42,524 nucleotides of DNA from an uncultured Dehalococcoidales bacterium (GTDB lineage Bacteria; Chloroflexota; Dehalococcoidia; Dehalococcoidales; BS750m-G39). Position 1 is the first letter of the stretch. Each line of letters starts with the position of its first letter. Under the pieces are notes generated by a model, which saw only the letters and a list, made by a program, of their open reading frames with translations, did not search any database and had not been told where the DNA came from. Positions 1 to 42,524 of the stretch are shown piece after piece. Location: contig CAYNFV010000001.1 in assembly GCA_964396645.1 (NCBI GenBank), positions 1 through 42,524 on the forward strand, given 5' to 3'. The translations under genes were made by a program, and so were the position numbers.

Positions 1-147
1 CTTACTTTTGTTGCTGGCATCTACGGCATGAATTTCGGCTTCATGCCGGAGCTTGGATGGCACTGGGGTTACTTTGCCGTTTTGCTGGTAATGGCTGTTA
101 TCGCTGCCTTACTGTTGGTCTATTTCAAAAGAAAAAAGTGGTTATAA
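1..147 (+). CDS. corA: CorA-family Mg2+/Co2+ transporter, C-terminal fragment (5' end outside window)
   Basis: Frame 1 reads LTFVAGIYGMNFGFMPELGWHWGYFAVLLVMAVIAALLLVYFKRKKWL, then TAA at 145-147. It has the YGMNF signature loop followed by the last TM helix and a basic tail, as in CorA. Confidence 0.8.
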   Translation, partial: LTFVAGIYGMNFGFMPELGWHWGYFAVLLVMAVIAALLLVYFKRKKWL

Positions 148-183
148 ACCTAGCGCGAGTTTAGTTCAGGTAGTGGTTAAGAA

Positions 184-666
184 GTGATGATTCGCCAGTG
201 CCAGCCAAAGGACGTCGAACGGATATATTTCATCATAAACGAAGCCGCCCGAGCCTACGAAGGCACTATACCCGCCGACTGTTACCCCCAACCCTACATG
301 CCGATGAGCGAGCTGGAGGCGGAGCTAAAGCGGGTGACCTTCTTTGGCTGGGAGGCGAACGGGGAGCTGGTGGGGGTTATGGGTCTGGAACCGATTAAGG
401 ACACCACCCTCATCCGCCACACCTATGTTTTACCCCGCTGGCAGCGACAGGGGATAAGCTCTAAGCTACTGGAATACATCAAACCACTGGTTAACACCCC
501 CCGCCTCCTGGTGGGGACCTGGGCCGACGCCAGCTGGGCGATTGATTTTTACGAGAAGCACGGCTTCAAGCTAGAGCCGAATAAGGACGAGCTGCTGAAA
601 ACCTATTGGGACATTCCCCAGCGCCAGATTGAGACCTCGGTGGTGCTGGGGGTGGAGATAGGCTAG
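184..666 (+). CDS. GNAT-family N-acetyltransferase
   Basis: 160-aa ORF with GTG at 184 (ATG at 187 is an alternative start). It has an acetyl-CoA-binding-like segment (VLPRWQRQGISSKLL) and a C-terminal FYEKHGF, both typical of the GNAT fold. Its end overlaps the convergent mtaB-like gene by 4 nt. Confidence 0.8.
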   Translation: MMIRQCQPKDVERIYFIINEAARAYEGTIPADCYPQPYMPMSELEAELKRVTFFGWEANGELVGVMGLEPIKDTTLIRHTYVLPRWQRQGISSKLLEYIKPLVNTPRLLVGTWADASWAIDFYEKHGFKLEPNKDELLKTYWDIPQRQIETSVVLGVEIG

Positions 667-1886
667 ACCAGCTTTACCGGAAGCAGTTGGTTAGTCAAAT
701 CCTTGTCGCTCTTGGTAAATACCCGGATGTAGTTATCGGTAAGCCCCGACCAGACGCCACAGCTCTCTTTCTCCCACAAGACCATCACCGTTTGACCAAA
801 AAACTTTTTTCTGAAGTTGTGCACACTCGCCCTGCCCAGAGCCAGCATCTTACGGCTACGCTCCCGCTTTGTTTTATCGTCAACGTGTTCGGGCATAGCC
901 GCCGCCTTAGTCCCCGGGCGCGGTGAATAAGGAAAGACGTGGATACGGGCAAAGCGCATCTTTTTGGCGAAATCATGGCTATCCTCAAACTCGGCCTCGC
1001 TCTCGCCGGGAAAGCCGACGATGATATCGGTTGTTATAGCCGCGCCGGGCACTGCCTCCCTGATTAGCTCTACCGCCCGCCTGTAGTCGGCGGCGCGATA
1101 GCGCCGTCCCATTCTCTTGAGCACAGCGTCGCTGCCGCTCTGCAGCGAGAGGTGAAAGTGGCGGCACAGCCGTCCGTCCGGCCATAACCCTAAAAGCCCA
1201 GAGGTTATTTCCGGTGGTTGGAGGGAAGAGAGCCTTAACCGGGCAATCTCGGTCTCAGCCAGAATGCGCTTAAGAAGTCCGACTAGACCAAAGCCCTGGT
1301 GATTATAGGCGCCGATTTCGGTGCCGGTGAGTACCACCTCTTTATCACCGTCGGCGACGCGCTGCTTGATTTCGGATATAACACCATCAGCGGGCAGACT
1401 CCTCTCCCTTCCTCTCACCAGTGGCACGATGCAGTAGGAACAGAAGTTATTGCAGCCATCCTGAACCTTGACAAAGGCGCGTGTCCTGGAATCGGCGCTA
1501 GCTGAACCTGCCGCCGAGGGAGGGCTCAAGTAGCCGGACTGCTCAAGCCGGGAGACTAAATCCACTTTCTGGCTGTTATCCAGGACGAGGTCAACACTAT
1601 CAAGCTGGGCCAAGTCCTGGCGGGCGCGCTCCACGTAACAGCCAATGGCCACCACCAGGGCATCGGGGTTGCGGCGGCGGGCTTGATTTAGCAGATGACG
1701 GCACTTACCGTCGGCGACATGAGTAACGGTGCAGGTGTTGAGGACATAGACATCAGCCCCGTTATCCGAGGGCACCAGCCGATAGCCCCTTTCCGCAAAC
1801 TGACGGGCGAAAAGCTGGCTCTCCGCCTGGTTGAGCTTACAACCAACGGTATCCAGGGCGATGCTGGGTGCTTCCGAGTTTTCCAT
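663..1886 (-). CDS. mtaB: Radical-SAM methylthiotransferase, MiaB/MtaB family (MtaB-like, ms2t6A37 tRNA modification)
   Basis: N-terminal UPF0004 motif TVGCKLNQAESQ, radical-SAM cluster CNNFCSYCIVP, and a C-terminal TRAM-like segment (GQTVMVLWEKE..GLTDNYIRVF). The ORF track starts at TTG 1892. I prefer ATG 1886 because a consensus promoter ends 8 nt upstream of it. Confidence 0.7.
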   Translation of the reverse strand: MENSEAPSIALDTVGCKLNQAESQLFARQFAERGYRLVPSDNGADVYVLNTCTVTHVADGKCRHLLNQARRRNPDALVVAIGCYVERARQDLAQLDSVDLVLDNSQKVDLVSRLEQSGYLSPPSAAGSASADSRTRAFVKVQDGCNNFCSYCIVPLVRGRERSLPADGVISEIKQRVADGDKEVVLTGTEIGAYNHQGFGLVGLLKRILAETEIARLRLSSLQPPEITSGLLGLWPDGRLCRHFHLSLQSGSDAVLKRMGRRYRAADYRRAVELIREAVPGAAITTDIIVGFPGESEAEFEDSHDFAKKMRFARIHVFPYSPRPGTKAAAMPEHVDDKTKRERSRKMLALGRASVHNFRKKFFGQTVMVLWEKESCGVWSGLTDNYIRVFTKSDKDLTNQLLPVKLV

Positions 1887-1894
1887 ACACAAAA

Positions 1895-1923
1895 ATTATA
1901 TGGCGGGGTGCGCCGTTGGTCAA
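1895..1923 (-). promoter_or_regulatory. Sigma-70-type promoter of the mtaB-like gene (TTGACC-17-TATAAT), likely giving a leaderless or near-leaderless mRNA
   Basis: On the minus strand the -35 TTGACC lies at 1923-1918, the spacer is 17 nt, and the -10 TATAAT lies at 1900-1895. Only 8 nt (1894-1887) separate the -10 from ATG 1886. There is no Shine-Dalgarno sequence. Confidence 0.55.
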
Positions 1924-1997
1924 ATATACAGAAGGTCTTAAAGGGACAAGGCGATAGCGGGAAACAAGAATCGGGGGCAGGGAGGTGTTACCTAGCC

Positions 1998-2211
1998 GTT
2001 AAGGGGTTTACCCATTAGGGCGGGCTGGGTTGGGACAGAATTACGTACGCTAACAGAGTGGGGATGTAGGGTCTGGATTCCTGCCTTCGCAGGAATGACA
2101 GAAATGTTTTAGAGATTGCTTCGCCCTTCGGCTGAAAAACTCGCAATGACTGAGGGGTGTGGAGAGAAGTCTATAGAGGTGACACCTCTATAGGGAGGGT
2201 ATTGGGTGGGA
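1998..2211. repeat. Intergenic mosaic repeat locus 1 (modules A, B, C, D in tandem)
   Basis: Module A 1998-2064 is gttaaggggtttacccattagggcgggctgggttgggaca..acgtacgctaacagagtgggg. Module B 2075-2100 is ggattcctgccttcgcaggaatgaca. Module C 2114-2150 is gattgcttcg..ctcgcaatgac. Module D 2164-2211 is gagaagtctatagaggtgacacctctatagggagggtattgggtggga, containing an 11-bp-arm palindrome at 2171-2193. Each module recurs at 16818-17046, 38788-39067 and/or 40779-41027. Confidence 0.8.
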
Positions 2212-2246
2212 AAACAACCTGGGGGGTGGGGCTCAGGAGTCTTTTC

Positions 2247-2275
2247 TTGCTAATAAGCCGAAATTGTGGTAAAAA
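2247..2275 (+). promoter_or_regulatory. Candidate promoter of fabF (TTGCTA-17-TAAAAA with TG extension)
   Basis: ttgcta at 2247-2252, a 17-nt spacer ending in tgg, and taaaaa at 2270-2275, about 33 nt upstream of ATG 2309. The -10 is weak, so confidence is modest. Confidence 0.35.
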
Positions 2276-2308
2276 TAGCTAATCAAAACCTGACTCCCCT
2301 TTTATATT

Positions 2309-3562
2309 ATGTCAACTTTAGATAGTAGAGTCGTAGTTACCGGTATCGGGGTTGTCTGCCCCCTAGGTCTTAACGCCGCCGAAAGCTGGGAAGCGCTGGT
2401 CGCGGGCAGGTCGGGGGTAGACCGCATCACCCTATTCGATACCGAGGGCTTCGAGACCAAGATTGCCGGCGAGGTAAAGGGTTTCGATGCCGCTAATTAT
2501 ATGAACCCCAAGGAAGCCCGCCGCAACGACCGCTTTTCGCAGATGGCGGTAGCCGCCAGCCTTGAGGCGACCAGACAGGCCAACCTGAAGATAGACGACA
2601 GTAACAAAGACGATATCGGTATCATCATCGGCAGCGGCATCGGCGGATTGACCACCCTCTTCGAACAGACCAAGGTCCTGCTGGAAAGAGGCCCCAGCCG
2701 GGTCAGCCCCTTCCTCATCCCGATGATGATGCCCAACATAGCCTCGGCGCAGGCATCCATCACGCTGGGAGCCATGGGGCCCAACCTTTGCACCACCTCG
2801 GCCTGCTCCAGCGGCTCGGATGCCGTCGGCATTGCCTACGAAACCATCAAGCGCGGCGATGCCAAAGCTATGATAAGCGGCGGCAGCGAGGCCATCATTA
2901 ACCCCATAGGCGTCAGCGCCTTCAACGCCCTGAAGGCTATTTCGACCCGAAACGACCAGCCGCAGCTCGCCTCCCGCCCCTTCGACGCCGAGCGCGACGG
3001 CTTTATCATCGGTGAGGGGGCTTGCGTCCTCATACTGGAAAACCTGGACTACGCTAAAAAGCGGGGGGCTAAGATACTGGCCGAGATGTTGGCCTATGGA
3101 ACCAGCGCCGACGCCTATCACATTACCGCCCCCCTCGAGACCGGCGAGGGCGCGGCTATGGCGGTGCAGCGGGCGCTGGACAAGGCCGGGCTAAAGCCCA
3201 CCGATATCGACTATATCAACGCCCACGGCACCTCCACCCAGCTCAACGATAAGATGGAGACCAGGGCGATAAAGAAGGTATTCGGCGATTATGCCTACAA
3301 GGTCCCGGTAAGCTCGACCAAGTCGATGATGGGACACCTGGTGGGCAGCGCCGGTGCCGTTGAGGCCGCCATCTGCATTATGGCTATCCGCAACGGCGTC
3401 ATACCGCCGACGATAAACCTCACCCACCCCGACCCCGATTGCGACCTGGACTATGTGCCTAACGTAGCCCGCCAGACCAAGGTCAGAACCGCCCTGTCCA
3501 ATTCTTTTGGCTTCGGCGGGCATAACTCAGTCCTTATCTTCCGAGAGTACGCCGAGGAATGA
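2309..3562 (+). CDS. fabF: 3-oxoacyl-[ACP] synthase II (KAS II)
   Basis: 417 aa. Motifs seen: VVVTGIGVVCPLG, the active-site Cys context TTSACSSG, HGTSTQLND, GHLVGSAGAVEA and SFGFGGHN. These are the canonical Cys-His-His KAS II motifs. Confidence 0.9.
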   Translation: MSTLDSRVVVTGIGVVCPLGLNAAESWEALVAGRSGVDRITLFDTEGFETKIAGEVKGFDAANYMNPKEARRNDRFSQMAVAASLEATRQANLKIDDSNKDDIGIIIGSGIGGLTTLFEQTKVLLERGPSRVSPFLIPMMMPNIASAQASITLGAMGPNLCTTSACSSGSDAVGIAYETIKRGDAKAMISGGSEAIINPIGVSAFNALKAISTRNDQPQLASRPFDAERDGFIIGEGACVLILENLDYAKKRGAKILAEMLAYGTSADAYHITAPLETGEGAAMAVQRALDKAGLKPTDIDYINAHGTSTQLNDKMETRAIKKVFGDYAYKVPVSSTKSMMGHLVGSAGAVEAAICIMAIRNGVIPPTINLTHPDPDCDLDYVPNVARQTKVRTALSNSFGFGGHNSVLIFREYAEE

Positions 3563-3563
3563 A

Positions 3564-5243
3564 TTGAACCGCTACCGCTGGAACATTCTGCCGCCAGCAC
3601 CAGAAGAGCACCTGAGCAACAGCGGCCTCTCCCCTCTAATCGCCCAATTGCTCTATAATCGCGGCATTACCGAGCCCACCCAGCTAGAGCCGTTCTTAAG
3701 CGCCGATAAGCGCCTGGCCGGCGACCCCTCCCGGCTCCCCGATATAGAGCCGGCGGTAGCCAGAATCTACCGGGCGCTGCTTTCCGGGGAGACCATCGCC
3801 ATCTACGGCGACTTCGACGCCGACGGTATCACTGGCACGGCTATACTCGTCAACGGGCTATCGAGACTGGGGGGCAAAACCGTTCCCTACATACCCCACC
3901 GTCTCACCGAGGGCTATGGGCTCAATGTAACCGCCCTGGAAAATTTGCACAAGCAGGGCATCAGCCTGGTTATAACCGTTGACTGCGGCATTACCGCCCT
4001 AGCCGAGGTCAAGCGGGCGAAACGGCTGGGGCTGGACATAGTTATCACCGACCACCACTCCCCCCTACCCGAGATGCCGCCCGCTATTGCCACCATCAAC
4101 CCCAAGCGGGCTGATTCCAGCTACGGCTTTTCCGAACTAACGGGCGCCGGGGTCGCCCTGAAGCTGCTCCAGGCTTTATTCCATAACCTGGGTAAAGAAG
4201 AGCAACCGGAGGAGCTGATGGACCTGGCCGCCTTGGGCACTGTAGCCGATATGGCGCCCCTAGCGGGGGAAAATCGATATCTGGTTAAAGAAGGGCTGAA
4301 GCTGATGAACACCGCCCCCCGCCTCGGGCTCAGGGAGATTATATTACAGGCAGGATTGACCCCGGGTAGATTGAACACCGAGAGCATCTCCTGGGCTATC
4401 GCCCCCCGCCTCAACGCCGCCGGCAGACTGGCCCACGCCATGACCAGCTATAAATTGCTGATGACGGAATCGCCCCAGGAGGCGCGTGACCTGGCTATCT
4501 GGCTGGAAGAGAAAAATACCGAGCGCCAGAAGCTGACGACAAAGGTATTAGCCATAGCCAGGGAACAGATAGTGGCCCAGGGTATTACCCCACTGCTGGT
4601 TGCCGCCGACAAGGACTATCCTCTGGGCATCGCCGGGTTGATTGCCGGCAGGCTGGCTGAGGAATTCTACCGCCCGGCCATTGTGGTCAGAACCGGTGAG
4701 ACGGTAAGCAGCGGCAGTGGCCGCAGCATCCCCGAGTTCAATATCATCAAGGCGCTGACCCAGTGCCGTAACCTCTTATCCCACTTCGGCGGTCACTCCC
4801 AGGCAGCTGGTTTTACCCTGCCCACCCCGAACCTGCCCCAGCTCCAAGAAAGCCTCGCCCGTATGGCTACAGAGCAGCTGGCTGGCGCCGACCTTCGCCC
4901 CCAGCTTGATATTGACGCCGAGGTCACCCTGCCCGATTTGAGCGGCGACACCTTCAATAGCATGCAACGGCTGGCCCCCTTCGGCCGGGGGAACCCCTCA
5001 CCTACCTTCCTCAGCCAGCGTACCGAGGTAGTCGACTGCCGCACCATGGGCAACGGCGCCGAGCACCTGAGGCTGAAACTGAAGCAGGGAGGCACGGTAT
5101 GGGACGGGGTTGGCTTTAGGCTGGGCAGTTACCTGGCCGATATATCCCCCCAGCTCGATATCGTCTATAACCTGGAGATAGACCGCTGGGGAGGCAAGGA
5201 GAGGCTCAGGCTTAATATAGTTGACTTCTCCCCGTCTGACTAG
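3564..5243 (+). CDS. recJ: Single-stranded-DNA-specific exonuclease RecJ
   Basis: DHH-family motifs IYGDFDADGITGTAIL, VDCG and ITDHH, plus a DHHA1 GGHSQAAG motif. The ORF opens at 3507 but would overlap fabF by 56 nt. TTG 3564 is preceded by gagga (3554-3558) and gives an N-terminus (L)NRYRWNILPP resembling RecJ N-termini, so I prefer it. Confidence 0.85.
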   Translation: MNRYRWNILPPAPEEHLSNSGLSPLIAQLLYNRGITEPTQLEPFLSADKRLAGDPSRLPDIEPAVARIYRALLSGETIAIYGDFDADGITGTAILVNGLSRLGGKTVPYIPHRLTEGYGLNVTALENLHKQGISLVITVDCGITALAEVKRAKRLGLDIVITDHHSPLPEMPPAIATINPKRADSSYGFSELTGAGVALKLLQALFHNLGKEEQPEELMDLAALGTVADMAPLAGENRYLVKEGLKLMNTAPRLGLREIILQAGLTPGRLNTESISWAIAPRLNAAGRLAHAMTSYKLLMTESPQEARDLAIWLEEKNTERQKLTTKVLAIAREQIVAQGITPLLVAADKDYPLGIAGLIAGRLAEEFYRPAIVVRTGETVSSGSGRSIPEFNIIKALTQCRNLLSHFGGHSQAAGFTLPTPNLPQLQESLARMATEQLAGADLRPQLDIDAEVTLPDLSGDTFNSMQRLAPFGRGNPSPTFLSQRTEVVDCRTMGNGAEHLRLKLKQGGTVWDGVGFRLGSYLADISPQLDIVYNLEIDRWGGKERLRLNIVDFSPSD

Positions 5244-5254
5244 CCAAGGAAAAC

Positions 5255-5283
5255 TTGACAATTGCCCAGGCGCATTGTACACT
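5255..5283 (+). promoter_or_regulatory. Promoter of Zn-ribbon gene 1 (TTGACA-17-TACACT)
   Basis: ttgaca at 5255-5260, a 17-nt spacer, and tacact at 5278-5283. This predicts a 5' UTR of roughly 110 nt ending in the strong SD agaggagg before ATG 5401. Confidence 0.5.
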
Positions 5284-5400
5284 AGCCTTTAGTGGTTTAA
5301 GGTTCAGGTTATCACAAACTTAGTTAAAACAATTCAGTTTCACTCAAGTATTGGATGACCGCAACTCTAGCCAACTAATAACAAGAGAGGAGGTCATTCA

Positions 5401-5706
5401 ATGAGTTTTGAGGACAAGCAACTCCAGTGCTCCGACTGTGGAGCCGAGTTTACCTTCAGCGCCGAGGAACAAGAGTTCTTCCAATCCAAGGGCTACACCA
5501 ACGAGCCCAAGCGCTGTCCCGCCTGCCGCGAAGCCAGGAAAGCACAACGCTACGGTAATGATAGCTACGGCTACAGGTCCCGGCGTCAGATGTTCCCGGC
5601 GACGTGCGCCGAGTGCGGTAAGGAAACCGAAGTCCCGTTCGAGCCGAGAGAAGGCAGACCGGTATATTGTAGCGAGTGCTACAACAAGATTAGAACGAAC
5701 CGATAA
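5401..5706 (+). CDS. Small double zinc-ribbon protein (two CxxC..CxxC units), paralog 1
   Basis: 101 aa with a strong SD (gagaggagg). Unit 1 is CSDCG-x21-CPAC; unit 2 is CAECG-x17-CSEC. From memory it resembles proteins annotated as 'zinc-ribbon domain containing' / CxxC-x17-CxxC. By hand alignment it shares 65 identical positions with the ORF at 10943-11236. Confidence 0.8.
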   Translation: MSFEDKQLQCSDCGAEFTFSAEEQEFFQSKGYTNEPKRCPACREARKAQRYGNDSYGYRSRRQMFPATCAECGKETEVPFEPREGRPVYCSECYNKIRTNR

Positions 5707-5729
5707 GTTCATTCTGAGCTAAAAAACAT

Positions 5730-5758
5730 ACGTAGGCCGGGGAATACCTGGCCTACGT
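5730..5758 (+). terminator. Stem-loop between the Zn-ribbon gene and rpsU (possible terminator or processing site)
   Basis: A perfect 9-bp stem, acgtaggcc (5730-5738) pairing with ggcctacgt (5750-5758), encloses an 11-nt loop. No clear U-tract follows, so intrinsic-terminator status is uncertain. Confidence 0.35.
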
Positions 5759-5784
5759 GTGTTACTAGAATGGGTTGATTTATT

Positions 5785-5970
5785 ATGCCGTTGAAAGTAT
5801 CCAAACGTGAAGGTGAAACCGAAGACTCCCTGTTGAAGCGCTTCCAGAGGATGGTGCAGATGGACGGCGTCCTGCGGGAGGCAAAATCACGACGTCATTT
5901 CGTCTCCAAGAGAGAAGCCGCACGCCTGAAGGCCAAGAAAAACGCCCGTCGTCGGCGAATCGGCAAGTAA
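5785..5970 (+). CDS. rpsU: 30S ribosomal protein S21
   Basis: 61 aa and very basic. MPLKVSKREGETEDSLLKRFQRMVQMDGVLREAKSRRHFVSKREAARLKAKKNARRRR matches the S21 pattern (..E..e.aLrRFkR.....G.l.E.r.r..f.k.se.r..k). Confidence 0.85.
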   Translation: MPLKVSKREGETEDSLLKRFQRMVQMDGVLREAKSRRHFVSKREAARLKAKKNARRRRIGK

Positions 5971-6041
5971 TACCCCCTATGCTCCCCAACCAAAGAGCTA
6001 ATATTACTATACCTACCTTTAACTCACTTTAACTACCACAC

Positions 6042-6069
6042 TTGACAAATGATGACCAGTCGTTAAAAT
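6042..6069 (+). promoter_or_regulatory. Candidate promoter of the lipoprotein gene (TTGACA-16-TAAAAT)
   Basis: ttgaca at 6042-6047, a 16-nt spacer, and taaaat at 6064-6069. ATG 6124 is preceded by the SD acggagg. Confidence 0.45.
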
Positions 6070-6123
6070 ATACCTAGATTTACTATGTATTCTAACTAAC
6101 TAGGTATATTAACGGAGGCCATC

Positions 6124-6594
6124 ATGAAACTAACGCTCATTTTCCTATTGATTCCTATTCTGATATTATTTGCCGCCTGCGGGCAGGCAGCCGACGAGCC
6201 GCTGGACAATGGTGCGCCGACGGACAATGGTGCCCCAACTGACGACGGCTCAGTGGCCGCCGCTCTCTCCCAAGGGGAAATAGACGCCGCCAGGCAGGTC
6301 GTTTACGACTACTGGGAAGCCTTCAACGCCTATGACGTAGAAGGCGTCCTGGATTGTTTAGAGGAATCCTACCGACAGCAAAGAGCCGCCGAAGTCCCCG
6401 GTGAGATTGCCCAGATGGAAGCCGCCGGCGTCACCCTGGAACTGGAAGAGGAAGCGGAGCCCGTCATAACCCCCGAAGGAATAGTGGTCATACAGATAAA
6501 GCTCAAAATCCCCGTCCTGCCCGACCGGCACTATACCTATGACGTGGTCAAGGTGGACGGCGAGTGGAAGATCTGCGCCTCGGAAGAGCTTTAG
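6124..6594 (+). CDS. Putative lipoprotein (NTF2/SnoaL-like C-terminal domain guess)
   Basis: Signal peptide MKLTLIFLLIPILILFAAC with a lipobox-like LFAA-C (Cys19), then a low-complexity DNGAPT x2 linker and a domain of about 110 aa. The fold assignment is a guess. Confidence 0.65.
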   Translation: MKLTLIFLLIPILILFAACGQAADEPLDNGAPTDNGAPTDDGSVAAALSQGEIDAARQVVYDYWEAFNAYDVEGVLDCLEESYRQQRAAEVPGEIAQMEAAGVTLELEEEAEPVITPEGIVVIQIKLKIPVLPDRHYTYDVVKVDGEWKICASEEL

Positions 6595-6609
6595 GCATCC
6601 GGCCTACCT

Positions 6610-7395
6610 TTAAGCCGCGGTTTCACCCTTCTCCACCCAGCGCGTGCGCCAGATGAGTATCGGGATAACGATAAGCAGGATGATTATGCCTATCACCTGC
6701 GCCTGCTGCAAGCCGAAGAGGAAGGGTGTCCCGTGCCGCAGGAAACCGACGCCCACCCGCCATGCGGAATATACGCTGAGATAGATGAGAAAGAGCGAGC
6801 CTTCGGGCTTAAACCTCTTCCTCAAGGGGAACAATACGCCGAAGGCTATGAGCAGGAAGACAATCTCGTAAGGTTGGGTGGGGTGAAGGGCTACCCCCAG
6901 AGGGGCGTAGCTCTCGGAATGTGTATAGACCACCGACCAGGGTAGCCAGGACGGTGCTTCGGCACCATAGCAGCAGCCGTTTATAGTGCAACCCACCCTA
7001 CCTATTACCTGCGCCAATAAGGTAGGCAATGCCACCAGGTCCATGAAGTGACCGAAGGGAAATTTAGTAAACCGGCTGTAAACCCAGATACCCAGGGTGG
7101 CGCCCAGAACCGCACCCCAGATGGTCAGGCCTTCAAAACCCCAGAGCGGCCCCGGGTCCCCAACATAAACCCACCTATCGATAACATAGAGTAATCTTGA
7201 TATTATTATTGCCGAGGGAATAGCCACCAGGGCAGCGGTAATAATAGTATCATAAGAGAGCTTAGCCCCCCGCTTTACCTCCCGCAGCATCCACAAAACC
7301 AGCACCAGCACCCCCAGGGCAATCATAATGCCATACCACCGGACGCTTAACGAGCCTATGGCAAAGGCTATCGGGTTTATAGATATGGTAATCAA
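6610..7395 (-). CDS. lgt: Prolipoprotein diacylglyceryl transferase
   Basis: 261 aa and polytopic. The N-terminus has RWYGIMIALG, and the central GRVGCTINGCCYG corresponds to the Lgt G-R-x-G-x-x-x-N-x-x-x-x-G signature. TTG start at 7395 with SD aggagg 6 nt upstream. Confidence 0.8.
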   Translation of the reverse strand: MITISINPIAFAIGSLSVRWYGIMIALGVLVLVLWMLREVKRGAKLSYDTIITAALVAIPSAIIISRLLYVIDRWVYVGDPGPLWGFEGLTIWGAVLGATLGIWVYSRFTKFPFGHFMDLVALPTLLAQVIGRVGCTINGCCYGAEAPSWLPWSVVYTHSESYAPLGVALHPTQPYEIVFLLIAFGVLFPLRKRFKPEGSLFLIYLSVYSAWRVGVGFLRHGTPFLFGLQQAQVIGIIILLIVIPILIWRTRWVEKGETAA

Positions 7396-7411
7396 AGGCT
7401 ACCTCCTATAA

Positions 7412-8308
7412 TCAGGAGCATAATGCTCGCACAAAGCCCTCGGCGTTGAAAGGGGTCATATCTTCCAGCCCATCGCCAACGCCGACGAAAAGGATGGGTA
7501 TCTTGAGCTCATCACAGATAGCCAGCACTATACCCCCCTTAGCCGTACCATCCAGCTTGGCCAGAAAGAGGCCGGTTACACCCACCGCCTCGGTGAAGTG
7601 CTTGGCTTGAGTTAAGCCGTTCTGACCGGTGGTGGCATCGAGCACCAGGAGCACTTCGTGGGGGGCGGTGTCATCAACCTTAGCCGCCACCCGCCTAATC
7701 TTTTTCAGTTCTTCCATCAGGTTGAACTTGGTGTGCAGCCGGCCCGCGGTATCGATAATCACCTCGTCGGCGTTACGGCTGCGCGCCGCCTCCAGCGCGT
7801 CGAAGACCACCGCCCCGGCATCCCCACCTGGCTGGTGGGCGACGACATCAACGCCGACTTTCTCGGCCAGCTTTCTGAGCTGGTCGATAGCCGCCACCCG
7901 GAAGGTATCCGCCGCCACCAGTATAACCTTCTTCCCCTCTTTCTTGGCTTTATAAGCCAGCTTAGCGATAGAGGTGGTCTTGCCGCTGCCGTTGACGCCC
8001 ACCGCCATCACCACCCTGGGCGGTGATTGAGGAGCCGTCGGCGGGACCTCGATAGTAAGGATTTTGACCATCTCCTGCTGTAAAGCCTCCCGCACCGCCG
8101 AGCCTTCGCTGAACTTCTCCTCTTTAGCCCGCTGCTTCACCCTTTCCAGCAGTTTTTCAGTGGTGCCGAAGCCGACGTCGGCGGAGATGAGCAGCTCTTC
8201 CAGCTCTGTCCAGACCGCTTCGTCAACGGCGGCGCGGTCGAAGAGGCTCATCGCCCGCTTGAACCAGCTATCGCGGCTCGGTTTTAAGGCTTTTTCGATA
8301 TCGGCCAA
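7412..8308 (-). CDS. ftsY: Signal recognition particle receptor FtsY (short form, NG domain only)
   Basis: SRP-GTPase motifs GVNGSGKTT (G1), DTAGR (G3) and [10 protein letters not shown] (G4). TTG start at 8308 with SD aaggag inside the 3' end of the upstream helicase gene. The helicase stop is at 8311-8313. Confidence 0.9.
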
Positions 8309-8310
8309 TC

Positions 8311-10605
8311 TTACTCCTTTTTAGCCAGCAGCCCCTCCAATAGTACTTGCGCCGCCTTCTTATCCAGCGGCTTATTATTATTGCCGCACTTGGGCGACTG
8401 GACGCAACTGGGGCAACCGTCTTCGCAGGGGCATTCCTCAATCGCCTTCAATGTAGTTTGCCACAATTCCTCAACCAGGTCAAAGCCCTTCTCGCTGATG
8501 CCGATGCCGCCGGGATAGGCGTCGTAGATGAAGACCTGGGGCTTACCCGTATCGGGGTGGAGGGGGGTGGATACGCCGCCGATATCGTTGCGGTCGCAGA
8601 GGGCAAACATGGGCAGGATAGCGATGGCGGCGTGCTCGGCGGCGTGCAGCCCGCCGGCGAAGTCGAGACCAACGTCATCTTCGTCCAGCCGCTTCACCGC
8701 TTCCTTGGGCAGGTCGAACCAGAGGGCGATGGTGGGAAAGCGCATCGGGGGGAGGTCGAGGGGCTCTTCGCCAATGACCTCCTCGGTGAACTGCGCCTTC
8801 TTCTTGAAGCCGACAACGCGGGTGGTGACCTCGACCTCACCCAGGTAGACCTTGGTGCCGCGGCATTCCTTTTCCTTGAGGACCTTAATGATATGGAGGT
8901 CGGTAAGCTCTTTGTCCTGGGTATAGTAGTTGACCTCTACCGGCTTGGCGTAGGCGGTGCGCGCCTGAAGGTCTAGCTCCTCGACCAGATAGGACTCCCC
9001 CTGGTGCAGGTAGATAGCGCCGGGAAAGATGAAAAACAGTGCCGTGCTGGCATCAATGGTCTCCAAAAGCGAGCCGCTGGAGGTGTCGATAATGGCGTAG
9101 TTCTCGCCGGAGGCGCGGATATTTATCCCCTCAGCGGGGTAAGCGATGGAGGGGACGACGTGCCAGCGACCCCTGACTTCCCGCAGCAGCCCCTGCTCCT
9201 CCAGCTCTTTTCTCTCCGGAAACAAAGCCGGGCCGAAGAACTCCTCGTCCAGGTCGGTCAGGGGCAGCTCCCAGGCGGCGCAGACGAGGTGAGCGCGCAG
9301 GATATAGGGGTTATCGGGGTTGACCAGTACGTTCTCGAAGCTCTTGCCGAAAAATGACTCGGGGTGGCGCATAAAATACTGGTCGAGGGGGTTATCCAGC
9401 CCGATGAGAAAGCTCAATGATTTCTCTTTACTGCGCCCGCTTCGACCCGCCTGCTGCCAGGTGCTGGCAATGCTCCCCGGATAGCCGGTGAGCACGGTAG
9501 CCTCCAGGTCGCCGATGTCGATGCCCAGTTCCAGCGCCGTGGTCGCCACCACCCCTAACAGCTGCCCGCTGAAGAGCTCTTTTTCTATCTTACGCCTCTC
9601 CTCGGGGAGGTAGCCCGCCCGGTAGGGCTTGATTTTCTTTGATAGACCGGGGGCGATTTCAGCCAGCCTGTGCCTTGTGTAGTTATAGATAATCTCGGTC
9701 AGCTGGCGGGTGCGGACGAAGGTCAGGGTGCGGATAGTCTGGCTTACCAGCTCGGCGAAGAGGTTAGCCGCCTCGCCGTTGGCGCTGCGGCGCACGCTCC
9801 TGGCCTTGTCGATGAGCGGCGGATTCCAGAAGACGAATTCCTTGCCGCCGTGGGGGGAACCGTCGTTATCGACCACGCTGAAGGGCAAGCCCACCAGCTT
9901 TTCGGCGTGCTCGCCGGGGTTGGCGATGGTCGCCGAGCAGCAGATGAACTGGGGGCTGGCGCCGTAGAAACGGCATAAGCGCCGCAGGCGGCGGAGCACG
10001 TCGGCCACGTGGGAGCCGAAGACGCCGCGGTAGATATGGGCTTCGTCAACCACCACGTACCTTAATCTTCGCAGCAGCCGGGACCACTGCTGGTGGTTGG
10101 GCAGTATGCCCACGTGGAGCATATCGGGGTTGCTCAGGATGAGCCGCGCCCGTCTGCGGATATCACCCCGTTCAATTTTTGGAGTGTCGCCGTCGAAGGT
10201 GGCGAAGTCACCGGTAGACAAAAGTCGGGGATGGAAGAGCTCATGTAAAGTACGCAGCTGGTCCTGGGCCAGGGCCTTGGTCGGGAAGAGGTAGAGGGCA
10301 CAGCCGCCCCGCTGGGTTATAAGCATATCCACAACGGGGACGTTATAGCACATGGTCTTGCCGCTGGCCGAGGAGGTGGCCACCATCACGTTCTGGCCCC
10401 GGCGGGCGTGGTTAATGGCCTCCGCCTGGTGGGTATAGAGGGGCAACAGGCCGTGACGGGTGAGGTTTTCCTCAAGAGCAGCTTCCAGGGGCTTATCCAG
10501 CTCGGCGCACCTGGCCTGGCGTCGGGGGATAGGCTCCCGATGAGCTATCTGGCCGCTATAAGCGGGTTGACTGGCGAGGTGATGCAGAAAGGCAGCCGTA
10601 TCCAC
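8311..10605 (-). CDS. DEAH-box helicase with C-terminal DUF1998-type zinc domain (YprA/MrfA-like)
   Basis: 764 aa. Motifs seen: Walker A TSSASGKT, DEAH box VVVDEAH, motif VI QQAGRSGR, and a C-terminal Cys cluster ECPCEDGCPSCVQSPKCGNNN characteristic of DUF1998. GTG start at 10605, 13 nt after the DUF503 stop. Confidence 0.85.
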   Translation of the reverse strand: MDTAAFLHHLASQPAYSGQIAHREPIPRRQARCAELDKPLEAALEENLTRHGLLPLYTHQAEAINHARRGQNVMVATSSASGKTMCYNVPVVDMLITQRGGCALYLFPTKALAQDQLRTLHELFHPRLLSTGDFATFDGDTPKIERGDIRRRARLILSNPDMLHVGILPNHQQWSRLLRRLRYVVVDEAHIYRGVFGSHVADVLRRLRRLCRFYGASPQFICCSATIANPGEHAEKLVGLPFSVVDNDGSPHGGKEFVFWNPPLIDKARSVRRSANGEAANLFAELVSQTIRTLTFVRTRQLTEIIYNYTRHRLAEIAPGLSKKIKPYRAGYLPEERRKIEKELFSGQLLGVVATTALELGIDIGDLEATVLTGYPGSIASTWQQAGRSGRSKEKSLSFLIGLDNPLDQYFMRHPESFFGKSFENVLVNPDNPYILRAHLVCAAWELPLTDLDEEFFGPALFPERKELEEQGLLREVRGRWHVVPSIAYPAEGINIRASGENYAIIDTSSGSLLETIDASTALFFIFPGAIYLHQGESYLVEELDLQARTAYAKPVEVNYYTQDKELTDLHIIKVLKEKECRGTKVYLGEVEVTTRVVGFKKKAQFTEEVIGEEPLDLPPMRFPTIALWFDLPKEAVKRLDEDDVGLDFAGGLHAAEHAAIAILPMFALCDRNDIGGVSTPLHPDTGKPQVFIYDAYPGGIGISEKGFDLVEELWQTTLKAIEECPCEDGCPSCVQSPKCGNNNKPLDKKAAQVLLEGLLAKKE

Positions 10606-10617
10606 GGCTAGCCCCGC

Positions 10618-10911
10618 TCAACTGACGGGGAGAATCTCAATCTCATAGTCCACTATCTCTATCTCAAAGCGGCCGTTGACGATAAAGTCCACCACCTTGG
10701 AGAGGACTTCGTTGGTGTATCGTTTGTTATTGCTGACGCAGGCAATGCCCAGCGTGGCCAGCTGCCAGAGGTCGTTATCGTCCACCTCGGCCACGGAGAC
10801 GTTGAACTTGCTCCTGAGGCGGGTAACAATGGACTTCAATATCTGCCGCTTACCCTTAAGCGAGTGGTTTTCGGGGAAGCGGAGCTTGACCCGACAGGTC
10901 CCGACATTCAT
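10618..10911 (-). CDS. DUF503 (YlxP-like) protein
   Basis: I trim the 141-aa ORF to ATG 10911, giving MNVGTCRVKLRFPENHSLKGKRQILKSIVTRLRSKFNVSVAEVDDNDLWQ.. (97 aa). The upstream 44 codons overlap the Zn-ribbon gene 3' region and are low-complexity. The pattern (l.l.ip...SLKeKR.v.k.l..rlr.kFnvsvaEv...d.w..a.lgia.v) is what I recall for DUF503. Confidence 0.75.
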   Translation of the reverse strand: MNVGTCRVKLRFPENHSLKGKRQILKSIVTRLRSKFNVSVAEVDDNDLWQLATLGIACVSNNKRYTNEVLSKVVDFIVNGRFEIEIVDYEIEILPVS

Positions 10912-10942
10912 GGTATATATAGCTGATAAATAGAACGAAGGC

Positions 10943-11236
10943 TTAACTGCCTTCTCTTTGCTTAGCGTAACACTCTTTGCAATAGACCGGGCGCCCCTCT
11001 CTGGGCTCAAAAGGCACGGTGGTTTCGACGCCGCACTCGGCACAGGTTACGGTGAACATCTGCCGCGGTTGCCGGTAATCACCAAAGCGCTCTTTCCGCC
11101 TGGCCGCCCGACACTCCGGACAACGAGAGGGCTCGTTCTGCAAACCGTGAGACTGGTAGAACTCCTGCTCACCGACGCTGAAAACGAACTCCTGCCCGCA
11201 GTCGCGACATACGAGGGTCTTGTCTTCCAGAGCCAT
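10943..11236 (-). CDS. Small double zinc-ribbon protein, paralog 2
   Basis: 97 aa with SD gaggagg 7 nt upstream of ATG 11236. It has the same CxxC..CxxC / CxxC-x17-CxxC architecture as 5401-5706 (CRDCG..CPEC; CAECG..CKEC). Confidence 0.8.
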   Translation of the reverse strand: MALEDKTLVCRDCGQEFVFSVGEQEFYQSHGLQNEPSRCPECRAARRKERFGDYRQPRQMFTVTCAECGVETTVPFEPREGRPVYCKECYAKQREGS

Positions 11237-11405
11237 TTACTGCTCCTCCTCATATTTTGTTAGTCCCTTGTCCTGGTTGCAGTCTCCTGGCTCTAAAACC
11301 CTTCGTCGGACCTATAGCTTGTAATACTATTTACCCCGAGGGTCCCCTGCTAGGCAGAGGTGAAGCTGGGAAGCAACGCTATCCAAGGTTTCGACTACAG
11401 CCATA

Positions 11406-11434
11406 ACTATAACCACTATTTTTTGTAAAGTCAA
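11406..11434 (-). promoter_or_regulatory. Promoter of the Zn-ribbon/DUF503/helicase operon (TTGACT-17-TATAGT)
   Basis: On the minus strand the -35 ttgact lies at 11434-11429, the spacer is 17 nt, and the -10 tatagt lies at 11411-11406. This predicts a leader of roughly 160 nt before ATG 11236. Confidence 0.55.
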
Positions 11435-11461
11435 GCAGGACTAAATTCAAAACGGCTAAAT

Positions 11462-11489
11462 TTACAGTCGTCACTGGTTGTGTTATAAT
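11462..11489 (+). promoter_or_regulatory. Promoter of rpsO-pnp (TTACAG-16-TGtTATAAT, extended -10)
   Basis: ttacag at 11462-11467, tg at 11481-11482, and tataat at 11484-11489. It is divergent from the promoter at 11406-11434. Confidence 0.55.
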
Positions 11490-11494
11490 CGGTT

Positions 11495-11514
11495 GATTCA
11501 GACTATCCTGAATC
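11495..11514 (+). promoter_or_regulatory. 5'-terminal hairpin in the rpsO leader (candidate S15 autoregulatory or stability element)
   Basis: gattcag (11495-11501) pairs with ctgaatc (11508-11514) around a 6-nt loop. The hairpin begins about where transcription should start (6-7 nt after the -10). A gtggccac palindrome follows, just before the SD. Confidence 0.3.
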
Positions 11515-11549
11515 TGGAAAAATAAAGTGGCCACAGAGGGGTTGTAAAC

Positions 11550-11813
11550 TTGGAAAAAGAGAAGAAGACCGAAGTCATAAGCAAATTCGGGCTCCGTGAA
11601 GGAGATACGGGCTCTACTGAAGTTCAGATAGCCTTGCTCACCGAAAGGATAAATCAGTTGACCGGGCACATGATGGCCAATCGACACGATTACCACACGC
11701 AACGGGGGCTGCTGAAGCTGGTGGGACAGAGAAGAAGGCTACTCGCCTACTTGAGTCGAGAGGATGTCGGCCGATACCGCAGCCTGATTGCCCGTCTCGG
11801 TCTACGTAAGTAA
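11550..11813 (+). CDS. rpsO: 30S ribosomal protein S15
   Basis: 87 aa with a TTG start and SD gagggg upstream. [51 protein letters not shown] is the canonical S15 core. Confidence 0.9.
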
Positions 11814-11829
11814 ATTTGGGGAGAGGCTA

Positions 11830-14046
11830 TTGATATCACCTAATTCTTTTGAGTGTGAGGTTGGGGGGAGGCGGCTTATCATCGACACCGGCAAGCTGGC
11901 CGGACAGGCCGGCGGGGCGGTAACCGCCCGCTACGGGGATACCGTAGTCCTGGTCACCGCCTGTACCAGCGACGAACCCCGGGAAGGCATAGATTTTCTG
12001 CCCCTGACCATTGATTACGAGGAGAGGCTCTACGCCGCCGGCAAGATTCCGGGCGGCTTTATCCGCCGCGAGGGGCGTCCCAGCCAGGAAGCAACCCTGG
12101 CCAGCCGTCAGACCGACCGCCCCATACGCCCGCTGCTGCCCAAGGAATGGCGCCACGATATACAGATTATCATTACCGTCCTTTCCGCCGACCAGGAAAA
12201 CGACCCCGATATACTGGCCGTTATCGGCGGCTCGGCGGCGCTGTCAATATCAGAGATACCCTTCGACGGTCCTATAGGCGCCGTTCATATCGGTTACATA
12301 AATAACGAGCTTATCATAAACCCGACCCTGGCCCAGCTGGAGGACAGCCAATTGGATATGGTCGTCGTCAGTACCAGAGAAGCCATCGTGATGGTAGAAT
12401 CCGGCGCCAGAGAGGCACCGGAGGATATCGTAATGAAGGCCATAGAGCTGGGGCACCAGACCAACCAGGACATCATCAAGCTCCAGGAGCAGCTCCAGCA
12501 GGCCCGCGGCAAGCCCAAGCTGGAAGCGCCCAAGAGCGAGGTCAACCCCGAGGCGCTGGCAGCCATCGCGCCCATAGTCGACGAGAAACTGGTCCCGGCC
12601 TTAAAGCAGCCGGATAAGTCACGGCGAGAAGATGCCCTCAGCGAGCTTAAAAGAGAGCTGGTGGAGAGCCTCGGCGAGACCTTTGCCGAAGAGGATATAG
12701 CCAGCGCCCTGGACAGCCGCATCAGGGCTGAAATAAGGGGCCACCTCCTCGATAAGGGGGAGCGCATCGACGGGCGGGGTCTGGACGAGGTAAGGCCCAT
12801 CAGCTGCGAGGTGGGGCTCTTGCCCCGCACCCACGGCTCGGCTCTCTTTAACCGGGGACAGACCCAGGTCCTGACCATAACCACGCTGGGCTCGGTGGGC
12901 AAGGAGCAGCCGCTCGACGGACTGGGCATCGAGGAAAAGAAAAGATTTATCCACCATTATAACTTCCCTCCCTTCTCCGCTGGCGAGACCAGGCGCATCG
13001 GCTCGCCGGGGCGGCGTGAAATCGGGCACGGGGCTTTGGTGGAGCGAGCCATCGAGCCGATACTGCCCAAAGCCGAGGACTTCCCCTACACCATACGACT
13101 CGTCTCCGAGGTATTAAGCTCCAGCGGCAGCACCTCTATGGCCAGCGTCTGCGCCTCAAGCCTCTCGCTTATGGACGCGGGCATACCGACCACAGCCGCC
13201 GTGGCCGGCATCGCCATGGGGCTGGTCAGCGGTGAGGACGGCAAATACGTGGTTCTGACCGACATCCAAGGCATAGAGGATAACTACGGCGATATGGACT
13301 TTAAGATAGCCGGCACGGCCAAGGGCGTCACCGCCATGCAGATGGACACCAAGCTCAAGGGCATAAGCCTGGAAGTGATGAAGAAGACCCTGCCACAAGC
13401 CCGCCAGGCGCGGCTGCACATACTGGAGACGATGGAAAAGACCATAAGCGCCAGCCGGCCCGAGCTGAGTAAATACGCTCCTAGAATGTATAAGATAACC
13501 ATCGACCCCGATAAAATCGGCGCCGTCATCGGCACCGGCGGCCGGACGATAAGGGCAATTATCGAGGAAACCAAGACGACCATTGATGTTGATAATGACG
13601 GCACGGTTATTATCGGCGCGACTAACGAGGAATCGGCCCGCAAGGCTATCGAGATTATCGAAAGCCTGACCAAGGAGGTAGAGGTCGGTGCCACCTACAC
13701 GGGAAAGGTGACGCGGATATTGAACTTCGGCGCTATGGTGGAGATTCTCCCCGGCAAAGAGGGCCTGGTTCACATCAGCGAGTTGGAGGACTACCGCGTG
13801 GATAAGGTGGAGGACGTGGTTAAAATCGGCGACGAGGTTACGGTCAAGGTCATCAACATCGACGATATGGGACGGGTAAACCTGTCGCGACGGGCGGTCT
13901 TCGAAAAGGAGTCCGATGCACCCGGAGCCAGCCCGCAAGGCGGGCCGTCTAAAGACTACCCCTTCAAATCACAGCGCGATTCCCGCCCTCCCCGAAATCA
14001 AGGCGGCTTCCACAACCGGGGGCCCGACAGAGGACGCCGGCGATGA
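11830..14046 (+). CDS. pnp: Polyribonucleotide nucleotidyltransferase (PNPase)
   Basis: Two RNase PH domains, a KH domain (GGRTIRAIIEETK), an S1 domain (GKVTRILNFGAMVEILPGKEGLVHISEL) and a basic Arg/Gly-rich tail. The ORF opens at 11788 inside rpsO. TTG 11830 with SD ggggagagg is preferred. Confidence 0.9.
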   Translation: MISPNSFECEVGGRRLIIDTGKLAGQAGGAVTARYGDTVVLVTACTSDEPREGIDFLPLTIDYEERLYAAGKIPGGFIRREGRPSQEATLASRQTDRPIRPLLPKEWRHDIQIIITVLSADQENDPDILAVIGGSAALSISEIPFDGPIGAVHIGYINNELIINPTLAQLEDSQLDMVVVSTREAIVMVESGAREAPEDIVMKAIELGHQTNQDIIKLQEQLQQARGKPKLEAPKSEVNPEALAAIAPIVDEKLVPALKQPDKSRREDALSELKRELVESLGETFAEEDIASALDSRIRAEIRGHLLDKGERIDGRGLDEVRPISCEVGLLPRTHGSALFNRGQTQVLTITTLGSVGKEQPLDGLGIEEKKRFIHHYNFPPFSAGETRRIGSPGRREIGHGALVERAIEPILPKAEDFPYTIRLVSEVLSSSGSTSMASVCASSLSLMDAGIPTTAAVAGIAMGLVSGEDGKYVVLTDIQGIEDNYGDMDFKIAGTAKGVTAMQMDTKLKGISLEVMKKTLPQARQARLHILETMEKTISASRPELSKYAPRMYKITIDPDKIGAVIGTGGRTIRAIIEETKTTIDVDNDGTVIIGATNEESARKAIEIIESLTKEVEVGATYTGKVTRILNFGAMVEILPGKEGLVHISELEDYRVDKVEDVVKIGDEVTVKVINIDDMGRVNLSRRAVFEKESDAPGASPQGGPSKDYPFKSQRDSRPPRNQGGFHNRGPDRGRRR

Positions 14047-14843
14047 AGCCGATAAGGGTAGCCGTTCACGGCGCGCTGGGAAAGATGGGGCAGACCTTGA
14101 TTAACGCCCTCTGCCGTGAAACCGAGATGCAAATCGTAGGCGCTACCGACACCAAGGCGACTGAAGACCACCTGCCCCTACCCGACGGCTCGGGCAGAGT
14201 TCCCCTTTCCCCTGAGCTTGAACCCATCCTCACCAGCTGCCAGCCGGAGGTAGTGGTAGATTTCAGCACCGCCAACGCCGTTATGCCCCTGGTTCACCGG
14301 GCAACCGAGCACGGCGTTAACCTGGTAATCGGCACCACCGGACTGGCCGCCGAAGATATCAAAGAAATCGACCGCCTGGCGAAAGCCAGGGGGGTGGGAA
14401 TAGTAATAGCGCCTAATTTCGCCCTGGGCGCGGTGCTGATGATGCACCTGGCCAGGATAGCCGGCAAATATCTTGACCACGCCGAAATCATAGAGTTGCA
14501 TCATGAGCGCAAGCTGGATGCGCCTTCGGGCACCGCCCTGGCCACGGCCAAAGCCATGGCTCAAGCCAGGGGCAAGCCGTTCTCGACCCCGCCACCGGGG
14601 GAGAAATCGGATAGTCGGGGGAAGCAGGTTGAAGGTGTCAGTATTCACAGCGTGCGTTTGCCGGGCTTACTGGCTCACCAGGAGGTAATCCTGGGAGGGG
14701 CGGGGCAAACGCTGAGCATCCGCCATGATACGAGTGGCCGCGAGTGCTATATGCCCGGCGTTATGCTCGCCGTTAAGGAAGTGGTCAAGAAAAAGGGTCT
14801 AATCCTCGGGCTGGATGCCCTGCTCGGTCTGGAGAAGGCATGA
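14043..14843 (+). CDS. dapB: 4-hydroxy-tetrahydrodipicolinate reductase
   Basis: N-terminal Rossmann motif VAVHGALGKMG and the DapB signature ELHHERKLDAPSGTA. An ATGA overlap links it to the pnp stop. Confidence 0.9.
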   Translation: MKPIRVAVHGALGKMGQTLINALCRETEMQIVGATDTKATEDHLPLPDGSGRVPLSPELEPILTSCQPEVVVDFSTANAVMPLVHRATEHGVNLVIGTTGLAAEDIKEIDRLAKARGVGIVIAPNFALGAVLMMHLARIAGKYLDHAEIIELHHERKLDAPSGTALATAKAMAQARGKPFSTPPPGEKSDSRGKQVEGVSIHSVRLPGLLAHQEVILGGAGQTLSIRHDTSGRECYMPGVMLAVKEVVKKKGLILGLDALLGLEKA

Positions 14844-15871
14844 AGAAGGGATTTAGAGTAGCTATAGTCGGCGCCACCGGAATGGTGGGGCAGGAGTTCA
14901 TCAAGGTCCTGGAGCAGCGCGACTTCCCCATGGACTCTATAGAGCTTTTGGCCTCAGACCGTTCTGCGGGCAAGAAGATGTTCGTCAACCATGACGAGGT
15001 GGTAGTCAAGGAGACAACCCCCGAGTCGTTCAAGAAGATAGATATCGCCCTCTTCTCGGCGGGGGCGGAGATTAGCCGCTACTTCTCACCCATAGCCGCC
15101 CAGTCGGGGGCCGTGGTCGTTGATAATAGCTCGGCCTGGCGCATGGACCCCAAGGTACCGCTGGTGGTGCCCGAGATCAACCCCAAAGATATCAAGTGGC
15201 ACAAGGGGATTATCGCCAACCCCAACTGCTCCACGATACAAATGGTGGTGGCGCTGAACCCACTGCACAAGGTCAACCCCATCAAGCGCCTTGTGGCGGC
15301 TACCTACCAGGCGGTATCAGGCACAGGCTCGGCGGCGGTGGAGGAGCTGACGGAGCAGGCCAAGCAGGTATTAGGTGGGCAGACCACCGTCCCCCACGTC
15401 TATCCTCACCAGATAGCCTTTAACATACTGCCTGAGATAGACGTCTTCCTGGATAACGCCTACACCAAGGAAGAGTGGAAGATGGTGGAGGAGACCAAGA
15501 AGATAATGCATGCCCCCGATATCGCCATTTCGGCGGTCTGCGTCCGCGTGCCCGTATTTATCGGGCACAGCGAGGCCTTACATATAGAATTCTCCCAGCC
15601 AATGTCTCCCGATGAAGCCAAGCGCATTCTGGCTCAGGCACCGGGGATAAAGATACTGGACGACCCGGCCATCAGCCTCTACCCTCAGCCCTGGTCAGCG
15701 GCGGGCACCGACGAGGTCTTCGTCGGGCGCATCCACCACGATGCCTCCCACCCCAACGGCCTGGTGATGTGGGTTGTCGCCGACAACCTGCGCAAAGGCG
15801 CCGCGCTCAACACCGTCCAGATTGCCGAGGAGACGATTAAGAGGGACTGGCTGCATCCCGGGAAGGTATAG
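14840..15871 (+). CDS. asd: Aspartate-semialdehyde dehydrogenase
   Basis: VAIVGATGMVGQE and the active-site Cys context IANPNCSTIQMV. An ATGA overlap links it to dapB. Confidence 0.9.
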   Translation: MKKGFRVAIVGATGMVGQEFIKVLEQRDFPMDSIELLASDRSAGKKMFVNHDEVVVKETTPESFKKIDIALFSAGAEISRYFSPIAAQSGAVVVDNSSAWRMDPKVPLVVPEINPKDIKWHKGIIANPNCSTIQMVVALNPLHKVNPIKRLVAATYQAVSGTGSAAVEELTEQAKQVLGGQTTVPHVYPHQIAFNILPEIDVFLDNAYTKEEWKMVEETKKIMHAPDIAISAVCVRVPVFIGHSEALHIEFSQPMSPDEAKRILAQAPGIKILDDPAISLYPQPWSAAGTDEVFVGRIHHDASHPNGLVMWVVADNLRKGAALNTVQIAEETIKRDWLHPGKV

Positions 15872-15875
15872 CGAA

Positions 15876-16763
15876 ATGAAGGAACTGGGCAGACTACTGA
15901 CGGCTATGGTAACCCCCTTCGACGAAAAGGGGGCGGTTAACTATGAGCAGGCTAAAAAGTTAGCCCTGGCTTTAATTGATTCGGGCAGCGACGGTGTGGT
16001 GGTAGCCGCCACCACCGGTGAATCGCCCACGCTCAGTTGGGAGGAGGAGATGCGCCTCTTCAGCGAGGTGAAATCGGCGTTAGGCAAGCGCGGGACAATC
16101 ATCGCCTACACCGGCTCTAACAGCACCGCCGAAGCCGTGGAAGCCACCCAGAAGGCGGAGAAAATCGGTGTCGACGGCTGCCTGCTGGTCGTACCCTACT
16201 ATAACAAGCCTACCCAGGAGGGCATCTACCAACACTTCAAGACCGTCGCCGAGAATACCAGCCTGCCCATCATAATGTACAACATACCCTCGCGGGTGGT
16301 TATCAACATGTCGGTGGAGACCATGGTCAGATTAAGCCAGATAAAGAACATCGTCGGCGTCAAGGAGGCCTGCGGCGATATGGGCCACGTGGCTAAGACG
16401 CTCAATAACGCTAAGGACTTTCTCATCTGGAGCGGCAATGACAATGACACCTTTCTCATCATGGCCCTGGGCGGCTACGGCACCATCGGCGTGGCTACGC
16501 ATTTAGTAGGCAAGCAGATTAAAAAGATGATGGATAATATACTTAACGGCAAGCTCGCCGAAGCGGCGGCTATCCACCGCCAGCTGCTGCCGCTGGTGGA
16601 CGCCTTATTCGTCGAACCTAACCCCACCCCACTCAAATACGCCCTCAACCACATCGGTTTCAATGTCGGTAAGCCGCGTTTGCCCCTGGTTGAGGTCAGT
16701 CAAAAGTCAGCGGACACCATTAAAGAGACGCTGAAGAACTACACCATAGACCTGCCGGTTTAG
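15876..16763 (+). CDS. dapA: 4-hydroxy-tetrahydrodipicolinate synthase
   Basis: I trim the ORF (opens at 15774 inside asd) to ATG 15876. MKELGRLLTAMVTPF.., GTTGESPTLS and the YNIPSR motif are typical of DapA. Confidence 0.9.
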   Translation: MKELGRLLTAMVTPFDEKGAVNYEQAKKLALALIDSGSDGVVVAATTGESPTLSWEEEMRLFSEVKSALGKRGTIIAYTGSNSTAEAVEATQKAEKIGVDGCLLVVPYYNKPTQEGIYQHFKTVAENTSLPIIMYNIPSRVVINMSVETMVRLSQIKNIVGVKEACGDMGHVAKTLNNAKDFLIWSGNDNDTFLIMALGGYGTIGVATHLVGKQIKKMMDNILNGKLAEAAAIHRQLLPLVDALFVEPNPTPLKYALNHIGFNVGKPRLPLVEVSQKSADTIKETLKNYTIDLPV

Positions 16764-16817
16764 AGATTTTTACTAAACCTCATCCAACGCCTTCTAAGAT
16801 TCCTCATTAAGCCTTGG

Positions 16818-17046
16818 GATTGCTTCGTTGCTGCGCTCCTCGCAATGACAGGGGTAGAGTAGAGAGGCTGGATTCCCGCTGGAGTTTACCCCGTAAACCG
16901 ATACGGGGCGGGAATGACAAAATGGGGGTGGGGTAACGTACCCCCAGGTTAAGGAGTTTACTCATTAGGGCGGGCTGGGCCTGCCTGCGCGTAGCCGCTT
17001 CGGCGAAGGCAGGTTGGGACAACAAACGCACGTTGGCAAGGTGAGG
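16818..17046. repeat. Intergenic mosaic repeat locus 2 (modules C, B-long, and A carrying a nested hairpin insert)
   Basis: Module C lies at 16818-16850. The long B variant at 16870-16928 is ggattcccgc[tggagtttaccccgtaaaccgatacgggg]cgggaatgacaaaatggggg. Module A lies at 16947-17046 and is interrupted at 16980-17013 by cctgcctgcgcgtagccgcttcggcgaaggcagg. Confidence 0.8.
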
Positions 17047-17073
17047 TAAAGGGGAGATTGCTGCGCCCCTCCT

Positions 17074-17511
17074 CTAGAGATACATGCGGAAGCCGTAAGC
17101 AGAGGTCTTAAAGCCCAGCTTTTTATAGAACCAGTGAGCCTCACGGCGTTTTGTGCTGCTCATTAGCTGTAGCTTGTAGCAGCCAGCCTCACGGGCGCGG
17201 GCGAGGGCATAGTCCATGAGCTCTCGACCAACCCCCCGGCGGCGGTGAGCGGCGTCAACGACCAGGTTCTCCACAATGGCCCAGGGAAGAGCGCCGTGGG
17301 AGAAGTTGGGCACGATTAAGAACACCATGGTACCGACCACCGCCCCGCCTTCCTCAGCCACCAGAAGCTCATGGCCAGGCATTGAGCTAATCTCGGCAAA
17401 AACCGGCTCTGTCTCATGCCGGGTAAGGTCGTGGCGCTCACCGGTCAGCTCCTGGTAAAGCTCCAGTATACGCGGTATATCCTGCTCGGTAGCCGTTCTC
17501 ACCGTTGCCAT
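17074..17511 (-). CDS. GNAT-family N-acetyltransferase
   Basis: 145 aa with SD ggagga. The motif A region LVVDAAHRRRGVGRELM (R/Q-x-x-G-x-G/A) and C-terminal FYKKLGF are typical of GNAT enzymes. Confidence 0.8.
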   Translation of the reverse strand: MATVRTATEQDIPRILELYQELTGERHDLTRHETEPVFAEISSMPGHELLVAEEGGAVVGTMVFLIVPNFSHGALPWAIVENLVVDAAHRRRGVGRELMDYALARAREAGCYKLQLMSSTKRREAHWFYKKLGFKTSAYGFRMYL

Positions 17512-17526
17512 TTGAATCCTCCGCTA

Positions 17527-17874
17527 TTAAGACGGGCGCCTTCGCCGTAACCAGCCCGATACTAGATACAGGATACCAGCTACACCAAAAATTATCCAGG
17601 GCACGACGAGCGCCATGAGGTAAAAGGTGTCGTAGTTCATGGGCACTATGTTAACAAGGGCGATAACGCTGCCCGCTATTATAATAACACCGCCGGGGAT
17701 AGACCAAAACCAGGCGGCAGCCGCCAAGAAAATTACGGGAACAAGAACCAGGAGAAACCAGGCAGGGCTCGTTATGCAGCTAAAGGTAATAATAAAGGCC
17801 GCCAGGGAGACGAGGCTCAGAATACGGGCCGCCCAGCGCAGCCGTGCGCTCGCCCTAGAGGCGGGACTGCCCAT
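17527..17874 (-). CDS. Hypothetical small membrane protein (3-4 predicted TM helices)
   Basis: 115 aa with hydrophobic stretches separated by short loops and an RRRRPS tail. Its stop lies about 15 nt upstream of the GNAT start on the same strand. I recognise no family. Confidence 0.5.
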   Translation of the reverse strand: MGSPASRASARLRWAARILSLVSLAAFIITFSCITSPAWFLLVLVPVIFLAAAAWFWSIPGGVIIIAGSVIALVNIVPMNYDTFYLMALVVPWIIFGVAGILYLVSGWLRRRRPS

Positions 17875-17945
17875 GGTAACCAGCCTTCTCTACCGCCATT
17901 GTAGTATCGAATGGTGCCCTGTTCATAGCCAATACCCGGCACTAA

Positions 17946-19262
<1,317 letters not shown>

Positions 19263-19280
19263 CTATCTAAAATAAAAGGG

Positions 19281-19820
19281 CTATTTCTTTTTGCTATCTC
19301 GCCAGGCATAAAATAAACGCTGGCCGGCGGTGAAGAAACTAAAGGCGGCAATAACAGCCAGGGCGATAACCAGGGCGTTATCCAGGCCGCTCAATAGCAG
19401 ACCCAGCGCCAGCACGATGACTCTCTCGGAACGGGTAAAGATTCCCCTCCCCGGTTCCAGGTCGGCGTTCAGCGCCCGGGCACGGATATAGCTCACCAGC
19501 AGAGAGCTGACAAAGGCCAGGAAGACCAGCAACACCAGCCACAGCGTCTTTTCGAAGAAGACCAGAATGGCCGCAAAAAGCGCTGCGTCGGACAGTCGGT
19601 CGAGGGTGGAGTCGAGGACGCCGCCGAAGGGGGTAACCCGCCCGATGTGGCGGGCCAGCGCCCCGTCCAGGATATCAAAGAAGCCCGCCGCCAGCACGAC
19701 AAAGCCGGCGGCAAAGGGGTGCCCGGTAATGATAAGCGCCGCCGCCCCCAGGATTAAGACAAAGCCAAGCCAGCTTATAATATCGGGGGTTAACGGTGTC
19801 CGGGCTATAACCAGCACCAC
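19281..19820 (-). CDS. CDP-alcohol phosphatidyltransferase (candidate phosphatidylinositol-phosphate synthase)
   Basis: The CDP-alcohol motif is intact: DILDGALARHIGRVTPFGGVLDSTLDRLSD (D-G-x2-A-R-x8-G-x3-D-x3-D). It has about 6 TM segments. GTG start at 19820; the frame stays open upstream as far as the stop of the preceding GT gene. Confidence 0.8.
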   Translation of the reverse strand: MVLVIARTPLTPDIISWLGFVLILGAAALIITGHPFAAGFVVLAAGFFDILDGALARHIGRVTPFGGVLDSTLDRLSDAALFAAILVFFEKTLWLVLLVFLAFVSSLLVSYIRARALNADLEPGRGIFTRSERVIVLALGLLLSGLDNALVIALAVIAAFSFFTAGQRLFYAWRDSKKK

Positions 19821-19916
19821 CGGCCGGGTAAGGCGGTAGGCTATGTTGCGGCGAAACTGATACAGACCTGCGTCAGAGCCTGATTTCTGTGAAATGGCAT
19901 TACTCCCGCTTTTGGC

Positions 19917-21119
19917 TTAGACTAAAATCGGCGCCTTTTTAGACTGGGGAAACCTTTTCTTCCAGGGCGGTTCACTGAGCACCCGGTGGTAATAATCCAG
20001 GATAGTGCGGGCAATACCGTCCCAGCCAAACTTAAGGGCTTTAGCCCTCCCCTGAGCCCCCATCTCCCGCCGCCGCGGTTCGTCTTTCAGAAGAGAGACC
20101 AGTGCCTGAGCCAGGCTTTGGCTATCTTTCGGCGGCACCAGCTGCCCGTCAACGCCGCCGCTTACTACGCCGGCATAACCCTCTATGTTTGAAGCCACAA
20201 TCGGCTTAGCTAACGCCATCGCCTCCAGCAGAACAATGCCGAAGCTCTCCGAACCGGTGGCGGGGGCACAGAAAATATCGGCGGTCTTATAGTAGCGGGG
20301 CAAGTCCTCATAACTGGCAAAGCCGACAAAGACGACGTCTTTAAGACCGCTCCTGGCCACCTTCTTCTCGTATTTGCGCTGCAGCCTGGTGCCGGGACCG
20401 ACGGCAATGAGCCTTGAATCGGGTAATTCCTGCTTAACCCGCCCGAAGGCGTCGAGCAGGTAGTTCAAGCCCTTTCGCTTCTCCATACGGCCGACAAAGA
20501 GGATATTCAACATGCCGTCTTTGAATTCCTCAATTGGCGCTACATCGGGGGAGAAATGCTCTAAATCGACGCCGTTGGGGATGATATTATAGTATCCGGG
20601 GAAGTACCCGTGGGCGAACTCCATAGCCGGTTTAGAGACGGCAATCTTGCCGTCGAGCTTGCGGAACCACCTCTTCAAGAAAAACTTGCTAATTGGGCGC
20701 CCCAGATTATAACCGGGTCGGCCGTTGGTGGCGTGAAAGGTGCCCACCACTGCCGTATTCGATAAGCGGAGCACAGTGGTGCATAGCATGGGCATTAAGG
20801 GCTCATGGAGGTGGATGATATCGAATCTTTCCCGCTCGAGGACCTCTTTTATCCGGGAGGAGAGCCGCAGCGAAAGGGTAAGCCGGGCGATAGAACCGCT
20901 GGTGGGGACGGGGCGGGGCCGGCCGATGGGAATGAAGCGGTCGCCGAAGCCGGAAATAGCCTTGGAGGCGGGGGCGATGACCTTGACATCGTGGCCCAGC
21001 CGGGTAAATTGCTGCTCCAGACAGGAAATATGAATGCAGACGCCGCCGGGATAGGCGAAATCGTACGGCGAAACCAAAGCTATCTTCACGGCCCTACCCG
21101 AACCTCCGTGGCCAATCAA
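19917..21119 (-). CDS. GT4-family glycosyltransferase, PimA-like (phosphatidylinositol mannosyltransferase candidate)
   Basis: N-terminal ALVSPYDFAYPGGVCIHI, FDIIHLHEP, IAVS, IPNGVD, and the C-terminal GT-B motif ESFGIVLLEAMALAKPIVAS..G.LVPP. As I recall, this motif series matches mycobacterial PimA closely. TTG 21119 directly abuts the ino1 stop; GTG 21089 is an alternative start. Confidence 0.75.
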   Translation of the reverse strand: MIGHGGSGRAVKIALVSPYDFAYPGGVCIHISCLEQQFTRLGHDVKVIAPASKAISGFGDRFIPIGRPRPVPTSGSIARLTLSLRLSSRIKEVLERERFDIIHLHEPLMPMLCTTVLRLSNTAVVGTFHATNGRPGYNLGRPISKFFLKRWFRKLDGKIAVSKPAMEFAHGYFPGYYNIIPNGVDLEHFSPDVAPIEEFKDGMLNILFVGRMEKRKGLNYLLDAFGRVKQELPDSRLIAVGPGTRLQRKYEKKVARSGLKDVVFVGFASYEDLPRYYKTADIFCAPATGSESFGIVLLEAMALAKPIVASNIEGYAGVVSGGVDGQLVPPKDSQSLAQALVSLLKDEPRRREMGAQGRAKALKFGWDGIARTILDYYHRVLSEPPWKKRFPQSKKAPILV

Positions 21120-22214
21120 TCAAACGGGCGTGGTCTCCACTGGTTTATTAGCCGCGATAAACTCTTCTACATTTCGGCGAGCCTGGTCATCGGTGTACTG
21201 GACCGGCGGTGATTTCATGAAGTAGGACGAGGGAGATATCAAGGCCCCTTTAAGTCCACGGTCTAGGGCGAGCTTACAGCACCTTATAGCATCGATGACT
21301 ACCCCCGCCGAGTTGGGGCTGTCCCAGACCTCAAGCTTAAGCTCCAGGTTGAGGGGGACGTCACCGAAGGTGCGCCCCTCCATCCGGATATGGCAGAACT
21401 TGCGGTCGAGCAGCCAGGGGACGTAATCGCTGGGGCCGACATGGATGTCCTCAGGCCTCATCTCATAATCCAGCTGAGAGGTAACGGAAGTGGTCTTCGA
21501 TATCTTCTTGGACTCTAATCGCTCCCTCTCCAGCATATTGTAGAAGTCGGTATTGCCGCCGAAGTTCAACTGGTAGGTCCGCTCCAGTTTCACTCCGCGG
21601 TCCCCGAACAATCGGGTAAGAACGCGATGAGCAATGGTCGCTCCTACCTGGGATTTTATGTCATCTCCGATAACCGGCAGTCCGCTTTGCTCGAAACGCT
21701 GCTGCCAGTACTTCTCGCGGGCAATAAAGACCGGAATGCAGTTTACAAAGCCACAGCCGGCGGCTAAAACCTGCTCTATATACCATTTGGTGGCTTCTTC
21801 ACTACCCACCGGCAGGTAATTAATCACGACATCGGTATGGGTCTCTTTGAGGACTTTAACAATATCGGCGGTGGGGCCCGGCGCCTTGTCTATTATCTTG
21901 GATAGATAAAGACCCAACCCATCGTGAGTCATGCCCCGGTGAACCTTAACCCCGGTAGTGGGCACCTCACAAAACTTAAAGGTATTATTGGGCTCGGTGT
22001 AGATGGCGCGGGCCAGGTCCTTGCCCACCTTGTTCTTATCGATATCGAAGGCGGCCACGAAATTGATATCGCTGATATGATACCCGCCGAGATTGACATG
22101 CATAAGTCCAGGTACGAATTCGTTATCTTTGGCTTTCGCATAGTAGTGAACACCCTGAACCAAGGAAGAGGCACAATTGCCCACTCCTACTATGGCTACA
22201 TTTATTTTACCCAA
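21120..22214 (-). CDS. ino1: myo-inositol-1-phosphate synthase
   Basis: 364 aa. NAD-binding N-terminus [20 protein letters not shown], and SYxxxS/NHLGN-like regions typical of bacterial and archaeal MIPS. TTG start with SD aaggaggg. Confidence 0.9.
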
Positions 22215-22443
22215 AGTCTAACTACCCTCCTTTTCAACAGCAAAACTTACGGGGAAAGACAAGCCCAACCACACCCAATAACATCTGCCAGTAACATTTC
22301 GCTGGAATTTATGGCCCAAGAGACGGCTAGCAAAGCAACTCTTTGGCGCAGCAAGCAGGAGCTCACACTCCTGCTAAACTTCGATACTTATACTGAAGAG
22401 GATTGTTTACTCCACCTCTAGCCGACGTAATTGGTCAGACTGG

Positions 22444-22584
22444 TTAGCCCTGACCGATCCTGAATACTTTTGTCCCGCAGGAAGGGCACACCCCTCTCGT
22501 TGCCGGCCGGCCATTCTTCAGGGTAACCTTCTGGGGATTCCGTATATCTACCTTACGTCTACACTTGAAGCAATACGCCTGCAC
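22444..22584 (-). CDS. 46-aa zinc-ribbon protein (DUF5679-like), absent from the ORF track because it is under 60 aa
   Basis: My own translation of the minus strand gives GTG(22584) VQAYCFKCRRKVDIRNPQKVTLKNGRPATRGVCPSCGTKVFRIGQG, then TAA (22446-22444). SD aaggggg lies 8 nt upstream. The CxxC-x24-CxxC layout and the ..NGRPA..G.CP.CGTKvFRIG core match what I recall of DUF5679. Confidence 0.7.
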   Translation of the reverse strand: MQAYCFKCRRKVDIRNPQKVTLKNGRPATRGVCPSCGTKVFRIGQG

Positions 22585-22655
22585 CTAAATCACCCCCTTC
22601 TTGGTATCGGTTGAACTATACCCCTTTAGAGGCAGGCTGTCAAGACCTGCGAATA

Positions 22656-23576
22656 CTATCTATCAGTAGTGGCAAAGACCTTTTCCGGCTGCCACTGCCC
22701 CTTTTCCCCGTCGAAGCAAAGCATAGCCAGGAAATCACCGTCACGGGTATAGACACGGCAGCGATTGCCCTCAACGGGCTGAGGCAGGTTATCGGCGCCT
22801 TCCGGAGCCAGGGGACGCCCGTTTTTTATATCTTCTCCGGCGGCATCATCGACCACCACCGCCCCCCACTGCGAAAGCACGCTGTCTATGGGATAGAGAA
22901 ACTGTTGCCAGTAGCCGTGGCGAAAACCCTCTTCAAGCTGCGGCACGGTAATGGCGTCTTCGATGGTAAAGATGCCGCACCTCAAACGGACCAAGCTTTT
23001 AAGGCTGCCCCCGCAGTCCAGGAGTTGCCCCAGGTCATCGGCCAGCGAGCGGATATAGGTGCCCTTGCTGCACTCCACCTCTACGGTAGCTACGGGCGGC
23101 TGCCAGTCCAAAAGCTCCAGGCGGTAGACCCACCTCTTCCGGCTCTTCCTGGCTACTTTGATACCGGAGCGCGCCAGCTGATAAAGCGGCTTGCCTTCGT
23201 GCTTGACCGCGCTGTACATGGGCGGGGTCTGCTCTATCAAGCCGCGAAAGGAGTCGAGCGCCGATAGTAACTTTTCCCGACTAATGCCGGAGGGGTCTCC
23301 CCGGCTGACAACAGTGCCGGTGGCATCATGGGTATCGGTAGCCACCCCCAGCTCTATCTCGGCCCGATAAGCCTTGGACGCCTCCACTAAGAACTCTATA
23401 ATACGCGTTCCCTGACCCAGGCAGACCGGCAAAACACCGGTAGCCGCCGGGTCCAGGGTGCCGGCATGCCCCACGCGCTTCTCTCCACTCAGGCGCTTTA
23501 CCAGGGAAACGATGCTGAAGGAGGTCTGGCCCCAGGGCTTATTGATGTTTAGTATGCCGTCCACGCTGGTCACCAT
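22656..23576 (-). CDS. truB: tRNA pseudouridine(55) synthase
   Basis: GILNINKP, the catalytic-Asp motif GHAGTLDPAATGVL, and a C-terminal PUA-like region. It overlaps the rbfA 3' end by 38 nt, so the start could be an internal GTG. Confidence 0.9.
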   Translation of the reverse strand: MVTSVDGILNINKPWGQTSFSIVSLVKRLSGEKRVGHAGTLDPAATGVLPVCLGQGTRIIEFLVEASKAYRAEIELGVATDTHDATGTVVSRGDPSGISREKLLSALDSFRGLIEQTPPMYSAVKHEGKPLYQLARSGIKVARKSRKRWVYRLELLDWQPPVATVEVECSKGTYIRSLADDLGQLLDCGGSLKSLVRLRCGIFTIEDAITVPQLEEGFRHGYWQQFLYPIDSVLSQWGAVVVDDAAGEDIKNGRPLAPEGADNLPQPVEGNRCRVYTRDGDFLAMLCFDGEKGQWQPEKVFATTDR

Positions 23577-23934
23577 GCTGGTCGGGAGGGGTATCGGCGC
23601 TGAGCTCGTCGATGAGCTGCAAAAGGTGGGTTCCCCGCTCGATAGAATCGTCCCAGTGAAAGCTCAGCTCGGGAATACGGCGCAGGCGCAGGCGCTTCGA
23701 CAGCTGGTTGCGCAGGAAGTTGGAGGCGGCTTCGAGCCCGCTCAGCATCTCCTGTTTTTCTTCTTCGCTGCCCATGCAGCTGACGAATACCTTGGCGTAG
23801 CGCAGGTCGGCGGAGGTGGAAACCTCGGTCACGGCGACGAACTTGCTCAGTCGGGGGTCTTTGACCTCGCGCTGTAGCAACTCGCTAATCTCATGGCGCA
23901 TGAGGCTGCTTACCCGCTCTATGCGACGTGCCAT
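23539..23934 (-). CDS. rbfA: 30S ribosome-binding factor RbfA
   Basis: RIERVSSLMRHEISELLQREVKDPRL..VTEVSTSADLRYAKVFVS matches the RbfA KH-like core. Confidence 0.85.
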   Translation of the reverse strand: MARRIERVSSLMRHEISELLQREVKDPRLSKFVAVTEVSTSADLRYAKVFVSCMGSEEEKQEMLSGLEAASNFLRNQLSKRLRLRRIPELSFHWDDSIERGTHLLQLIDELSADTPPDQHGDQRGRHTKHQ

Positions 23935-23943
23935 AACCGGCCC

Positions 23944-25710
23944 CTAGCTGGACCTCTCTTTGCGGTAGAATTCCAGTATATCGCCGACCTTAAAGTCCTC
24001 AAAGTCCTTGAGCCCCACCCCACACTCGTAGCCAGAAGACACTTCTTTAACGTCGTCCTTAAAGCGCCTCAGGCTGGCGACCTCAGATTCAACTATTACC
24101 TGCTCACCGCGCCGCACCCTCACCGAAGCGCCGCGGCTCACCTTGCCATCGTTGACGGCGACGCCGGCTACCTTCAGCTTCTTGCCGCTGGTGAAGACGG
24201 CTTTTACTTCCGCCCTGCCTTCGATAACCTCGACATAGGTCGGCTCCAGCATGCCTTTTAGCGCCTTCTCCACGTCGTCCACCAGGTTGTAGATGACGTC
24301 GTAGGAGCGAATATCGACCCCTTCAACCTCAGCCAGGCGTTTTGCCCCGGCTTCAATACCGGTGCCGAAGCCAATAATTAGCCCCTTGGAGGCAATAGCC
24401 AGCATGACATCGCTCTCGGTGATATTGCCGCTGCTGCTGTGAATAATCCTGACCTGGACCTTATCCGTGCCCAGCCGTTCCAGTGAGCTCCTTATCGGCT
24501 CGATAGTGCCCTGGACGTCGGCTTTAAGAACAACGTTAAGCTCCTTTACCTCTCCGGTGTTTATCTGGTCGAAGAGGTTGTCCAGACTTACCGCCCTGGG
24601 CGCCATCTCCTGCTGGTGCTTTTGTATCGCCGCCCGCGCCTGCTGCTCGCTAGACACGGCGTTCAGGGTCTCGCCCACCTGAGGCAGGCTATCCAGACCC
24701 AGGATGGCCACCGGCATGGATGGCTCGGCCTTTCTCACCCGCTTACCCACATCGTTGAACATCGCCCTTATTCGGCCCCAGGTGCTGCCCACGACCACAG
24801 TATCGCCAACCCTCAGCGTTCCGGTCTGAATCAGCACCGTAGCCATTGGTCCCCGGCTCTTGTCCATCTCGGCCTCAATAACCACCCCCACCGCCGGGCG
24901 CGACGGGTCCGCTTTAAGCTCCTCCATCTCAGCCACCACCAGGAGGTTCTCCAGTAGCTCGGAGATACCTGTCTTTTCCTTGGCCGAAATGGAAACGCAG
25001 ACCACATCCCCACCCCACTCCTCAACAACCAGGCCGGCATCGGCTAACTGCTGCTTAACCGCCTCGACGTTAGCCTCCGGCTTATCAATCTTGTTAATCG
25101 CCACCACGATGGGCACTCCCGCCGCCCGGGCATGGTCAATAGCTTCCAGGGTCTGCGGCATTACCCCATCGTCGGCGGCGACAACGAGGATGGTAATATC
25201 GGTCACCTGAGCGCCCCGAGCCCGCATCACGGTAAAGGCCTCGTGACCAGGGGTATCGAGGAAGGTAATCTTCTGCCCGTCAACCTCTACCTGATAGGCA
25301 CCGATATGCTGGGTAATACCCCCGGCCTCGGTATCCATCACGTTGGTCTCGCGGATAGCGTCCAGGAGTCGGGTCTTGCCGTGATTGACGTGCCCCATAA
25401 TGGTAACTACCGGCGGGCGTAGTTTCAGCCCGCCAGTCTCTTCCTCTTTAGGCTGATAGCGCTTGCTCTCGGCGGCACGGGTGGTGCGGGCCTCGGGATG
25501 GGCTTCATAGCCAAGGTTGACCGCTACCGCCGCCGCCGTCTCATAGTCAATGACCTGGTTAATATTGGCAAAAACGCCGTTTCGCATCAGCTGTTTGATG
25601 ACGTCAACGGCGCTGACTCCCAACAGCTCAGCCAGATGCCTCACGGCTATTGAGTGAGGAATCTCGATCAGCTTTGCTTCTGGTTCGCCTGATTTGCTCT
25701 TCTGGACCAA
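23944..25710 (-). CDS. infB: Translation initiation factor IF-2 (short N-terminus)
   Basis: G-domain motifs [16 protein letters not shown] and NKID, followed by domains II-IV. TTG start at 25710 with SD aaggag 7 nt upstream. Confidence 0.9.
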
Positions 25711-25721
25711 TAAATCGCTCC

Positions 25722-26024
25722 TTATCCCAGTCCCTGCCCGTATTTGATAAGCTGTTCCCGATTATGGGGACTGATGGCGGTGCGCAGGGCATGCTCCAGC
25801 CGCCCTTCTTTAAGACCCACCACCCAGCAATCCCCCGCCGAGCATAAATAGGCACCACGCCCCGCCTTCTTACCGCTACTATCCACCTCCACTCCGCCAT
25901 CGGCAATCCGCACCAGCCTAATCAGCTCTCGCTTGGGTCTGACTCGGCCACAAGCGACACAGGTCCGCTGTGGTATATGCTTAACCGAAGGTGAACTAAT
26001 ACTCCTCACCCTCCTCCTCATCAT
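25722..26024 (-). CDS. ylxR: YlxR/DUF448 family RNA-binding protein
   Basis: Core sequence [39 protein letters not shown]. The long ORF (to 26159) overlaps the nusA tail. I start it at ATG 26024; GTG 26009 is an alternative. The exact start is uncertain. Confidence 0.65.
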
Positions 26025-27408
26025 AGACTTCTCGCTCACGGCGCTGCTTCCTGATTCTGACACCATCATCGGCACTTCGCTCAGGGGCGCCCTTCTTTTT
26101 CTTCTTCTTTGACTTGGAAGTCGCCTTGGTCGGAGCCGGTCCCAAAACGTCTTCAGCAAAGCGAAGTTTTGAAGGCGCCTCCGCCCCTACCTCTACCGGC
26201 GGCTTCAAAACAGTTTCGGGGGGCGCCAGCTCGGTCTCAAGAACAGGCTCGGGCTCAGGCTCGGGGACAGCCTCTTCCTCAGGGACCAGGGCTTCTTCCG
26301 GCACTACTTCTTCGGGCTCCTTGCCAGGCACAGCTGCTGCCTCAAGCTCAGCGGCCTTGACCAGCTTCTCTTCCTCAGCGATTGAGGCGCTCTTTATGTC
26401 AATCCGCCAGCCGCTGAGCTTAGCCGCCAGTCTGGCGTTCTGCCCTTCTTTACCGATGGCTAATGAGAGTTGTTTATCGGGGACAACCACCGTAGCTATC
26501 CCATTGTCTTTATCCAGCTCCACACTCAGTACCTGCGCCGGACTCAGGGCATTGGCAATGAAGGCTGCAGTATCCGAGCTCCACGAGACCACGTCCAGCT
26601 TCTCGCCGTTCAGCTCGCGCATAATATTCTGTATTCTGATGCCACGAAGCCCAACACAGCAACCAACGGGGTCGATGCCCTCCTGGCGTGCCGCCACCGC
26701 TATCTTACTGCGATAGCCAGCTTCGCGGGCGATTGCCTTAATCTCCACCACCCCACTCAAAACCTCGGGCACCTCAAGCTCAAAGAGACGGCGCAGTAAA
26801 TCGGGGTGAGAGCGTGAAACAACCACCTGCGGTCCCCGGCTCGTTCGTACCACCTCTAAAAGATAGACCCTAAGCCTCTGGCCTATGCGATACCTCTCAT
26901 TGCGCACCTGCTCGGCGGCGGGGAGTATCGCCTCGGCTCTACCCAGGTCAACGAAGAGCTGTCGGGGCTCCATGCGCTGCACCACACCGGTGACGATATC
27001 CCCTTCTTTATCGGAATATTCCTCGAAAATGGCGCTGTGCTCCGCCTCATGGAGGCGCTGGAGGATAACCTGCTTGGCCGTTTGCGCCGCAATGCGCCCG
27101 GCGTTGCGGGGGGTGGCTTCTACCATGACCACCTCGTCAAGCTGGACATCGGGCTTGAGCTTAGCCGCGTCGGCCAGCGATATCTCGCGGTGCGTATCCG
27201 AAGGCTGCTCGACGACGGTCTTTTCCGCCCACACCTTAACCCGTCCCGTGGCAGGGTCTATCTTGACCGCAATCTCCTGGGTAGGGGCAAAACTATCCTT
27301 CTTGTAAGCCGATACCAGCGCTGTTTCCACGGCGGAAAGAACCACCTCTTTGGGCAGGTTCTTCTCCGCCGAGAGCTGGGTTATGGCCAGCATAAATTCG
27401 CTCTTCAT
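25996..27408 (-). CDS. nusA: Transcription termination/antitermination factor NusA with a long acidic/Pro-rich then basic C-terminal tail
   Basis: N-terminal domain, S1 (GDIVTGVVQR), KH1/KH2 (FELEVPE.., GLRGIRIQNI, AIGKEGQNARLAAKL). The last roughly 130 residues (from about residue 341) are low-complexity. Confidence 0.9.
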   Translation of the reverse strand: MKSEFMLAITQLSAEKNLPKEVVLSAVETALVSAYKKDSFAPTQEIAVKIDPATGRVKVWAEKTVVEQPSDTHREISLADAAKLKPDVQLDEVVMVEATPRNAGRIAAQTAKQVILQRLHEAEHSAIFEEYSDKEGDIVTGVVQRMEPRQLFVDLGRAEAILPAAEQVRNERYRIGQRLRVYLLEVVRTSRGPQVVVSRSHPDLLRRLFELEVPEVLSGVVEIKAIAREAGYRSKIAVAARQEGIDPVGCCVGLRGIRIQNIMRELNGEKLDVVSWSSDTAAFIANALSPAQVLSVELDKDNGIATVVVPDKQLSLAIGKEGQNARLAAKLSGWRIDIKSASIAEEEKLVKAAELEAAAVPGKEPEEVVPEEALVPEEEAVPEPEPEPVLETELAPPETVLKPPVEVGAEAPSKLRFAEDVLGPAPTKATSKSKKKKKKGAPERSADDGVRIRKQRREREVYDEEEGEEY

Positions 27409-27450
27409 CCCCGCTTATATTACCTCCCGCCCGACTATTTTCCCCCTACA

Positions 27451-27480
27451 ACAAAAAAGTGGGTTTCTCTGCCCCACTTA
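27451..27480 (-). terminator. Intrinsic terminator / attenuator in the nusA leader
   Basis: The minus strand reads aagtggg-gcagagaaa-cccactt followed by ttttgttg (stems at 27479-27473 and 27463-27457, U-tract from the A-run 27458-27453). It lies between the predicted promoter (27514-27542) and the nusA ATG (27408). Confidence 0.5.
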
Positions 27481-27513
27481 ACAAGAACTTATCTAATTTG
27501 GTGTACCGTGTAG

Positions 27514-27542
27514 AGTATACCACAATAGGCGCTGGGATGCAA
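27514..27542 (-). promoter_or_regulatory. Promoter of the nusA operon (TTGCAT-17-TATACT)
   Basis: On the minus strand the -35 ttgcat lies at 27542-27537, the spacer is 17 nt, and the -10 tatact lies at 27519-27514. Confidence 0.5.
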
Positions 27543-27634
27543 TAGCTGACGCCCGTTTTTCCGACGTATTCGAGATAATGCCTTCACCTAGAAATTATAT
27601 CGGCACTAAGCTATAATGGAAAAACAGTCGGAAG

Positions 27635-28816
27635 GTGAGAAGCTTGGATATTAAAGCGCTAAAAGACTCGGTTATTAAAGAAGTAGAGGCTCACCGCCGC
27701 CAACTCCGTGATTTAAGCCTTAAAATCCACGCCAACCCCGAGCTGGGCTTTAAAGAGGTCAAGTCATCCGCCCTGCTCACCCAGTACCTGGAAGAAAACG
27801 GCTTCGCTATAGAGCGGGGCATCTGCGAACTACCCACCGCCTTCCAGGGAAGATACGGAAACGGCAAACCAGCTATCGCCATTCTGGCTGAGTACGATGC
27901 CCTGCCCCAGCTGGGGCATGCCTGTGGTCATAACCTGATTGCCGGTGCTGCCGTCGGTGCCGCCGTGGCTTCTAAATCAGCCATCGACAAATGTGGGGGC
28001 AGTGTCCTGGTTATCGGCACGCCCGCCGAGGAGTTCTACGGGGGCAAGGTGGTAATGGCGGAGCGGGGTGCCTTTAACAATATAGACGTGGCCATGATGG
28101 TGCACCCGGGGGCGCACGACAGCGCCACCACCCAGGCTCTGGCCTGCATCACCCTGGAGGTCGAGTTCTTCGGCAAGGCGGCCCACGCCGCCACCAGGCC
28201 CGAAGCCGGCATCAACGCCCTGGAGGCAATGCTCCTATCCTTCGCCGCCATTAACGCCCTGCGGCAGCACGTTCTGGACAAGGCGCGCATACACGGCATT
28301 ATTACCGACGGCGGAGAGGCACCCAATGTCGTCCCCACCCACAGCGCCGGCAGCTTCCTGGTGCGCGCCGAGGATAACGCCTATCTGGATGAGCTAAAAG
28401 AGAAGGTGCTGGATTGCTTTGTCGGCGCCGCCGCCGCCACCGGCGCCCGCCTGGAATACCATTGGGGCCAGACAGTCTACGCGCCGCTGCGCAACAACCT
28501 GACGCTGGCCGAGCTCTTCCGGCAGAATATTAATTATCTGGGGCGCGACATGCCCCTCTACGGAGCCAGTAGGGTCGGCAGCACCGATATGGGCAACGTC
28601 AGCCAAATAGTGCCCGGCATCCACCCCACCATCGCCGTTGCCCCCGAAGAGGTGGTCATACACTCTCCGGAGTTCGCTGAAGCGGCGGCTTCCGATGCCG
28701 GCATCAAGGGGATGCTCGACGCCGCCAAGGCGCTGGCGATGACGGTGGCCGACCTGACGGCCAGCCCGGAAAAAATTACCAAAGTCAAAGAAGAGTTTGA
28801 CCGGGCAGACGGCTAA
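27635..28816 (+). CDS. M20-family amidohydrolase/metallopeptidase (AbgB / aminoacylase-like subgroup)
   Basis: 393 aa. IHANPELGFKE, the metal-ligand region LAEYDALPQLGHACGHNL, and GTPAEE are characteristic of M20D amidohydrolases. GTG 27635 abuts a ggaagg; TTG 27644 is an alternative start. A tataat at 27612-27617 lies upstream. Confidence 0.8.
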   Translation: MRSLDIKALKDSVIKEVEAHRRQLRDLSLKIHANPELGFKEVKSSALLTQYLEENGFAIERGICELPTAFQGRYGNGKPAIAILAEYDALPQLGHACGHNLIAGAAVGAAVASKSAIDKCGGSVLVIGTPAEEFYGGKVVMAERGAFNNIDVAMMVHPGAHDSATTQALACITLEVEFFGKAAHAATRPEAGINALEAMLLSFAAINALRQHVLDKARIHGIITDGGEAPNVVPTHSAGSFLVRAEDNAYLDELKEKVLDCFVGAAAATGARLEYHWGQTVYAPLRNNLTLAELFRQNINYLGRDMPLYGASRVGSTDMGNVSQIVPGIHPTIAVAPEEVVIHSPEFAEAAASDAGIKGMLDAAKALAMTVADLTASPEKITKVKEEFDRADG

Positions 28817-28822
28817 AAGTGC

Positions 28823-28851
28823 TTGTCAAACCAAGCCCCGTAATTTAATAT
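28823..28851 (+). promoter_or_regulatory. Candidate promoter of the BadF-type ATPase / plsX / trx unit (TTGTCA-17-TAATAT)
   Basis: ttgtca at 28823-28828, a 17-nt spacer, and taatat at 28846-28851. SD aggag precedes ATG 28875. Confidence 0.45.
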
Positions 28852-28874
28852 TATATTAATGCTTAGGAGAACTA

Positions 28875-29834
28875 ATGGAAGCCTATCTGGGTATTGATGT
28901 CGGCTCGGTAACCACCAAGCTGGCCGTAATTGATGAGGTTGACGAGCTGGTTGCCCACCTCTACCTGCCCACCCGCGGTAAGCCCATCGAGATGACGCAG
29001 CAGGGCTTAAGGCAGATAAAGGAGCAAATACCCCCCGACATGGATATCCGCGGCGTGGCCACCACGGGCAGCGCCCGCTTTCTGGCCGGGGTTATCGTCG
29101 GCGCCGACCTGGTCAAGAACGAGATTACCAGCCACGCCGTAGGCGCCCTGCACTATTTCCCCCAGAGCCAGACCGTCATCGAAATCGGCGGGCAGGACAG
29201 CAAGATAATTATTATCCGCGACGGTAACGTAACCGACTTCGGCATGAACACGGTCTGCGCCGCCGGCACGGGCAGCTTCCTTGACCACCAGGCGCTGCGC
29301 CTAAATATGAGCATCGAGCAGTTCAGCCGAAAGGCGCTGGAGAGCGCCAATCCGGTGCACATCGCCGGGCGCTGCACCGTCTTCGCCGAATCGGACATGA
29401 TACACAAACAGCAGAGCGGGCACTGCACCGAGGACATCGTCTACGGGCTGTGCCAGGCGCTGGTGCGCAACTACCTTAATAACGTCGGCCTGGGCAAGGA
29501 TATACAACCCCCCATAATCTTTCAGGGCGGGGTTGCTTTCAACCAGGGCATCGTCAAGGCGCTCCAGGAGGAGCTCGGCCCCGAGGTTACCGTCCCCCCC
29601 TACCACGAGGTGATGGGGGCGATAGGCGCCGCCCTGCTGGTGCACGAAGAGATGACAAATGGACAGAATAGAAGCAGGTTCAAGGGGTTCGGGGCCAGCG
29701 AGATAGACTATCATACTTCTTCCTTCCAATGCCAGGCCTGCCCTACCCTGTGCGAGATATCCCAGCTTTCCGTCGACGGAAAGATTCTGGCCCAGTGGGG
29801 AGGTCGCTGCGACCTCTGGCACCAAAACGTTTAA
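28875..29834 (+). CDS. BadF/BadG/BcrA/BcrD-type ATPase (HgdC-like 'activase' of 2-hydroxyacyl-CoA dehydratase / benzoyl-CoA reductase systems) with C-terminal Cys cluster
   Basis: ASKHA-fold phosphate-1 motif LGIDVGSVTTK, IEIGGQDSK, and the cluster-ligand contexts NTVCAAGTGSF (Cys128) and AGRCTVFAESD (Cys167), positioned as in HgdC. An extra C-terminal CQACPTLC...GGRC motif is also present. Confidence 0.75.
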   Translation: MEAYLGIDVGSVTTKLAVIDEVDELVAHLYLPTRGKPIEMTQQGLRQIKEQIPPDMDIRGVATTGSARFLAGVIVGADLVKNEITSHAVGALHYFPQSQTVIEIGGQDSKIIIIRDGNVTDFGMNTVCAAGTGSFLDHQALRLNMSIEQFSRKALESANPVHIAGRCTVFAESDMIHKQQSGHCTEDIVYGLCQALVRNYLNNVGLGKDIQPPIIFQGGVAFNQGIVKALQEELGPEVTVPPYHEVMGAIGAALLVHEEMTNGQNRSRFKGFGASEIDYHTSSFQCQACPTLCEISQLSVDGKILAQWGGRCDLWHQNV

Positions 29835-29853
29835 CATTGTTGGTGAGAAAGAT

Positions 29854-30867
29854 ATGCTGATTGCCGTTGATGCCGCTGGTGGCGAAAACGCCCCGCGGGA
29901 GATAGTAAAGGGAGCCATAAAGGCCGTCCAGGAACACGGGGTTGATATCGCCCTGGTGGGCGACAAAGCCGTATTGCACGTGCTGGCCGGGCGCGATATA
30001 AAGAAGCTGAACCTCCAGATATTCGACGCCCAGGAGGTCATCGCCCCCAACGAGCACCCCATGAGAGCCGTGAAGAATAAGCCAAACTCCTCAATAGTCA
30101 TCGGCGTAAACCTGGTCAGGGACGGCGTCGCCTCGGCCTTTGTATCGGCGGGCAACACCGGGGCGGTGTTAGGTGCCGGGCTGCTCAAGCTGGGGAGGAT
30201 AGAGGGCGTGGAGCGCCCCGCCCTGGGCAGCTTCCTTGATATCACCCCCGCCACCCCCACCCTACTCATTGATGCCGGTGCCAACGCCGAGTGCCGCCCC
30301 AGCCACCTGCTCCAGTTCGCTCAGCTGGGATCAACCTACGTCAAGTACCTTATGGATATCGAGGCGCCGCGCGTCCGCCTGCTTAGCACCGGCGAAGAGG
30401 AGACCAAGGGCAACCGCCTGACCCAGGAAAGCTATAACCTGCTTAAAGAAAGCCGGCTCAACTTCGTCGGCAATGTAGAAGGGCAGGACATAGCCAAATC
30501 AACTGCTGACGTCATCGTTACCGATGGCTTCACCGGCAACATCGTGCTCAAGACGATAGAGGGCATTGGCGACACCTTCCTGGGAGCGGCGCGCCAGGTG
30601 GGCTACGTCATGGCCACTGCCTATCACCTCCGCGGGCGAGAGCTGCTCCAGGGAATCGGACTGGGTCCCTGGGCCAAGAAAGCCGATTACAGGGAATACG
30701 GCGGCGCCTGTCTTCTGGGGGTAAACGGGACTATCATCGTCGCCCACGGCCGCAGCCAGGCCAAAGCGATAAAGAATGCCATAGTTCAAGCCAAACAGAC
30801 GGTAGAACGGGATATATGCCGAATAATTAGGGAGGGAAATCGTGAGCAAACCAATAGCAGTAACTGA
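29854..30867 (+). CDS. plsX: Phosphate acyltransferase PlsX
   Basis: 337 aa. [12 protein letters not shown], the SAGNTGA motif, [13 protein letters not shown] and GLNGxxxxxHG ([13 protein letters not shown]) are typical of PlsX. Confidence 0.9.
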
Positions 30868-31168
30868 CGTCGACTTCGAGGAAAAGGTACTAAAGGCAAA
30901 TACACCGGTGCTGGTGGACTTCTGGGCGGCCTGGTGCCGACCCTGCCTCATGGCCGCGCCGGTGCTGGAAGAGCTGGCCGAGGAATATGACGGTAAGCTG
31001 ACCATCGCCAAGCTGGATGTCGACCAGAACGCCAAGACCGCTGCCCAGTACGGCATAATGGCCATACCCAACCTCATCATCTTCAAGGACGGCAAGCCGG
31101 TATCGCAAATCGTCGGCTATAAACCCAAGGACGCACTGAAGCGCGACTTGGAAACCGTCCTGGACTAA
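30842..31168 (+). CDS. trxA: Thioredoxin with a non-canonical WCRPC active site
   Basis: 108 aa. [13 protein letters not shown]..., cis-Pro context [16 protein letters not shown] start with SD gggaggg, overlapping the plsX 3' end by 26 nt. Codons tgg-tgc-cga-ccc-tgc lie at 30932-30946. Confidence 0.85.
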
Positions 31169-31237
31169 TCAAAAATTGGTTTCTTTTCATCTTCCCCTCC
31201 GCCACCAACTGAAGTATAATGAGACAAGGGAGAGATT

Positions 31238-31900
31238 ATGAAGGTTGTCTTCCTCCAAGACGTGCCCGATGTAGCCAGAGCCGGCGAGGTAAAGGAGGTA
31301 GCCGACGGCTACGGCCGTAACTTTCTCATCCCCCGAAAACTGGCCGTCCTGGCCAGCCCCCAGGCAATGAGCCGGGTGGTGACCAGCGACAAGGTCCAGG
31401 CCCGGAGCGATGAAGAACTGGTCGAGCTGGCCAAGCAGCTGGAAGGGAAAGAGGTCAGCCTCAAGGCGCACGCCGGCGCTAAAGAACGGCTCTATGGCTC
31501 CATCACCAGCGCTGACATCGCCGCCGAGCTGGAGAGCGCCACCGGGCTGGTCGTCGATAAGAGAAAGATTGAGCTGGACAAGCCCATCCACCAGCTCGGT
31601 AGCTACGAGCTGACCATCAAGCTGGGCAAAGACATCACCCCCAGGATAACGGTCAACGTTATCGAGGAAGAGCCCGCCAAGGAAGAGAAGCCAGCCAAAA
31701 AGGCCAAGAAGGCGACTAAGAAAGCGGAAAAGAAGCCGGCCAAGGAAGAACCCGCCGAGAAGAAGACTAAGGCGACTAAGACGACTAAGAAGAAGGAAAC
31801 CAAGGCAACCAAGGGAAAAAAGCCGGCCAAGAAAGAAACGGCCACCAAGAAAACGAAGAAGACCACCAAAGCCAAGACAACCAAGAAGGAGAAGGCTTGA
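31238..31900 (+). CDS. rplI: 50S ribosomal protein L9 with a 78-residue Lys/Thr/Ala-rich C-terminal extension
   Basis: The N-terminal MKVVFLQDVPDVARAGEVKEVADGYGRNFLIPRKLA is the canonical L9 N-domain. The C-domain ends near residue 142 (..TVNVI). Residues 143-220 are repeats of the EEPAKEEKPAKKAKKATKK type. A tataat at 31215-31220 lies upstream. Confidence 0.85.
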   Translation: MKVVFLQDVPDVARAGEVKEVADGYGRNFLIPRKLAVLASPQAMSRVVTSDKVQARSDEELVELAKQLEGKEVSLKAHAGAKERLYGSITSADIAAELESATGLVVDKRKIELDKPIHQLGSYELTIKLGKDITPRITVNVIEEEPAKEEKPAKKAKKATKKAEKKPAKEEPAEKKTKATKTTKKKETKATKGKKPAKKETATKKTKKTTKAKTTKKEKA

Positions 31901-31903
31901 GAG

Positions 31904-33289
31904 ATGACCAACGAGAAGCTGCCGCCGCACGATGTTGACGCCGAGGAAGCCGTAATCGGCTCCCTGCTCATCGACGGGTCGGCGATTTTCAAGGTTGCCC
32001 CCCTGCTGGTGGCACTGGAGAATAAATCGCCTTTTTACACCGAGCGCAACGCCTGGATATACGATGCCTGCCTGGCGCTCTACGAACGTGATGAAGCCAT
32101 AAACCAGATAACGGTGGCTCAGGAGCTCGACCGCCAGGGTAGGCTGGAGGCCTGCGGCGGCGCCGCTTTCTTAAGCCGGCTCATAGCCACCTGCCCCACC
32201 TCGCTCGATATCGAAGACTACGCCCAGATTGTCTATCGCCTGGCGGTAATGCGCCGCCTCATTGATGCCGCCGGGCAGATTCAAAATATTGGTTATAGGG
32301 CCGAGCCCGACGTCAATGCCAGCCTGAACCAGGCGGAGGATATCCTCTTCCGGCTGCGCCACGGGCGCAGCCGGCGAGACCTCACCCACATCCGCCAGGT
32401 ACTGGACACATACTTTGAGACCACCACCCCCGAGGAGGCAGGCACCCCCCGGGAACGGTTGCCCTACGTTCTCGCCGGTTTCGCCGGGCTGGATGAGTTC
32501 CTGGGCGGATTTCAGCGCTCCGACCTGATTATCATCGGCGGCCGGCCGAGCATGGGCAAGACCAGCCTGGCCCTGAGCCTGGCCCGAAACGCCGCTGTAG
32601 AGCAGGGGGCTTGCGTGGCTCTGTTCAGCCTGGAGATGGCGCGGGAGCCGCTGGTATGGCGCATACTGGCCAGCGAATCCGAGGTCGACTCCAGACGGGT
32701 CCGCCTTGGTCTTCATACCGAAGAGCAGGAAAAACGGATTATGGACGCTATCGGCCAGCTCTCCGAGGCCAAGATATATATTGATGATACCCCTCAGCTG
32801 CGGGTGGTTGAGATGAGGAGCAAGGCCCGCCGCCTGCACTTCGAGCAGGGTATTGACCTGATCATCGTTGACTACCTGCAGCTGATGCAGGGGGACAGGC
32901 GGTTCGACAACCGCGTCCAGGAGGTCAGCGAAATCTCCCGCGCCCTCAAAGGCCTGGCCCGTGAGCTTAACGTGCCCCTGCTGGCGGTATCGCAGCTCAG
33001 CCGTGCCCCGGAGGGAAGGGCATCGCACGAACCACAACTTTCCGACTTGCGTGAGAGCGGGAGCATCGAGCAGGACGCCGATGTCGTCGTCTTCGTCTAC
33101 CGCGACGAATACTACTACCCCAGCAAAGAGGACTGGGAAAGGGAGCACCCCGGCGAAAGCTACCCCCCGCCGGCGGATATCATCATCGCCAAGCACCGCA
33201 ACGGCCCCACCGGCACCATAAAGCTGCTCTTCAAGCCGAGGATGGCCAAGTTCGAGAACATTCCCAACCAGGAACCGAGCCTGCTATAA
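31904..33289 (+). CDS. dnaB: Replicative DNA helicase DnaB
   Basis: N-terminus PPHDVDAEEAVIGSLL, Walker A GGRPSMGKTS, Walker B IIVDYLQLM, SQLSR and ESGSIEQDAD motifs. It follows rplI directly, which is the conserved rplI-dnaB linkage. No intein is present. Confidence 0.9.
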   Translation: MTNEKLPPHDVDAEEAVIGSLLIDGSAIFKVAPLLVALENKSPFYTERNAWIYDACLALYERDEAINQITVAQELDRQGRLEACGGAAFLSRLIATCPTSLDIEDYAQIVYRLAVMRRLIDAAGQIQNIGYRAEPDVNASLNQAEDILFRLRHGRSRRDLTHIRQVLDTYFETTTPEEAGTPRERLPYVLAGFAGLDEFLGGFQRSDLIIIGGRPSMGKTSLALSLARNAAVEQGACVALFSLEMAREPLVWRILASESEVDSRRVRLGLHTEEQEKRIMDAIGQLSEAKIYIDDTPQLRVVEMRSKARRLHFEQGIDLIIVDYLQLMQGDRRFDNRVQEVSEISRALKGLARELNVPLLAVSQLSRAPEGRASHEPQLSDLRESGSIEQDADVVVFVYRDEYYYPSKEDWEREHPGESYPPPADIIIAKHRNGPTGTIKLLFKPRMAKFENIPNQEPSLL

Positions 33290-33312
33290 AGGCTTAATCT
33301 GGGTAAATTCAT

Positions 33313-34023
33313 ATGGAACAGTTTAAGGGTTTCCCGTCAAAAATGAAGTTCACCGCCGTGCCCGATTTCTTCCTGAACAAGCTGCTGCCCCAGATAAGCG
33401 ATATCAACGAACTGAAGACCACCCTCCACGTCTTCCAGACGCTCTATCACAAGCGGGGCTACCCCCGCTTTACCAGCTTTAAGGAGCTGGCCGCTAGTAA
33501 GAGCCTGATGAGCGGCCTGGAAGGAAGCGGGCCGCCCGATAAGGCGCTGCGCCGCGCCCTAAAAATGGCGGCTGAACGGGGCACCATAGTTCACCTGGAA
33601 CTAGATAGGGACGGTGAGCCAGAGGATATCTATTTCCTCAACACCGAGTCGGACCGGCAGGCCGCGGCCAGGATTGAAAAGGGCGAACTGGAGCTAACCG
33701 GGCTTAAGGCCAGGGGGCCGGCCTATGTTGACGCCAGCGAGCCGCCCGATATCTTCAGCCTCTACGAGCAGAACATCGGCATGCTCACCCCTCTCATTGC
33801 CGACGAGCTGCGTGACGCTGAGCAGCTCTACCCCCAGAGCTGGATAGTGGACGCCATCAACGAGGCGGTGGCCCTCAACAAGCGGAGCTGGCGCTACATC
33901 GCCAGGATTCTGGAAAACTGGTCAGCCGAAGGCAGGAGTGATGGAACACATCGGGGAGATACTAAAAAGACAGGCCCGGACAGATACCTCAAACAAAAAT
34001 ATGGACACATGGTCCAGCGCTAA
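33313..34023 (+). CDS. DnaD-domain replication protein (DnaD/DnaB_2 C-terminal domain)
   Basis: The C-terminal segment IFSLYEQNIGMLTPLIADELRDAEQLYPQSWIVDAINEAVALNKRSWRYIARILENW fits the DnaD-like domain pattern (f..ye.n.g.l.p...e.l......y....i..Ai..a.......w.Yi..IL..W). Confidence 0.7.
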   Translation: MEQFKGFPSKMKFTAVPDFFLNKLLPQISDINELKTTLHVFQTLYHKRGYPRFTSFKELAASKSLMSGLEGSGPPDKALRRALKMAAERGTIVHLELDRDGEPEDIYFLNTESDRQAAARIEKGELELTGLKARGPAYVDASEPPDIFSLYEQNIGMLTPLIADELRDAEQLYPQSWIVDAINEAVALNKRSWRYIARILENWSAEGRSDGTHRGDTKKTGPDRYLKQKYGHMVQR

Positions 34024-34786
34024 AAGTACCAAAGAGGCACCGCCGGAGCCAGCCTGCCCCGTCTGCAACGGGGCCGGCTTCGTCCACCCGCGCTCACCGT
34101 CAGGCAAGCCGGACTACAGCCGCACCGTGCCCTGCACCTGCACCCTGCAGAAAAGGGAGAAGGAGCAGCAGAGCCGCCTGCGGCAGTACAGCGGCCTGGA
34201 AGCCAAACTGCTCCAGAACATGACCTTCGAAAGCTTCGACTGGAAGCGGGTCAACCTGCCCCCGGAGCAGCGCGAGAATCTGAAGAAAGCTTTTGATAAC
34301 GCCCTTGACTTTGCCAAAGCACCAGAGGGCTGGCTGGTCTTCCAGGGAATTAACGGCTGCGGTAAGACCCACCTGGCAGCGGCCATCGCCAACTACTGCC
34401 TCAAGGAGGGCCAGCCGGTCAAGTTCGTGGTGGTGCCCGACCTGCTCGACCACCTGCGCTCCACCTTCAGCCCGGAGAGCCCGGTGACCTACGACCAGCT
34501 CTTCGAGGAGGTCAAGAACGCCCCACTGCTCATCCTGGACGACCTGGGCAAGCAGTCAACCACCCCCTGGGCCGAGGAGAAGCTCTACCAGATTATCAAT
34601 CACCGCTATAACTACCAGCTGCCCACCGTGGTGACCACCAACTGCGCCTTGGATGAAATCGATAGTCCTATCAGCTCACGGCTGGCCGACCCTAAAATCG
34701 GCGTAGTATGGAATATCAACGCTCCTGACTACCGCACCGACGCCACCGCCAGCCGAAAGAGAACCCGCAAGAAGAAGCCCGGCTAA
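33941..34786 (+). CDS. DnaI/DnaC-family AAA+ helicase loader with N-terminal Cys-rich zinc module
   Basis: Walker A GINGCGKTHLAAAIAN and Walker B LLILDDLG; ..YQLPTVVTTN parallels B. subtilis DnaI (as recalled: GKFGVGKTFMLAAIAN, LMLDDIG, LPTFFSSN). The N-terminus MEHIGEIL resembles DnaI MEPIGRSL. The Cys module is CPVCNGAGF..PCTC at 34055-34141. The ORF track starts at GTG 33938. The gene overlaps the DnaD-like gene by about 83 nt. Confidence 0.75.
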   Translation: MEHIGEILKRQARTDTSNKNMDTWSSAKSTKEAPPEPACPVCNGAGFVHPRSPSGKPDYSRTVPCTCTLQKREKEQQSRLRQYSGLEAKLLQNMTFESFDWKRVNLPPEQRENLKKAFDNALDFAKAPEGWLVFQGINGCGKTHLAAAIANYCLKEGQPVKFVVVPDLLDHLRSTFSPESPVTYDQLFEEVKNAPLLILDDLGKQSTTPWAEEKLYQIINHRYNYQLPTVVTTNCALDEIDSPISSRLADPKIGVVWNINAPDYRTDATASRKRTRKKKPG

Positions 34787-34795
34787 ATCATTAAT

Positions 34796-34824
34796 TTGCA
34801 CTGCACGCCTTTTTTGGCTACAAT
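34796..34824 (+). promoter_or_regulatory. Promoter of the HNH gene (TTGCAC-17-TACAAT)
   Basis: ttgcac at 34796-34801, a 17-nt spacer, and tacaat at 34819-34824, 33 nt upstream of ATG 34858. Confidence 0.5.
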
Positions 34825-34857
34825 GGGGGTGTTTAGCTTTAAGAAAGCCTTTAAGTC

Positions 34858-35364
34858 ATGATAAATTTCCCCGTTTTGGTGCTTAATCAGAACTACGAAC
34901 CGCTAAATGTATGTCGGGTGCGGCGAGCGGTGGTGCTGCTCGACCGCGGCAAGGCGGAGATGCTGGAGAACGGCTCCGGCTTTATCCATACCAACACCCG
35001 TGACTTCCCCGTGCCCTCGGTAATCCGATTAGACTACATGATTAAGCGTCCCCGCCCCCAGCGAAAGCTGACCCGCCTCGAGATCTTCCACCGCGACCAC
35101 TTTACCTGCCAGTACTGCGGCAAGCAGACCAGTCAGCTTACCCTAGACCATGTTATCCCCCGCTACCGGGGTGGTGAACACCTCTGGGAAAACGTGGTCA
35201 GCGCCTGCATACCCTGCAATCGGCGTAAGGCAGGCAGAACGCCCGGGGAAGCCGGCATGAAACTACTCCGCCCCCCGGCCCCACCCCACGGCGACCGCTT
35301 CTTCTACATACCCTACCGCTACCGCCAGAGCCAGAGCCTGTGGCAAAAATACCTGCCCCAATAA
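34858..35364 (+). CDS. HNH endonuclease-domain protein (conserved roughly 170-aa family with N-terminal VLVLN..YEPL domain)
   Basis: The HNH core is CQYCG...LTLDHVIPRYRGGEHLWENVVSACIPCNRRK, with Cys4 zinc ligands plus His-Asn-Asn/His. The N-terminal PVLVLNQNYEPLNVCRVRRAVVLLDRGKAE resembles a family I recall from Actinobacteria, Deinococcus and Chloroflexi. Confidence 0.8.
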   Translation: MINFPVLVLNQNYEPLNVCRVRRAVVLLDRGKAEMLENGSGFIHTNTRDFPVPSVIRLDYMIKRPRPQRKLTRLEIFHRDHFTCQYCGKQTSQLTLDHVIPRYRGGEHLWENVVSACIPCNRRKAGRTPGEAGMKLLRPPAPPHGDRFFYIPYRYRQSQSLWQKYLPQ

Positions 35365-35367
35365 AAG

Positions 35368-36186
35368 CTAATCCTTCTTAGGCGACTGCCTCTCAACGGT
35401 AACATCACTGAGCGGTAATTCCACTGTCACCTGGCTTTCCAACTCAACCAGCACCGTTTCCTTGAGTGGATTACCCCCCACCACGTTAGCCACCCCCATA
35501 GGCGTAGACACCCTCTGGCCCGGCTTGGGTAACTTATCCCTCATGGCATGGTACTGCTTGGTCTCATAGGCCAGGCAGCAAAGCAAGCGGCCGCAAACGC
35601 CCGATATCTTGAGCGGGTTAAGCGGCAGGTTCTGCTCCTTAGCCATCTTGATGGAAACCGGCGAGAACTCGGTTAAGAAACTCATGCAGCACAGGGGACG
35701 CCCACACCGCCCGAAGCCACCCACCAGCTTGGCCTCATCTCTGGGGCCCAACTGGCGCAGCTCAACCCTTACCTTAAAACGCCTGTTTAACTCCCTGACC
35801 AGCTGCCGAAAATCAACCCTCTCCGTAGCGCTGAAGAAGAAGGTAAGCCGGCTACCGTCGAGGTTGTATTCGGCGCCGAGCAGCTTCATGGGAAGCTCTA
35901 GCTTTTCTATCAATCGGCCGCACTCAGCCAGAGCCTCGACTTCCCTGGCCTCGAAATCTTTAGCCCGTTCGATGTCTTCGGGCTCTGCCCGGCGCACTAC
36001 CGGTTTTAGCGGCTCGGTCACCTCATTGGCCAAGACCTGCTTAGGGGCAATAACCACCTGTCCCAGCTCCAGACCGCGAGCCGTCTTGACCACCACATAA
36101 TCTTCCACCTCCATATCAATGCCCGCCGGGTCAAAGTAATAAACCCTGCCGGCTCTCTTAAAACGTATACCAACAATCTCAGCCAT
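35368..36186 (-). CDS. PSP1-domain protein (YaaT/RicT-like)
   Basis: 272 aa. VGIRFKRAGRVYYFD.., and the Cys-rich CGRPLCCMSFL ... CGRLLCCLAYE typical of the PSP1/RicT Fe-S binding region. It lies immediately downstream of holB, as in Bacillus (holB-yaaT). Confidence 0.85.
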   Translation of the reverse strand: MAEIVGIRFKRAGRVYYFDPAGIDMEVEDYVVVKTARGLELGQVVIAPKQVLANEVTEPLKPVVRRAEPEDIERAKDFEAREVEALAECGRLIEKLELPMKLLGAEYNLDGSRLTFFFSATERVDFRQLVRELNRRFKVRVELRQLGPRDEAKLVGGFGRCGRPLCCMSFLTEFSPVSIKMAKEQNLPLNPLKISGVCGRLLCCLAYETKQYHAMRDKLPKPGQRVSTPMGVANVVGGNPLKETVLVELESQVTVELPLSDVTVERQSPKKD

Positions 36187-36189
36187 AAT

Positions 36190-37212
36190 TTATAAAGCGC
36201 TCCTTCCCGGAATACCGAGCATCAGCACTTCCAGCACCAGCCGCGGATTAGCATTCTGCCTGAGCTGTTCCCCGGCTGCCTTAATACTATCAATAAAAAC
36301 CCTTATCTGGGGCAGGTTATAACCCCGGTCCATCTCAACCAGCTCCGCTTCATGGTCAATATTGGTTATGTTGCCAGCGGAGCCGAGTTTGACCAGGAGT
36401 AGGTCGCGCCACCAGTCGAGCCATAAATCCAGTACCTCCTGAACCGAACCCCGATTCTGGCTGAACTGAGCCGCTAGTTGAGCCGCGTAATCAAAACGCT
36501 GCTCATTATCGCCCCGGATAACCTCAAGCAGCCTCTCCATCAACTGAGCACGCCGCTTAAGCAGGCTATCATCATCCGCCGCCGTCAGCGCCCAGCCCAG
36601 ACGGCCGTGACAGAGCCGGGAGAGAAGCTCGGTCTTAGCCGAGTCCAGGTCGTGGCGTTCACTGAGGGCAGTCTCCACCTGGGAGGTGGGGAGGGGGCGC
36701 AGCTCCAATCGCTGACAGCGCGAAACCACGGTATCAGGCAGAAACGAGTCGTTAGCGGTCAGCAAGATGAATATTACTCCCTCCGACGGCTCTTCCAGCG
36801 TCTTGAGCAGGCAGTTAGCCGCTTCGTTGGACATTAGCTCGGCGCCGTCGATAATAAAAACCTTATGTTTGCCCTCAAAGGGGGGCAGGCTGGATGAATG
36901 CTGTATCTCACGGACCTGGTCAATGCTGATTTCTGTCCGCGGCTTATCGTTAGCATTGCCGTTGGAGCTCAAGCCGATAACCTGGACATCGGCGTGCTTG
37001 CCCGCAGCCACTTTCTGGCAGGGTTCGCATTCACCGCAGGGGGGCTGCGCCGCTTCACAGTTTAACGCCTTAGCCAGCTCCAGCGCCAGCGTCATCTTAC
37101 CCACGTGAGGGGGACCGACCAGCAGGTAAGCATGAGCCACCGACCCTAGCTCCAGGTTGCGCTGGAGCAGGGTGACCGCCCTTTCCTGACCAACTACCGG
37201 CCAAGCTGACAT
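36190..37212 (-). CDS. holB: DNA polymerase III subunit delta'
   Basis: HAYLLVGPPHVGKMTLALELAKALNC, a zinc-module CGECEPC, the SRC-like motif TVVSRCQRLEL, and a Walker-B-like KVFIIDGAELM. Confidence 0.85.
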   Translation of the reverse strand: MSAWPVVGQERAVTLLQRNLELGSVAHAYLLVGPPHVGKMTLALELAKALNCEAAQPPCGECEPCQKVAAGKHADVQVIGLSSNGNANDKPRTEISIDQVREIQHSSSLPPFEGKHKVFIIDGAELMSNEAANCLLKTLEEPSEGVIFILLTANDSFLPDTVVSRCQRLELRPLPTSQVETALSERHDLDSAKTELLSRLCHGRLGWALTAADDDSLLKRRAQLMERLLEVIRGDNEQRFDYAAQLAAQFSQNRGSVQEVLDLWLDWWRDLLLVKLGSAGNITNIDHEAELVEMDRGYNLPQIRVFIDSIKAAGEQLRQNANPRLVLEVLMLGIPGRSAL

Positions 37213-37217
37213 CAGCC

Positions 37218-37400
37218 CTAAGCCTTTCTGATTTTAGCTATATACCCAACGTTGATTATATCTCGACCCACTATAATATAGTCAGCACCTATCTCACCGA
37301 GTACACCTTTAATCTCACTAGCCAAAGCTACGCCGATGAGGACTTTTACTTTCTGCCCTATCCACTCCTGTGGTATAGCCGCCGTAAAACGTTTTTCCAT
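37218..37400 (-). CDS. Hypothetical 60-aa protein (possible Sm-like/beta-barrel fold)
   Basis: MEKRFTAAIPQEWIGQKVKVLIGVALASEIKGVLGEIGADYIIVGRDIINVGYIAKIRKA. SD aaggggga lies upstream, and the gene sits 5 nt upstream of holB and 27 nt downstream of lysA. The G.kVkV....ei.G.L.e...DyiiV pattern is reminiscent of Sm-like proteins, but that is only a guess. Confidence 0.45.
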   Translation of the reverse strand: MEKRFTAAIPQEWIGQKVKVLIGVALASEIKGVLGEIGADYIIVGRDIINVGYIAKIRKA

Positions 37401-37427
37401 ACCAGTCCCCCTTACCCTAAAGTCTCC

Positions 37428-38732
37428 TTAAACCAAATCAAGGCGGGTCAGGTCGTCAAAAGTCTGGCGTTTCCGAATGAGCCGCGCCTTGCCTTCCTTG
37501 ACCAGAACAATGGCCGGTTTAAGCGCGGCGTTATAGTTGCTTGCCAGCGGCAGGCAATAGGCACCGCAATCAGCCACCGCCAGAATATCGCCGGCAGCCA
37601 GCGGGGGCAGCATAACATCCCTGATGATTATATCCCCTGATTCACAGAACTTGCCGGCAATGGTGACCTTTTCCGTCTCCCTTTCTCTCATATTGTTAGC
37701 TACCACCGCCTCGTGCTTAGCCTGGTAGAGGGCGGGGCGGATGTTATCGGCCATGCCGCCGTCCACCGAGACGTAGCGCCTGACGCCGGGAATGTCCTTT
37801 ATAACCCCCACCGTATACAACGCCACCCCTGACCGCCCCACCACCGAACGCCCCGGCTCGACAGTAAGCCTTGGCTCTGCCAGCCCCAGCTTACTACAGC
37901 CGCTAATGACAGCTGAGGTCATCGCCTCAGCGTAGTCGGCGATGGCTGGGACAGGAGAATCCAGGGTATATTGAACAGCGAAGCCGCCGCCAACATCCAG
38001 CTCCTCCATCTCAAAGCCGTGCTTCTTTTTCATCTCGGCGGCAAAGCTGAGGATGATGTCTATCGCCTGCTGATAGGGCTCAAGCTCGGCAATCTGCGAG
38101 CCAATGTGAAAATGCAGCCCTCGCAGCTTAAGCTGGGTTGACAGGACAGTAACCAGCGCCTTCTCACCCTGAACCATGGGCACGCCGAACTTGCTGTCGA
38201 GATTACCGGTGATTATGTACTTATGGGTATGGGGGTCGACGCCGGGGGAAAGCCGCAGTAGTATATCGGGATTATTGCCGCGTTCGCCGGCGATTTCATT
38301 CAGCATAGCCAGCTCCTGGAAGTTGTCCACTACGATGCGCCCCACCCCCCACTCCAGCGCCAGCTTCAATTCTTCTGCCGACTTATTGTTGCCGGGGAAA
38401 TAGACCCTATCCATGGGGAAACCCGCCGAGCGGGCAACGCTCATTTCGCCCGCGGAGACCACGTCCAGCCCCAACCCTTCTTCATTTAAGAGCTTGGCCA
38501 GAGCCTTGTTGATAAAAGCCTTGGCCGAGTAGAGCACCGCGCTGTTGGCATAGCGCCGGCTAAACTCCTGCTTAAACTCGGCGCACCTGTTGCGTATGCC
38601 GAGCTCGTCAAAGACATAGAGCGGCGTGCCAAACTCGGCGGCTAAATTTACGCTATCGCAGCCGCCGATGAGCAGGTGTCCCTTATTATCAACCTCAGCC
38701 GTTGAGGGAAATAAAACCAGCTTTGATGTCAT
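37428..38732 (-). CDS. lysA: Diaminopimelate decarboxylase
   Basis: 434 aa. PLP-Lys context YSAKAF, HFHIGSQ, DVGGGF, and the CESGD motif of the Orn/DAP/Arg decarboxylase family 2. Confidence 0.9.
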   Translation of the reverse strand: MTSKLVLFPSTAEVDNKGHLLIGGCDSVNLAAEFGTPLYVFDELGIRNRCAEFKQEFSRRYANSAVLYSAKAFINKALAKLLNEEGLGLDVVSAGEMSVARSAGFPMDRVYFPGNNKSAEELKLALEWGVGRIVVDNFQELAMLNEIAGERGNNPDILLRLSPGVDPHTHKYIITGNLDSKFGVPMVQGEKALVTVLSTQLKLRGLHFHIGSQIAELEPYQQAIDIILSFAAEMKKKHGFEMEELDVGGGFAVQYTLDSPVPAIADYAEAMTSAVISGCSKLGLAEPRLTVEPGRSVVGRSGVALYTVGVIKDIPGVRRYVSVDGGMADNIRPALYQAKHEAVVANNMRERETEKVTIAGKFCESGDIIIRDVMLPPLAAGDILAVADCGAYCLPLASNYNAALKPAIVLVKEGKARLIRKRQTFDDLTRLDLV

Positions 38733-38787
38733 TTACCTCAATGTTAGCAGTGAGAGGGGGTTAAGTCAATTGGGAAGTATGGCTACT

Positions 38788-39067
38788 GTCATTGCGAGCG
38801 AAGCGAAGCAATCTCCACCCCACCCAAAGTCTTACTACCCACACCAGCCCGCCCACAAAGGTCCTTCAAAGGGGTCTTCGCCTCCTCTTCAACCCCCCAA
38901 TACCAATGTCATTCCCGTGAAGACGGGAATCCAGCCCCTTTGACTACTATCCTGGATCCCTGCCGGAGTTTACCCCGTACAGGACACGGGGCAGGGATGA
39001 CAAAATGGGGGTGGAGCGAGAAGTCTATAGAGGTTACACCTCTGTAGGGTGGGTATTGGGTGGGACA
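38788..39067. repeat. Intergenic mosaic repeat locus 3 (C inverted, partial A inverted, B inverted, B-long, D)
   Basis: Inverted C at 38788-38813 is gtcattgcgagcgaagcgaagcaatc. A partial inverted A lies at 38838-38860 (..ccagcccgccc..). Inverted B at 38908-38932 is gtcattcccgtgaagacgggaatcc. B-long at 38954-39012 is ggatccctgc[cggagtttaccccgtacaggacacgggg]cagggatgacaaaatggggg. D at 39018-39067 is gagaagtctatagaggttacacctctgtagggtgggtattgggtgggaca. Confidence 0.8.
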
Positions 39068-39080
39068 GAAAGACCTTCGC

Positions 39081-39118
39081 TAAACAAGAAACAAAAAGGG
39101 GGACACCTGCCCCCCTTT
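39081..39118 (-). terminator. Rho-independent terminator of the CoA-ligase gene
   Basis: An 8-bp stem, aaaggggg (39095-39102) pairing with cccccttt (39111-39118), encloses an 8-nt loop. On the minus strand it is followed by a T-rich run (tttttgtttcttgttt). It starts 6 nt after the ligase stop codon. Confidence 0.6.
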
Positions 39119-39123
39119 CACAG

Positions 39124-40692
39124 CTAATCTTCTTCTCTCAGCTTATAGCGCTGTATCTTACCCGTGGTCGTCTTGGGCAGCTTCTTAACAAACTCAATCC
39201 ACCTCGGGTACTTGTAGGGCGCTATGTTCTTCTTGACGAAGGCCTGAATATCCTTGGCCAGCTTCTCGGATGCGTGCTTACCTTTTTTAAGCACCACGAA
39301 CGCCTTGGGCTTAACCAGGTAATGCTCGTCTTTCTTAGCCACGACGGCGGCTTCCAGCACGGCGGGATGGGAAACCAGGGCGTCCTCGACCTCGATGGGG
39401 GAGACCCAGATACCACCGACCTTGAGCATATCATCGCTCCGGCCACGGTAATAGTAGTAGCCCTCGGCATCGCGACGGTATTTGTCGCCGGTGTTAAACC
39501 ACTCGCCCAGCATTGAGGTCTTAGTCTTCTCGGAATGGCGGTAATAATAGAGCGCCGTCGATTCGCCGTGCACCAGCAGGGTGCCGACTTCGCCGTCGGG
39601 CACTTCTTTGCCCTCATCATCAATAATCCTGGCCCGATAGCCGGGAACCAGCCTGCCCGAGCTGCCCGGTTTGACATCACCGGGACGGTTGGAGATAAAG
39701 ATGTGCAGTAGCTCGGTGGAGCCGATACCGTCCAGTATCTCCAGCCCAAACCTCTCCTTCCACTCGTTGAAGATTTCCGTGGGCAGGGCCTCACCGGCCG
39801 AGGTGCATATACGCAGCGAGGAGAGGTCGTATTTCTTTTCCTCGTCTTTCAGCTCCAGCATGTTGGCGTAGAGCGTGGGCACGCCGAAAAAGGCGGTGGG
39901 ACGATATTTGGTGATGGTGGAGAATATCGTCTCGGGGCGGGGGCGGTCGGGGAGCAAAACCACCGAGGCACCCAGGGCTAAGGGATAAAAGAAGCTGTTG
40001 CCCAGCCCGTAGGCGAAGAAGAACTTGGACGCCGAGAAGAGTTTATCCTCATGGGTAAGCCCCAAGACAGCCTTAGCGTAGTTATCGATGCAAAAGAAGA
40101 CATCGTGCTGCAGGTGGACGGCCGCCTTGGGAACGCCGGTGCTGCCCGAGGTGTAGTTCCAGAAAGCGGCGTCTTCAAAGGTAGTATAAGCCACATCGAG
40201 CTTATCGGAGCAGCGGCTGACGATGTCATCAAACGAGATATGATAAGCCCTGGTCTTCTCGCCGACGATGATGGTGTTTTCCAGGTAGAGAAACTTATCC
40301 CGGAAGCCCTCAATCGCCTCGATAAAATCGCTGTCGGCGATCAGGGTACGGGCGCGGCTGTTGTTGAGCAGGTAGCGGTAGTCGTGCATGGTGTACATAT
40401 AGTTTACCGGCATGGGAATGGCGCCGATTTTTATGGCGCCGAAGAAGCAGGCCATAGCCTCGGGGGAATCGTACATGACCAGCATTACCCGCTCCTCCAT
40501 ATGCACGCCCAGGATTTTAAGGGCGTTGCCCACCCTGTTTACCAGGCTCTGCATTTCGGCGTAGGTGTAGGTCTTGTCCTTGTAGTAGACCACCACCTTA
40601 TCCCCCAACCCCTTCTCCACCATCTCGTCGATGAGCTTGGTGGTGACGTTGTAGTACTGGGAGATAAAGCTTTGATATTTATATTTTTCCAT
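39124..40692 (-). CDS. AMP-dependent acyl-CoA ligase, benzoate-CoA ligase-like
   Basis: 522 aa. AMP-binding motif I is YTSGSTGVPKA. GEW(F)NTGD, the hinge DDMLKVGGIWVSP, and the C-terminal LPKTTTGKIQRYKLRE are also present. The overall pattern resembles the benzoate/4-hydroxybenzoate-CoA ligase subfamily. Confidence 0.8.
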   Translation of the reverse strand: MEKYKYQSFISQYYNVTTKLIDEMVEKGLGDKVVVYYKDKTYTYAEMQSLVNRVGNALKILGVHMEERVMLVMYDSPEAMACFFGAIKIGAIPMPVNYMYTMHDYRYLLNNSRARTLIADSDFIEAIEGFRDKFLYLENTIIVGEKTRAYHISFDDIVSRCSDKLDVAYTTFEDAAFWNYTSGSTGVPKAAVHLQHDVFFCIDNYAKAVLGLTHEDKLFSASKFFFAYGLGNSFFYPLALGASVVLLPDRPRPETIFSTITKYRPTAFFGVPTLYANMLELKDEEKKYDLSSLRICTSAGEALPTEIFNEWKERFGLEILDGIGSTELLHIFISNRPGDVKPGSSGRLVPGYRARIIDDEGKEVPDGEVGTLLVHGESTALYYYRHSEKTKTSMLGEWFNTGDKYRRDAEGYYYYRGRSDDMLKVGGIWVSPIEVEDALVSHPAVLEAAVVAKKDEHYLVKPKAFVVLKKGKHASEKLAKDIQAFVKKNIAPYKYPRWIEFVKKLPKTTTGKIQRYKLREED

Positions 40693-40778
40693 CTCAACAA
40701 CCAGTTTACAATAAAAGCCCCTTTTTTACAAAGCTGATAGAGCCACCCCCCGATTTTATCCATCCTACCCCACCTTGT

Positions 40779-41027
40779 TTAGCGTACGTGTTATTGTCCC
40801 ACCCTGCCTTCGCCGAAGCGCCTGCCCGCCGCACAAGGCTTTGGTAGGCGGGGCTGCGCGCAGGCAGGCCTGCCCACCCAACAGAAGTCTTTTTTAATGG
40901 GGGCTATGCCCTCCTTAAAACCCCCTTAAGGTGGGGGTGGGTGGCGTAACCCGCAAGTTAAGAAGTTTATCTTATTAGGGCGGGCTGGGTGGGTCCGAAA
41001 CAACGTACGCTTACAGAGTGGGGTGGG
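40779..41027. repeat. Intergenic mosaic repeat locus 4 (inverted module A with a doubly nested insert, plus a direct module A)
   Basis: The inverted A at 40779-40879 is tttagcgtacgtgttattgtccca|ccctgccttcgccgaagcg[cctgcccgccgcacaaggctttggtaggcggggct]gcgcgcaggcagg|cctgcccaccc. The direct A at 40957-41027 is gttaagaagtttatcttattagggcgggctgggtgggtccgaaacaacgtacgcttacagagtgggg. Confidence 0.75.
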
Positions 41028-41068
41028 TGGTGGGTGGGAAGAAGAACCTGCGCCTCCAATTCCTCAAT

Positions 41069-42349
41069 TTAGAGGACTACCCGCTGGGGCCAGGCCCCCT
41101 GAAGGCAGGCGTTCCACATGGTTTCCAGGTAGGCGTGGGTGTATTCCTTCTCAATAAGGTGGAAAATATAGGCCCCTCTCTCGGTGAGAGAGATAGCGTT
41201 GCCTTTCTGCTGGGTCATCCCCAGGAGTTTAATTAGAGAAAGGAGGAATCGGACTCGATAGGGGAGTCCCTGGCCGAAAATGGACCGGAAGGCGCTGGTA
41301 TCAATAACCGTGTCGTAGGCGCGCCAGAAGGACCAGTAGGCCATCTTGTCGCCGGCATCCAACTTGGTAGCCAGAGCCAGCGGCGAGCCTTCGGCTACGG
41401 CCTCGATATATTCGGCTACGGAAAAGGTGTTGAGTTTGAAATAGTCGCCTATCTTGGAGGTAGCGCTGGTACCGATGCCGACAAAAACATCTTTGGTAAC
41501 GGTTGTGTAGCGAATCGTATCCGGTTTGTTAAAGCTCCAGATTGAGCTCCTCTGGTAACCGGCTTCCTGCGCCTTCTTGGCTATTGCTTTCAGCATCTGC
41601 CTTTCTACCCACCAGGACGGCGTGTTTAGTTTAGCTTGGTGTAGCTGCTTCCTCAGCGGCGCGAAGGAGAAATAGAGCAGGGGATAGGTGGATATCTGGT
41701 CTGCTCCCAGCGCTATAGCGGTTGCGATGTCGGCTTCCACCTCCTGCTTATCTTGGGTGGGAATAGCGAATATCAAGTCGGCATCTACGGTGGCGAAGCC
41801 GGCCCCAAGAAGCCGTTCACAAGCCTGCCGGGCCAGCTTCCCGTCGTAGTCACGGCCGAGCAGGTCGAGAAGCCGGTCGTTAAAGCTTTGTATCCCCAGA
41901 CTTACCAGACTGACGCCGCTGTTTTTCAGTGAGTTGAGAAGAGCCGGCTGGGCATCTGCGGGGTGAACCTCAACGCCTACCTCACGGCCCAGGTGAAAAT
42001 TCCCGGCTATCCAGGACAGAGTCCTTTCCACTATCTTGGGCGTCATGGAGGGCGTGCCGCCGCCAAAGTATACCGATTCGACGTTAATATCGCCCCAAAA
42101 CTGGCGGTAGCTGTCCAGTTCTTTGAGAATAGCGTTCTGATAGGCGGCACTCAACTCCGGGTTATAAGGCTCTTTCATGTAGGGGCAGAAGGGGCAGAGC
42201 TGGCGGCAAAAGGGCAGGTGGATGTAGAGGTTAAGGCTTGCCGGCCTTGGTGGCAATATGACCGGCTGGCGCTCAAAGATGAAGTGGCCTTTTCGGCCTG
42301 GGAAAAGCAACCTCAGGATTCTGGGCAAAAGAGGTCTCACGCGGAGCAT
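41069..42349 (-). CDS. Radical SAM protein of the HemN/HemW (oxygen-independent coproporphyrinogen-III oxidase-like) family
   Basis: LYIHLPFCRQLCPFCPY (CxxxCxxC with the HemN-type YxHxPFC context), GGGTPS, and a C-terminal HemN_C-like region. The ORF track extends to 42493, which would overlap the divergent tsaD. ATG 42349 or GTG 42340 are the plausible starts. Confidence 0.8.
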   Translation of the reverse strand: MLRVRPLLPRILRLLFPGRKGHFIFERQPVILPPRPASLNLYIHLPFCRQLCPFCPYMKEPYNPELSAAYQNAILKELDSYRQFWGDINVESVYFGGGTPSMTPKIVERTLSWIAGNFHLGREVGVEVHPADAQPALLNSLKNSGVSLVSLGIQSFNDRLLDLLGRDYDGKLARQACERLLGAGFATVDADLIFAIPTQDKQEVEADIATAIALGADQISTYPLLYFSFAPLRKQLHQAKLNTPSWWVERQMLKAIAKKAQEAGYQRSSIWSFNKPDTIRYTTVTKDVFVGIGTSATSKIGDYFKLNTFSVAEYIEAVAEGSPLALATKLDAGDKMAYWSFWRAYDTVIDTSAFRSIFGQGLPYRVRFLLSLIKLLGMTQQKGNAISLTERGAYIFHLIEKEYTHAYLETMWNACLQGAWPQRVVL

Positions 42350-42396
42350 TATAACAGATATCCGTCGGTTCTGGCTCGGCTGTTTTACCCTGGCTG

Positions 42397-42405
42397 TGCT
42401 ATAAT
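42397..42405 (+). promoter_or_regulatory. Extended -10 element (TGcTATAAT) of tsaD, 8 nt upstream of the ATG
   Basis: tg at 42397-42398 and tataat at 42400-42405. ATG lies at 42414, with no room for a Shine-Dalgarno sequence. No good -35 is present, which is acceptable for extended -10 promoters. Confidence 0.45.
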
Positions 42406-42413
42406 GCAAGGGC

Positions 42414-42524
42414 ATGAAAATCTTAGCTATCGAGACCTCCTGCGATGAGACAGCGGCGGCGGTGGTGGCGGACGGCAGGAAAATGCTTTCCAACCAGATT
42501 GCCTCCCAGGTGGAAATCCACGCC
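42414..42524 (+). CDS. tsaD: tRNA N6-adenosine threonylcarbamoyltransferase TsaD, N-terminal fragment (continues beyond window)
   Basis: [37 protein letters not shown] is the hallmark Kae1/TsaD N-terminus ([11 protein letters not shown].aA). 37 codons are open to the window end. Confidence 0.85.

Follow-up and report, generated by a model that had tools for sequence, protein, structure and literature searches.

Intergenic arrays in a sediment Dehalococcoidia lineage interleave NTS/dRS3-type hairpins with lineage-specific hairpin and G-tract elements

Four repeat-filled gaps in a 42,524-nt stretch of DNA from an uncultured Dehalococcoidales bacterium (the window, meaning the whole stretch analysed) are probably NIME/BIME-like arrays of small, strand-polar, selfish dispersed repeats of ssDNA-hairpin type that have accumulated in untranscribed spacers between terminators and promoters. 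Two superfamilies are interleaved in them: NTS/dRS3-type hairpins (module B in short and long forms, and module C) and lineage-specific elements that combine hairpins with G-tracts (A, D and related subtypes). The case is built on the match of B to the NTS/SRM hairpin, its spread across phyla, covariation of the stems, polarity, nested site-specific insertion of a further module (E), turnover of the arrays and an inversion flanked by repeats. The B hairpin and its relative C are already known, whereas the A/D elements and E are undescribed. The sequence-only reading of this DNA had proposed a REP/BIME- or MITE-like mosaic of hairpin repeats, which was the right class of object, and had considered it not assignable to any described element, which is wrong for B and by extension for C.

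The gaps lie at 1998-2211, 16818-17046, 38788-39067 and 40779-41027, and modules are present in all four. That modules recur at these loci, only between genes and in both orientations, was borne out, with counts far above chance (ATTAGGGCGGGCTGGG, 3 copies observed against 0.07 expected; CTCGCAATGAC, 3 against 0.00). Matches to an nhmmer profile of the A/D family, trained on other contigs (two of which overlap the copy in the fourth gap), were confined to the gaps, and blastn-short gave no significant module copy within genes (E <= 0.01). The repeats are indeed restricted to four gaps, but these are not the only extended gaps in the window, which has seven others of 160-440 nt that are repeat-free. 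The repeat gaps make up 3.5% of the window's bases, yet they hold 5 of its 9 G4 motifs. Both phantom ORFs that had been pointed out exist (16807-17031, minus strand, 74 aa; 38626-38943). The earlier module list omitted E, a 34-nt hairpin, as well as the inner hairpin that makes two B copies long, and its statement that every module is an imperfect palindrome holds for B and D, which fold well (z -2 to -5), but not for C or for the 5' part of A, which is not a good palindrome by folding.

Judged by its sequence, GTCATTCC(C/T)GC-GAAG-GC(G/A)GGAATCCAG, module B is the NTS/dRS3 'Ssn-related motif' (SRM), for which the published NTS consensus is CGTCATTCCCGCGMAVGCGGGAATCYRG and the SRM pattern HGTCWY..RNCYNB. 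This hairpin has been tied experimentally to small GIY-YIG Ssn ssDNA nucleases as their target (Chenal 2025, PMC11893778). In Neisseria and Wolbachia, Ssn (~95 aa) binds and cuts the hairpin as ssDNA and on one strand only, which for NTS is the GTCAT strand, and SsnA is inactive on RNA (PMC11893778). A genome with SRM would be expected to encode a cd10448-type single-domain GIY-YIG protein (Ssn), often flanked by the motif; Ssn is reported mainly from Pseudomonadati, and Chloroflexota are not mentioned (PMC11893778). Because B matches a characterised family, this part of the repeats counts as already characterised by the sequence-only reading's own standard.

The window carries four copies of B and three of C, every one in the gaps. 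The short-form copy at 38907-38934 (plus strand, TGTCATTCCCGTGAAGACGGGAATCCAG; fold z = -4.2) is the only one that fits the SRM pattern strictly (one regex match in the window against 0.37 expected), the long and C forms lying outside it; its positions 38910-38929 read ATTCCCGTGAAGACGGGAAT, the dRS3 consensus ATTCCC-N8-GGGAAT, from which the other copies differ by compensated pairs. The second short copy, at 2073-2100 (minus strand), reads TGTCATTCCTGCGAAGGCAGGAATCCAG, departs from NTS in C1>T and in a single compensated stem pair, and folds as ssDNA at -8.8 kcal/mol (z = -5.1). Both long copies are on the minus strand: that at 16868-16919 (z = -2.9) has an outer 8-bp NTS stem around YGGAGTTTA plus an inner hairpin, CCCCGT..ACGGGG, and that at 38952-39002 (z = -2.0) varies in its stem, GGATCCCTGCC..GGCAGGGATGACA, by a compensated T>C / A>G pair. 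The latter forms an inverted doublet with 38907-38934 across a 17-nt spacer. Module C occurs at 2114-2150 (minus strand, GTCATTGCGAG..CGAAGCAATC, with an ATTGC/GCAAT stem and an inner mini-hairpin), 16818-16850 (minus strand) and 38787-38813 (plus strand, reading TGTCATTGCGAGCGAAGCGAAGCAATC); its stem is 5 bp, and with z-scores of -1.9, +0.2 and +0.3, the first two belonging to the first two copies, its folding under nearest-neighbour rules is no better than that of shuffled sequence.

Beyond the window, the exact B pattern was found in more than 120 stretches among the matches listed, and these come from almost every bacterial phylum; 19 perfect-stem NTS-like hairpins lie in the lineage contigs. 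The frame GAT-stem-loop-stem-ATGAC gave 250 matches with 44 different stems, against 0-29 matches for control frames. Hairpins picked blind to pairing were 92.7% paired, compared with 81.3% in shuffles, and their stems had 42 double-change cells where 7.9 were expected (0/500 shuffles reached this). The NTS-like hairpins thus combine constant, oriented feet with compensatory change in the stem, two of the features by which membership of the family is judged. Two relatives of the NTS-type hairpin, C and long-loop B, are likewise cross-phylum; the long B architecture also occurs in Syntrophaceae, Sedimentisphaerales and Saccharibacteria loci. Doublets in these data are inverted in 54 cases, the commonest arrangement and that of the pair in the third gap, whereas 8 show the opposite arrangement and 6 are in tandem. 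By tblastn, Ssn homologues are present in 6 of 120 NTS-selected 8-kb loci of other phyla, and L122 contains an NTS-ssn-NTS unit; in these phyla the hairpin flanks small GIY-YIG genes, as published. Such units, together with gene-less inverted doublets and singlets elsewhere, form the pattern that an autonomous element and its miniature derivatives leave. Regex and tblastn searches for a GIY-YIG/Ssn gene gave none, either in the window or across ~0.73 Mb of lineage contigs; a wider search for Ssn homologues returned ~8000 matches, and the 120 listed, among which the few named ones were betaproteobacterial, were uninformative on Dehalococcoidia. The window copies resemble published NTS/SRM in sequence, intergenic position, multiple copies, oriented non-palindromic feet and covarying stem. 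They differ from it in that no ssn gene was found in the lineage contigs, in that most copies deviate (compensated stems, the long inner-hairpin form, the weakly paired C), and in that they sit in arrays with unrelated lineage-specific elements to which they are co-oriented.

These companion elements had been described as two separate short modules, A and D; they proved to be versions of a single longer element, some 100-130 nt in length, that is specific to a sediment Dehalococcoidia lineage. It combines two hairpins, one 5' and one central, with a G3-tract (G-quadruplex) motif of four tracts and a conserved tail. Scanning metagenomes for A gave 91 stretches and at least 82 distinct copies, and 146 family copies could be anchored on the G-tract. 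Complete A elements lie on the plus strand at 1973-2067 (E = 6e-20 with the other-contig profile, aligned with 64 copies; 5' hairpin region, palindrome TTAAGGGGTTTACCCATTA at 1999-2017, G4 motif GGGCGGGCTGGGTTGGG at 2018-2034, tail ..ACGTACGCTAACAGAGTGGGG) and at 40927-41027 (E = 7e-22; G4 motif at 40978-40993 and a further one at 41020-41038). D elements, also on the plus strand, lie at 2164-2220 (tail-less; E = 4e-5, fold z = -3.5; 10-bp hairpin CTATAGAGGT-GAC-ACCTCTATAG at 2171-2193, G4 motif GGGAGGGTATTGGGTGGG at 2193-2210) and at 39018-39088 (with tail; E = 5e-12; hairpin, G4 motif GGGTGGGTATTGGGTGGG at 39047-39064, then GGGACAGAAAGACCTTCGCTAAACAAG), and a degenerate family member occupies 38826-38888 on the minus strand (E = 0.01, partial matches to lineage copies).

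Stems of the A/D family covary as those of the B frame do: the central hairpin shows 28 double-change cells against 10.6 expected (0/500 shuffles), and the 5' hairpin, read directly from the sequences, has the pairs GTGGG/CCCAC, GGGGC/GCCCC, GGAGG/CCTCC, GTGGA/TCCAC and GGAGT/ACTCC. When A copies were aligned with plain MAFFT, RNAalifold missed this 5' hairpin because the region misaligns. Since the D/central hairpin contains many G.T pairs, its structure holds on the G-rich strand only. Canonical short-loop G4 motifs are present in all complete copies, and these G3-tract motifs may form G-quadruplexes. A long-range 5'/3' helix in A (GCGTA/TACGC) was considered and dropped, as the commoner GTTCGC tail cannot pair. 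Covariation by itself does not distinguish ssDNA structure from RNA structure. The hairpin and G-tract elements and E are absent from the open-access papers and preprints searched, and a literature search with A, D, F and C strings returned primers only.

Module E is a 34-nt hairpin with 7-bp terminal inverted repeats that interrupts members of this family. In the second gap it sits on the plus strand at 16980-17013 (CCTGCCTGCGCGTAGCCGCTTCGGCGAAGGCAGG; fold -10.1 kcal/mol; no target duplication) within an A element, whose 5' half (16920-16979, E = 5e-12, profile positions 7-67) is broken after the third G-tract and whose 3' half follows at 17014-17051 (TTGGGAC..GGCAAGGTGAGG; E = 2e-4, profile positions 62-106). 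In the fourth gap, on the minus strand, a copy of E carrying a nested 29-nt hairpin (CCCCGCC..GGCGGG; 40803-40868) lies at the same G-tract position of a reversed element, between its 3' half or tail (40763-40802, E = 2e-10, adjoining GGATAAAAT, a K-type module) and its 5' half (40869-40921, E = 1e-3, with the GC hairpin GGAGGGC-ATA-GCCCCC ... GACTTCTGTTGGGTGGGCAGG). The subtype of this host is uninterrupted in L148, L172 and L188, and in L195 an identical E 34-mer occupies the corresponding site in another host subtype. The insertion point, ..GG^(G/T)TGGGA, is thus the same in three host subtypes: E entered one G-tract position at least three times, each time without target duplication. We rejected the MITE reading on this absence at three independent sites and on the lack of terminal inverted repeats in A/D.

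Entry at a fixed sequence that leaves no target duplication is the hallmark of Y1 'peel-and-paste' ssDNA transposition (IS200/IS605). It raises the alternative that the modules are of REP/REPIN type and are moved by a transposase whose gene lies elsewhere, either a RAYT or an IS200/IS605-type Y1 (HUH) enzyme, with Ssn uninvolved in this lineage. The sequence-specific entry of E without a target duplication fits this alternative, as do the strand polarity of the arrays and the REPIN-like inverted doublets; REP/BIME/REPIN systems with RAYT likewise are short extragenic hairpin mosaics with strand-specific, ssDNA-based logic. G-tetraplex potential is also shared with some REPs, whose ssDNA reportedly folds into G tetraplexes, for which a role in recognition by RAYT has been proposed (PMC4690160). 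We nevertheless consider a RAYT/Y1 origin unlikely. In ~0.73 Mb of lineage contigs, the surroundings of the repeats yielded neither a RAYT/IS200-like (Y1) gene nor a recurrent protein family, and all-against-all ORF clustering gave orthologues only. The foot of B is the GTCAT of NTS and not a GTAG-type REP foot, A/D units are 3-4 times the length of a REP, and B is the very sequence demonstrated as an Ssn substrate (PMC11893778). Polarity also separates the two: of 15 NTS-like hairpins close to an A/D element, 14 share its orientation, whereas the REPs of BIMEs alternate.

The arrays occupy spacers between transcription units, since the terminator and promoters lie outside them. The one clear terminator in the gaps (39119-39094) belongs to a ligase gene, the promoters are at 38769-38741 and 1923-1895, and array sites fall in the stretch from the ligase terminator to the lysA promoter and also upstream of a miaB-like promoter. 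A weaker terminator-like match at 2218-2237 is in flanking sequence that adjoins a D element. The suggestion that modules act as terminators was rejected because none has a T-run 3' of it, and the terminator-like sites match no module. More broadly, the modules might act as RNA, whether as 3'-end protecting stem-loops, terminators, or small or cis-regulatory RNAs; covarying stems, frequent G.U-compatible pairs in the D hairpin and A elements mostly sense to the downstream gene would suit such a role. It is very unlikely given the inactivity of SsnA on RNA (PMC11893778), the placement of transcription signals outside the arrays, both orientations inside one gap, and differences in content between close relatives at the same site. 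An Rfam covariance scan of the gaps gave no gathering-score match and none even at E <= 5, and a tRNA scan of the gaps found nothing.

The orientation of A bears on a further alternative, that A, D and K are domesticated promoter-proximal elements whose G-quadruplex or protein-binding sites, or portable -35/-10 boxes, tune the downstream gene. By rough gene calls, A is aimed at the gene on its 3' side in 41 of 54 cases, many copies lie just 5' of TTGACx..TAtAaT boxes, and every complete copy has its short-loop G4 motifs. In the fourth gap, the tail at 40763-40802 and the adjacent K module together make a promoter-like site (40781-40753, TAAACA-17-TAAAAT) upstream of the ligase gene. We regard this regulatory role as improbable all the same: copies also occur in convergent gaps and antisense to both neighbours (16818-17046 and 38788-39067), presence varies among close relatives at housekeeping genes, and strand-specific insertion relative to replication could explain the bias equally well.

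Content varies at fixed positions. In three relatives, the syntenic ligase-lysA gap measures 182, 323 or 391 nt and its modules differ. A composite 257-nt block (40767-41023) has an inverted second copy, 97.7% identical, ~4.5 kb past the window's right end, and the two copies flank an apparent inversion of a TsaD-GroESL-M16(+hemN) segment of about 6 kb, as read from short-read metagenome contigs that end in repeats. This backs the earlier suggestion of recombination. In these respects the arrays resemble NIMEs (dRS3 plus RS; PMC1797815), which are intergenic mosaics of a dRS3-type hairpin and many 50-150-nt repeat families, with syntenic arrays that vary in content between relatives and an association with recombination; NIME arrays were stated as not seen outside Neisseria (Bentley et al. 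2007, PMC1797815). Unlike RS units in NIMEs, the A/D/E units mostly have a dRS3-like hairpin on one side or neither, and not on both; the companion elements here have a defined hairpin and G-tract architecture and a common polarity, and the host belongs to the Chloroflexota. Nested tiny elements and composites built of modules are also features of cyanobacterial small dispersed repeats and pneumococcal BOX, which have unrelated sequences and hosts and no NTS-type hairpin component.

For the selfish-repeat arrays that we favour, units would be copied and inserted as ssDNA, probably at replication forks, which would yield co-oriented, nested arrays. The driver would be a trans-acting nuclease or transposase encoded elsewhere in the genome; since no Ssn, Y1 or recurrent family was found, this enzyme is unobserved in the window and the ~0.73 Mb of lineage contigs. 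For B and C the foremost candidate is an Ssn-type enzyme, on which they would presumably depend in this lineage. Against this explanation, the 41/54 orientation of A could reflect a transcription-related role and not a replication-strand bias. A bolder version, which we put forward only tentatively and think rather unlikely, takes NTS hairpins as the working ends of a cross-phylum, non-autonomous mobile system driven in trans by Ssn and coupled here to a new class of strand-polar cargo with hairpins and G-quadruplexes (A, D, K, E), copied as ssDNA and inserting at defined points in one another; NTS-ssn-NTS units would be autonomous, and doublets and singlets their miniatures.

As half of the repeats are explained by a family characterised in 2025, the mystery of these gaps is lowered. 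What they add is that NIME-like mosaics around the Ssn target hairpin exist far beyond Neisseria, in uncultured sediment Dehalococcoidia. In practical terms, the arrays interrupt metagenome assemblies, give rise to phantom ORFs and border at least one apparent inversion. The lineage-specific elements and the fixed-site 34-nt E offer a clean comparative system for insertion at the ssDNA level. The presence of the hairpin in nearly every bacterial phylum, mostly as gene-less inverted doublets, is what one would expect of a mobile element and is relevant to the purpose of Ssn. If the bolder version were true, Ssn would be a transposase-like enzyme, beyond a restriction-like modulator of transformation, and G-quadruplex-bearing mobile repeats would have been identified in bacteria.

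The window, 42,524 bp (~57% G+C) of an uncultured sediment Dehalococcoidia/Dehalococcoidales bacterium, holds shuffled repeat modules in four true intergenic gaps: G1 (1893-2308) between the divergent miaB-like and fabF genes, G2 (16764-17073) between the convergent dapA and GNAT genes, G3 (38733-39123) 3' of a CoA ligase gene and 5' of lysA, and G4 (40693-41068) 3' of a hemN-like gene and 5' of the CoA ligase gene. The cluster-mates of the window's benzoate-CoA ligase at ≥90% identity are Dehalococcoidia/Dehalococcoidales bacteria, and genes identical to the window's are present in JGI sediment metagenomes. As the sequence-only reading held, the modules recur within these four gaps only, and far more often than chance predicts. 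In short-word blastn the gaps match one another and nothing else significantly in the window; the core strings ATTAGGGCGGGCTGGG and CTCGCAATGAC each occur in three copies (0.07 and 0 expected); and a profile of the A/D family, whose source contigs exclude the window itself (two of them overlap the G4 copy), matches G1-G4 only. The window's seven other gaps of 160-440 nt contain none of these repeats, and both phantom ORFs named in that reading are present. The mosaic is genuine, and it is made up of dispersed hairpin repeats. Elsewhere in the window, we observed a 111-nt inverted repeat (5572-5682 and 10967-11077; 71% complementary, 5.3 kb apart) overlapping small opposite-strand ORFs, probably two diverged paralogous small genes. 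Imperfect AAG/GCC-rich direct repeats (31663-31863; Lys/Ala/Glu-rich coding repeats) sit where the opposite-strand ORFs 31187-31930 (-) and 31238-31900 (+) overlap. Three independent contigs have a called, conserved 60-aa ORF without a Pfam match (37213-37427) that separates lysA from the gene for DNA polymerase III delta'.

The most conspicuous module of the mosaic, the short hairpin B, is already characterised. Full-text search of the literature with this hairpin brings up Chenal et al. 2025 (PMC11893778), who define the Neisseria Transformation Sequence (NTS) as CGTCATTCCCGCGMAVGCGGGAATCYRG, which contains the classical dRS3 repeat ATTCCC-N8-GGGAAT, and a degenerate "Ssn-related motif" (SRM). 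The B hairpin at 38907-38934 (TGTCATTCCCGTGAAGACGGGAATCCAG) is an exact match to both the SRM pattern and dRS3, and the reverse complement of 2073-2100 is an NTS with one compensated stem pair. The earlier statement that the modules could not be assigned to a described element therefore fails for B, which is NTS/dRS3/SRM, the motif targeted by Ssn (PMC11893778). Nor are the modules confined to the window: the exact B pattern occurs in at least 120 stretches of a one-genome-per-species collection, and the A core in 91 metagenome stretches. Among the B matches listed are Bacteroidota, Pseudomonadota, Chloroflexota, Nitrospirota, Planctomycetota, Omnitrophota, CPR groups, Cyanobacteria, Spirochaetes and one Nanoarchaeota MAG, isolate genomes included. 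In the loci selected by this pattern, the frame GAT-stem-loop-stem-ATGAC has 250 occurrences, which carry 44 stem sequences between them; control frames have 0-29. Covariation was scored on 53 sites chosen by frame alone, pairing ignored, leaving out sites selected by the search itself. Their helix is 92.7% paired (81.3% in shuffles), with 42 double-change cells where 7.9 are expected, and compensation is seen at all six variable pairs.

The published enzyme, SsnA, is a 94-aa single-domain GIY-YIG protein that binds the NTS hairpin and cuts adjacent to it, acting on ssDNA and on the NTS strand only; ssn genes are typically bordered by the motif, and Ssn is encoded in 81% of genomes with >200 SRMs (PMC11893778). 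We see this gene-motif association again: by tblastn, 6 of the 120 8-kb B-selected loci carry Ssn homologues; single-domain GIY-YIG architecture (PF01541) was confirmed for two of them and for one more small ORF, from L014, and L122 has the order NTS-ssn-NTS. Among the 235 hairpins in these loci, one inverted arrangement is overwhelmingly the commonest for neighbours ≤100 nt apart (54, versus 8 opposite and 6 tandem; spacers of 7-92 nt), the same as around ssn in L122; the G3 B pair adopts it with a 17-nt spacer. Shared by ssn-flanking hairpins and gene-less doublets, this arrangement is what an autonomous unit with miniatures would show, and suggests that the doublets are miniatures that derive from an NTS-ssn-NTS unit and lack its gene. 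Separately, Flavobacteriaceae bacterium GF1 (L071 6601-7828) carries five B hairpins ~300 nt apart in near-identical units, a tandem array of ~300-bp units; next to it, where the locus ends, is part of an ssn homologue. The Ssn homologue search gave ~8000 matches; the 120 listed were uninformative for Dehalococcoidia, the few named ones being betaproteobacterial. For the Dehalococcoidia lineage itself we can only infer the actor, because the window and ~0.73 Mb of lineage contigs yielded neither an Ssn gene nor a Y1 transposase nor any ORF family that recurs.

B also has a long form (16868-16919 and 38952-39002), in which an 8-bp outer stem surrounds YGGAGTTTA and an inner hairpin that covaries. 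Since this architecture recurs in Syntrophaceae, Sedimentisphaerales (Planctomycetota) and Saccharibacteria loci, it is a conserved variant rather than a chance nested insertion. Outside the window, its conserved YGGAGTTTA internal loop and inner hairpin were noted in L005, L049, L081 and L160. A second long NTS-hairpin form (TCCCCG..CGAGGACAGGTTCC) was noted in L027 and L045. Module C (GTCATTGCGAG..CGAAGCAATC) shares its GTCATT/AATC feet with B and is co-enriched in B-selected loci of many phyla (14-17 matches, ~1 expected). Every module had been described as palindromic; this holds for the short B forms (z = -5.1 and -4.2 when folded as ssDNA) but is wrong for C, because its stem is only 5 bp and no more stable than shuffled sequence.

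Modules A and D, read earlier as separate, proved to be one family when metagenome copies and orthologous gaps in relatives were compared: they share the same 5' hairpin and 3' part, and differ solely in the central hairpin. The 5' hairpin has a GCGTAA-like loop and a 5-bp stem whose variants (GTGGG/CCCAC, GGGGC/GCCCC, GGAGG/CCTCC, GTGGA/TCCAC, GGAGT/ACTCC) look compensated when read by eye. The 3' part reads GGGnGGG-n(2-5)-GGG-n(1-2)-GGGA(C), then RAAA-ACnnnCGC-nAACAAGGTGGGG. All 91 stretches with the A core come from sediment samples and give at least 82 distinct copies; anchoring on the G-tracts yields at least 146 distinct family copies with several central-hairpin subtypes. In the 3-nt-loop subtype, with copies chosen on the two innermost pairs only, the central helix is 89.1% paired (83.6% in shuffles) and has 28 double-change cells (10.6 expected; 0/500 shuffles). 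Compensatory change is seen both here and in the B helix. G.T pairs are frequent in the central helix; since the opposite strand would have A.C mismatches in their place, the structure is kept specifically on the G-rich strand. Together the G-tracts make up a G-quadruplex motif of the canonical short-loop type, and five of the nine such motifs of the window fall within the gaps, which make up 3.5% of its bases. From sequence, we infer that they would fold as quadruplexes; some REP oligonucleotides are reported to form G-tetraplexes (PMC4690160). These hairpin and G-tract elements are Dehalococcoidia-specific, and the open-access papers searched nowhere describe modules A, D, F or C.

The arrays are strictly polar. 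Of the 19 perfect-stem NTS-like hairpins in the lineage contigs, 15 lie ≤200 nt from an A/D element, and 14 of these share its orientation (GGAT..ATGACA on the G-rich strand); G3 and G4 each consist of two polar blocks, head to head. By rough gene calls, 41 of 54 A elements point at the gene that lies 3' of them; a replication-strand bias or a promoter-proximal role may account for this. The arrays sit outside transcription signals. That of G3 is flanked on one side by the ligase terminator (39119-39094) and on the other by the lysA promoter-like site (38769-38741), both conserved in relatives, and the miaB-like promoter-like site (1923-1895) lies outside that of G1. A suggested terminator role thus falls away, as no terminator-like site in G1-G4 coincides with any module. 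A fifth module, E, is a 34-nt hairpin (CCTGCCTGCGCGTAGCCGCTTCGGCGAAGGCAGG) that splits an A copy in G2 (16980-17013); the identical 34-mer splits another host subtype in L195, and E with a further 29-nt hairpin splits a third in G4 (40803-40868). Its entry point is constant across the three subtypes (..GG^(G/T)TGGGA, between G-tracts 3 and 4), and target duplication is absent at every insertion examined. The ssDNA "peel-and-paste" transposition of IS200/IS605 gives site-specific, duplication-free insertion, and the entry of E resembles what such a mechanism would yield. A further subtype, K (40725-40781, - strand; a GC hairpin, then CCTTAAAAGGGTGGnGGGyGGGAATAGATAAAATCGGGGTGGGG) has 17 intergenic copies in lineage loci; in G4, K and an element tail jointly form a promoter-like TAAACA-17-TAAAAT 5' of the CoA-ligase gene.

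The arrays turn over between relatives. The ligase-lysA gap is 182 nt in L219/L220 (terminator, one D-type element, promoter), 323 nt with a different module set in L215, and 391 nt in the window, where two B copies, one C copy and a degenerate element are additional. A contig that overlaps the right end of the window and extends past it (L140) gives the order CNNM, array with copy 2 of a 257-nt composite block, M16(+) GroEL(-) GroES(-) TsaD(-) hemN(+), G4 with block copy 1, ligase. In two relatives the order is TsaD(+) GroES(+) GroEL(+) M16(-), a module-free 135-nt gap, then the ligase; L221 (4991-9865), reaching further upstream, has a CNNM gene and an array before TsaD, and no hemN-like gene at this place. 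In these short-read assemblies, a ~6-kb segment (TsaD-GroES-GroEL-M16 plus the hemN-like gene) appears inverted in the window genome relative to two related MAGs. It is bordered by inverted block copies 97.7% identical (window 40767-41023, L140 3507-3763), and the breakpoint falls between the M16 promoter region and the 45 nt nearest the ligase. Recombination between the inverted copies would explain the inversion, as would intramolecular replicative transposition; L172 may be the un-inverted isomer or a chimera. Many metagenome A matches lie ≤100 nt from a contig end. Lineage contigs often end within arrays (L002, L003, L140, L172), so the arrays act as assembly breakpoints, and they are probably under-represented in MAGs. 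In style they resemble NIME and BIME, in line with the REP/BIME-like organisation first proposed. This is a known kind of array with new variants: A/D elements, site-specific nested E, strict polarity and an inversion flanked by inverted repeat copies.
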